NCBI GenBank assembly: GCA_964016885.1
Contig: OZ024740.1
Coordinates: 123,752,001 to 123,816,000 of the forward strand
Origin: Eledone cirrhosa
Taxonomy: Eukaryota
Length of the DNA stretch: 64,000 nt
Reading direction: 5' to 3'
A program made the position numbers and the translations under genes. Below, in pieces: positions 1 through 64,000 of the stretch. Each line of letters begins with the position of its first letter. The stretch's first letter is position 1. The notes under the pieces are model-generated. The model worked only from the letters and a program-made list of their open reading frames with translations, was not told the DNA's origin and searched no databases.

Positions 1-1794
1 CAGGTCATGAAGGTCACAGAAAAAGTAATAGCGTAACTAATCAGAGAGCGAATTGATCTAGACGAAATGCAGTTCGGGTTTGTGTCAGGTAAAAGTACAA
101 CAGACGCTCTTTTCATTGTACGACAACTACAGGAGAAGTACCTAGCTAAAAGTAAACCCATATACTTAGCTTTTGTTGACTTGGAGAAAGCATATGAAAG
201 AGTACCCCGCTCGATTATCTGGTGGGCCCTTAGAAAACTAGGTGTTGATGAATGGCTTGTGAGAGCTATACAAGCCATGTATAAAGAAACAGTCAGCAAG
301 GTTAGAATTAACAACGAATATAGTGAAGAGTTTAGCATAAAAGTTGGTGTTCACCAGGGCTCCGTCCTTAGCCCCCTACTATTTATTATTGCCCTTCAGG
401 CTATAACAGAGGAGTTCAAGACCGGCTGCTCATGGGAACTCCTATATGCAGATGATCTAACGCTCATAGCTGAATCAATGGCTGAACTAGAGAAGAAATT
501 CCAAACATGGAAGCATGGCCTAGAATCAAAAGGCCTCAAATATTAACTTGTCTAAGACTAAAGTTCTAGTTTGTAGGAAGGAAAATAGGGCACCGGTTCC
601 ATCTGGGAAATGGCCATGCTCAGTGTGTAGGAAAGGAGTAGGCAGAAACTCCTTTTTATGTCCCAAATGCAAAGTAAGGGTACTTAAAAGATGTAGTGGG
701 ATCACAGGTAAGCTAACTAAGAATATATGTTTTATACGTGGCCGGTGCTCTGGTGCAATAAGTAGCAGCAAGTCCCCACAGAATACTAACTCATTCCATT
801 GCACAGATGGTTCTATAGAAATAGTGGACAGCTTCTGTTACCTGGGTGATAAAATCAGCAGTGGGGGAGGGTGCTCTGAAAGTACAGTAGCTAGAGTCAG
901 AACGGGATGGAAAAAGTTCAGAGAGCTTATACCACTATTGGTCGCTCGCGGGTTCTCTCTAAAAATGAAAGGCAGGCTGTATGATGCCTGCACACGAACA
1001 ACAATGTTACATGGCAGTGAGACCTGGGCATTGTGTGCTGAGGATATATGCAGACTGGAGAGAAACGAAGCTTGCATGTTCCGCTGGATGTGTAATAGTA
1101 ATATACGTGAATGGCAAAGCATAAACGAACTAAGGGAGAAATTAGAAATAAGAGGGATCAGATGTTGTTTACTCGAGAGAAGACTACGTTGGTATGGTCA
1201 CGTGATGCGCATGAAAGACGACAGCTGTATAAAAAAATGCAGGGCAATAAAAATAGACGGTAGCCACGGAGTAGGCAGACCCAGAAAAACCTGGGACGAC
1301 TTGATAAATTCCGACCTCACACACTTACACCTCTCCAAGACAATGTCACTGGACCGAGATGTTTGGCGCTACAAAGTAATAGAGAAGACCCGCCTTACCT
1401 AAGTGCAAAGTGAAACCTACTACAGTCAGTAGGCACCTCTAACAAAATACACCCCGTCTCACTACCCCCACCCCATCCACACCACCCTTTTCAATGTAAA
1501 GTTATGTTAGTACCACATCATCCAGCCCGAAACAAATGAGGTTGTGTAGGTGTCACGACAAAAATACACACAGTCCACGTTGTAATGTGGCCGTGTAGGT
1601 AAAACGGTAAAAACCTCCCAGTTCAACACTGTAAATGTGGTTGGTGTTAGGAAGGGCATCAAGCCGTAGAAAACCCGCCAGACAGTCCTATGCGAGTAAG
1701 ACAACCACTCTTGCCTCAAGTGGGAAAACTCCCGTCCAAACCCATGCGAGCGTGGAATATTACGTTAAACGAAGATGATGATGATGATGATGAT
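1..1794 (+). mobile_element. RTE-like LINE (family A), runs off window start, frameshifted; RT + PHD-like finger + 3'UTR + (GAT)n tail
   Basis: ORFs 67-546 (GVHQGSVLSPLLF, LLYADD) and 548-1402 (YLG, HGSETW, RRLRWYGHV, GRPRKTW); frameshift near 540; (gat)n tail then (ta)n. Confidence 0.93.
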
Positions 1795-4178
1795 ATATAT
1801 ATCTACAGCTGTAGATATATAAGTATTATTGTATTTTTGGTTTGTGGCTTGTGTTTTTTTTTTTTGTTAGTCATTCCTGCATGTTGACATTTAGCACTAA
1901 ATTACTGAATAGGGTTCTGTTGTGTTTTTTGTATTCTCTATGCAAATATCTAACTATACTCACTTATATTGAAACACATGTACACACATATACCTACTAA
2001 TACATCTATCCATGCAAATGTATGCACATATGCACTGACATGTATATACACATGCATAAAACCACACTTGCACAGACACCTGTGCACATATATAAACACA
2101 TTAGTCCACATAAACCTATATATGTGTGTGTGTGCGTACCTGGTGGATGGTTATAACTGCAATAGAAATATAATTTTAAAAAAATTAACACTATTTAAGA
2201 AATTCTAAATTCCATCTCAAACACAGTTCTAATCAACTATCAGGTGAAATTCATATTCCAAGTATCAGTCATTTCTTGATATACAATAAATTATCTCACT
2301 CCACTATGATCTGTATGTGATTATGTTTTCAAGCTGAAAAACATATGAAACACTTCATGAGGGAGTATTCTTCTCTGAAGATGTTCTGTTGCCCAGTTCT
2401 CCTGATTGTTTTTTTACGACTATACAAATATGTTTACTATAATATTATGTAAATGTGGTTTGCCTGAGGAAGGACATCCAGCTATAGAAACCAAGCCAGA
2501 AATCGTTCTGTATGAGCAAGACATGGTCATCTGATCTGACTTGTCTCATGATAGGACAACTTGTCTAAACCATGCTAGTGTGAAAAATAGACGTTAAACA
2601 GTGATGAGGATATGTAACATTAGACAGTCAGATATTTTGTATCGCAATATTTTAATATTAATATTTATTCTTTTACTATTTAATCTGTTTTATTTATTTC
2701 AGTCATTAGATTGTGACCCTGCATCACTTTAAAGAGATTCCTTTCAAGCTTTATACTTATTTTATTGATTACATTTTTGTGAAATTGCCAGGTTGCATGA
2801 TATAAATACAGATACAGATACAGAGATGCACACATATATACACACAAACACACACTTGACAGGCTCCATCAGTTTCCATGCACTCCAATGGCATTGCTCT
2901 ACATGAGTTTGTCCAAGTTAATGTGCAATGTAACCGAACCTAGAACCATGCAGTTGAGAAGGAAACACCTCAATGAAATAGTCAGATTTGCACTTATATA
3001 TCATATATGATTATATTGTGTTATTTTTACTGTGCCTTTCATTTTTATTTTATTTCTATTGTAATTATTGCATGGTATTATAACTATTTTGTTAGAAGGC
3101 ACATGACACAGTGGTTAGTGTAGTGGAATTGTGAACATAAGGTTGCAGATTTTATTCCTGAACTTGCCAGTGTGTTGTATTCTTGAGCAAAATGATTTAT
3201 TTCATGTTTCTTCTTCTGCCAGGAGTTGTGACCAGCAGATAATATCAGCAATGGAAAGCTGCTTCCTTTCTCTGATATGTTGCTAGATTTCTGCTTTCCT
3301 TTTGTTTCTGATATATGATAACAATAATATGAAAAAGATGATACTAGAAAGAACAGGAAACAAATCCAATGACAAAATGTAAAGAACACAATTTTATGCA
3401 AACACAATATATAGCTGTGGAATATGGCAATATTATAATATAGAACAACTAACTTATTTATGATACATACCCACATAAGTATGTATGTAAATATATGCAT
3501 GTGTGTGCACATGAATCTGAGTGTACACACGTATCAATGGGTGGATAAATGTATGAATAAGGCAGAGAACGCTTTTCAGGTGAGTCAATATCTGACAACC
3601 TCCCCAGTACTTGTGTCACAAAAGCACACACCAAGACAAAATAAACATTAACGTTAACTTAAACTTTTAAACTGGACAGACAAAAAAAATCTAAATAGAT
3701 TAAAAATTTATACACAAAACAAAACATTATATAAATGAATTAAAGAAAATTTTCTTAAATAATTAAACCAAATTATCAAACAATAAAACAAATAGAATAA
3801 AAATTAGTGAAATGAATATGGAATTTACTCAACTGAAACTCCATGCACTCTTTCTTTGATTAACTTAAAATAAATTAGCTTATAGCCGAAGTAGAATCAG
3901 GTGATTTAACACTGCCCACTTCCTGCTTTTTCAAAACAATTTGTCACCCCACATCCTTGACATTTAGCTTAACATGCTTCTAATGAAATAAAGTTAAGCA
4001 CTAAAATTTATATGTATACATATATATAAATTTATTCAAGTATATATTGGTTAATAATCGACATTTCAGTATGCAGAGTAGAGCATTTGATGAAGTGTAC
4101 AGGTGGGTCTGTTTACTCAGGTGTATATCTATAAATATAAATCAACTGGTTAAAGTTAACTTCATTTATTCATAGTTG

Positions 4179-4235
4179 CTGTTATATATATTTCAGTGAT
4201 AACCATTATGCAACACCCATGACCTCATCAGACAA
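4179..4235 (-). ncRNA. Minimal type I hammerhead ribozyme motif
   Basis: Minus strand: ttgt CTGATGA ggtcatg...tatcact GAAA tatata TA acag; short stem I, palindromic loop III. Confidence 0.6.
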
Positions 4236-4394
4236 ATAGAATTTAAACAGAAAAAATTGAAAAACATAAAGATGAAATAAAGCTTTCTTCTATTGTTTCG
4301 ATTCATTGATATGCTCCGGGCTGCATTTTGTGTTGCTTTCTGAAGGCTACTTACATGTATACATATAATTATATATTATTATTAACATAAAGGA

Positions 4395-4615
4395 GAGGGC
4401 AGTTTATTTGCAGTAGTGGTAGAGTGTTGGACAATATGCTCTATGACATAGGGTAGCGCCTCTGTACGACCTGAGTTCAAATCCTGCAATGGTTAGCTTT
4501 ACCTTTCATCCTTACAGCAGTCGATAAAGCACCAGTAATGCACTGGAGTCGATTTAATTGACTTTCCTCTCCTTCTAAATTGCTGGCCTCATGCCTAAAG
4601 TAGAAACAATTATTA
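4395..4615 (+). mobile_element. tRNA-derived SINE family 2, degenerate; other copies near 9025-9212(+), 14315-14515(+), 15170-15370(-), 23352-23450(+), 25975-26190(-), 40645-40745(-), 49463-49615(+)
   Basis: B-box-like gagttcaaatcc followed by recurring motif ggttaactttgcctttcatccttacggggtcgataaaataaagtaccag and gctggccttgtgcc...agaaacaattatt end. Confidence 0.7.
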
Positions 4616-4762
4616 ACATAAATGAAACTTTACTGAAGTATCACAAGTCGTGACTTTCCAATTGCTGACAAGCGAAGTAAGATCAAAACCTGCTTCGGGA
4701 AACTTGGTGTACCTAGGAAGGTATCCACCAGTTTGCCATGTATCTTATACAATATTGTATAT

Positions 4763-5798
4763 ATCATCATCATCATCATCATCATCAACGTTTAACGTCC
4801 GTGTTCCACGCTTGCATGGGTTTGGACGGGGGTAGTCCCACTTGAGGCAAGAGTGATTGTCTTGCTCGCATAGGACTGTCTGGCAGGTTTTCTACAGTTG
4901 GATGCCCTTCCTAACACCAACCACATTTACAGTGTGGGTCTGGGAGGTGTTTACCGTGTTGCCTACACGGCCACATTACAGCGTGGACTGTGTGTTTTTT
5001 TGTCGTGACACCTACACGATCTCTTTTGTTTCGGCCTCGATGGCGCAGCACCAACATAACTTTACATAGAACGGGGTGGTGTGGATGGGGTGGGGGTGGT
5101 GGGGGTGGGATGGGGTGTATTTTGTTAGAGATGCCTACTGGCTGGAGTAGGTTTTACTATATATTTAGGTAAGGCGGGTCTTCTCTGTTACTGAGTACCG
5201 CCAAAGGTCTCGGTCCAGTGACATTGTCTTGGAGAGGTGTAAGTGTGTGATGTCGGAGTTTATCAGCTCGTCCCAGGTTTTTCTAGGTCTGCCTATTCCG
5301 TGACTACCGTCTATCTTTATTGCCCTGCACTTTGTTATACAGCTATCGACTTTCATGCGCATCACGTGTCCATACCAACGTAGCCTTCTCTCGAGTAAAC
5401 AACATCTGATCCCTCTTATCTCTAATTTTTTCCTTAGTTCGTTTATGCTTTGCCGTTCACGTATATTATTGTTACACATCCAGCGGAGCATGCAAGCTTC
5501 ATTCCTCTCTAGTCTGTGTATATCCTCTGCACACAATGCCCAGGTCTCACTGCCATGCAGCATTGCTGTTCGTATGCAGGCATCGTACAACCTGCCTTTC
5601 ATTTTTAGGGAGAACCCTTTAGCAGCTAATAGTGGTATAAGCTCTCTGAACTTTTTCCAACCAGTTCTGACTCTAGCTACAGTACTTTCAGAGCACCCTC
5701 CCCCACTGCTGATTTTATCGCCCAGGTAACGGAAGCTGTCCACTATTTCTATAGAACCCTCTGCGCAATTGAAAGAGCTAGTATTTTGTGGGCACTTG
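4763..5798 (-). mobile_element. RTE-like LINE family A, 5'-truncated copy
   Basis: ORF 5165-5743 nearly identical to C-terminus of 56907-58049; same 3'UTR; (atc)n tail at 4763; (ta)n abuts 5' end. Confidence 0.93.
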
Positions 5799-6839
5799 AT
5801 ATATATATATATATATATATGGTTGCTTTAATTAAAAAGCTTCAAAATTCAGATAAAGACATCTTATAGACTGAAGAAGGTACCCAGTGGTAGTTATGAA
5901 AAATCAACATCCATATTTTTCAAATACCAATGAGTTAAACGGCTCTAACAACAGTTACTTATTAAATTAGAAGCTAAATCAAACAGCTTTAAAATGCAAA
6001 CAACAATGAAGAATGTAAAATGAAATCTCCCACTTCCAAAGAAAACTGAGGACAACAAATCTCACATGCATAAGTTGTTAGGCCTCCATCAGTATCAAAC
6101 ACATGTGTTCCAGTTGGTCAAATAATAGAATAGCAGCCAGTGAAATTAATGTGCAAGTGACTGAGGAGAATTCAAACTAACACAAGCATTTTTAAGATAG
6201 TTCACAATGTGTGATAAAACTGTCTCTCTGAAATACAAATACAATGCATTTTTTACAGTTGAGTGGACTGGAGAAATATGAAATAAAGTGTTTTGCTCAA
6301 GGACCTTCTCTACTACAGGAAATTAAATTCATGACCTTGTGTTTGTGAACTGAAAAGCCTAACTACTAAATCATGTGCCATTACACAAACAAGAAAAATT
6401 CCCCATTATATTATGAGGAAAAATACATGGAACCTAGAGTGAGTTCATACAAACACAAGAATAATTTCACCTGTTTATGTTATTGACGAAGTCATAGGGC
6501 ATAACAAAAAGACTTTGACACATTCATTGAATGAACGAATTAGTTAATTATCTATTTAATTATGTAAGTAACTAATTAGTTATTTGATGCCAGAGTGATG
6601 AAACAAGATAACAGGCAGCTAAATTCACTACCTTCAATTTTCTTTTCATGCCTACCCTTAGCTAATGTCAAAAATCTTGAGTAATACCTGAAAAATGACA
6701 ATCACAAATACAAGCAACTGGAATAGGGTTCCTCCAGAGTGTCTTTGGCGTAATGTTACTCGATAGTCTCTATAGCTCGGAAATCAAGAACTCACTCCGG
6801 GTAAAGCCATTACTTTTCTGTATCATGAAATCACATTTC

Positions 6840-7095
6840 TAGTAATAAGGACATGTGGGTAGAATGTCAAAGGAAAGAATCACTGGCCAAATTGTATGGG
6901 CAAAGCGAACTGGCAGGAGACCTAGAAGCAGACTAGAAGAAAGCTGGTTGGGTGACATCCATGAGCTCAATTGCTTTCGTTTGGAGATACAGTCATGTCA
7001 TTTGGCAATTGTTGCTTCTTAGAGGAACTTCTGGAATGAGTGCCTGAGTATTCTGGTCCTACAACCCTCTGAAGAAGAAGTGGGCAAAGAAGAAG
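6840..7095 (+). mobile_element. Decayed RTE 3' fragment with (GAA)n tail
   Basis: Remnant of GRRP-GRPR..W motif; gaagaagaag tail; similar to 34808-35770. Confidence 0.5.
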
Positions 7096-7389
7096 TTTAT
7101 TTACAGAAAAACCCTTCCTAAGTTTAACATACACATACATGTTAATATCCGGAGAAGGTTATAACTAGCCCATATTAAAATGGTCTTCTACAAAGATGAA
7201 GCTGTGTACTAGGTTTCTGCTTTCTTATTTATACAGGAAACAACTTTAATACACATCTAAGAACTTTTCAGAAGTTCAGATGTTCCTTTATATTTGTTTG
7301 CATAGACTGAATGTCTTTAGTTTTTCTACAAGTATATATCCTTTTCTTATTTTTAAATATTTGGCATGCAACTGTGACATGATATCACA

Positions 7390-7860
7390 TTAGCACAATA
7401 AAGCTGTAGCACGAAACAAGTGTATAAAGTGTGATGCTGCATGGTAGAGAAACATGGACTGTGACTTCAGAGCACATGTTGACTGGAGAGAAATGAAGCA
7501 ACCATGCTCTGTTGGATGTGCAATGTGAGTGCAAGAGAATGGCAGAGCTTAGACGAGTTGAGGGAGAAGCTGGGTTTAAGAGGAATCCGAAGAGGTGTGC
7601 AGGAGAGAAGACTATTAGTGTGGACAGGTGATGCTCATGGACGATAATGGTTGGGTAAAGAAGTGCCACGAAATGCCAGTGGAAGGAAGCCACGATAGAA
7701 GTAGACCAAGACCTGGGCAGTGGTTGTGAGAGCTGACCTCAAATTATTGAGACTCACAGTGGAGATGATAAAGGATCACTACAAATGGAGAGATGCCATG
7801 CTGAGTAGAATCCTTGCAACCCATGCAAACAAGGAAAAATCATGTAAAAATCATGAAGAT
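7390..7860 (+). mobile_element. Decayed RTE 3' fragment
   Basis: gtgatgctgcatggtagagaaacatgg encodes MLHG(S/R)ETW; RPR..W remnant; RTE-type 3' end. Confidence 0.65.
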
Positions 7861-7888
7861 ATATAAATATATATGTGTGTGTATCCCA

Positions 7889-8858
7889 GGTTCAATTGGG
7901 GGTAACCACAGTCAGCACAGTACTCAATACATAGCAGAGTATAATGTTTAAGAAAGAAATGGCTTTTACAGGACTAGAACTGTTTCATTCGAAGTTGGTG
8001 TATCTCAAGCAACATGTTTATAGTTATTGTGGGTTGTGTAGATGTTACAGTTGCATGTAGTTCCTGGTGGTGTTATGTAATTGAAGATTGAGGAGTAAGC
8101 TAGATGTGGAGTGAGTGAGCTATAAGCAGCTTGCAAGAAGAAGTAATGAAGAAATCATAGTTAGAAGAAATGCTTGAGATAAATCTTACTAAAATAGTAA
8201 GTAATTTGTGTTTTATTGTTTGTTAGGATATAAAATATGATGAAAATTAATGAAAATGAAAACAAATGAAAAACAAATTTAAAACTAGGTGGTGGTATAA
8301 TGACTAAAATTAATATTCGCTGTGGGCTGGTACGTGGCTACTGTGTAGAAGCCTTGTTGCTGGGTTAGTATGGATAGCTAAAACTTTCAGATGTAAAATC
8401 TTTCATCAAACTCTGTTCAATTTGACAAACCTTTTACATGTCAGAGTATGTGCACAGATGTTTCCAGGTTTTCAAGTCACTCCAACAGATCAGGGTTGAT
8501 GTTTTCTTCCTAATGAAATGTGTTTCTGCTATTCAGAGGCTGATTGCATCTGTTTGCTCATCAATCACTTTTCGTTGTTATGTTTCTTCCACATTCCTGC
8601 TTGAGTTAGAACATTGTGCTCACTAGTGTTGTTTTTTCAAATTGCTCCTTCACTCTGTGGTGTAACTTTTGCTATGTGGAGATGATGTAGTGAACATTTT
8701 AGTAAGATTTATCTTGATCTTGTGTTTCAACTATAATTTCTTCCTCTTTTTTCTTTCCTATAGCTAACTGAACCTAGGCCTAGCTTACCCTTCAATCCTC
8801 ACTTATGTAACACTAGCAGGGGCTACACACAGCTATAACATCTACACAAACCACGATA
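7889..8858 (-). mobile_element. Decayed Penelope-like element: GIY-YIG C-terminus, inverted partial pLTR, tail
   Basis: Minus-strand translation ~8672-8490 gives KLHHRVKEQ...VIDEQTDAISL*IAETHFIRKKTSTLI (R..EH and E..I....P.LN pattern); inverted repeat ~8025-8200 vs ~8695-8858; tail tatactctgctatgtattgagtact at 7920-7942. Confidence 0.6.
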
Positions 8859-11003
8859 CACACGTGCACACACACATATATATGCATATATATACAAAGT
8901 GGATAGGAAATCACTTTGAAGAAATGTGTGTGTGTGTGTGTGTGTGTTCATGCAAACAAATCACAGAGGCAATTTGAAACCTAAATTGAATTAGTAGCTT
9001 TCGCTGTATTATTAAAATAATTTGAGGATTGGTAGTATCAGTAGAAGGTCAGGCGCCATGCTTTGCAGCATAGAGTTACAGCCCTTTGCGGTCTGAGTTC
9101 AAATCCCGCTGAGGTTAATTTTGCCTTTCATCCTTACAGGGTTGACAAAACAAAACACTAGTATTGTACTGGGATAATTGCTGGCCTAGTACCAAATATA
9201 GAAACAATTATTAAAATAGTTTACTAAGGGGACTTATAAACTCCATTAACAGAAAAAAATGGAGATCAACACACATACACCCATACCCTCACACATATAT
9301 CATTATATTTGGGGATGGTTATTTTGCTGGGTTATTTTGTCACACGTTCTGTAATCTTACAAATAGTCATTTAGGATATCACAGAATGTATGAGGAAAGA
9401 GATTTGACAAAATAACCAAGAACTAAAGTGGTCGTATAGGAGTCATGACAAAAAGCACTCAGACCACACACTGTAAATGTGGTTGGTGTCCAGAAGGGCC
9501 TCCAGCCATAGAAACCAAGCCAGAAACAGTTCTGTGTGTGCAAGACACTGTCACCTGACACAATTTGCTTTAAACAGGCCAACCAGTCTAAGCCATTCTA
9601 GCATGGAAAATTGATGTTAAACGATGGTGATGATGATTATATATGTATATATATTCTTGTTCTTTCATTTTACATTTCATGCTTGCATAGGGTGGTCAAA
9701 ATCTGAAGCCTCATTTTCGTTTCATGGAGGTTAAATGAAATAGAACAAGTAATAATTTATATATGCATGTGTGTGTCAGTATATATATGCACATAACATA
9801 CTTACATAATTGGTATGAGATTATTTAGACTGACTCAAAAACAACATGAGATAGTTATTGAAATTAACATGTTATATGTCTGGGGTACATACATATTTCT
9901 GGCAGCTGGATGTATATTAAATACAACCAGAAACTCTAACAGCTAAAGAGAATTAAAAGATATTCAGGTTGAACTAAAGGACATACAATTGTAAAACAGA
10001 ATACATAAATCACAAGGTGTAAATATTAAATTGGAATGTCAATGAATTCAAATTTCTTCTCTTTGTTTAGAGATAACCTACAGCAAAGTGCAACAACAAG
10101 TTTTGATTTAACCTCTGCTTGGAGCTATAAATTATATTTCTCAAATTCTAGAAAAATATATGTACTTCACAGAAACAAGAGAAGAACTCAATAAGCAAAT
10201 TTATTTTCAGCTTCCCTGTTTTCTTTCTCCAAATTGTCTTTTTTGTCTGAATTTATCTAATTTTTTATCATCATCATCATCACCATCTTCAAGGTTTGAA
10301 GTGAGATCAGATGTCCTACTCATATTTTCGAGTTTGGCATAGTTTCAATAGCTGAAAGGCCTTTATAATGCTAACCACTTTACAGCTTGAATTGCATGCA
10401 TTTTATCATGGCATCAGTAATACCACTTTACAGAGTATACTGGATGCATTTTTTTGTGATACTGACACAATCACTTTACTGAGTGGTCAAGGTGCATTTT
10501 ATCATCATTATCACCTTTTTGTCACCATTCAACATCAGTTTTCCCTGCTAGCAAGGGTTGAACAAGCCATACCAGACAAGCCAGTACTTAATCAGAGCTA
10601 TTATTTCATTTTGCTTACATATGTTCCTGCAATCTACAGAGTGCATTTTAGCATGTTTTCTACAGTTGTAAGCCCTTCCTATCACCAACCACCTTACAAT
10701 GTACTGGTTGTGTTTTATCATGGCAACAGCTCTAGCTAGTGAGGTTGTCAAAAATTGGCTTCTTTGAAGAGCCCTCTTTACCTTATGAGAGATTAGGATA
10801 GGAGATAGGCTGGTGGAATAGAATGGGAATAGGGAAGGAATATAATTATATGTGTAAGGGACAAAAGGTGTCAGTGGGGATAATGACACAAATTCACACA
10901 CTGTATACAGGGTTTATTAATTCCTGATGGAGTCACAGAGAAGCTGTCATGATATGCAATCTGTCTTGTGCAGTTTAAAACTGTTGGAGGTTAATTTTCT
11001 CCA

Positions 11004-11045
<42 letters not shown>

Positions 11046-11053
<8 letters not shown>

Positions 11054-11328
11054 ATACTTTGGGGGGGGGGGGGGGTCATGCTGCCATTAAAAACACATGC
11101 ACCTTTTGGTTTTCATTTCAGTTTTTTATCAATTTCCGGTTGGTTGGTTTAAAATAAAACCCTAGTCACTGAGGAGGTCACAGAATGTGTGATAGCTTTG
11201 ACAATATATAAAAAACCACCCAGTTATTGAACCAACCAATCAACCAGAAATTTATAATGAACTGAGTGAAAACCAACAGGTGTGAGTGTTTTTATTGGCA
11301 GCATGACCCTCCCAAAGTATAACAATAT
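11046..11328 (+). mobile_element. Fold-back (inverted-repeat) element with central degenerate hammerhead
   Basis: Arms attgttatactttggg..gtcatgctgcc / ggcagcatgaccctcccaaagtataacaat; centre gtca CTGAGGA ggtcaca-gaatg-tgtga..agctt tgac; (ta)n on left. Confidence 0.75.
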
Positions 11329-11405
11329 CTGTTTCAGCATACATTTTCAGAAGAAATCTTGCAAAATAAATTCAAAAACGAAATAGCGGTTGCAAGTGGA
11401 GGAGA

Positions 11406-11451
11406 GATCGTCCTGATAAGAACCAGTTAAGTTTGAAATGCATTGACGATT
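11406..11451 (+). ncRNA. Minimal hammerhead ribozyme motif (one core substitution)
   Basis: atcgtc CTGATAA gaac-cagttaa-gttt GAAA tgca TT gacgat; followed by actccaccagagt tail-like hairpin at 11471. Confidence 0.65.
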
Positions 11452-12245
11452 GTCCCCCTTGCTTTACTGGACTCCACCAGAGTGTGATAGCCCTGGCGTT
11501 TTGCATAGCTACAGCTTTCTAAATGTTTATCCATAAACATCCCGTATTCTTTAGAAATACGAAATTTCAATACAAGTCTGTATACAGCTATGCATGAAGC
11601 TAAATCTTAATTCTATTCTATATATAAATATATATATGCATACATATATATATACACACCATACATACTCCAGTAATAGTCGATCTCTTGTAAAGTCATC
11701 CCCTTATTTTTTGCCCAAAATCTGGTATTTTCCATAGATCTCATATAAAAGTATTTCATGGATAACAGGTCAATATTTGTAGGTCAAGGTATCATCCTGC
11801 ACATAAAAATTACAATGTTACAAAATCGTCAAAAATTTAAGGCAAATTTATATTATTACAAATACATATCAGAAACTAAAATTTACCCAAACCCGTCCCT
11901 AGTTTACTGTAGCCTATTGTACAATGGCAATAGATATATTACCCATGGTGATATACAGTGATTATGAGATATAAATTGATTGCACTAAGCTAGTCTGTTG
12001 AGTTTGATGGATACATATCAAAGAGCAGCCTTGTTTATAGATTTTGTTATTTACTAGGACATATGTTTTGATGAATAGAATCGGTAATATTACTGTAATT
12101 CATTTTTCTTTTGTGTTTATTCATTTAGAGATCAGCTGGGCTTCTGCTACTGATGCTGTACTTTGGATTCTAGCTTGTATTTCAAGCCTCTCAAAAGTAG
12201 TATTCATGAAAACATTAGACATTTACACGAGTATATATAGTGTAA

Positions 12246-12279
<34 letters not shown>

Positions 12280-12409
12280 CATTTCATCATTTCATTTTAT
12301 GTCCGCTTTTCCCTGCTTGCAAGGGTGGGACGGGAACTGATTCTGGCTTGATTTCTACAGCTGGATGCCCTTCCTAACACCAACCTCATATATATATATA
12401 TATATATAA

Positions 12410-12720
12410 AAAGGTGCATGGCTTAGTGGTTAGAGTGTTGGCCTTGCAATTGAGAGGTTGAAAATTTGATTCTCTGAACAAGTGATGCGTTGTGAGCTTG
12501 AGTAAGCTGTAGAAATGAGTTGTGATGTCACTGGTGCCAAGCCATATCAAACATTGCCTTTGCCTTGGACAACAACGGTAGCAGGGAGAAGGGAGTCTGG
12601 TATGCATGGGCAACTGCTGGTCTTCCACAAACAAATCTTGCCCTGGTTTGTGTCTCAGAAGGAAACTTTCTAGGTGCAAAACTATCGTCATTAGTGACTA
12701 ATGGGGGCTTTTAAAGATAT
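12410..12720 (+). mobile_element. tRNA/CORE-type SINE; related copies near 3090-3230(+), 6140-6380(-), 37825-38030(+), 59070-59370(+)
   Basis: A box tggcttagtgg, degenerate B box, ttgagcaag-type core, shared body gatgtcactggtgccaagc...ggaaactttctaggtgcaaaa. Confidence 0.7.
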
Positions 12721-12735
12721 ATATATATAAAGAAA

Positions 12736-12921
12736 CAAAGAAGGTATGATAAGATACCAGGTGGACCATAACGAACCAGAGTACTCGATACTTAGGGTAG
12801 TAGAGTGGGTAATAGGAAAAGAGTCAGGATCCCGACAGCCGAGCTCCAGCCATTCCAACAGCTAGTTCGGATCTAGCTGTCATAACAGCTGGAGCCCAGC
12901 TGTCAGGGTCCTTACTCTTTT

Positions 12922-12957
<36 letters not shown>

Positions 12958-13149
12958 AACATGTAGGACCCCGACGGCTGAGCTCAAGCCATTTCGACGG
13001 CTAATTCTGGACTCCAGAATTAGCCGTCGAAACGGCTTGAGCTCAGCTGTCGAGGTCCTACTCATTCCTATTACCCACTCTACTACCCTAAGTATTGAGT
13101 ACTTTGGTGCGTTATGGTCCATCTGGTTCCTTACCACATTTCCTTCCTT
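12736..13149. mobile_element. Y-shaped composite fold-back element (two hammerhead-derived hairpin+tail units head-to-head)
   Basis: Outer ~75 bp inverted tails, hairpin 12813-12924, (ta)n, hairpin 12955-13069; same layout at 63237-63628. Confidence 0.85.
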
Positions 13150-14574
13150 ATATATATATATATATTCAGAACTTTTATTACTCCACTAACAATGCAATAG
13201 ACAGGCAAAATTATTAGAATCCCCAACATCATCACTTAACATCTGTTATTTACTACATATAAATAATATGCAAACAAAAAAAAACAGAAGATATATAAGC
13301 ATATATAAAATTGTTATTATTGTTATTTATGACAAAACAAAGTAAAGTGTTGTAAGAAAAAGAAATGATCTTAATGAGATTGAAATAGTTTTTACTTTTC
13401 CTTGTTAAGATACCAATGTTTTGTGTTAGTGAATAAAGAAAATATATCATTGTTATTGTTGTGGTTGCTATTGTTGTCATCGTTATTATTTCTTTTGTTT
13501 TATGGTCTAAATTTGGATATATATTTTTTTATTTTTGTAGCTACTACTTTTCTTTCTTTATTTATTTTCTTTCACTTGTTTTAAATTCTTATTTTACATG
13601 TTTGACTGTAATTTATTTGTATGTGTTTTGATACTTTGGTATAATTAACTGACTTAATAATCTTTCAACTTTGAGTGATATTTTCACAGTGTAGCCGATT
13701 ATCAGAGGCTATGAATATTTGAAGAGTTTAAACTTGGCAGCACTTGAAAACGCAAGTAGTTTTGTATCTTGTTATAATAAAAGCAGAAACAAACCAAGAA
13801 ATAAACAAACATAAAGAACAATATTGAGCCATGAGTAATAACATTGCTTGAAGCCTGTTCCTTTCCTTTTTTCAGATTCATATTGATTGCCAAAGAATTA
13901 AATCTGACATAGGAAATCCATGCACTTAATGACCTCAGTAGCTTGGTATTAGTGGAAGTGAGAATTTTTTCTGAAAGCTAAGTAGTAGAGATATAGGTTA
14001 AAAGAAATGAAGAAATGGCAAAGAGAGCATGTAACAACAAAGAGTTGGCAGGAATTAGAAGCAAAACATAACAACATATAATGAAAGAATTAAAAACAAA
14101 AGTTAAACTGGTATTGGTATGAAGTTATATACAGTAATTTAGACATCGTAGGTAAATTAACTAAGACACAAACAGTGTAATAACTAAAATTACCATGATA
14201 TTTCTTGGGAGATGAAGGGAAAGCAACAACAAAAATGGATGGGTTTAGGCTAGGTATTAAAATGATGTATGAACAATAAGAACTTGGGTAATTGGCTATT
14301 ATTATCATCATCATCATTGAGGCTGGTAGAATCATTTGAGTACTAAACAAAATGCTTTGTGGTATTTAGTTATGGCCATCTACATTCTGAGTTCATATCC
14401 AACCAAGATCATCTCTCTGTGGCTGATAAAGTAGCAATTACATACTGGAGGTTGATATAATTGAGTTCCCCACCCAACAAATTGTTGGCTTTGTGCCTAC
14501 CTTAAAAAGCATTATTATCATCATATGTTCATTTTCCACAATGACATTAGTTGGACAGATTGTCACATTCTGAG

Positions 14575-14640
14575 AGATGACAGATCAGATAACCAAGTTT
14601 TGAACATATATTCAAAACTTGGTTATCTGATCTGTCATCT
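14575..14640. repeat. Perfect 30-bp-arm palindrome with 6-nt loop
   Basis: agatgacagatcagataaccaagttttgaa-catata-ttcaaaacttggttatctgatctgtcatct. Confidence 0.95.
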
Positions 14641-15384
14641 ATACAAGTATATAGAAACACACAGTCATGCTTACACACAAAAAATTAAACAGAAATACAA
14701 GGACATACTTAAATTTTTTTTCTTCTGCTACTTTATTTTTTATTTGGTTATAGGGTCATGGCTATGCTCGGTCAAGGCATAAAAATATTTTAGTTACCTG
14801 TATCAAACCTAGTAACTGATTGAGGCATTATTTACAGACCAGAGAAGGATGAAATTTAAAATTGTCATTGAACTTTGTGTGCAAAAGGTCATAACAAATG
14901 CCACCAGGTATTTTATACAATGCTGAATTGACACTATATATTACCCTCACTCTCAACATACATGTGTGTATGTATGTCTAGGGATGCCATATTTTGAATA
15001 GGTACACTGTCTCCATGTATATTGTAAGAGGTAATTGAAAGAGTTGGCATGAAGAAGGGCATCCAGCTCTAACATATTGTTTTAAACCATCCCATCTAAA
15101 TCCATATCAGTATGGGGAAGTGGATGTAAAAACGATGATGATGATATATAACGGCTTCTGATATATGCACATAGCCAACAATTTTGGTGGAGAGAAAAGT
15201 TGTATAAATAGATCCCTTTCCATTAGTGGTACTATATTTTATTGATCCTGTAAGTATGAAAGGCAAAGCTAACCTCAGTGAGATTTGAACACGGAATGTA
15301 AAGGGCCATAATTCTATGCCACAAACATGTTGTTCGGTGCTTTACTGGTACTGCCAATCCACTACCTAGTGATGATGGTATTTA

Positions 15385-16160
15385 TCTATATATCTAAAAC
15401 AGAGAATGTATGTCTGTCTGTCTGCTCACTAAAACTGGAGAACCACCCAACCGATTGTTTTCAAACTTTACACATCGAATGCTTATGGTCCTGTGAGTGT
15501 TTTGAGAAAAAGAATTTCAAATTTTCAATGCCCTAGGGACCGCCTTAGGCGATTTAGCGATCTCTCTCTATAATTCTTGGTCTTTCTCTTTTTAGATAGA
15601 TACATAAATATAACGTTGCATCCTTATAATATCTGTATGTCTGGCTGACTGCATTACGACATTATGATGCGGTGTGTGTGTATATATGTTTATATAGTGT
15701 GTATATATATATATTATTTTTTCAAAATATTTACTTCTGCGTTCACAGATTGATTTTTTTAGTTTCAGAAGATTCTTTGCTTAAACTTTAATCTGTTATT
15801 TTAATATATATATATATTTATATATTCGTGTACAGATATTTTTGCATAGACAATAACAAAATATAAACAAAAGTATTGATTTTCTTCGCACAGAAAAAAC
15901 CCCAGGTAATCTACAACAAATTTTTTTTATAAGCACAAATTCTAGACACCATCCCGAGGCCGAAGGATTCCGTACTTATCTGTACTGTTATATACATATA
16001 TATATATATAATTATATATTCGTGTACAGATATTTTTGCATACACAATAACAAAATATAAACAAACGTATTTATTTCACGAGGCTGGATAAGGATTAATA
16101 TATATCAAATATATAAGAACCCTAGAGAAAATCCTAAGCAACGCCGGGCCATTCTGCTAG
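15385..16160 (+). mobile_element. Non-autonomous Helitron
   Basis: 5' TC (a|tctatatatctaaaa..gtctgtctgtct); 3' gcaacgccggg hairpin remnant then CTAG|t; A/T insertion site; internal ~55 bp duplication at 15821 and 16016. Confidence 0.75.
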
Positions 16161-16746
16161 TATATATATATAATAATCCTGCATTTAATTCATAAGTAGA
16201 ATGCTGACAGATATGTACAAAAGTATTGAGAGTATATTCTTTATTAATGAACTAGCATTATGAAATTAATTTCATTTTGACTTACTCGCAATCCTATCAT
16301 GAAATAAAGAAACAGATACTATGTATTAAATTAGTAGTCTGTGTATCTTGCATATGACAATTGTCACTTGGGCAAAAATGTACTAGGAGATACAAGGAGA
16401 TGAAACCTGCAGTAGAGAAAGACCAAAGAATAAGTGGTAAATGCTAGAGTATTACATATATTTATGTGTGTCTATATATATATAAGTATAGAGTGAGCTC
16501 ATTGTCATCATTCTTTAATGTTCATTTTTCAATGTTGGTATAGGTTGGATGGGATCTCACAGACCAAATCAGCATCCAATCAAACCTAATGTCTAACTTG
16601 AGGGACGTACACATGTTCCAGTTTTGGTATGTTTTTTTTCCAGTCCTCCTTGTCAGCAACCACTTTTTAGAGTGTACTGGGTGCATTTTATTGTAGCAAA
16701 ATCACCAGGGATGTTTTCATGTACTTGACACACACACGAATACACA

Positions 16747-16805
<59 letters not shown>

Positions 16806-16910
16806 ATAATAATAAAATTGTAGACTAAAATCCAAAGAGGGCTCGTTAAGGGTGAAAGCAGCGATTCTTTGCTTAAACTTTAATCTGTTATTTAATAAAT
16901 ATATATATAT

Positions 16911-17247
16911 ATGGAGGCACATGGCTTAGTGGTTAGAGCATTGGCCTTGCAATCGAAAGGTTGTGAGTTCAATTCTCAGACCGGGTGATGTGTTGTTTCC
17001 TTGAGCAAGACACTTTATTTCACATTGCTCCAGTTTACTCAGCTGTAGAAATGAGATGATAGGGAATGGGGTCCCTATCATTCCACTGTAAAGTGGTCGT
17101 GGAGGTGCCACGGCAAAAAAGCACCCAGCACTCACTGTAAATGAGGTTGGTGTTAGGAAGGGCATCCAGCTGTAGAAATCAAGCCAAAATCAGTTCCCGT
17201 CCCACCCTTGCAAGCAGGGAAAAAGCGGACGTAAAATGAAATGATGA

Positions 17248-17251
<4 letters not shown>
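16911..17251 (+). mobile_element. Young tRNA-derived SINE with RTE-derived 3' end
   Basis: A box tggcttagtgg, B box gagttcaattc, core ccttgagcaagacactttatttcacattgctccag; 3' half matches the 3'UTR at 54738-54900; (gat)n tail; inside (ta)n. Confidence 0.88.
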
Positions 17252-17302
<51 letters not shown>

Positions 17303-18129
17303 TGATCACTTGAAAACATATCTGGACAGCCAATATTTTTCCTATAATGTCAGTTATTTCAATTTGCTGATCATTTAAAATGAAAATGTGTGGGAAAATG
17401 TAAAGTAAAGGAGAAAAACTCACGATATACTTCACACAAGATAACCTTCATTATATTATACTGCCAGGCAATTGGCAAATAAGTTTTGTAGAAATAACAA
17501 TTTTACATCATATAACTGACATGTTATGAAAAATGTGAGAGACGGTATATGAATGTTTAAAAAATGAAATAACAATATCATAATCATTTAAGTCTGTTAT
17601 TTTTTTCCATGCTCGTATGGGGTTAAACTGGTTGTGACATACAAACTCAGTGCTTAATTGTAGCAACTATCATCCTAGACAGACCAGCAGGCAGTGTCTC
17701 AGTTACAATTCAGTTGTAGCATGTTTTTTACAGGTGGATGCCCTTTCTAACACTAACTCTTTTATAGTGTGAATTTGGTGCACCAACACAAGGGAGGATT
17801 TTAAGTTCTTGTTTACATATAATGGTTTCTAATTGAGGCACAAGGCCAACAGTTTTCAAAGTAGGTTGAAGTTAATTAAATCGACCTGTGGGTTACGAGC
17901 AGTTTATATTGTCGAGCCTATTATAAGAATGACATCTAGAGGACTAGATCTGTTTCATTCATAAGTAATCATCATGTTTAGATTCTTAATGTGAAAATTT
18001 GTGTTAAAACAGATATTCTAATATTTTATTTGAGTGATACTGTCAATACAAACAGATACACATGTGGACATGCATGGACATGTCACACACAATCTTGTGA
18101 AATTAGCAGTACACGAAATACACAAAGAC

Positions 18130-19286
18130 ATACATACATGTGCATACCACTTACACTGAGAAAACAAGACTTAGTATATAAAACAAAATCAAAATGCAAA
18201 TGCAGAAGTACAAGAATAGTCATTGATGGCTTAATGTCTCTCTCTCTCTCTCTCTCAGCACCCAATGAATGACACTCAGTGAATGATCAGCAAGGACAGC
18301 AGAGCGGTTTTGGGGGGTTGGGATAATGAAAAGAAACATGCACACGTACACTTACAATATGTATTTATCACTATCATCATCTTTCCTTTCTCCTGACAAA
18401 TGATGACAATGATGATGTTAAAATATTGAAATACATTTATACACTGAATCTCAATTTCAATTGAAATTTGGGCTGAGGGTTATAGCCCATGAGACCCCAC
18501 TTAGTACTGTAGCAACAGATCAAGAGTAGGTGAATCAAAGAAGTCAGTTTAGTTTACACCATCTTTTGGAAGGTGAAAGCTCCAGTGAAGACAAAACTGA
18601 TGAAGTCACACCAATAGCCATCAATTGTAACTCTCCAAATATCTGCTATAGAGGCAGTTTCATTTTCTATCTTGTCTATCTCTATCTATGTACCTACTCG
18701 AGGCAAAGGTTGGTGCTTGAAACCAGATTGTGCCATACCTGCACAAATCATCTTTTAGGGTGGATCTCCAGGTCTTCTTTGATCTTTTTATCCCAGCTGG
18801 CAACTATGACACTACAGTTCTTGCTGGTATATTGTCCCCCATTCGTAGGACATGTCCTACCAACTGCATTTGTCTGTTCTTGATGACAGGGCTCAAGTGT
18901 GTGGCTTTGACTCTCTAAAGCACATCTTTATTTGTGATCTTGTCTTGCCATCTAATGCTCAGGATCTTTCAGATGGTATTTTTTGTTGGAAAGAATCAAG
19001 TTGTTTTTAGGTTCCTCCATGTGTCAGTAGCATAGGTTATTGTTGAGATAACAATTGACAAGAATAACTTCAATTTTGTATGTGATGTGAGATTCTGTGA
19101 TTTCCATAACTGGAGTTTGTTGAATAGTCGAGTTTATTTGATCATTCACTGAGTGTCATTCATTGAGTGCAGAGATAGAGATTAAGCCCTCAATGGCTAT
19201 TCTTGCTCTTCTGCATTTGTATTTTGATTTTGTTTTATATACTCAGTCTTGTTTTCTCTATGTAAGTGGTATGCACATTTATGTAA
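18130..19286. repeat. ~155 bp inverted repeat arms (18130-18288 / 19139-19286) enclosing a decayed minus-strand RTE fragment (~18450-19120)
   Basis: caatgaatgacactcagtgaatgatca / tgatcattcactgagtgtcattcattg and the rest of the arms align in reverse complement. Confidence 0.85.
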
Positions 19287-19613
19287 ACTTACTTAAAATT
19301 TACATTTATGTAAAGTTACTTAAAATTCTTGTAGACATGTATTCAAAAAGGTATGTTCCTTCTAAATAAGGCAAACTATTCATGTTTTGATATCCATCTC
19401 ATGCCAAAATATTAATGCAAATCATAATCTAGAAGATCACAAATATTTCCCCTTGCTAGTTCCTTTAAGAAACAATATTAGGTAATGAATAAAAACAAAA
19501 CAATTAGCCATCTTGACTATACAGAATATAACAAGGAACCTTGGTTTTTACTATGCTTTTTTTTCAGTAATATAAAGAATGTTGAACATACACCACTATT
19601 TGATGATCAGAAC

Positions 19614-19667
<54 letters not shown>

Positions 19668-19672
19668 CATAT

Positions 19673-21096
19673 ATGTATGAGGAACTGGATGTTGAGACAG
19701 AGCCATTCACCAGAGAGGAGCTTCAGAGAGCCAAGAAGAGGATCAAGGAGGGCAAGACTCATGGAGAAGATGGAGGGGCATCAGAGGTGATGAAGAGGTG
19801 TAATTTTGATGATATCATCCTGGGGTTCTGTAACGGGGCACTGGAGAAAGGAGTTGCCCTGAATCAGTGGAGGATCAGTAGCATCGTCCCAGTGCCAAAG
19901 AAGGGAGATCTCTCTAACACCAACAACTACAGGGGGATCTCACTGACATCACTTGTGGCAAAGACCCTCAACAGGATGATTCTTAACAGGATCCAACCTG
20001 AGATGGAGAATAAGTTCAGGGACAACCAGAACGGCTTTAGAGAGGGTAGATTAACCACCAGTCACATCCTGATGCTGAGGAGGATATTAGAGGGAGCTAG
20101 AGCAAAGTGCCTTCCTGCGGTCATGGTTTTCATTGACTTTAGGAAGGCCTTTGATTCTGTGGACCGTTACTGCCTGATGAAGATCTTACAGGCTTATGGA
20201 ATCCCCAAGAAGATAGTGGACCTGATATCACTGCTCTACAGCAACACCAAAGCCCAAGTCATTACACCTGATGGGATGACAGAGTTCTTTGAGATACTGG
20301 CTGGAGTGCTCCAGGGAGATACATTGGCTCCCTACCTTTTTATCATCGTAGTGGACTATTGTATGCGCCTTGCACTGGAGAAACACCATGACTCTGGCTT
20401 TACTGTAGCACCGGCTCAGAGCAGGAGAATTAGGGCGAAAAAGGTATCGGATACTGAATTTGCTGACGACATAATTTTGGTGACAAATACAGTGAAGGAG
20501 GCAGAGGATTTGATGCGGGAGGTTGAGACTGTGTCGATGAGTGTGGGGCTGAGAATGAATGAGACTAAAACAAAATATCTGGTAGAGAATGTTGAAAAAC
20601 CAGAGGGGATCACTAATGTAGGCGGGAAGCTGCTAGAATTGGTTGAAGGCTTCCTGTATTTGGGAGCAAAGATTGGGAATACGGAAGATGATGTGGTTGA
20701 GAGGAAGAGCAAGGCCTGGGCGGCGTGCCACAGCTTGAGATTGGTGTGGAAGTCGGACCTTCGTAGAGACCTGAAAATCCGCCTCTTCATTGCTGTAGTG
20801 GAGTCTGTGCTGCTGTATGGGTCTGAGACTTGGACACTGACCAGGAAACTCACTCAGATGGTGGATGGGTGCTACACGAGAATGCTGAGGATGGCTCTGA
20901 ACATTAATCAGTATACACTGAGGATGAAAATCTCAGAGCTGTATGGGAGCATCCCAAAAGTCAACTCAAAAGTGACACAGAGGAGACTGAGGTTAGCTGG
21001 AGATGCAGGACATGGCAGGGATAATGAGGGACAGAGACCGCTGGTGAGAACTCGTCCATGGATCTCGGGAATTTTACCCGCCTTAGATAGATAGAC
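19673..21096 (+). mobile_element. RTE-like LINE family C, 5'-truncated, open RT ORF of 473 aa
   Basis: NYRGISL, QNGFR, FIDFRKAFDS, GVLQGDTLAP, FADD, YLG, YGSETW; (taga)n tail; starts in (ta)n. Confidence 0.93.
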
Positions 21097-23260
21097 ATAT
21101 ATGTATATATATAAACTTTTAGTGTTCTGCTGATTTGTCAAATGTTTTCAATGACAGTGATACATGTGTCAATTTAAATTTGATGCAACTTTCTCACAAA
21201 ACCTGACAACAGTGTCTGGCATCATCACTGTCATTTTAGGTTTGGTTTACCATGCTGGCTTAGGTTGGATATGTCAACTTGAATGTTTTATGTTATTTAG
21301 AAGGAACAAACCTCGTTTGAATAATTGTCTACAAGAATTTAAAGTCACATTCACTACAAAGAATGGAAAATTAAACAGCCCAAATCCATAGTTATTTAAA
21401 GAGATGTGTCTGAGTTATATATGGAGAACGTGTTTGTTAATCCTTTTGATATCAAAGTGCTGGAAACTACCCCAGCTTCTTCCATACAAATCAATTTATT
21501 TTAAAGTGTTTATATTTATCTAAACATCCCATCATGATTATATGTAAGAATCTTTGTTCAGCTAAATAAAGTGAAAGTTATTTAGATTAGTAAATCCTTC
21601 AACAGTTTAGATTATTTTCAGCATTATTTTTAATGAGGAATATAGTAACAAAACCGTTAAACACTGTCATAACGTTGATATCACATGTAATCAGTTTGCA
21701 ATGTCTGAACATTAAATTTCATTAGTTATTCACTAAAGTGTGAAGTATTGCAATATATATTAGTGTTTTGCTACTGGACTTATGAAGCTACAATTCAAAA
21801 TACATTGTAAATATTGCATGTAAAATAGATGTATACAAGGTTGTGTTGATATGTTCACTACTTACATGATTTTATTGCAGATGATAAATATACTATATAT
21901 ATACATTGTAGTTGATAATTGTATTAAATTTTGGTTTGAACTTGATAAACATCTATTAATATACATTGCTTTGTTAACTATCATTTCAATTGTCAATGTT
22001 TCACATTTAATTCCAATATGAATGTTATACGTACCTAAAATCATTTATGTTTATTTTTGTTTTTTACATGAAACAATAATGTAACTAAAATTTGTTTCTT
22101 ACTTTCTTATGCAATGACCTTTTCTTCAACTGAAATAAAACAATAAAATTTCTCTGAATGTAAACGTTTGTTTTCAAGCAATGTCTACGAATAGTGAAAA
22201 CCAACTTAAAACTTAAAAATAATAAAATAAAAAAAAATATGCTTAATATATATCACATTTTCTTTTACTTTTAAATATCCTATGAAATAAATAAACTAAC
22301 AAAAGTAAAGTTAGTTGCATTTACTTAAAAACTGTAACCTTGCTGATACTTGAGCATGATTCGGAAATGAATGATAAAAAATATTGATGTATCTTTGAAT
22401 AAATAAATTCATTAAGAGGAAATTCTATGACGTTTAGCAGTTAGACATGTATAACAAAATATTTTCTTTGGTTTTATTTGATAAAGCTGCAGAATATATC
22501 AGGAATAAGTATGAAATCATTACAGGTGTATATCAATGTCACATTTTTCTTTAGAAAATAAAACTTATAATATGCTAACAAGTATAGAGTGTTCATGCAA
22601 TATATATATTTATATACCAGTATAATCATCATCTTACATCCATTTTCCCATGCTTTTATGTGTTGAAGAGATCTTCTCAAGCACAGCATCCCTCTAGAAA
22701 GAAGGAGCTAGAAGATACAACCACAGCTCTTGATCTGACATTTAAATGATAGAAAGCAAAGTCAATCTTGGCAAGCTTCTATTTAACACTGTTACAACTC
22801 TGCTGACTTGGCATATATATATATAAGAGAGAGAGAGATATATAAATTAATGTAAATTTTTGTGTGAATATCCACATGGCTTTCTGGTCTATAGACTCAT
22901 TTGTGGGTGTAGAAAACATAAATTCCTGTGTTTATAAGCCAGAAAGCAATGTGAACACAAAGAGAAATTTGCATTTATTACTATAGCATAGGGCATTGGA
23001 TTGGCAGAATCGTTAGAGCATCAGACAAATGTTTAAAAACATTTTTTATTTTCTTTGATTCATCAAAGTGACATCATTGAAAAGAAGAGAGGAACAATTC
23101 TTTAAAAAAAAGAGTTTTATAAAAATATAAAATATAACTGGTTTCGATATATTAGTGTGAACCATATTATCAAATGTTGAATATTACAATTAAAAAGAAT
23201 AAGATATTTTTTAAAATTTAAAATTACGTGTTAAAACAGTCTGTTCATCTTTCTTGTTGT

Positions 23261-23351
23261 GAAGACTGGTCTAAATTGGAGCCCTATACATATAGAGGTA
23301 GTTATAGTAGTACTCACTCTCTATATATAGGGCTCCATTTTAGACATCTTC
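23261..23351. repeat. Small hairpin MITE-like palindrome
   Basis: gtctaaattggagccctatacatatagag ... ctctatatatagggctccattttagac. Confidence 0.8.
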
Positions 23352-24435
23352 AGGTTAACTTTGCCTTTCATCCTACGGGGTCAATAAAATAAAGTACCAG
23401 TAATGTACTGGGTATTTGCTGGCCTTGTGCCAAAAGTAGAAACAATTATAATTTTCTTTAAGACCATTTTTTTAAAAAGCTATGTTGCATACACCAGCTT
23501 AGTAACAAGAATCCATCAAAATATTTGATTATTTTCAAAATTATTTGAAAATCACTGTTGCAATAGGTGTTCAGACTATTCACAGAAAATACCTGATATT
23601 TATAAAGATTGACAGATTGTTTTAATGGCTTAGTGAGATGATGTGAGGGTGTAAGGGAAGTTATTCTCAGTTGAGAAACCTGGTTCAAATATTTCTACTA
23701 AATGCAGTTAAGGGCCAAATGGTGGTGTTAAACCAGGCAGTGGATTACTACTGCTATCCAAGTAAAACATTACTTAATAGAGATAGAAAATGTTGCATTA
23801 ATAGCTCTCTGTCTGGTATTGAAAAAGGTTGGATGTGCATCAGGTTGTTTGATAAGATGTACCACCTACTCATAGAATTCGGATGTGAAGTGGCTGAGCA
23901 TTTCACACACTCATGTACCCTCAACTTAACAAAATTCTCAATAACACTCAGCATGGCACATTATGACATGACTGCACCTATGAATTATAGGTAATTTCCA
24001 TCGAATGGGCTTCCATATACTCTCTATCTTATTTAATTTCTATCACAAGGTTTGGGTTGATCCAACACTTTGGCAAAATAAACTGTCCAACATGGCATGC
24101 AGTGAGACCAAACCTGAGATGTCATGATTACAAAGCTAACTTCTTAACTACTCAGCCATGCCTGTTTCTATTTGTGGATTTTATTTTTCATGTTCATTGG
24201 TAATTTCGAAAACGGATTGCTTTTCTATTAATAGATTTGAGGCCATAATTTATTGTTAAACTATTACAAATCTATGGGTGTGAATGCTTATAAAAATAAA
24301 CACCTCCTTCATTCTCAGTATCTCTTTATTTCCATGTGTATACATGGAGTGAAAAGAATGAAGGAAGATAGAGAGAGAGAGCGATACAATATTTATATGT
24401 AACTACATTTTATACATATTCACAGCGACTATATA

Positions 24436-24519
24436 CAGGGTGTGTGAAAAGAAATGCGCTATTTACACACACACACACATATGTGTGTGTAAATAGGGTG
24501 TTTCTTTTCACACACCCTG
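24436..24519. mobile_element. Tc1/mariner-type MITE
   Basis: TIR cagggtgtgtgaaaagaaa / tttcttttcacacaccctg with TA on both sides. Confidence 0.8.
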
Positions 24520-25118
24520 TATAACCTTAGAACTTTATTAATGTGATGTGTGTTCTATTGCAAGTCCTCCATTACACATATGATTCTACGCAAACATTAT
24601 AACTTAATGTAAAATAAGCTTCAATTGATTTTTAAGTTAATCATATGTTAATGGGAGAAAATTTAGGAGAATATACATGCGTAGGAACATCAGACACCCA
24701 GACACATCCATACATATATACATGAATTGCCAACCATAATATACAAAGGAGGAATTTGTTAATGGATCGTTTAAGTTTAAGTAAATCATTTGTCTGAGGT
24801 CTGCACCTTAGGTGGCTGCCTAGTTAGCTTAATGGTAGTACCAGCCCTGAAATTATGAAATCATTTTTGACATGTGACATCTTTCTAACATATTGCATTA
24901 TGGAAGGAAGATTCTGTGATAAAAAAAAAAGTATTCTCTGAGATTAGAAATTCTTTGAATGATGAAACTATTTGCAGAGATGAGATACTGAAACATTATT
25001 ATATATGCAGGGTAAGATTTATGACAACTGTACATATTAATGTAAGCATAGACGTATTTACACAGATGAAAAAAAAACATCATAAGACTGTGATATATAT
25101 ATATAATGATTATATATG

Positions 25119-25163
<45 letters not shown>

Positions 25164-25166
<3 letters not shown>

Positions 25167-25538
25167 GGAAAACGAAATATCAGTGATGCATCGGAACTCA
25201 ATTTGTTGTGTGTTTCAATTGTTTCCCTGGCGAACAGCTTGAGGTGCGATCTGTGTGTGGATCGATCTGACTCTGGATTCACAGGTTCCTCAGAGGATAT
25301 GCTCCTAAGAGGATATGCTCCAAAATCAATAGACGTGTCCAAGGAACCTGTGAATCCAGAATCAGGTCGATCCACACACAGATTGCACCTCGCCGGGGAA
25401 ACAATTGTAACACACAATAAATTGAGTTCTGATGCATCACTGATTTTTCGTTTTCCATTCTATCATAATCTGCTCCGTAGGAGCATAGAGTGCTCAACCG
25501 GCATCCTGCCTATGGAAGCATCTTAGCTACCATTAGAC
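25164..25538 (+). mobile_element. Fold-back element with hammerhead and 3' tail (Penelope pLTR-like)
   Basis: ~125 bp inverted arms 25164-25290 / 25342-25459; right arm gtgt ccaagga...ggg GAAA caattg TA acac; left arm retains CTGAGGA on minus; tail with cattctat..atagagtgct hairpin; (ta)n both sides. Confidence 0.8.
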
Positions 25539-25545
25539 ATATATA

Positions 25546-25593
<48 letters not shown>

Positions 25594-26208
25594 TATATAT
25601 ATATACAAGCACAAGCTGAAGCATATGTACAGTATGACCCACCACCCAGCACTCTCTGTGGACATGTAAAAGACATGGCAAAAAGTACCCAGCATACACT
25701 GTCAATGTGTTGGTGTTACACAGGGCATCCAGCCATAGAAAACCAGCCAGAAACACCCCTATATGAGCGAGACATGGTCACCCGGCCCAACTTGCCTCAA
25801 AATGGGACCTGTCTAACCCATGCTAGCATGAAAGAACGTCATTAATCGATGTTGATGATGATGATGATATATATGTTCAATTAGAGAGAGTTAAGTTTAT
25901 TTAGAATCAGCCGACTTTTATATAACAGATGTCAAGCACTCAATGATGTAAGTTTATCCGGAGTTTTTTTTATAATAATGGTTTCTTATATAGGCACAAG
26001 GCCAGCAATTTTGGGGTAGGGGAAAGTCGATTAAAGTGCCTTCCCGGTAATTTATTTTATTGACCCCTTAAGGATGAAAGGTAAAGTTAACCTCGGTGGG
26101 ATTTAAACTTAGATCATAAAGGGCCGTAACTCTATGTTGTTAAGCATGGTGTCCGACTCTCTACCAATACTGCCAATCCACCACCTGGAGTTTTGTTATA
26201 ATAATAAT

Positions 26209-27352
26209 AAACAAAAAAGACAGTTATTTTAGTTCATCCCTATGTATTTTATTATACATATTTCATTGATGTATGTCTTATGTATAACATAAGTCAAAAC
26301 ATATTCTATTCAGATAAACTCCTCAGGAGATGTAGATATCATTTGATATGCAGGTGATCAGACGAGCTATTCAGTTCAGTGGCCGGCAAGCATATGCCTG
26401 GAAAAAACCTCCACACAAAATATATTGTATGAGTGGGAAAAGTATTACAGTTGGTGTTGCCATTTTTGAACTGGTTAGAATATGAGGTTACTTCTTCTTC
26501 TTCTTCTTCGGTCAAGGTTAGACACATTTTCTCCAATCGTCCTGATCGAGCATGACATTTCTCAGTTTATCGATGTTATCAATGTTGGCATCTTTCAGAA
26601 GGGTATCAATGAATGAGATGGTTTCCAGAGCACAAGTTGAGATGCTATCTCTTCTGGATGACGGATGCAGTGCCCAGCCAGTTTCATTCGTCTGCAGGCA
26701 ACCTTTTTTGAGACAGGTGGTAGTGATCTGTATAGTTCCTTATTTGTCAGCTTCTGTTTCCAAGAAATATTGACAACCATTCTGAACATCCTCATGTATC
26801 CTCCGTCAAGTCTCTTGCACAGCACTTTGTCAACAGTCCACATTTCACTGCTGTAAAGCGGTACGGACTCAACAGTTGCTAGGTTAATATGAGGTAAGTG
26901 GATCGGTCAAATAGATAAAAAGAAAACAAGAATGGGCTGTTAGTCTGTTTATTTATCACATATGTTAGATTAAATTAGATACTATATCGAAATTTTTGAT
27001 ATTTATTCAAAGATGCTGAAGTAATAATGTAATTGGCTTTTGTTTTCTTTTTATCTATTTGACTGATCCGGTAATTTCATATTCTAACCAGTTCAAAAAC
27101 GTCAACACCAACTGTAATATTTTCCCCACTCATACAGTATCTTTTGTGTGGAAGTTTTTTCCAGGTATATGCTTGCCGGCCACTGAACGGAATAGCTCGT
27201 CTGATCACCTGCATAACAAATGATATCTACATCTCCTGTGAATTTTATCTGAAGAGAACATGTGTTGACTTATGTTATACATAAGCCATAGATCTTTGAA
27301 ATACATATAAAAAACAAATAGGGATGGATTAAAGTAACTGTCTTTTTTGTTT
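26209..27352 (+). mobile_element. Large fold-back element (~320 bp arms) with hammerhead, interrupted by an RTE insertion
   Basis: 26209-26490 plus 26886-26930 invert to ~27040-27352; right arm ttttat CTGAAGA ...gacttatg-ttata-cataag... GAAA tacata TA. Confidence 0.85.
26491..26885 (-). mobile_element. 5'-truncated RTE fragment with (GAA)n tail and target-site duplication
   Basis: ORF 26595-26843 (LDGGYMRM..ISWKQK..RRMKLAGHCIRH); aatatgaggt duplicated at 26479 and 26886. Confidence 0.85.
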
Positions 27353-27646
27353 GGCCCGAGTGAATATGTGCCTGTAAATTGTAGGTGGAAAACTGGGAGA
27401 GGGCACTTGCTCTGGTGGTCAGGGTCACCATGGCTTGTTTTAATGAGCTTTCTCCATGATGGCTTTCGGAAGTCTCCTCCCTATTGGGGAATTTTTCATT
27501 GTTCTTTTTTTGTTACATCCTCTGTTTTTTGTTTTTTTTACATGCAGAAATGCCCATTTGTACCGTCCTGTATTGTTCTGTACTGTCCCTAATGTCTTAC
27601 TTTGTGTAAACCCTTGTGATTAATAAAAAAAGCATTATTATTATTA

Positions 27647-30600
27647 CAGTTGCATTTATCTTGCTTTATGTTCATACGAGTTATCACCAAGTCACAACCA
27701 GTGATCTCAAGAGACAACAAGGTCCGCCATGTTCAAGAAAGAACATACATACTCACACATGCATCTTTAGTGTTTAGACTTGTGATGTACTTATATTGAC
27801 AGAATCTTCCTTAGTATATGGGCAGTTCCCATTAGTACTATCTTTTGTATTTCTCCTATACGCGGGTTTCATGGGATTTGCGATAAGTAATCATTAGACC
27901 CCTTAGGTATCATTCCCAGAGTGCCCACAACCACTGGTATTGTTTTAGTACTCAATTTCCACATTTTTCCAATTTCTATCTCCAGGTCCTTATACTTGCT
28001 CAATTTTTCAAATGTTTTTATAGATACATTCTTGTCTATTGGAACGGACATATCAATTAGCAGGCATACCCTCTTTTTAAAGTCCTTCAATATTATATCA
28101 GGTCTATTTGCATCTATTTTTCGGTCTATTTAGATGCTAAAGTTCCACAAGATTGAGATGTGATCTTTTTCAAGTATGGGAAGTGGTTGATGCTCCCACC
28201 AATTATTTTGATGGGGCAGGTCAAAATGCTTACACATTATCCAATGTATGTATTGCGCAGCTCTGTCATGCCTGTTTAGGTATTCGGTTGGAGCTATAGG
28301 ACTGCACATTGAAATTATATGGTCAATGGTCTCTGGTTGTTTTTTGCATACACGGCATAATGGGCTGCATCCATTTTTTTATTATGTTGGCTTGGTAACT
28401 TTTTGTTGGCAGACACTGATCTTGTGCTGATATAATCAGTCCCTCAGTCTCCGATTTCAGTCCAGAGGATGCCAACCACTGATGGGTTAAAGTTTTGTCA
28501 ACATCAGGATTGTTAGCTCGTTCTGGGTATTTTCCATACAGAGGCTTTTCTTGCCATTTCTTAGCCAGTTTCTGTAGCAGTTCTTTCTTTGCAGTTACTT
28601 TTACCTGCTTTGCTTTTTCTGTGTTTTCCATTTCAGCAGTAAATGGGACTTCTGAAATTTGTAGTCCATTACTGTATCTTTGTGCATCTTTTGTAATGGA
28701 ATATGATCTTTTGATGCTTTCGTGTTTCAAAACAAGTTTGATCATCCAATCATGTGATTCCCTTAGATATGTAGATAATCCAATTGTTGCAGTTTTCAAC
28801 GCAATGTCTAACTGGACTAACCCATGCTCTCCTTCTTTCCTAGGAAGATATATTCTATCTATATCTGCCTTAGGGTGATGCATTCTGTGCATGGTTAAGA
28901 ATTTTCGAATTTTTGTATCGAGCCTACGGATCTCTGTGCTTGACCAGTTGATGACATTGTAACTGTAGGTTACTACTGGTATGGCAAGCGTGTTTATGGC
29001 ATCAATCCTATTCCTTGCATTCAATTCCGTTCTTAAGATTGCTCTTACTCTGTGGTAACATTCCTTCCTTATCCTTTCCCTCATTGTCGAGTGCTTGATT
29101 CCGTCTCCTTCACAAACACCTAGATATTTGTAAGTTTTTTCTTGATCAAGTTCTCTTATCACGTTCGCCCGATCAAGATTAATGTCTGAACTCTTCAGCA
29201 GCTTTCCTCTGGTGAATGTTGCTTTGGCGCATTTATCTAGTCCAAACTCCATTTTAATGTCATCACTGAACTGCTCCACAGTGGATAATAGCCCTTGCAA
29301 TTGTTCATCATTTTTTGCAAATAGTTTCAGGTCATCCATGTAGAATAAGTGATTAATGTTTTTGTCATAGACTCTATATCCATGTTTTGTTTCATTGAGC
29401 ATTTTACTTAATGGTATAAGTGCGATGCAGAATAAAAGCGGTGATAAAGAGTCACCCTGAAAAATTCCACAATTAATATTAACTTCTCCAGCTTCCAGTG
29501 ATTTTGTTTCACTATTCAAAAGGAGTGTCGTTTTCCATGTCTTCATACTGAATGACAAAAACCTCCTGACAACGGAGGATATTTTGAAAATCTCTAAACA
29601 TTTTTCAATCCAACTGTGTGGCAAACTATCGAATGCTTTTTTACAATCTATCCAAGCAATTGATAGATTTTTGTGTCTATTATGACAATCTTCCAGTATC
29701 ATTTTGTTAACCAAAAGCTGATCCTTACAGCCATATGAGCCTCGTTTACACCCTTTCTGCTCAATGGGAAATAGGTCATTTGTTATCAGGTGGTCATATG
29801 TGTTTTCAGTTAGGACTGATGTTAACATTTTATACATTGTGGTCAAGCAAGTTATCGGTCTGTAATTTTTGGGATTGTTTGTCTCATCATTCTTCGGAAG
29901 CAGGAATGTAATGCCGTTAACTAGCCATGATGGTATCTTTTCTGGCTCCTTAACTATTTCATTGTAAAGTTGGGCTAACAGCTCATGAGACTCTGTGAAG
30001 GCATTTATCCAAACATTTTGTATTTTGTCTTTTCCTGGGGATTTCCATTTGCTGGTTTTTCTTAGAGCCAAGCGCAACTGTTCAACTGTTATGTTTTCCC
30101 ATATTTGTTCCTCAAGGTGAGCTGTATCTTTCATTTGTCTGTCTATCCATGGGGCATGTATGTTATGAACTTTTTCTTCGGCCCAGATCTTTTCCCAGAA
30201 TACTTGCACTTTCTCCTTGGGTGGTATTGATTTAGCAGTTATTGTTGACTTACCAATTTTTCTGTAGAAGTTTCTTTGGTTGTTTTTGAACATATTATTG
30301 TCCTTATAGAATCTAGATCGTTTTTCAAAGCGCCTTATACGAGCAGCTTTGGCCGACACTTTTTGCTTGATTATTTCTATCAGCATGTCTATGTCACTTG
30401 TTGATTTTATACTATACTTTCTTTTCAATTTTCTAAGTTTAGTTTGTTTAACATGTTCACCTACTTTATAGTTTGTTAAAATTTCTATGTCAGATCGGAG
30501 AAGGTTTATTTGGCAATTGATGTTCTCAAGTAGATTTCTTATGGGAATTCCTTTGTTTTTTTCATCTTCACTCCACATAAGTGAGTGGTGACTTTAGCCG

Positions 30601-31600
30601 ATGCATAATAGAGATGATTTAAATCAGTAATGTTTAGTTTGTTTGTGATGATTTTTTTTTTAGAATTATGTTAGTCTTGTGTATTATCTTTTGGTTCTGT
30701 TTGGAGTTCTGGATCTTAGGGAGGGTGTCTCATTTCCCCATGTCAGATTCTTTCATTTTCATCCATTCGATCATAATTTCATTCTTCAAGTTGGCAAGTT
30801 CATTCTCATTCATTTCTTTATCATTTACGATCTCATTATTTTCATTTGGAGTTTCATCTTGAGCATGCACTCCCCCCACTTTTTCGATCCTTTCTTTAAT
30901 TTGTTCTGTTGCCAGTGATTCCGCCACAACCCTGGGATTCGAAGTGTTACAATTTACCTCGTTTTCAGTGACACATGTTTCATTTTCCCTTCGCTGACTT
31001 TGTGCTAATAGCTTGATCTGATCAATTTCTATATCAGTTAGTAACTTTTTTTTTACAATATTTCTTCGTATATTGGCTAGTTTGTTACTGTCAATATAGC
31101 CTCTGTTTTCGGGATGTTTATTTTTCCAGTTGATATATGTCTGTTCTGTATTCGATGTATTTGATGGGTAGTACATGGCAGTGTAGAAAGCCTCAAGGAC
31201 TTCTTTATTATCTTCCCTTGACCATTTTTCTCTCTTTTTCTTTTGATTTCTTGGTGGTGAGCATGGAGGGCCAACAGTTGGAGTATTCCGGTTATGGGAG
31301 GTCTCCAGCTCCGAAGTGATGGGAAGGTTTGAACCATTAGCTGATTTTTCGACCCGAGTCTGGTTCCTCTCTGAGGGACGCGGCCCTTTTTTACCCGGGT
31401 GACGGCCGATCCGGTATGAGATTTTATCATTAGACATTTACTTTATTTTGTCACGTTTTATCCTTATCCACCAAGCGGTAATCATTTCGTGTTACCACTT
31501 CTAGAACGAGTGTCAACCAAGACTAGAGGGGTCGTTCTCCCCTAGAGACACGGCTATTCCCCGCCGGTCGCCATCCCGGTATTTCTTGGTCACGGGGTTT
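27647..31600 (-). mobile_element. Near-full-length R4/Dong-like non-LTR retrotransposon (RT + CCHC + restriction-like endonuclease), disrupted
   Basis: ORFs 30730-31437 (KWSREDNKEV..FY), 28323-30578 (NYRPITCL, QGDSLSP, YMDD), CRVCKKQPETIDHIISMC..RHD near 28350-28260, NRPDII..LIDMSVP..K..KY at 27869-28110; ends in (taa)n. Confidence 0.92.
28323..30578 (-). pseudogene. Reverse transcriptase segment of R4-like element
   Basis: 751 aa open segment with RT motifs; frameshifts/stops on both sides. Confidence 0.9.
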
Positions 31601-32087
31601 TCTTTTTTGTTGTTTTTTTAAATTGTTATTAGCATGAGTGGTTCCTTAATGTGAGCATTGCGTGGCTTAAGAATGAAATTATTAATAATAATAATTGTCT
31701 CCACTCCAGGCACAAGGCCAGCAATCACCCAGTGCATTACAATAATATAATATACTTTTTGCTGAAGTTGTTGGCTATGTCGGTGGTGGTGCTGGGGCTT
31801 TTCATATTGTTGGTGAGGAAGGGGGGAGCCAGCAGTGCCATAGTTGTTAACGTTTGGCCGGTGGCCAGGTCACTAAGTCAATCTATTTATATCTTTTGCT
31901 AGCCTCTCCCTTATCTAGTGATACCGCCACCTTCCCCTTTCTTAAGTTAACAGAGGAATAGTGGTGGTAGCAATGAAGGAGTGGTGGCGGCGGTGATGGG
32001 GTAGTGGTAGCAATGATGGATGGAGTGGTGGCGGCGGTGGCGTTGTCGTTACTGAGTTTTGTTGAGTGATTAGTTTTTTTTTTGATA

Positions 32088-32201
32088 TGTAGTATCTATG
32101 CGTTTGTGTCGCGTATGTTTAATATATGTGTTGAATAGACTAGTTTTGTTTGATCTGTAGTATCTATGCGTTTGTGTCGCGTATGTTTAATATATGTGTT
32201 G
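32088..32201. repeat. ~45 bp exact direct repeat, two copies
   Basis: tgtagtatctatgcgtttgtgtcgcgtatgtttaatatatgtgttg at ~32088 and ~32156. Confidence 0.9.
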
Positions 32202-32661
32202 AGATATTCCCGTAAAATTGCAATTAAACATTTTGTTAAAACTTGAGACAATAATAATAGTAATTATTATTATGATGCTGGGATTGGTGGTGGTGGTGGT
32301 GGTGAAATTGCCGTTATCTGGCTGTTATATTTAGTGTACACAGCGGGGTGATGGGGTAGGTGGTGTATCAAGTTTCTGGTGTTGGTGAAATTGCTGTTAT
32401 TTGGCTGTTCTATATAGTGTAGACAGGAGGAGTTTTCTTCCATTTATAACCATTTTCTTTTTTGAATATAAAATATATAATACAAAATTGAATATTTGAG
32501 CGATATAACAATATATTATGGATCCGAAATTTTATGAGACTTGATTCGGTGGCTTATGCATTATTTGTACTAAGAATTGTTATTTCACAATTGATTTAAA
32601 TATGTTAAAAATTAAAAACTTACGGGAGCGATTTCATGACCTTCTACCACCTCGTGCGTCT

Positions 32662-33024
<363 letters not shown>

Positions 33025-34807
33025 CGTTTTGTTTCTGATGATAGTCAATAGAGTACATGTTTGTCAAGGCTGGAGTTGTGTAACTGCTATCACTAGCTTT
33101 CATGCAGTACTCACTTGTCTTGCTATCAATAGGTATTAAGTGTAAGTATATCCCATTACCTAACAACAGTATTATCAATGACCAAGTAACTTTCTATTTG
33201 AACACTTGATGTGCTGGGAATAGCAGTTAAATCTGATTCACATAACATCCTATGTATTTTTTTAGACTGAATGGATAACTCAGCAAATGTGGTTCTAGAA
33301 AAACTATTTCTTTTAGAAGGGGAATGGTTCTAGCTGAATTGCCTTGGATTATTGGTTTGATTAGATCTAATCTGGGATCGAACAACAATTACTGTATATT
33401 CAACAAATATTGTTTTAATTTATAGTTCAAGTTCTCTAATCAACCCCCATGTGTGAGTCCACTATTGTCATATGTCTCTGATAAATCTCATTTGATTTAA
33501 ACTTACTGTGATTATACTTTTCATTGAATACATTCTATTTAAATTAATTAGTGAATAATTTTGAATTAAAATAGATTATTTTGTTACTAAGATAGAAAGT
33601 TAACATATATTTCTTCCATAAAATCATGTTGAAATATTTTGCTTTAAATAGGAACTCTTTAAAATTGAAGATTTTGTTCCATAGAACCAAGGCCGAGTTT
33701 GGCTGGATTCATATTAAAAGGTTTAAAGAGCTTGTTTTTCTCAATCTAAGCCTTGTTTCAATTTTCATTGCATGAGATTGCTGGTGTGCCACAGCCTGTT
33801 GCTTATAGGTTTAACCTATAATCTACAGGTATACACCACCAGATGTATATTTTACTCCAATAGGAGAGATTTTATGATTGCATAGCTACACAACTGTTAG
33901 ATCGATTAATACATAAATATAGGCAATGCAGTAATACTGTGAGAATATGACATGTGGTGATAATTAGGCTACCACAGTCAAATGTCTTACAAATGAGTTT
34001 AACAAGAAGACAAGCTGATATCACAGAAAATGATAAAAGAATTATGGCATTAAAACCAAATTACTTGTCAGTAATATTCTAGGTAATTAACTATTCCTGA
34101 ATCATGCCAATCATAAATTCATCTTCACTCAAGCCAATTCACTTTCTGGAGATAACTTTGTAATTTCTAATCAATGAATGTTGCTGTAAATGCAAATTCA
34201 AATTCAAACTTGGTTCATTTATGTAATATTTCAATTATATTAGAATAAAGTGAGATGAATGTTTTCGAAGAAATATCCTGTCTCTTCTACCTCAATATAG
34301 AGTCTGATCAACTTATTTCATATACAACAATCAACTAGATGTCAAGCTTTAGATATTGAGATTATTTTCTTAATTTTAAAAAAGATACTAACTTCTGGTT
34401 GCAAAATGTAAAAATAAAAATACAAAGTGGAAAAATAGAATAAGTTGTTTTTTGTTCTTTTTTTTATTACAAAGAATATGTTTTTTGCAACAAAATTATC
34501 AATTCTTAGGAAATTTAAGGTTTGCCTGCAAAACCTAGAAATGAAAAACGTAACATACTGATGTAATTCAAAATGTGAATGAACTATTCTGGAAAACATA
34601 CTTTATCCATAATTCTTCTACTAGTTTCAGTCATTTAACCACAGAAAAGCAGAAGTGAAATCACTCATAGTATGATCAATTATATACTACACCAAAGCTT
34701 ATTTTATAGACTGGTACTTGTTTTCATAGATATAGGAAAGTTAAAAATTGAGGTGAACAAGGATGAAATGAAAAAAAATCTACACATTAATAATTCAACA
34801 AGATAAA

Positions 34808-35770
34808 CTTCTTCTTCTTCTTCTTTTTCTTCTTTTTCTTCTTCTTCTTCTTCTTCTTCTTCTTCTTCTTCTTCTTCTTCTTCTTCTTCTTCTCAAACAC
34901 TCCTACCAGTGGGTCCTGTCAGAACTGATTTGGCTGGATCTTCAAGCAAGACCAGCCAAGCTCTTGGATGTTATTCAACCATCTTGCTTGGAGTCTGCCA
35001 ATGGGTCTCCTGTTGGTTGGTTTGCCCATAAAATCTGTCCAGTGATTCTTTCCTGAGACATTCTGACCACATGTCTATTTTATCAGAGCTGTGATCTCTC
35101 AATTCGGAGAAGTAGCAGCTCTACCTTGAGTGACACTTTGATCTCTGAGCCATGCACTCTATTGAGTAACATTACTCTAAAGACCCCTCGGAAGAACATC
35201 AATTCGGTGGCTTGTATTCACGATCATATGCTTTCATTCATTATCTGTGACCATATGCAAGGGTTGGCATGAATATTGAATTGAAAACAGCGAGTTTGTC
35301 TTTTACATTTACCTTGCTTCTTCTGTTTAATGAATGCTGAAGCTAGCACATTACTGCACCAACTCCTGCAATTCCTACACTTAATTCAGCTTCCTACCTT
35401 CCATCACTCACAAACACAGCTTCAAGATACTTGAAATTCTTCACCTACTTCAGTAGAACTGCATTCACATGCAGGGTGCACTACACAGATTCCTTCATAG
35501 GACAAGTGTTGCAGTTTTTGCAGCACTGATTTTCATTCCAGCCATGCAGCACTTGGTATCAAAGGTATCAAGTGCATGTCGGAGATCACCCTCTGTTGAG
35601 TTAAGTAAAACCATGTCATCTGCAAATTCCAGCCAACTGATCCTACACCTGCCAGTCATGACACCACTTCTATCCTGGCTATGCATGTCAATCCTGTTTA
35701 GATAATTGGTACTAAATTGAAACCATTCAGTTTGGGAGTTGTCTCTACCAAAGGTGCATACTGTCATCTC
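34808..35770 (-). mobile_element. Decayed RTE fragment with expanded (GAA)n tail; related 3' fragment at 38542-38860
   Basis: ORF 35495-35767 has LEFADDMVLL..GMKIS..KT; (ttc)n 34808-34893 is the tail. Confidence 0.8.
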
Positions 35771-36580
35771 TCCTGTTCATTATTTTCATGAAAAAGATAA
35801 ACTTGAAGAACAATAACAACAAAATAATAATTCATAATTGCAGCAAAAAATATAGCACCTTGTACAAATGAACAAGATCATTGTGTAAGAAATAAAAAAA
35901 TAATTCATTACACACCTGTACATTTTCATGTTTGGCATTTATATGTGGTATTTTAATGTTAACCAGAAGAAACAAAGAAGTGAATAGGTGTTAAGGTAGA
36001 AACAAGATGTAGAAGTCATAGTGATTGATAAGAGCTGTGGAATGTATCTTAGAAGTGATATAAATCAATTGAAAATGGATTGTAAAAGCTACATTTTTAT
36101 GGAAAATATTAAAACTGAAATTTTAAAGATATTGTTATATGTTAGTCTATAAAAAGCTTGTTAGCTGTTTTGGCTACAAAAAATATATATTGTTTATTGT
36201 GGTTTACTCAATTATAGTATTGATCTTTCTTCTTATTAACTAATCAACCATGAAGTAAAATAAAATCTGTTATCAATAAAGCAAATTAAGGTAAGTAAAG
36301 TTATGCACAGAGCCACAGTATAATAGCTGTATTGTGATTTAAACACATGATAATTATGTCAGACAGCAAGTAACTAGTAGTGACAGCTATTGAGCTTTCT
36401 AATAAGTTAATCGTTAGTACTACCTTCTTTGGGAGACTACCTTTCATAGCTACCCCTATTTTTAGATTTCTAATCAGTGCTTCAGATTTGTAAAAATACA
36501 ATCATCAATACCAAAATTGGTATGCTGCTCTTCTTCATGTTTCACATTGACATCCTGTTGTATTTGCTAACTCAAACCTC

Positions 36581-36611
<31 letters not shown>

Positions 36612-36629
36612 TATATTCATTTGAGAATC

Positions 36630-36702
36630 CATACGTCTGATGAGCTATCAATTCCAGAGTCAGGCCTAATCGCTACCGATTGTGAAATGTGCATGGCATG
36701 TG
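36630..36702 (+). ncRNA. Degenerate hammerhead motif
   Basis: catacgt CTGATGA gc...gt GAAA tgtgca TG gcatgtg; cleavage-site base is G, so probably inactive. Confidence 0.5.
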
Positions 36703-37039
36703 AAAAAACTTAATGATGTTATATTAATACTTTGTTCCTGTTCCTTATTAATATTCTACCTGGTTTATTTACATTTGATCCACTGTAGTGTAAAGTCTCA
36801 GCTATCATGCTGGTTCTTTAGACCTACATGTCCAAGGTTGTCAAATGTACCTTGAACAGGGTGTGTCATTTAAAATTAGAATGTAAAGATCCAGAACAGA
36901 TATCACAATGCATCTCGTCTAATTTTCTGACAATTTCACCATTCCATTTCCCTGGAAGTATAAAATGCAAAGTTGACTTCAGTTATATTCGAAGCACTTA
37001 ATCCAATATTTTAACAACTCTACCAATTTGCCTCCTACA

Positions 37040-37170
37040 ATGTCAAGAAACAACTTTAAGTCCCTGGAAAGAACAGCACCTAAGCTCTTAAGGCCTAAAG
37101 AACAGAAGCAAAACTCAGATGCAGCAGAGAGCAGTTCTGGCTGGATCTGGTCAAGGAAGAACAAAAATGA
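37040..37170 (+). mobile_element. Possible HERO/NeSL-type RLE LINE C-terminal remnant
   Basis: DAAESSSGWIWSRK resembles the EAAE.AS.W.W.R terminal motif recalled for that clade. Confidence 0.4.
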
Positions 37171-38044
37171 TCTCCATACCATTTGTGAGCATTATGCTTG
37201 TATTTTATTGTATGCTAATGGCCGTAACTATAAGTCATGATTGAAGTGTGGGCAGTGATAGTGACACTGTTGACATCTCACCACTTCCATGACTACCAAT
37301 GTTATTTTTCTAAAATCAAGAGAGCATTTACATAAATGTTTGAAAGCAGAGGCAATGGAGAGGAGTCCCAGCTAAATCTTGTCAACAAAATCTCCATACA
37401 GTTTATATATACCACTAGTCTCCCATATCCAAATGGCTAAATGTTAACAGGAGGGCACTCAGAAATCATGAACTGGATGTGGCCTGGTCCCCCTTAGAGT
37501 GTAAGAAGTTAAAGGCTGAAATACTTGTTTGAGGTGGGGTTTCTTCTCCTAAGAGTTTCTTACTGCCATATGATAGAACATACACTGTCTCATATTTCCA
37601 GCGAACTAATATCTTATTTTGATCATTGCTTTATATACATCAGTGTCATTATACCATACTTTACTTAATAAAACCCACTTCTAAAATTCCTTAGTATGTA
37701 AAATGAATTGTTATTTTGATTATTATTTTTCAGAATGTTCAACCTCATTATTAGAGATGAAATTGTTTTTTATATTTAAGTTATTTTAGGTATGTTATTA
37801 CCAGATAAATGAATTCGTTTTGAAGGAATCAGGCTTAGTGATTAAGGAGATTGGCCCATAATAAAAAAGATTGTGAGTTTGATTTCTGGAAGCACATTGT
37901 GATATTTAGCAAGGCTTTTTATTTCATGCTGCATTTGTTCACTCAGCTGACAAATATGAGTTTTACCTGTAAATTCAAAGGACCAATCTTGTTACACTTG
38001 TGTCACACTAAATCTCACTGTGAACTACTATATATATATATATG

Positions 38045-38503
38045 CAATGTCACTGGACCGAGACCTTTGGCGGTACTCAGTAATAGAGAAGACCCGCCTT
38101 ACCTAAATACAAAGTAAAACCTACTACAGTCAGTGGGCATCTCTAACAAAATACACCCCGTCCCACCACCCCCACCCCATCCACACCGCCCCTTTCAATG
38201 TAAAGTTATGTTGGTGCCACAACATCCAGGCCAAAACAAATGAGATCGTGTAGGTGTCACGTCAAAAAAACATACAGTTCATGCTGTAATGTGGCCGTGT
38301 AGGCAACACGGTAAAAACCTCCCAGCCCCACACTGTAAATGTGGTTGGTGTTAGGAAGGGCATCCAGCTGTAGAAAACCCGCCAGATAGTCCTATGCGAG
38401 CAAGATAATCACTCTTGCCTCAAGTGGGAAAACCCCCGTCAAAACCCATGCAAGCGTGGAACACGGACGTTAAACGATGATGATGATGATGATGATGATG
38501 ATG
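38045..38503 (+). mobile_element. RTE family A 3' end
   Basis: Matches 57989-58440; (ta)n before, (gat)n tail. Confidence 0.92.
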
Positions 38504-40039
38504 CATATAAGCCATATATAAATCATTTGTATTTAACACACTTCTTCTTCAACCACTTATTCCTGCAAGAGTTGTGTGGGCCAAGTCTTCAAGCATGCCT
38601 TCTAGTAGGTCCTGTCTGAAACAATCCTCTACAATTGATCCAGCTGATTCTCCAAACAAAACCAGCTGGGGACATGGATGTTATTCAAAAGTCTTACTCA
38701 GGATCTACCCCTGGGTCTCCTGCCAGATGATTTTGCCTATAAAATCTATCGAGCGATTCTTTCCAGGTGCACTCTAAAAAATTGTCTATAGAATCAGAGC
38801 TATGACCTCTCAATTCATAGAAATAGTGTCTCTACCTAGAGCAAATCTCTGATCTCCGAGCAGTGTGTTGTGTTCTTGAGCAAAAGACTTCATTTTGCAT
38901 AGTGTTTCACGATAGAAGTAGGGGTCCTCCTATCATTAAAACACCCAACAAACTGACTATGATCTATAACCTGCTTAAATTTGAGCTGTAAATGTAATTC
39001 TTCATTTCAGTGAGCTAACTCTTCAGTTGAGTTAAAGACATGGCAACTTCCCTAGCGCTGTGGTCATGATAAAATGCACCCAGCATAGTCATTAGAATGT
39101 GAGAACTTATGCAAATGAGGTGTAGCTCCCAGCCCAGCTGAGCAACCAGTAGCTCCATTTAAGCACTCTTAAGGCCATTGATAACCTGTCCAACTCTTAC
39201 TAGTTGGGGAAAATGGATGATAAATGATGATAATGATAGTTGATCAAATGTTTATTAATGTCCTAAATTTTACTGATTAGGGAAGTCTAATATTTCTAAT
39301 CAATTAAACAAAGAATACAAATATTAGAAGCATATCTTCTTTAATAATAGAAGTTAGTAAATAAATTAATAAAGATTTCTTTCTTTCATATAATCAGTTT
39401 CGAATTACTTTTCGAAAATTGGAAGTAAATGTTAAATATATGAATTAATTAAAAAGAAAACAAGATTGTGTAATTAAAGCTATCATTATCCAATATTTAA
39501 AATTACATTGTGACTGGGCATATAATTTGTCTGGAAATATTCTATTTGGTTGACTGAATGAAAGGTAAAACCCGCCATTAAATGTTTTATCATACATACA
39601 TCCATATATACATCTATTCATGCAAATATATACACACTCTGTCTCCGTCTCTCTCTCACACACATATATATATATACATTCATACATTTTTGTCTTTGCA
39701 TACATACATGTTCACATACATAGACACATGCATAGACACATGCACACACACACACATATATTGTATTTATATCTTTATTAATGTTTTTTTTTTCCTTTTC
39801 ACTTAAATGAATTAAATAAATGTTAAATTAGATATAATACCCATCATTTAATTGGATAGTTGTTCGGTATTTATTTATTTATTTATTATATTTCTCTTAC
39901 TGATCATACTGTGAGTGTTTATTGCATTGGTATCAAATTATGTTAAATCAAACAAACAATTTTTTGCACAGTAACATTAACCAATTGAAATTTGTATTAT
40001 TTCTCAAAATGTCGTTTAATATTTATTAGATTATTTATA

Positions 40040-40071
40040 TTTTATTATTATTATATTTATTACCATTATTC

Positions 40072-40127
<56 letters not shown>

Positions 40128-40160
40128 TTATTATTATCTTTATCATCATCATCATCTTCA
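40040..40160. repeat. (ATT)n microsatellite
   Basis: Direct inspection. Confidence 0.95.
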
Positions 40161-41759
40161 TTATTGTTGCCATTGTTATTGTTGACTTTATCATTGCCAT
40201 TGTTCTTTTTGATTTTTGTCATTTTCTTTTTTTAGTGAAAGCTGTTTTAAAGTAGAGTTTAGAATGTAATTGTTATTTGTGTTTTGAAAGTCATCAAAAT
40301 GATATTTTCTGTATCATTTCCTGTTCTAATTGTAAAAAAAAACATCACAATTATTTAATTTTCTTCATCTGTGATTAGGAAATAATTCAGCTATATTTAA
40401 TAATACAGTTGTTAGCCATAAAGGTGTTACATCTTTCTCTGAGAATACAGGGATTTATACTGATATTTATGTATAAGCATAATTCAATCTAATAAATATT
40501 TTGGTTGTTTTTTTTTTTAAGAAATTGTGAAACAATTATATATTATGAACTGGACCATGAATTCACAAGCATATATATATTGGTTCTAAAAATATTTTTA
40601 ATTGATACAAGGGTTTTGGCACATAATTTATGTGATATATTATAATTGTTTCTATTTTAGGCACAAAGCCAGCAATTACCCAGTACATTACTGGTACTTT
40701 ATTTTATCGACCCCGTAAGGATGAAAGACAAAGTTAACCTCGGCGTGTTATAATGGAGAGAAAGAAGTGATCAAAATAGCAGAGTTAGAAACAATTGCTG
40801 AACTAAGATAGATTTATAAAGTGAGAAAGACTGAGGAAAAAGAGAAAATGTGGTTCTTATTTAACACTTTAGCATTTACATTTCTCCATATTAACTATTA
40901 TATTTTCACAGTAAAGGCTTTACCACAGATAATTATCTTACATAATATCAAATCTATGAGATCTTGATATTATTTATTTTGAGAACACTACCTGAACATT
41001 AGTATGAGCGGCCAGTTACAGCTGGTTTGAACAGAAATATGTGAAAGATTTCTGGCTGGATATGGCCAGTTGAAATGCTAAAGGGCTAACCAGCAATTGA
41101 GAAGGAACATTATCCCTTTTGGTATCCAACTGCTTAAAACTGTCACTAGTTCTATAATCCAGAGTTGTTTATTTTGAGTTTTGATATTTATCTAAACACC
41201 TCCTTACATAATTTTATGTAAGATCCTTTGTTAAGTTATGTGACAAACACCAGATTGATAATGAGAAAGTTACTTAAAGTACTTAATCTCTTCAAATTCT
41301 TGAATATTTTCAAAATCACAATAATGTTTTTTTAATATTAAAATCAAGAATATTTTACAAAAGGAAGTTATATAATGACGGAAATGTGACAAAAAAGTTA
41401 AAAACAAAATTAAGTAATGAAAGAGGGGGTGGGTAAAGAAGGGCAGATCTGGTTGTATAGGAAAGTAGAGGAAAGGAAGGGTAAAAGTAAGGATTAAAGA
41501 GAGGGGGAAAAGAAGAGGGTGACAGGTATTTCAGCCACAACATTGGGTTCAGCTTTAGGATCCCTGGTGATGACTCTCAGCAATTACCTAATTAGAAAAG
41601 TAAGAAATGTAGCAGCTGTTAAGATGATTGTTTGTTGTAACCAGAATTAGTAGTAGTAAGTGTTGACTTCATGGGTGCTCCGTGAGTCGCTCTCCCTCCT
41701 ATATAAAGTACCATTAGCAATATTCAATGAACAATAACAAACATGACTACTTTAATAAC

Positions 41760-43263
41760 TTTTATAATAATGATAATAACAATAAAATGATTGTGTACAG
41801 TGCTCAGGTGCACTACAACTCATCAAAGGTGCATGTATAGTACATAGAATAATATACAAATGTCAGGGAAGAGAATAGAGTATGAGTCATGATATACATG
41901 TGTGTGTGTGTGGAGGGGGAATATTAGGTGTAGTGTTAGCGAATCTCAGGAAGCATGGAGGTTTTAAAGGATGCAGTGTCTCGACAGCTAATAACTGATG
42001 CAGGTAGTTTGTTCCATGCTTCAGCAACTCTGAGCAAGAAAAAATGTTTCTGAAAGTCATGAGAGCTGTGCTGTTTTCTGACTTTGTTGGTATCCCTACG
42101 TGTGTTAGACACATGGAAATCAAAAAGGTACTCAGGGTTGTTGTTGGTAAGATGGTTAATAATTTTGTGGGTGTTTACCAAGTCAGTTGCCAGACGTCGG
42201 AGCATCAATGTATTCATGCCCAGGGAAGTAAGGCGTTCAGAGTATGGTAGGTGTCTGATGGAGGGTATTCGCTTGGGTGCACGTCTCTGAACAGTTTCCA
42301 GGCAGTCAATATTCTGAGCAAGTTAGGGGTTCTTGACTGGTGATGCAAATTCTAAGTGTGGCCGCACCATAGCTATAGCTTTAAGTAGATAGCTGGAGAG
42401 TGGCTGACAAAGGTCTTGCTCAGTGATGCTAAGACACCCTCGGCCTTCTTGACAATTTTAGAGACATCCTTCCTCCAATGCAAATCGCTGCTGACAATAA
42501 TGCCCTGGTCCATTTCACAAGAAGACTTCTTGATGTTAGTTTTGTGTAGGGAGTATGTGGATGCTGGGTTTTTATTCCCAAAATTCATGGTTGTACACTT
42601 CTCCACAGCCAGCTTGAGTTGCCAATCCAGGATCCATTGTTGCATTGTGTCTAGGTCAGATTGCAGGCAAGATCTATAGTGTATAGGATCTGTCCTTTTT
42701 ATCTTAAGGTACAACTTGATGTCATCTGCATATTTCAGTACTGTGGTATTCTTTAAGTTGGCCTCTATGTCATTAATATATGCCACAAACAAAAGCGGGC
42801 CAAGAACAGATCCCTGTGGTACACCAGATAACATCTCATACAGTGAGGAATGATGTCCTAGAACCGTGACTACCTCTCTTCTTCTGAGAATGAAGGACTT
42901 CAACCAGTTAAAAAGATTATCCTTCACACGCATTGCAGAGAGTTTTGCCATAAGTCATTTGTGTGGCACAGAATTGAAAGTTTTAGCAAAGTCAAGGTAA
43001 ACAACATTCACCCATGAGCCGCCATCAGTGATCTGGGTGATGTCTTCAAGAAACTCTATAAGTTGATCACAGCAGCTGAGGTTAGGTATAAATCCAAATT
43101 GCGAGGGCCGGATAAGTCTGTGAGAGTTCCAGAAGTTCCAAAGTGCTTCTCTGACACAGGATTCCATCAGTTTGGCAATGCAGCTAGTAAAACTGACTGG
43201 ACGATAGATAACAGGTGATGTGCAGTCACTCATTTTGAACAGAGGAATGACACTGGCAGTTTT
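41760..43263 (-). mobile_element. CR1-like LINE, 5'-truncated, disrupted
   Basis: ORFs 42955-43233 (YRPVS, QFGF, YLDFAKTF), 42373-42951 (GVPQGSVLGP, YADD), 41936-42217 (FF.LRV..WNKLP); (att)n-like tail. Confidence 0.9.
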
Positions 43264-44573
43264 AAGGCTATTTAAGCATCCATGTTAAAGTTGTTATGAT
43301 AACACAGGAAAAACAACAAAGAGTCAAAATGAAATTGTGTATTATGCTTGTGTGATTGGTTTGGCCTACTCTGAAAATTGCATAGAACTAACCGCCGATT
43401 GCATCGAAGTATGACTATCTCGGTTCTCTGGCCACAAAGAGTGAGAGCCAATGGGCCAGAGTTAGTTTCTTGGCAATTACATCATTTTGATCTCTGTCAT
43501 TAACTGAATCAGACTGGGCACTGTTTAGCAGGTTGTAGACTATTGATGAGAATGAATTGAAACTAAACCAATAGCCATCAATAACTGTATTCTTCCAGAC
43601 ATTTGTGACATGAGACCCCAAAACAAAGGAAGTAAAATACACAGGGCAAAGTGGGAAATGAAAATCCTTTATTTACAAGGACAGAGGTCAGTGTTTGTAG
43701 TCATAGAGCTAATTTTGCTAACCAGAGGAACAACAGTTCAAATATCACTGGATAGAATTTGCTACATAGTTCTCCACCAAGATCGATGTGGGAGTAATGA
43801 TCGATAACAGAAGTGAGAGCGAAATTGAACTGCAAGAACATGATTTGATATAAGTGGGATTGAGATCATCATTGGCTGCCATATCTGGAGCAGTGAGTCA
43901 CTGGCCGTAAATATATGGAGCAATAAGTATTTGAAGCAGTTAGTTGCTCAACAAATGTTAAGCCAAATTGTCATTCTTCCGTGATTCGGGAAACTGACAG
44001 CTAGATTAAAATTGAACTATGATGTGAATGAGTGCTATTGCAAGTAGCATGTTCATATACTATTACATTTTGAGTTAATGACCTCCGAGTCTAGGCAGTT
44101 GAAAGCCAATAGCTATACAGTTACTTCAATTAGCTTAGAAAAGAAATTTTGCAACATCCCTACATGAATCAAATTTAACACATACAGTGTTTGAGTGAAA
44201 TATAATTGCAATGTTTGAGTCATGTTTGAAGCAATGTGTGCAAACAGTTAATACAAGTAAAAATATGCATGAAATGTATGAAGAAGCAATATTTTGAAGA
44301 ATAAACAGTACAGTTTACATTCATATTCAAATTTTCTTTAGAAAAGAAAAAAAAGAATAACTGTCCTAAACAATTAAATGTTAAGTTTTCCTTTTTTTGT
44401 TTTCTTTTCCTTCTGTGTGTTTCTGCTTTTCATTTTGCTGAATGAGTCTGTTGCCACTGCCAGAGTTTGATGTAAAAAATGTTCTTGTGCTGTGTTTTAT
44501 GTAGTGAAGATTGAATGGTACCAATATTGTGTAGAAAAAAGGTTCCATTTTGAAACATATTTCTATTGTTTTT

Positions 44574-44716
44574 GAAGAAAGTATGTTTCCTTGTTTGAAA
44601 GTATGTTTCCTTGTTTGAAAGTAAGTTTCCTTGAAGAAAGTATGTTTCCTTGAAGAAAGTATGTTTCCTTGAAGAAAGTATGTTTCCTTGAAGAAAGTAT
44701 GTTTCCTTGTTTGAAA
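44574..44716. repeat. 19-20 bp minisatellite, about 7 copies
   Basis: gaaagtatgtttccttgaa / gaaagtatgtttccttgttt units. Confidence 0.92.
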
Positions 44717-46723
44717 GAAATGTTTTTATTGTTGATGTAGCGCTGATTGTTTGTTTTTATGTTCGAATGTTGTTGCATTCATTGTTAAAAAGCTACATGT
44801 TAAAAAGTCAGGGATTACCAATTATTGCATGGCAATTGGTGATTTTGCTGCAGTTGTTTTCTTACATTATGAGAAAACTGTATGTTGCATCATCAAATGC
44901 TTGAGAAAGAAGCATGTCTGTCTGTTGGGGTCACCAAATGTAGTGGCTGTTAAAATGATTGTTTGTTGTGACCAGATGTAATTCATATTAGTGATCTGTT
45001 TGGTCAGTTGCTCACTGTAGTGAGGCAGAATTAGTAGTAGTAACTGTTGATAATAGGTGTTTTGTGTGTTGCTCTCTCCTATATAAAGCACTGTGGAAAT
45101 GTTTGTGACTTGTGGCAAATTATTTGTGTGTGTCAAGATGTATGGCTGTCATAGCCAGTAGTTGAAAATTGAAAATGCCATTAGTAATATTCAATGAACA
45201 ATAACAGACATCGCTACTTTAATGATTTTTCTGACTACTTATGCAACCACATAAAGGTTCTTATGATAACACGGGAAAAACAACAAAGAGTCAAATGAAA
45301 TTGTGTATTACGTTTGTGTGATTAGTTTGGCAAGGATGCTGTCTGAAAGCTTGCATGGAACTAACTGTTGTTGGAATCAAACAGGAGGATGACCGTCTTG
45401 GCTTGATGGTCATAAGAGCTGAGATCCATCATGCTGGAGTGAGTCTGTTGGCAACTACATCTTTCAGATCTCTGCTGTAAATTGAACCAAACTGAAGGCT
45501 GGACAGTAGGGTGTAGACTATTTATGAAAATCCTGCTTTCATTGATACTAATCAATATGGCTCTTAAGAACCGTATTTCTCAAAACAATTTAGTGTGCTC
45601 AAAAATGAGTGCCTAAAAGAAGAAAAGTAAAATACACTGGGTAAATTACAAATGATAATAATTTATCTATAACGCCTGGGTCTGTGGTCCTATGACTAAT
45701 TTTGCCAACGAAAGGAACAATAGTACAGATCTGACTTGGTAGACCTCATTACAGTAGTATATTTTATAAGAAATCTGGCAAAGAAAGTGTTAAGTAAATT
45801 AGTTGATAGTGAATCAGTGACTGTTGTATCTAAACAGAGTTCACAAATCTTGAACATTTTAAAAATATATAAGCACTACTTTTTCTTTTGTTTAAGAGTG
45901 CAAAGCCTATAGAAATGCACTGTGTACATGGTTTCAATACCTAGGTATTTTCTTTGGTCTGAAAAGATGTGAATATATTGAAGACAAGCTTTCACAGAAG
46001 AAACATTGTATCAGCTGCTAATATTTATCAGAGATGCCTTAATTATGCACACATTCAGATATATTTGATGAGCAAGCACACAAACTGGCTTGCCTCTCAC
46101 TGATTTTTTTTGAATGTCATACATTGTACCTGCCTATATGTGATTGAACATATATATTCATATATGTTTTTGTTTTAGATTTTGATGTGCATGCTGTACT
46201 TAACATGAAGTTGAACATTGTTAGCAATTATTAGCAATAATGTTAGCAATTATTTTACATAATTTAATTTTATATACAATTTACAAACAGGTAATGTTTG
46301 AACTAGGAAATTATAATTTAACAAAATTATTCTTTCTTAAAATGTAATTTTTTTTATATCTTAAAAAAAAATATCATGCTTTCAGATCTGGTAAAATGTT
46401 GTTCTTTTAATGAGACTAATAATGTGAACACTTCCATCTACAAAAAAAAAGCGGAAAAAATAATATGAATAACCAGATTGTGTAAAAATGATATTCTTCC
46501 TTCAGTTTCTTTGTTCTGAATGGAAACTGGAATTTTCTATGAGTATAGCACTTCACAATTATTGGCATCACACAGAGAATCCAGAACCAAAATTTCAGAA
46601 CAGCCAATGGTGATAGATAATATCAACAGAGATGTTAGAATCGCGACTTACAGAAGTTTCAAAATATGTTGCCATACTATTATTAAATGATACTATTATT
46701 AAATTAATCAAATAACTGGAACA

Positions 46724-47130
46724 TCTATCTATCTAGGACATGTAAAATTCCCGAGATCCATGGACGAGTTCTCTCCAGCGGTCTCTGTCCTTCATCATTG
46801 CTGCCATGTCCTGCATCTCCCAGAGCCCAGTGCCTATCCTGAGGACATAAATATATGTTATCCTCGGCCTCCCACTTCTAGTGTGTCCCACAAGACCATT
46901 AAGTACAGTGTCAACTCTGAATGTTGTTGAGCATGTCAAGCTAACCTCAATCTCCTCTGTGTTACTTTTGAGCTGACTTTTGGGAGGCTCCCGTACAGCT
47001 CTGAGTTATTCATCCTCATTGTATACTGAATAATGTTCAGAGCCAACCTCAGTATTCTTTTGTAGCACCCATCCACCATCTGAGTGAGTCCTTGGTCAGC
47101 ATCCAAGTCTCAGACCTATACAGCAGCACA
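46724..47130 (-). mobile_element. RTE family C 3' fragment
   Basis: Reverse complement aligns to 20808-21096 including the (taga)n tail. Confidence 0.88.
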
Positions 47131-49227
47131 CAATCAGCAAACTATCCATTTAAATCTACTAACCCTGCCTGTGAGCGACATGATACTTCTGAATTGATAG
47201 CCCTACAAGTACAATCAGCAAAGCATACATTTCATTTCAAACCACACCTTACTTGCCCTAAAAGAATTATATCATATATTGCTATATAAAATATAGATGT
47301 GGTTATTTATCTTACATAAAATGTGGCTATCTGTCCAACCCATGCCAATATGGAAATGTACATAAAATGATGTTGATGATAATGGTGTATTTAAACAGTC
47401 TCAATAATTTTATTAACGATTTTTAGTTGCATTTAATTCAATTTATCCATTTATTTATTTTTTTAATTTGAGTCTCATATCTGAACAACCCAACAAAATG
47501 GCATTGAGCTGTTATTTAGATTTCAATCTGTTGAAAATGTTCTCAATATGTTTACAAGGAAATAATTCTTCCTTAAATCCCAATACTTATATTTGACTGA
47601 AACTGTATAAACATAAAGAATTGATGAATTATTTCATTATTTGCTAAAATTATTTATAAAAATTTAATAATTGCAAGTTGATATTATATGTGATACTATA
47701 AAATAAATCCTAAGCACCCAATGCTGATCAATGAAACGTTATTTTTAAAAAAATAGAAGAACATATTAATTGTAATGAGTGATTTTAACATTAATACGAA
47801 ATGGAAAATGTATTTTGTTTCAACAAAATTTGAGTTTTTCACTAAACTTTCATTTTGTTTTTTGCCTCATATATCATTGTGATTACAAGATTGTTTTTTC
47901 AAATTTATTTTTCTTTTCTGATAAGCAATTAGTATCTTTGAACTCTTAGAAGAGAAACAACATACCCACCCTACCAAAAAGTGAATAAAATGATTTTGTT
48001 TTGCATTTTTGTCCCACCACCACATACATACATATATTCCTTTGCTTTGACATATAAAATGTATACATGTTTTGATGTAATCTATTGGGTATATTGTAAA
48101 GCGTTTGATTTTTTTTTTAATTAATTTATTTTGATTTAAAGAAAAGAAATAAAAAGTAATGTTTATTCTAAAAATGTAATATATAAAGGCTTTAGAATAT
48201 AAGATCAAAGGACAACTGATAATGAAATTAAATTAATGATAAGTGTGACTTCTAGATGTTTCTATTGGTAGTTATGCAGAAAATATACATTTACAATCAT
48301 TACTTTGCTTTTACAGATCTACTCTGATGCTCAAACACATACCCTTGTTATAATTAGCCATAAAACTACAATATTACATTGTTTTTATATCTGTTGCTAT
48401 ATGCTAAGATAACTAACAATGTTGATTTCTATAGTTAGCAATGATAGAAAAGGTGTTGTATTAGAATGCATTGTAGAATTGGCATGAGATCAAATGTTAT
48501 TAAAGTTGACTTGATTTTGCATTTCCTCCTATAAGAATTGATGAAATATATATCTGACAAATACTAACATTTTTTTTATGCTGTACATTTTGGTACAATC
48601 AAGACAGTGCTAACACACTTGTTTATGTAGTGAATTACTAAATGTTAATTCATTTACATTATGCCTGTAGCAAGGAGTAAAATCGTTAGCTTAATGTTCA
48701 ATTTTTACCAAGAAAGGCAAGAGAGACAAACTCAAAATCTTAAATCATATTTAAATAAAATATTATACATAGTATGTAGGAAATACAGAGAGTGTTATTT
48801 TGCTAGTATTATGGCAACAAACCTCAAAGATTATGGTTTGCTGATGAGGTATAATAATGAAACATGCAAGAAGTTGACAATGTCCTGTCATATCCAGGCT
48901 CACTCTCAACTGCATTGTATACATTGTATTTCTAATTAATGAAAATTTATTAATTTCTTTTATCTCACTACATTATGTATGCTGGCACTGATATTACCAT
49001 TTGGTTGTCAATCAGAATATATTACTTAGTAATTTTCTCTGGTCTTTCTTTAGTAGATTAATGGATTAAGTGAAGTGAAATGTCACTTAAACCAATGTTT
49101 AAAAGTATTTTGACAACTTGATTCATCAGATGTTTATCTATAACCTCTGTGGAAGTCTGATCATCGGATGAAAGACAATCTACAAATATTTTAACAACTT
49201 ATATATATATGTATAATATATATATAT

Positions 49228-49357
49228 AACAAAGGAAGTGTAGTAATGCACAAGAGTATTCGATACATAGGGTAGTAGAGTGGGTAATAAGAAAAGAGTC
49301 AGGACCCTGACGGCTGAGCTCCGGCCGTTTCGACAGCCGCCGGGATCCTGACTCTTT
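49228..49357 (-). mobile_element. Single, internally deleted unit of the 12736/63237 fold-back family
   Basis: Minus strand: gctgtc GAAA cggc-cggagctca-gccg TC agggtcctgactc then tail attacccactctactaccctatgtatcgaatact. Confidence 0.8.
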
Positions 49358-49619
49358 GCATCAAATGAGACAAAACCGTCTAATCCATGCTAGCGTGGAA
49401 GATGGATGTTAAACGATGATGATGATGATGATATATATATATATAATATATATATTATATTATTGGCAGGGTCGGGCGCCATGCTTTCCAGCACGGTCTG
49501 AATTCAAATCCCGTCGAGGTTAACTTTGCCTTTCATCCTTACCGGGTCAATAAAATAAAGTACCAGTAATGTACTGGGTAATTGCTGGCCTTGTGCAAAA
49601 GTAGACACAATTATATTAT

Positions 49620-49912
49620 ATACTTTAACTTTGACTCTGATAGGTTTCGGCCAGTATTGGCCCAGGCCATGTCTAACTTAATACCACCGCCTGGCAAAGT
49701 CTTTCAAATCAGTATTTGGGCACCATGGCCCACTCAAGTAGAGAGTTATTGTTTACGGAGGCATATCCGGTATTAGGATGCTTATCTGGGATTTCTTGAA
49801 GGAATTTTTCCAAAGACTTCTTGAACTTGATGGGGTCTGTTTCTGTTTTTATGTGTTTTAGTGTATTGTTAAAGAGAGCCGGGCCAATTGAGGTGAAATA
49901 ATTGTGCCGCAT
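49620..49912 (-). mobile_element. CR1/L2-group LINE 3' fragment
   Basis: GPALFN.......FKKSLEKFLQEIPD.P C-terminal pattern. Confidence 0.65.
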
Positions 49913-49914
49913 AT

Positions 49915-50268
49915 ATCATCATTTCATTTTTTTCATCATTTCATTTTACGTCCACTTTTCCCTGCTTGCAAGGGTGGGACGGGAACTGATGCTGGCTTGA
50001 TTTCTACAGCTGGATGCCCTTCCTAACACCAACCTCATTTACAGTGAGTGCTGGGTGCTTTTTTGCCGTGGCACCTCCACGACCACTTTGCAGTGGAATC
50101 ATAGGGATCCCAGTCCCTATCATCTCATTTCTACAGCTGAGTAAACTGGAGCAATGTGAAATAAAGTGTCTTGCTCAAGGAAACAACACATCACCCAGTC
50201 TGAGAATTGAACTCACAACCTTTCGATTGCAAGGCCAATGCTCTAACCACTAAGCCATGTGCCTCCAT
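49915..50268 (-). mobile_element. Young SINE, same family as 16911-17251
   Basis: Near-identical reverse complement. Confidence 0.88.
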
Positions 50269-50331
50269 TATATATATATATGATAAACATATAATATATA
50301 TATAATATATATATAATATATTTATATATAT

Positions 50332-51040
50332 ATCATCATCATCATCATCATCATCGTTTAACGTCCCTCTTCCACGCTTGCATGGGTTTGGACGGGAGTT
50401 TTCCCACTTGAGGCAAGAGTGTTGTTTTGCTCGCATAGGACTGTCTGGCGAGCTTTCTATGGCTGGATGCCCTTCCTAACACCAACCACATTTACAGTGT
50501 GGAACTGGGAGGGTTTTACCATGTTACCTACACGGCCACATTACAGCGTGGACTGTGTGTTTTTTTGTTGTGACATACCAACGTAGTCTTCTCTCGAGTA
50601 AACAACATCTGATCCCTCTTATTTCTAATTTTTCCCTTAGTTCGTTTATGCTTTGCCGTTCATGTATATTACTATTACACATCCAGCGGAGCATGCAAGC
50701 TTCGTTCCTCTCTAGTCTGCATATATCCTCTGCACACAATGCCCAGGTCTCACTGCCATGTAACATTGCTGTTCGTATGCAGGCATCATACAGCCTGCCT
50801 TTCATTTTTAGAGAGAACCCTTTAGCGGCTAATAGTGGTATAAGCTCTATGAACTTTTTCCATCCAGTTCTGACTCTAGCTATTGTACTTTCAGAGCACC
50901 CTCCACCACTGCTGATTATGTCACCCAAGTAACGGAAGGTGTCCACAATTTCTATAGAACCATCTGTGCATTGGAAAGAGCTAGTATTCTGTGGGCACTT
51001 GCTGCTACTTATTGCACCAGAGCACCGGCCACATATAAAA
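50332..51040 (-). mobile_element. RTE family A copy with internal deletion
   Basis: Aligns to family A; ORF end fused to 3'UTR at ~50572. Confidence 0.9.
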
Positions 51041-51539
51041 ATATATATATATATATATATTATATATAATATATATATGATAAATATATGATATATATAT
51101 AATGTATATATAATCATCATAATTGTTTAATGTCCATCTTCCATGCTTGCATGGGTTTATATACAATAAAGTATGTACATACAATCATTTGATAAAATAT
51201 ATACACTATTTCTTCTCCCAATCAGCATAATCAACCACACAAAAAACCAATTAAACAAGGCTATAAGATTAAAATGCACCTATGAAAAAATAATAGATAA
51301 ATAAACGACAGCTATGTATCCGCGATCAGCAGCTATAGAATATTTACCCAGCATTTCTAATAGCACGTGGAAATCGATTAAATATATCGTCAACCATACA
51401 CAATTAGGTATAAAATCAAAGTTAGAAGAAAAAGTGTATATAAGCATACCGAATTTATGTTTCTATGCCATGAGATTTCATTCACTTTTTGGAAATATCC
51501 AATTAAGGATAAATTCACGAGTTTCGAAATCATCAGGAA

Positions 51540-51690
51540 ACAAACTCACTTGGACAAAGACTTTTCTTAATTGATCCCCGCCAGAAACGAATTCAAAATG
51601 GCTAAGAACTGTGACGCAGCAGTGGTTAAGTCAGAAAGAATGTGATTGGTGCCTTATGGTGAGTGGGCTGGTTGCTAGAATGCGCAGCCT
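51540..51690 (-). promoter_or_regulatory. Candidate Pol II promoter / non-coding first exon
   Basis: Locally CpG-richer sequence with YY1-like caaaatggc (51594), tgacgca, CCAAT (minus, 51644), tgcgca, ggcggg and minus-strand donor aa|GTGAGT at 51549. Confidence 0.3.
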
Positions 51691-51749
51691 AATACTGCCT
51701 AAATTGCATCTCAACCATATGGGAGATTATCAAATATAAAGATTTACAT

Positions 51750-54700
51750 ATACATTGATGTATGCTTTGTGCAAGAGATTAGATGGAGAGGAGAGTCTGC
51801 TAGAGTCCTTGTAGGAAAACGTCAGCGCTACAAATTTTTCTGGGTGGGTAATGACAATGGGATGGATGGTGTAGGTATTCTATTAGCTGACAAATGGGTA
51901 GATGAAGTAATCTCAGTGAACAGGGTAAATGCAAGAATCATTAAACTCAGACTAGTCCTGAATAAAACAATTACCACAATAATATCAGCGTACGCACCCC
52001 AATCGGGGTTGCCAGATGAACTTAAGGATAGGTTTTACGAGTCCCTAAAGCACACTACTGCTCTAACAAACGACAATGACTTCCTAATCATTGCAGGAGA
52101 TTTTAACGGACACATAGGTAAACACTGTGACGGCTTCAATAGAGGCCATGGGGTTGGCACAAGAAATGAAGAAGGATTCAGACTTCTAGAATTCTGCGAA
52201 GCCAATGATATGTTGATATGTAACACAAACTTCAAAAAACCCGACAACCACCTGATCACCTATAGATCAGGGCAGCATTCTAGTCAGATAGATTTTTTCC
52301 TCATCAGAGGAGGTGACAGATGGACAGCCGTAAACACAAAAGCCTTCCCTAGTGAGGAATGTACCTCCCAACATAGCTTAGTTGTCAACGACCTCATGGT
52401 CAGAACTAGACGAACCTGGAAACAGATGCCAACCTGGAGAAGAAAGATCTGGAAGCTGAAAGACCCCTCAGCCAGTAACAGATTTAAAGATATTTTACTC
52501 AATGCCTACGACAGTAAAGAAGAACAGATAGAGACATTCAATGTAGAAGAGCACTGGGAGTTCCTAAAATATAACTTACTAGAGGCAACGGATGAGATCT
52601 GTGGCTGGAGTAAGACCACAAGCAGGAGGAGAGTGATTTGGTGGTGGAACAATAAGGTAGATGAGGCAGTTAAGGCCAAGAGACAGGCATGGAAAGAATG
52701 GAAGAACGGGGGAAGCAGGGTACATTACATAGAGACCAAGAAGGAAGCTAGGCGACAAGTATACTTAGCTAGGAGGGAAGCAGAGGATAGAAAATCCAAG
52801 GATGTTTTGCAACATGAGGACCAGAAACAGGAGGTGTTCAAGATTGCGAGGCAGTGTGTCAAAGAGAATTGTGATGTCATTGGAGAGAAGTGTATCCGGA
52901 ATGATAAAGGAGAGCTTGTCCTCACAAGTGCTGAGAAGAAAGATGCATGGAAGAGCCATTATGAGAGATTACTAAATGAGGAGAATGCATGGGAAGAAGA
53001 GACCCTACCACAAGTAGACCCTATAGAGGGGCCAGCAGTACAAGTTCGCAGCACCGTATTAAGTAAGGCAATCAAAGATATGAAGATGGGGAAGGAAACC
53101 AGTCCATCGGGTATAGCTGCCGAGATGCTGAAGGAATCTGGGTCTGTAGGTCACACTATAACCACACGTATTGTTAACCAGGTAATACTAGACGGTGTCA
53201 TACCAAAAGATTGGTGCAGTAGCATCATTGTCAACTGCTACAAAGGTAAAGGTGATGCACTAGATAGAGGAAACTATAGAGGTATAAAGCTGATGGACCA
53301 GGTCATGAAAGTAACAGAAAGAGTTATAGCATAGTTGATTAGGGACCAGGTGAAACTAGATGAGATGCAATTTGGGTGTGTACCAGGAAGAGGCACCACT
53401 GATGCCCTCTTCCTTGTGAGGCAGTTACAGGAAAAGTACCTAGCTAAAAGTAAGCCACTCTACCTGGCATTTATCAATCTCGAGAAAACCTTTGACAGAC
53501 TTCCCCGTGCTATAATCTGGTGGGCTCTTAGAAAACTAGGATTAGATGAATCGCTTGTGAAAGCTGTACAAGCCATGTATAGGGGAGCAGTCAGCAAAGT
53601 TAGGATTAGCAATGACTATAGCGAGGAATTTAGCATACAGGTCAGTGTCCACCAGGGCTCTGTTCTTAGCCCTCTCCTGTTCATCATAGTCCTGCAGGCA
53701 ATAACGGGGGAGTTTAAGACTGGATGCTCATGGGAACTCCTGTATGCAGATGACCTCGCACTTATAGCTGAATCTATGGTAGAACTAGAGAAGAAATTCC
53801 AAACTTGGAAGCAGGGACTAGAAAGAAAGGGTCACAAAGTCAACCTGACAAAGACTAGGGTCCTTGTAAGTAAACTAGAAAACAGAACCCAGATCCCCTT
53901 AGAGAAATGGCCTTGCTCAGTATGGAGGAAAGGTGTAGGTAGGAACTCCATTCTCTGCCCCAAATGCAAACAATGGGTACACAAAAGATGTAGCGGGATC
54001 ACAGGAAGCTTAATTAAGAATGTAGGCTTCATATGTAGCAGCTGTGCTGGGACAGCAAGCAGCAAACAGCCACAGGAAACACGCACAACCAATCTCTGTG
54101 AGGGCTCTGTAGAAACAGTAGACAGCTTCTGCTACCTAGGTGACTGAATTAGCAGCAGAGGTGGGTGTTCAGAAAGTACAATAACTAGGGTAAAAACGGG
54201 ATGGAAGAAGTTTGGGGAACTACTGCCACTGCTAGCTTCAAAAGGCTTTTCCCTCAAAATGAAAGGCAGACTGTATGATGCGTGTATCCGAACAGCGATG
54301 TTGCATGGTAGTGAGACCTGGGCTCTGAAGGTGGAAGACTTACATAGATTAGAAAGAAACAAAGCCTGTATGCTCCGATGGATGTGTAATAGTAATATAC
54401 GCGAACGACAAAGCATAAATGAATTGAGAGAGTGACTGAGCATAAGAGGAATTAAATGCTGTGTGCAGGAGAGGCGGTTGCGTTGGTATGGACATGTGAT
54501 GCGTATGAAGGATGACAGCTGCATAAAAAGGTGCAGAGCACTAGAAGTCAATGGAAACCGCGGAGTGGGGAGACCCAAGAAGACCTGGGATGAAGTTATA
54601 AAAGCCGACCTTACCCAATTACACCTCTCAAAGGCGATGACACATGACTGTGACCTCTGGCGTCACGCAGTAATACAGAGTACCCGACCTCCCATGGTTA

Positions 54701-54989
54701 CAAGCTGAATCATATAGACAATAAGCTCCACACCCTCCCACTGCAAAGTGGTCGTGGAGATGCCACGGCAAAAAAGCACCCAGCCCACACTGTAAAGTGG
54801 ATGTGTAGGCGCCATGGAAAAAAGCACCCAGCACTCACTGTAAATGAGGTTGGTGTTATGAAGGGCATCCAGCTGTAGAAATCAAGCCAAAATCAGTTCC
54901 TGTATGAGCAATCAGACACTGCCCACAACATTACAACCCGTCTAACCCATTCTAGCAGGGAAGAACGGACGTAAAACAGTGATGATGAT
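51750..54989 (+). mobile_element. RTE-like LINE family B (sister of A): APE endonuclease + RT + PHD-like finger, with stops
   Basis: ORF 51769-53334 (QEIRW, AYAPQ, GDFNGH, SQIDF, NYRGIKL), 53335-54147 (YADD), C-terminal RRLRWYGHV; 3'UTR and (gat)n tail. Confidence 0.95.
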
Positions 54990-55243
54990 AAACTAGACGA
55001 AGTCATAGCTATATATATGTGTTTTTGGCGACCATTAACGATGTGGCTTAATGACGAATTAATTAATTAAATAATCAACAATCAGAGTAATATACAATAA
55101 AGTATGTCCACAGAATCATTTGATAAAATATATACACTATTTTTTCTCCCAATCAGCATAATCAACCACACAAAAAAACAATTAATATATATATATATAT
55201 ATATATATAAGCAAGGAAAAGCGGACGTAAAATGAAATGATGA

Positions 55244-55305
<62 letters not shown>

Positions 55306-55375
55306 ATACAAATAATATATATATATATATATATTTATAATATAAGATCAAAAGATGGTTAAAGGAGTTCCATGT

Positions 55376-55444
55376 ATTTTATTATGCGCATTTCAAAAAC
55401 AAACATCATCATGCAATAATATTTGTGTTTTCATCAGATAAAAC
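55376..55444 (-). ncRNA. Type I hammerhead ribozyme, intact core
   Basis: gttttat CTGATGA aaacacaaatattattgcatgatgatgtttgttttt GAAA tgcgca TA ataaaat. Confidence 0.8.
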
Positions 55445-55580
55445 AGGAGAACATGATATGAAGGGTAAAAAACACTTGTGGATAGTGCAGTTTTAAATCA
55501 ACATATGTTGATATGTTGATATGTTGATTTAAAACTGCACTATCCACAAGTGTTTTTTAGCCTTCATATCATGTTCTCCT

Positions 55581-55649
55581 GTTTTATCTGATGAAAACAC
55601 AAATATTATTGCATGATGATGTTTGTTTTTGAAATGCACATAATAAAAT
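55581..55649 (+). ncRNA. Type I hammerhead ribozyme, intact core, loop III tgcaca
   Basis: Mirror copy of 55376-55444 with one G>A change in the palindrome. Confidence 0.75.
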
Positions 55650-55804
55650 ACATGGAACTCCTTTAACCATCTTTTGATCTTATATTATGTATACTCCAGT
55701 ACTACAAACTGTAGAGTGCTTCTTATCCGATATCTGCATTGCTTTATTGTACTACAATAAAACTCACCTCCTACATATATATATTTATATATATATATAT
55801 ATAT

Positions 55805-56548
55805 ATCATCATCATCATCATCAACGTTTAACGTCCGTGTTCCACGCTTGCATGGGTTTGGACGGGGGTAGTCCCACTTGAGGCAAGAGTGATTGTCTTG
55901 CTCGCATAGGACTGTCTGGCAGGTTTTCTACAGTTGGATGCCCTTCCTAACACCAACCACATTTACAGTGTGGGTCTGGGAGGTTTTCACCGTGTTGCCT
56001 ACACGGCCACATTACAGCGTGGACTGTGTGTTTTTTTGTCGTGACACCTACACGATCTCATTTGTTTCGGCCTCGATGGCGTGGCACCAACATAACTTTA
56101 CATAGAACGGGGTGGTGTGGATGGGGTGGGGGTGGTGGTGGTGGGACGGGGTGTATTTTGTTAGAGATGCCTACTGGCTGGAGTAGGTTTTACTATATAT
56201 TTAGGTAAGGCGGGTCTTCTCTGTTACTGAGTACCGCCAAAGGTCTCGGTCCAGTGACATTGTCTTGGAGAGGTGTAAGTGTGTGATGTCGGAGTTTATC
56301 AGCTCGTCCCAGGTTTTTCTAGGTCTGCCTATTCCGTGACTACCGTCTATCTTTATTGCCCTGCACTTTGTTATACAGCTATCGACTTTCATGCGCATCA
56401 CGTGTCCATACCAACGTAGCCTTCTCTCGAGTAAACAACATCTGATCCCTCTTATCTCTAATTTTTTCCTTAGTTCGTTTATGCTTTGCCGTTCACGTAT
56501 ATTACTGTTACACATCCAGCGGAGCATGCAAGCTTCGTTCCTCTCTAG

Positions 56549-56549
<1 letters not shown>
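55805..56549 (-). mobile_element. RTE family A, 5'-truncated
   Basis: ORF 56201-56527; near-identical to 4763-5510. Confidence 0.93.
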
Positions 56550-56576
<27 letters not shown>

Positions 56577-56579
<3 letters not shown>

Positions 56580-58440
56580 CGTTAACTGTTATAAGGGTAA
56601 AGGAGACGCCCTAGATAGGAGTAACTATAGAGGCATTAAATTAATCGACCAGGTCATGAAGGTCACAGAAAAAGTAATAGTGCAACTAATCAGAGAGCGA
56701 ATTGATCTAGATAAAATGCAGTTCGGGTTTGTGTCAGGAAAAAGTACCACAGACGCTCTTTTCATTGTACGACAACTACAGGAGAAGTACCTAGCTAAAA
56801 GTAAACCCCTATACTTAGCTTTCGTCGACTTGGAGAAGGCCTTCGACAGAGTCCCCCGTTCCATTATCTGGTGGGCTCTTAGAAAACTAGAGTCGATGAA
56901 TGGCTTGTGAGAGCTATACAAGCCATGTATAAAGAAACAGTCAGCAAGGTTAGAATTAAAAACGAATATAGTGAAGAGTTTAGTGTAAAAGTTGGTGTTC
57001 ATCAGGGCGCTGTTCTTAGCCCCCTACTATTTATTATTGCCCTCCAGGCTATAACAGTGGAGTTCAAGACCGGCTGCCCATGGGAACTCCTATACACAGA
57101 TGATCTAACGCTCATAGCTGAATCAATGGCCGAGCTAGAGAAGAAATTCCAAACATGGAAGCACGGGCTAGAATCAAAAGGCCTTAAAATTAACCTGGCT
57201 AAGACTAAAGTTCTAGTTTGTAAGAAAGAAAATAAGGCGGCGGTCCCCTCCGGGAAGTGGCCATGCGCAGAGTGTAGGAAAGGCGTAGGTAGAAATTCCA
57301 TTTTGTGTCCCAAATGCAAAGTTTGGGTTCATAAAAGATGTAGTGGGATCACAGGTAAGCTAACTAAGAACATAGATTTTACATGTGGCCGGTGTTATGG
57401 TGCAATAAGTAGCAGCAAGTGCCCACAAAATACTAGCTCTTTCAATTGCGCAGAGGGTTCTATAGAAATAGTGGACAGCTTCCGTTACCTGGGCGATAAA
57501 ATCAGCAGTGGGGGAGGGTGCTCTGAGAGTACTGTAGCTAGAGTCAGAACTGGTTGGAAAAAGTTCAGAGAGCTTATACCACTATTAGCCGCTAAAGGGT
57601 TCTCCCTAAAAATGAAAGGCAGGTTGTACGATGCCTGCATACGAACAGCAATGTTGCATGGCAGTGAGACCTGGGCATTGTGTGCAGAGGATATACGCAG
57701 ACTAGAGAGAAACGAAGCTTGCATGCTCCGCTGGATGTGTAATAGTAATATACGTGAACGACAAAGCATAAACGAACTAAGGAAAAAATTAGAAATAAGA
57801 GGGATCAGATGTTGTTTACTCGAGAGAAGGCTACGTTGGTATGGTCACGTGATGCGCATGAAGGACGATAGCTGTATAACAAAGTGCAGGGCAATAAAGA
57901 TAGACAGTAGCCACGGAATAGGCAGACCCAGAAAAACCTGGGACGAGCTGATAAACTCCGACCTCACACACTTACACCTCACCAAGACAATGTCACTGGA
58001 CCGAGACCTTTGGCGGTACTCAGTAATAGAGAAGACCCGCCTTACCTAAATACAAAGTAAAACCTACTACAGTCAGTAGGCATCTCTAACAAAATACACC
58101 CTGTCCCACCACCCACACCCCATCCACACCGCCCCCCTTCTATGTAAAGTTATGTTGGTGCCACACCATCCAGGCCGAAACAAATGAGATCGTGTAGGTG
58201 TCACGACAAAAAAACACACAGTCCACGCTGTAATGTGGCCGTGTAGGCAACACGGTAAAAACCTCCCAGACCCACACTGTAAATGTGGTTGGTGTTAGGA
58301 AGGGCATCCAACTGTAGAAAACCTGCCAGACAGTCCTATGCGAGCAAGACAATCACTCTTGCCTCAAGTGGGAAAACCCCCGTCCAAACCCATGCAAGCG
58401 TGGAACACGGATGTTAAACGATGATGATGATGATGATGAT
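56577..58440 (+). mobile_element. RTE family A, 5'-truncated, one frameshift
   Basis: ORFs 56656-56910 and 56907-58049 with RT motifs (YTDD variant) and intact C4HC3 finger; (gat)n tail. Confidence 0.95.
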
Positions 58441-58518
58441 ATATATATAATCAAGGTTTAGCAAATATGAAAAAGTTTCAAAATATATTAAAAAAAATTC
58501 ACTGTACTTACTATGGTT

Positions 58519-58605
58519 ACCTTTACCGAATCGGTTTCGAGTCTCAAAAATAAATGGAAAGTCCTTGCAGGCTTCCATTGTAAAGATAAACTCTCGTCAG
58601 AAGGT
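58519..58605 (-). ncRNA. Type I hammerhead ribozyme, fully intact consensus
   Basis: acctt CTGACGA gagttt..aatggaag..ctttccatt..agactc GAAA ccgattcgg TA aaggt. Confidence 0.85.
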
Positions 58606-60619
58606 TCTTTTCACTCGGAGATATATAAAATTCCCGAGTTCAAATTTACGAACTGGCGCTATTTAAAATTGTTCCCGAGATGAGAATGAATGATGTGGAA
58701 GCAATTCTGTCCAGTGCTGTGTAGAACTCATTGTTCTATCCAAAGCAAGTAAAGTTAACTGAATTAACTTGTTAACCTTACTGGTACATATATTATTGTC
58801 TTTAGTTGCATGAATGGCAAAGTTGAACCAGAAATAAATTTAAAACATTCAATGGGATATCTAGAGAATGAGAGGGAACCAGCTAGACTAGCAACAAAAT
58901 TAAAATGAATAAGAACTGCACACAAATATCCTTGTAATTAGAGGAGTTTATCTACTACTGAAGTTGTATAATTTAAACTAGAGTGACCAAATGAAGTACA
59001 ACATATTGTACTGAAATAGAAAGTAGTTGTTTAAAGAGCTATTATTTTTAGACCTGTGAAGGTGTATACCTATGTGGTTAGAGTGTTGATCTCATAATCC
59101 CAAGGTTGTGAATTCAAATCCCAGACCAGGAGATGCATTGTGTTCTTTAGAAAATCACTTTATTTCATGTTGCTCCAGTTCCTTCAGTTGTAAAAATGAG
59201 TTGCGATGTCGCTGGTGTCAAGCTGTATCGGCTATTGCCTTTCCCTTGGACAACATCGGTGGTGGGAAGAGGGGAGCCTGGCATGCTTCAGGAAATAGAC
59301 CATGCCCAGGCTTGAGCCTCAGAGGGGAACTTTCTAGGTGCAAAATCATGTTCATTTGTGACTGAATAGTGTTTATGTTCATAGTTTTTGTTTCTGTATT
59401 TAAACCAAGTAATATAAGAACATATCTTAATAGCATATGTTCTTATATAACTTGGCTTAAATACAGAAACAAATCCCATTTGTTATCAAAATAGTTCTAC
59501 TAGTGATATATAATATGTACATGTCCATAAATATGACATCAGTATCAAATTGATAGAACCAAACTTAATGTGGTCCACTGAACATCCAGCATAGGATCAC
59601 AGAAACATTCAGCACAACATAGTCAAGAAAGTGGCTGAGGATCATACCTTTGAATCAATGTTTCCTAATCTGTTTGGCCAAACAATCCTTTAAATCATTT
59701 TGAAACATACTATTGCATCATCTGCCCAACTTTTCCCCTAAGGCAATATAGTAGCTGTAATAAAACATAGAATAAACGTAAACAGGTTTATGATTATTTA
59801 AAGTATAATTCTCACCATGCTCAGAAAAATGTCAGGTATATAGCAAATACCTTCAGATCTTAGTGAATTATCAATTCTGTGTCAAAAACCTTCAGATGTT
59901 AGTGAATGGAATACCCTGATGTATTAATAAAAAGAATTGGAGCATGTATTCATTTTTAAACCAAGCATATAAAATACCTATTAATCTACAATAAAATCTA
60001 GCAGCAAATGCGATTGATCTTACCTTATCTTTAGTACTTCAATGATGATATTTGAATTTTCTCACTGCTCCTCTAAAGCCTATAAATGCCCCTTCCTATA
60101 ATCGAGTAATATCATTTCACTGTTGTTCCATCTTATTATTCCAGAGTAAGGGTGGCACAGAGCCCCTTGGGAAACACTGCAATAGAAAAATGTGAACAAC
60201 AGAGAAGTATGTGTTGATAACATTATGTTGGAGTTAAATTTTGGTTGACTGGCGGGTTGAGGGCACCCACAATATATGTAGCCAAATTAGATTTAGAAGG
60301 AAGGTCTTAGCTCTTTCGATACCAAAACTGCTCCTGGTTCTATGAAAGAAAACTATTTGTTCTAACATGTTTATATTCATCTAAAACCTTCCATAATAAA
60401 TTTATATAAAGACATTTAATTTTTTTTTCTTTTTTATAAATATATGTTGTTTATTTACAGTAGTAAATTGATGTTTATAATAGTAAAAACAATTTAATAT
60501 AAAAAGGAAAAAATAGATTAAGAAGAAAGAATGGGATCTAAAATAAGAAAATATTTTTAAAAAAACGGAAAATATATAAAAACAGAAGAATGGGGAGGAG
60601 GAAGGTAGATGGCCTTTGG

Positions 60620-60790
60620 ACCTATGGTGCAGCAGTAATGGAGCTCCTCCCCATGGACAAGATTGCAAAAGCATTCTCGCAGACAATGACCAGCAACACC
60701 CACTGCAACAGCCACTCTGCCTTGTGGGGCTTCCTCCTCAGATGGGCTGCCAAAGTTTCTATCTTGTGGAGGAGTTCCAAATGCCATCTT
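60620..60790 (-). mobile_element. Possible CRE-clade LINE 3' remnant
   Basis: Minus frame ...AEWLLQWVLLVIVCENAFAILS resembles the W/FL.QR.S.AI.RGNA..IL terminal motif. Confidence 0.4.
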
Positions 60791-61942
60791 AATAATGAGA
60801 AAGTAATTTTACTAAATCCTTCTAAATTCTTGATTATTTTTCAAACGGATTTGAAAATCAAAGCAACTATTTTCCCTAGAAATATGACCATGAAAGGATT
60901 AAGCTGATATGAGTAAGTTTTATTCAATAGATGAAATGATACATCAAGATATGTAAATGTAGTACGACCCCATTCAATATATGTCAACATAGAAAAATAG
61001 ATGCTAAAACGCTTATGAAATTGTGATAGTGGTAGTAATGATAGTTGTGTTTTTGGTGGTGGTTGTAGGAAATGTTATTTCTAATATTTTCAGGAATATT
61101 AGGTATTATCAATTGAAATTGATTATTGCTCACAAAATGAATACAAAATTTAAATCATCCATTTAGCAAATAACTATATTTAAATAGAAATATTAATTTG
61201 GGAGAAAAAAAAAATCAGGTTTCTTCATAACTTCTGAATTAATTACTGGCTTCAACACAACAATGTTCATATGGAAGCACGATTATGTAGATCTCAAAAA
61301 GAGAACAAAAACAAAAACAGACTTGGATAAAGTGACAATTTCAAATATATCATCATCATCATCTTCATTTTCATAATTTTACATCCACTTTCCCTGCTGA
61401 TATGGTTTGGATGAATTGTCACAATCCAAGTTCAGACAGGTCAGATTGACCTCATCTTGTTCATATGTATGGCATTTGGCATGGTTTCTACAGCAGGACC
61501 ACCTCACATAATGTACAGTGTGCACTTTTTCCTGGTAACACCACAATTACTTTACATTGTTTACTGGGTGCATTTCATCATGATACAATATTAACCCTTT
61601 ACATAGCATATGGAATACATTTTATAATGACACCAGCACTAGTGAGATTGTTACATGCTTGTCCAGATTCTATAAAGCTCTATATTTTCTCCATTTGATT
61701 GCCCAACCTGTAACCATAAGCTTTGTGCCAGTCAGCTCAATCCTTTGTCATCTCATTTATGAAGTTTAGCTTCCTGTGTTAATTCTTCACAACTTCATCC
61801 CTTATCATCCTAGGTATCCCTTTATCACAAGTACAGAATAAGACAACAGCTATATAACTAGAGAACTGACTAAACAAAATACAAACATGTGAGGAAATCA
61901 ACCAAAAAACAAAATAAAGATAGAGTTATGAACTCACAAGAT

Positions 61943-62109
61943 ACAGTTTAAATGTGGTTGGTGTTAGGAAGGGCATCCAGCTGTAGAAAACCCGCCAGAC
62001 AGTCCTATGCGAGCAAGACAATCACTCTTGCCTCAAGTGGGAAAACCCCCGTCCAAACCCATGCAAGCGTGGAACACAGACGTTAAACGTTGATGATGAT
62101 GATGATGAT
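61943..62109 (+). mobile_element. RTE family A extreme 3' fragment
   Basis: Matches 58280-58440. Confidence 0.9.
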
Positions 62110-62139
62110 TAGCATTAATCAATTACATTTTTCTATTAA

Positions 62140-62393
62140 CCCTCTTGATACCAAACAATCAAAAAAACACCTTGGGTTCCATGTTGCTATGCTGTCTATT
62201 TTAAAGTGTTTATATTTATCTAAAAACTTCCATTATAGTTTTATTTAAGAACATTTGTAATGTTATATCTTGATCAACAGTTTTATTATGAGAAAATTAG
62301 TTATATTATGAAAGCTCTATAAATTCTTGATTATTTTCAAAATCGTGAAAATCACAGGCAGAGTATTTCATCAGAAATACAGTGTTGAAAGGG
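62140..62393. mobile_element. piggyBac-type MITE; decayed relatives near 21438-21660, 23480-23630, 41110-41350, 60800-60902; second family at 40861-41090
   Basis: TTAA|ccct...aggg|TTAA termini; shared internal tatatttatctaaac and aaattcttgattattttcaa motifs. Confidence 0.65.
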
Positions 62394-63236
62394 TTAAGGA
62401 AAATTAAAAGAATTCATTTTACTGTAGCATCAAATAAAGATAATGTTTTCAAAAGACTATCAATTATATTAATTGTGAATGATACTGATGATTATTGGAA
62501 CTTAACAGATGAAGGTATGTGAGTATTGGGTGAGGTGAGGTGATGAGTGGGAAGAGAGTTAAATTGCGATGCATACATAGATTTTCAATACTGGATTTCT
62601 CTGTAAATAATATTTCACAACATCTCTTCACAAAGATTGAAACTACTCGAGATCCACCTCTAAATGACTGTCTGATAGCACTGACAGATGCAACTGACAT
62701 ACAACAAGTATTTTAAGTACAGACAGATTAATCTAAAGCAATGTCTAAAAATTAATTCAAACTCTGCCGAAGGGTGTTTTATTATAATTTCTCTCTTCCT
62801 CTGTGTGTGTGTGTGTGTATATATGCATGTATGTATGTATGTGTTTATATATATATATAAATATATATACGTACATACATATATATATATATATTTACAT
62901 AAATATATATATATATATGTGTGTGCGTGTGTATGTGTGTATCTCACAACAAAGGCAAAACATACAATAGCTTGAGTAAAGGTTAAACTCTTGACCAATT
63001 GGCAAAGATTGGTGCTAATTTATCATGTCAACCTTTGGCTCTTTTGTTTTGTTTGGCTTTAATAAGGACATATCAAGCTTATTTCAAAGGTAAGATAAAC
63101 CACCAAATTAGATGTCTACATGTCACATTGACATGATAGAACTAGCAGTAAAATCTCCCTCAGTTTAAACTTTGGATATTGTTTTTATAGGTACACCCAA
63201 AAAGACAGGTTTGGTAATCAGAATTAAGTATATATA

Positions 63237-63628
63237 GAAAGTGTGGTAAGAAACCAGGTGGACCATAACACACCAGAATACTTGGTACTTAGGGTAGTAG
63301 ATTGGGTAATATGACCCCAATGGCTGAGCTCCGGCCATTTTGACAGCTAGATCCGAACGTTGGCTGTCGAAATGGCTGGAGTTCTGCCATCGGGGTTCTG
63401 ACTCTTTTCCTATATATATATATATATATATATATAGGAACGAGTAGGACCCCGACGGCTGAGCTCAAGCCCTTTCGATGGCTATTTCTGGACCCAGAAT
63501 TAGCCGTCGAAACGGCTTGAGCTCAGCCGTCGGGGTCCTACTCGTTCCTATTACCCACTCTACTACCCTAAGTATTGAGTACTTTGGTGCGTTATGGGCC
63601 ACCTGGTTCCTTACCACATTTCCTCCGT
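63237..63628. mobile_element. Second Y-shaped composite fold-back element
   Basis: Same tail-hairpin-(TA)n-hairpin-tail order and same subtype order as 12736-13149; right unit gccgtc GAAA cggct-tgagctc-agccg TC ggggtcc. Confidence 0.88.
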
Positions 63629-64000
63629 TATATATATATATATATAGAAATCACATGAATCAAAGTTCTGTTCAAACCATTCATTAGCTTACAATTGTTT
63701 CGTCCAAACCGAGGTTTGGCGTCTTCGGAAAAATGTTTCAATGATTGTTTACATACATGACCTCCTTTCCAAAACAAGAGACATACAGAAACATATGTAT
63801 ATATCGATGCACAGTGGGGTGACATCCATTATAATATTTTTGCATGGCAATTTAAATTCAAAAATTAAAGTTAAAATATAACATCGGCAGTTTACGAAGA
63901 TAATGCAAGAGGATAGTTTGTTAGTCATTTGAAGTAGTTAGTGCATGCAATAGTTACACGTGGGGCATGCACGTGTGTCTTATTTATATAAGATTATTGT

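Follow-up and report, generated by a model that had tools for sequence, protein, structure and literature searches.

We read the palindrome at position 55337 of the window, the 64,000-nt stretch of Eledone cirrhosa DNA analyzed here, as the terminal ~260 bases of a Hydra-clade Penelope-like element (PLE) of the autonomous kind, placed head to head twice and with a tail on only one of the two; it likely arose in a single insertion that copied one short non-coding RNA twice, a reading to which we give a probability of about 0.75. The observations that carry it are the identity of the arms with the pLTRs of ORF-bearing copies, fixed outer ends, a variable centre, sequence variants that are mirrored between arms, and arms that jointly either stop at or pass a putative +1 site. 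The preliminary description had treated this and similar copies as a separate, ORF-less class; they are instead termini of autonomous PLEs that we place in the Hydra clade, with haplotypes common to long and short copies, and the notion of a new class of ribozyme retroelement does not stand. An inverted pLTR, a tail, a hammerhead and a (TA)n target are all already published PLE traits; what is new is the fixed internal start of the inverted arm, the mirrored variants, and the joint stopping or passing at +1.

In the accessible part of PMC8557442, the Hydra clade is described as carrying hammerheads, targeting (TA)n and including a cephalopod family. Pairs of minimal hammerheads on opposite strands, 100-700 bp apart, have been identified as truncated PLEs, with circular templates proposed (PMC4209133, in the portion available), and for PAc, a Poseidon element of Anolis, the available text of PMC11167929 reports that two internal RT start sites flank the tail in vitro and that both strands are nicked and extended. 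As far as the accessible sections of PMC8557442 and PMC11167929 go, the origin of inverted pLTRs, one-sided tails and tandems in PLEs is still open. PLEs are a poorly understood class of elements, and the thousands of copies considered here likely record how they insert.

Structure of the palindrome at 55337

The structure originally given for this site, a palindrome with about two arm mismatches, a tail on one side only and (TA)n on both, agrees with our delineation (Table 1), as does the claim of intact cores on both strands, given that a hammerhead descriptor of our own matches each arm (55588-55642 on the plus strand, 55437-55383 on the minus strand). The plus-strand ribozyme, with a predicted cut after 55642, retains its core, and the palindrome of its loop III is broken by the change at 55638 (ATGCACAT for ATGCGCAT); in cofolding, a dimer helix was formed only by the left-arm version of this loop. 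A read-through transcript had been suggested to fold either as dsRNA or as a ribozyme; the former is supported by a folding energy of -280 kcal/mol, but the ribozyme would be foldable only if the transcript started at the centre.

Table 1. Coordinates of the 55337 palindrome and of the other palindromic elements in the window
Feature	Position	Strand	Remarks
Whole palindrome with tail	55337-55774		~170-nt arms, 2 internal mismatches, (TA)n on either side
Inverted repeat pair	55332-55506 / 55519-55693		98% identity
Internal arm mismatches	55387/55638 and 55465/55560
Inverted arm, no tail	55337..55506	-	family A pLTR, from internal start site back to +1
Direct arm	55519..55688	+	3' UTR/pLTR of the autonomous (putative Hydra-clade) element, from putative +1 (TCA+1TAT in long copies)
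Junction	55503..55526	+	first 8 nt of putative transcript, ATATGTTG, three times (55503, 55511, 55519)
One-sided tail	55689..55774	+	86 nt, between two inferred RT start sites
Tail stem	55693-96 / 55714-17	+	ACTC / GAGT, common to other families
Left (TA)n target tract	55317..55336		additional TA runs as far left as 55185
Right (TA)n target tract	55775..55806
Minimal type I hammerhead (predicted), direct arm	55580..55650	+	stem I 55580-87/55643-50, CUGAUGA 55588-94, GAAA 55631-34
Family D mini	11046..11385	+	arms 11046-11149 / 11226-11330, ~55-nt tail, decayed core
Family B mini	12730..12926	-	tail on left, half ribozyme
Family B mini	12953..13150	+	arms 12953-13071, tail 13072-13150
Family C mini	25160..25545	+	reiterated centre, tail stem
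Family E inverted insertion	26209..27352	+	hammerhead related to family A, split by insert
Family B copy with tail	49228..49360	-	arms only ~20 nt
Family B mini	63236..63412	-	left-hand tail
Family B mini	63434..63630	+	right-hand tail

Source element

A link to Penelope had been proposed from the outset, and the arm and tail at 55337 indeed correspond to the final ~260 nt of a 3.7-kb autonomous PLE in the same genome; the comparison of arms with Penelope pLTRs thus yielded identity with the pLTR of an ORF-bearing element, not with TIRs of a DNA transposase element. A 25-mer from the tail of this family (family A) had 11,543 exact matches in the 3.0-Gb genome, versus 0 for the reversed control, and tandem pLTR junctions had 213 exact matches. 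Locus L062 holds a unit of 3,709 nt in which tandem pLTRs enclose an open frame of 808 aa; L121 has an 821-aa open frame and a terminus that differs from the window arm and tail at 6 of 257 nt, and four further loci (L374, L375, L376 and L386) have open frames of 820-821 aa. Mobilization by a PLE RT/GIY-YIG protein, as originally suggested, is in keeping with these autonomous copies with open frames of ~800 aa.

The L062 protein contains RWI, DKT, CxCX5C and CxxC/CxH motifs, with no CxxC between GIY and YIG and no CCHH motif, and its predicted fold (pLDDT 82) had TERT as best structural match (E 1.7e-8). The one protein relative with a name is of cephalopod origin. A Pfam search with this protein gave no match, with GIY-YIG found in 2 of 28 aligned relatives, and a PDB sequence search with the ORF returned nothing useful. 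Placement by motifs against the published description fits an EN+ PLE of the Hydra clade as the source of family A, although the clade definition has an RWK-like motif where L062 has RWI. Beside this full-length element (L062 7069-9899, minus strand) lie helicase-like frames that we take, by motif, to be typical of Helitrons. Residues ~579-654 of the L062 (minus-strand) model form an Asn-rich, low-confidence stretch between RT and endonuclease, which recalls the N-rich inserts described for bdelloid Penelopes in the accessible part of PMC3846280. A tandem array at 550-2340 of L380 consists of an expanded 60-nt unit that belongs to the 3' UTR of family A.

Links to coding sequence were less direct for the other families. 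Family B, with 32,054 exact tail matches, is joined to a Hydra-like ORF in L216, where the frame is broken, and family E lies 570-813 nt downstream of the ends of Hydra-like ORFs in 6 of 25 loci. Family D had only two candidate ORFs, 2.1-2.2 kb away, with no ORF tie established, and no ORF link was found for family C in two 10-kb flanks.

Anatomy of family A insertions

The sample consisted of 96 tail matches fetched from the first 100 listed, which represent the start of one contig. Five of these were internal tandem junctions; the other 91 were terminal tails, which correspond to 89 insertions once two that were counted from both ends are dropped. An inverted arm with its outer end 81-96 nt from the 3' end was present in 70 of the 89 insertions, whatever the arm length; the end lay at 82 nt in 64 rows, although the exact base is blurred by TA microhomology. 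Insertions were short on both arms in 50 of the 91 rows and reached the ORF in 29, and no inverted arm was found by our own chain rule in 14. Tails on both arms were seen in 2 insertions of the fetched sample, and when 30 loci were anchored on the tail-less end instead, two insertions had no tail. In nearly all copies, any target-site duplication is hidden by (TA)n on both sides.

Arm lengths were compared in 67 standard insertions, excluding three that run through the whole unit. The inverted arm was longer in 31 and the direct arm in 11, with the two equal within 20 nt in 25; little or no arm overlap was found in 11 of the 67. In L064 and L374, each of the two arms covers the entire 3.7-kb unit and continues across the tandem junction, and in L064 both arms end at one shared upstream point.

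Across 40 insertions in which both arms were of sufficient length, divergence was 1.0% between an insertion's own arms, versus 5.3% for others. Common subfamily variants were mirrored in both arms in 155 of 158 cases and confined to a single arm in 3; among rare variants, 18 were mirrored and 66 were found in a single arm. Since rare variants are mirrored too, mirroring could in part reflect gene conversion. The palindrome had been presumed to be a feature of the mobile RNA; with variants mirrored and centres varied, it was likely made at insertion and therefore not carried by that RNA.

Short copies and the putative +1 site

Palindromes centred on the putative +1 numbered 1,976, and arms of one subfamily spelling that pass +1 gave 2,440 exact matches. 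At least 20 centre types were seen among the first 49 listed; 18 of these 49 have a perfect CATATG, and the first bases are repeated in 5-6 of them (as judged by eye), with three repeats in the window copy. G is frequent just before +1, an observation that is confounded by reiteration and GATA microhomology; the sample used for this list of junctions and of the base before +1 includes 30 loci picked because they resemble the window copy.

Termination at +1 was seen in about 50 of 100 terminal arms (a few of them miscalled by our rule), whereas none of 11 tandem copies lying upstream ended there (p 1e-3). Where both arms reach +1, both stop in 16 insertions, both pass in 24 and only 1 is mixed (p 2e-10). 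With stops correlated between arms and none in upstream tandem copies, +1 therefore behaves as an RNA 5' end, putatively that of a distinct short RNA, as judged from the DNA ends. The stop base is the A of TCATAT in family A and the A of TTAGT/TCAGT in family B, and lies near CAGAAAG in family C; in families B and C, too, the 5' end is fixed and falls on a YA step. We presume that these stops, which in all three families look like the initiator consensus, reflect such a site. For Penelope itself, an internal pLTR promoter downstream of +1 has been described (PMC2377424, in its available part). The claim that short copies derive from a non-coding RNA is thus likely to be correct, the short class being bounded by +1.

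The hammerhead ribozyme

Family A has the features of a type I hammerhead, i.e., a CUGANGA / GAAA / UH core and three stems, conserved among copies, which makes it a predicted ribozyme. In 122 family A arms, N7 alone of the core varies recurrently, and stem II pairing is kept in 6 of 6 recurrent variants; the hammerhead therefore appears to be conserved in the source lineages. Our descriptor matched 86 of 99 tail-less family A ends, while none of the 108 Rfam matches at E<=10 was to a hammerhead family, all being miRNA-type hairpin noise.

Family B bears on whether the short copies need the ribozyme. Its minis begin inside loop II and are without the 5' core of the ribozyme, which is present in long family B copies (with a U3-A8 variant in 9 of 15). 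As these minis have only half a ribozyme, cleavage would not be needed for short copies, and the hammerhead is likely inherited from the pLTR rather than required to make them. We also identified 122 palindromes centred around the predicted ribozyme cut. Among 50 such centres listed, about 15 lie on the ATGCGCAT palindrome and ~9 lie no more than 2 nt from the predicted cut, the latter being confounded by AT microhomology. As a test of a circular template, tandem copies lying upstream were compared with those lying downstream (13 comparisons); 56 differences in 3,359 nt were found, with two asymmetries, each seen twice, a result that weighs neither for nor against a circle.

Tail and tail stem

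In 1.6 Mb of DNA fetched from the genome, clustering of 2,080 ends that abut TA revealed many families with one tailed and one tail-less end. About 15 families have an RCTC...GAGY stem 5-11 nt inside the tail; in an unconstrained scan, one covarying pair of this stem was A-U in 9 families, G-C in 5 and G-U in 2, although the two G-U families show A-U when read by eye. The background in singletons was mixed (42 of 896, compared with 33 after shuffling). The stem was absent from family D and from several other linked end pairs. Our guess is that it may serve as a protein-loading site. The flanks of L031-L386 contain dozens more TA-abutting families with minimal hammerheads and paired tailed and tail-less ends, often stacked in one TA run.

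Proposed mechanism and alternative explanations

Fixed arm ends, mirroring, and joint stopping or passing at +1 together make two cDNAs on one RNA the likely origin of these insertions. The RT/GIY-YIG protein of the element would nick a (TA)n tract on either strand, and a single RNA would serve as template for two primed cDNAs: the one begun at the 3' start site would keep the tail, and the other, begun 82-87 nt inside, would lack it. Both cDNAs would run toward the RNA 5' end, with overlap calling for strand displacement; the first bases would sometimes be re-copied, and microhomology would serve to join the cDNAs. The likely source of the ~2,000 exact short palindromes is a transcript with its start at an initiator within the pLTR, mobilized in trans, or, alternatively, priming at the 5' pLTR of the mRNA, while longer copies would come from templates that run through the +1 site. 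In LINE-1 twin priming, two primers on one RNA give rise to a 5' inversion; here, by contrast, the second start is fixed and the two cDNAs overlap, which yields a palindrome.

Short copies might instead constitute a self-propagating, non-autonomous lineage, SINE-like in that copies with their own promoter and tail are transcribed and beget further short copies. The discrete class of short templates fits such a lineage, as do the position of the Penelope promoter downstream of +1 (PMC2377424, in its available part) and the precedent of non-autonomous PLE derivatives (MRC1, retrozymes). The tree speaks on both sides: among 63 rows, short and long copies are interleaved with 12 label changes, versus 20.9 in shuffles (0-1 of 500), a clustering of the short label that includes a group of five short copies and leaves room for short copies as sources, but well-supported branches require no fewer than 5 of the label changes, every variant in the group of five also occurs in long copies (L116, L132 and L134), and the two kinds of copy have pLTR haplotypes in common, with long copies in every well-sampled haplotype. 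We therefore consider self-propagation unlikely as an independent class, while it is compatible with two-fold copying of one RNA as a source of that RNA. Fold-back self-priming, in which a cDNA or antisense template folds at CATATG and copies itself into the second arm, has been proposed for bdelloid Penelopes in the accessible part of PMC3846280, and could draw on the perfect CATATG centres and on the centres near the ribozyme that lie on a palindrome; we judge it very improbable here, as an inverted arm that is longer in 31 of 67 insertions and lacks overlap in up to 11 would need later deletion, and as there are 19 rows in which only one of the arms stops at +1.

Long palindromes are unstable. 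This instability, along with the ATAT microhomology that recurs at junctions, could in principle make the fixed centre an RT stall or a deletion hot spot rather than an RNA 5' end, but such an account hardly accommodates the findings that the same sequence stops none of 11 cDNAs in upstream tandem copies, that stops are correlated between arms and that reiterated first bases always start at +1. A MITE of a DNA transposon was anticipated as a likely mislabel, and the resemblance is real, in that the copies are small, have no ORF, and show inverted arms and TA flanks; the probability that they are MITEs is nonetheless close to nil, given asymmetric ends, arms that consist of an RT element's 3' UTR, a continuous range of lengths up to the full one, and centres that are made anew. 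We rejected this assignment on finding neither symmetric TIR ends of a transposase element nor a fixed internal sequence. Classification as a non-LTR retrozyme was also rejected, as the copies are head-to-head and end at +1 and tail sites. Annotation tools could file the tens of thousands of hairpin (dsRNA-forming) inserts as MITEs.

Beyond copying of one RNA by twin starts, we tentatively propose, as a possibility that we hold to be rather doubtful, that Hydra-clade PLEs run on two RNAs. A short, uncleaved, capped pLTR transcript would be twin-primed beside the conserved tail stem to give palindromes, which might themselves be sources, with the 5' end re-copied in a telomerase-like manner; a ribozyme-excised circular or multimeric RNA would give long tandem copies with a regenerated pLTR. 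If so, the genome would hold a ten-thousand-event record of unsolved PLE integration steps.

Comparison with known systems

In common with the Hydra clade, as described in the available portion of PMC8557442, the family A element has a C-terminal GIY-YIG, DKT, RW(K/I), a CxCX5C linker and CxxC/CxH, as well as a hammerhead near the 3' end, a (TA)n target, an inverted 5'-truncated copy and a one-sided tail. It differs in unit length (3.7 kb here, <3 kb there), tail length (60-100 nt versus 30-40) and the presence of >10,000 family A copies; that portion describes neither a discrete class of palindromes made of the pLTR alone nor a tail stem that covaries. With regard to PAc (PMC11167929, accessible text), shared features are an AT-rich target, insertion that does not need the ribozyme and a tail set by two start sites. 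PAc belongs to another clade, however, and here the starts are ~85 nt apart with one per arm, and the tail itself contains a stem, located immediately 3' of the inner start; for PAc in vitro, both strands were used without a difference in start site, whereas each has one site here.

The minimal PLE hammerheads of PMC4209133 (available part) likewise have a palindromic helix III, a long helix II and the U3-A8 core variant seen in family B; helix II of the predicted family A ribozyme differs in closing with A-U pairs. Animal retrozymes, according to the accessible part of bioRxiv 10.64898/2026.07.22.740005, are also non-coding, pLTR-derived, equipped with a type I hammerhead and dependent on PLE protein, but are head-to-tail and bounded by the ribozyme cut, whereas the copies here are head-to-head and bounded by +1 and RT starts. 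In the accessible literature, which included PMC13282606 and PMC8969392 and left most subscription papers outside, we found no discrete short template class, one-start-per-arm counts or tail stem. The copies thus provide countable genomic evidence for two cDNAs per RNA, for a non-coding template and for a candidate protein-loading stem, and a ~260-nt minimal substrate together with open-frame proteins is now defined for in vitro testing.

Other elements in the window

Seven sites in the window had been described as sharing one plan that includes a complete or partial hammerhead. The plan is shared, and the sites do represent several families (A to E), but a ribozyme in each was not borne out: our descriptor matched one of the six other sites (26209, left arm), with half, decayed or core-like versions in the rest. 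The sites at 12736 and 63237 each consist of two family B elements back to back over a TA run, with the 3' half of the ribozyme only. The core is decayed in the family D copy at 11046 and complete in other family D copies, and the family C copy at 25164 has core-like motifs, mostly CCGAGGA, and a long branched domain II. The exact family C tail pattern matches only the window copy because that copy is mutated, and a tail of the family E copy at 26209 is absent within the window.

Further descriptor matches in the window are at 58450-58600 and 4183-4231 (both minus strand), the former being a member of a TA-abutting family with 5 ends in the fetched DNA. The inverted repeats at 8025-8858, 14575-14640, 18131-19285 and 24432-24523 gave no match to the five PLE families examined. 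A (GAT)n-ended family adjoins many TA runs, including those on either side of the 55337 element, and LINE-type RT frame fragments are found at 37-1399, 19607-21091, 51703-54144 and 56446-58046; 56122-56559 and 57691-58128 form a 438-nt inverted pair of LINE-type/(GAT)n-family sequence. Finally, an open frame of 756 aa at 28326-30593 (minus strand) resembles a non-LTR retroelement protein.
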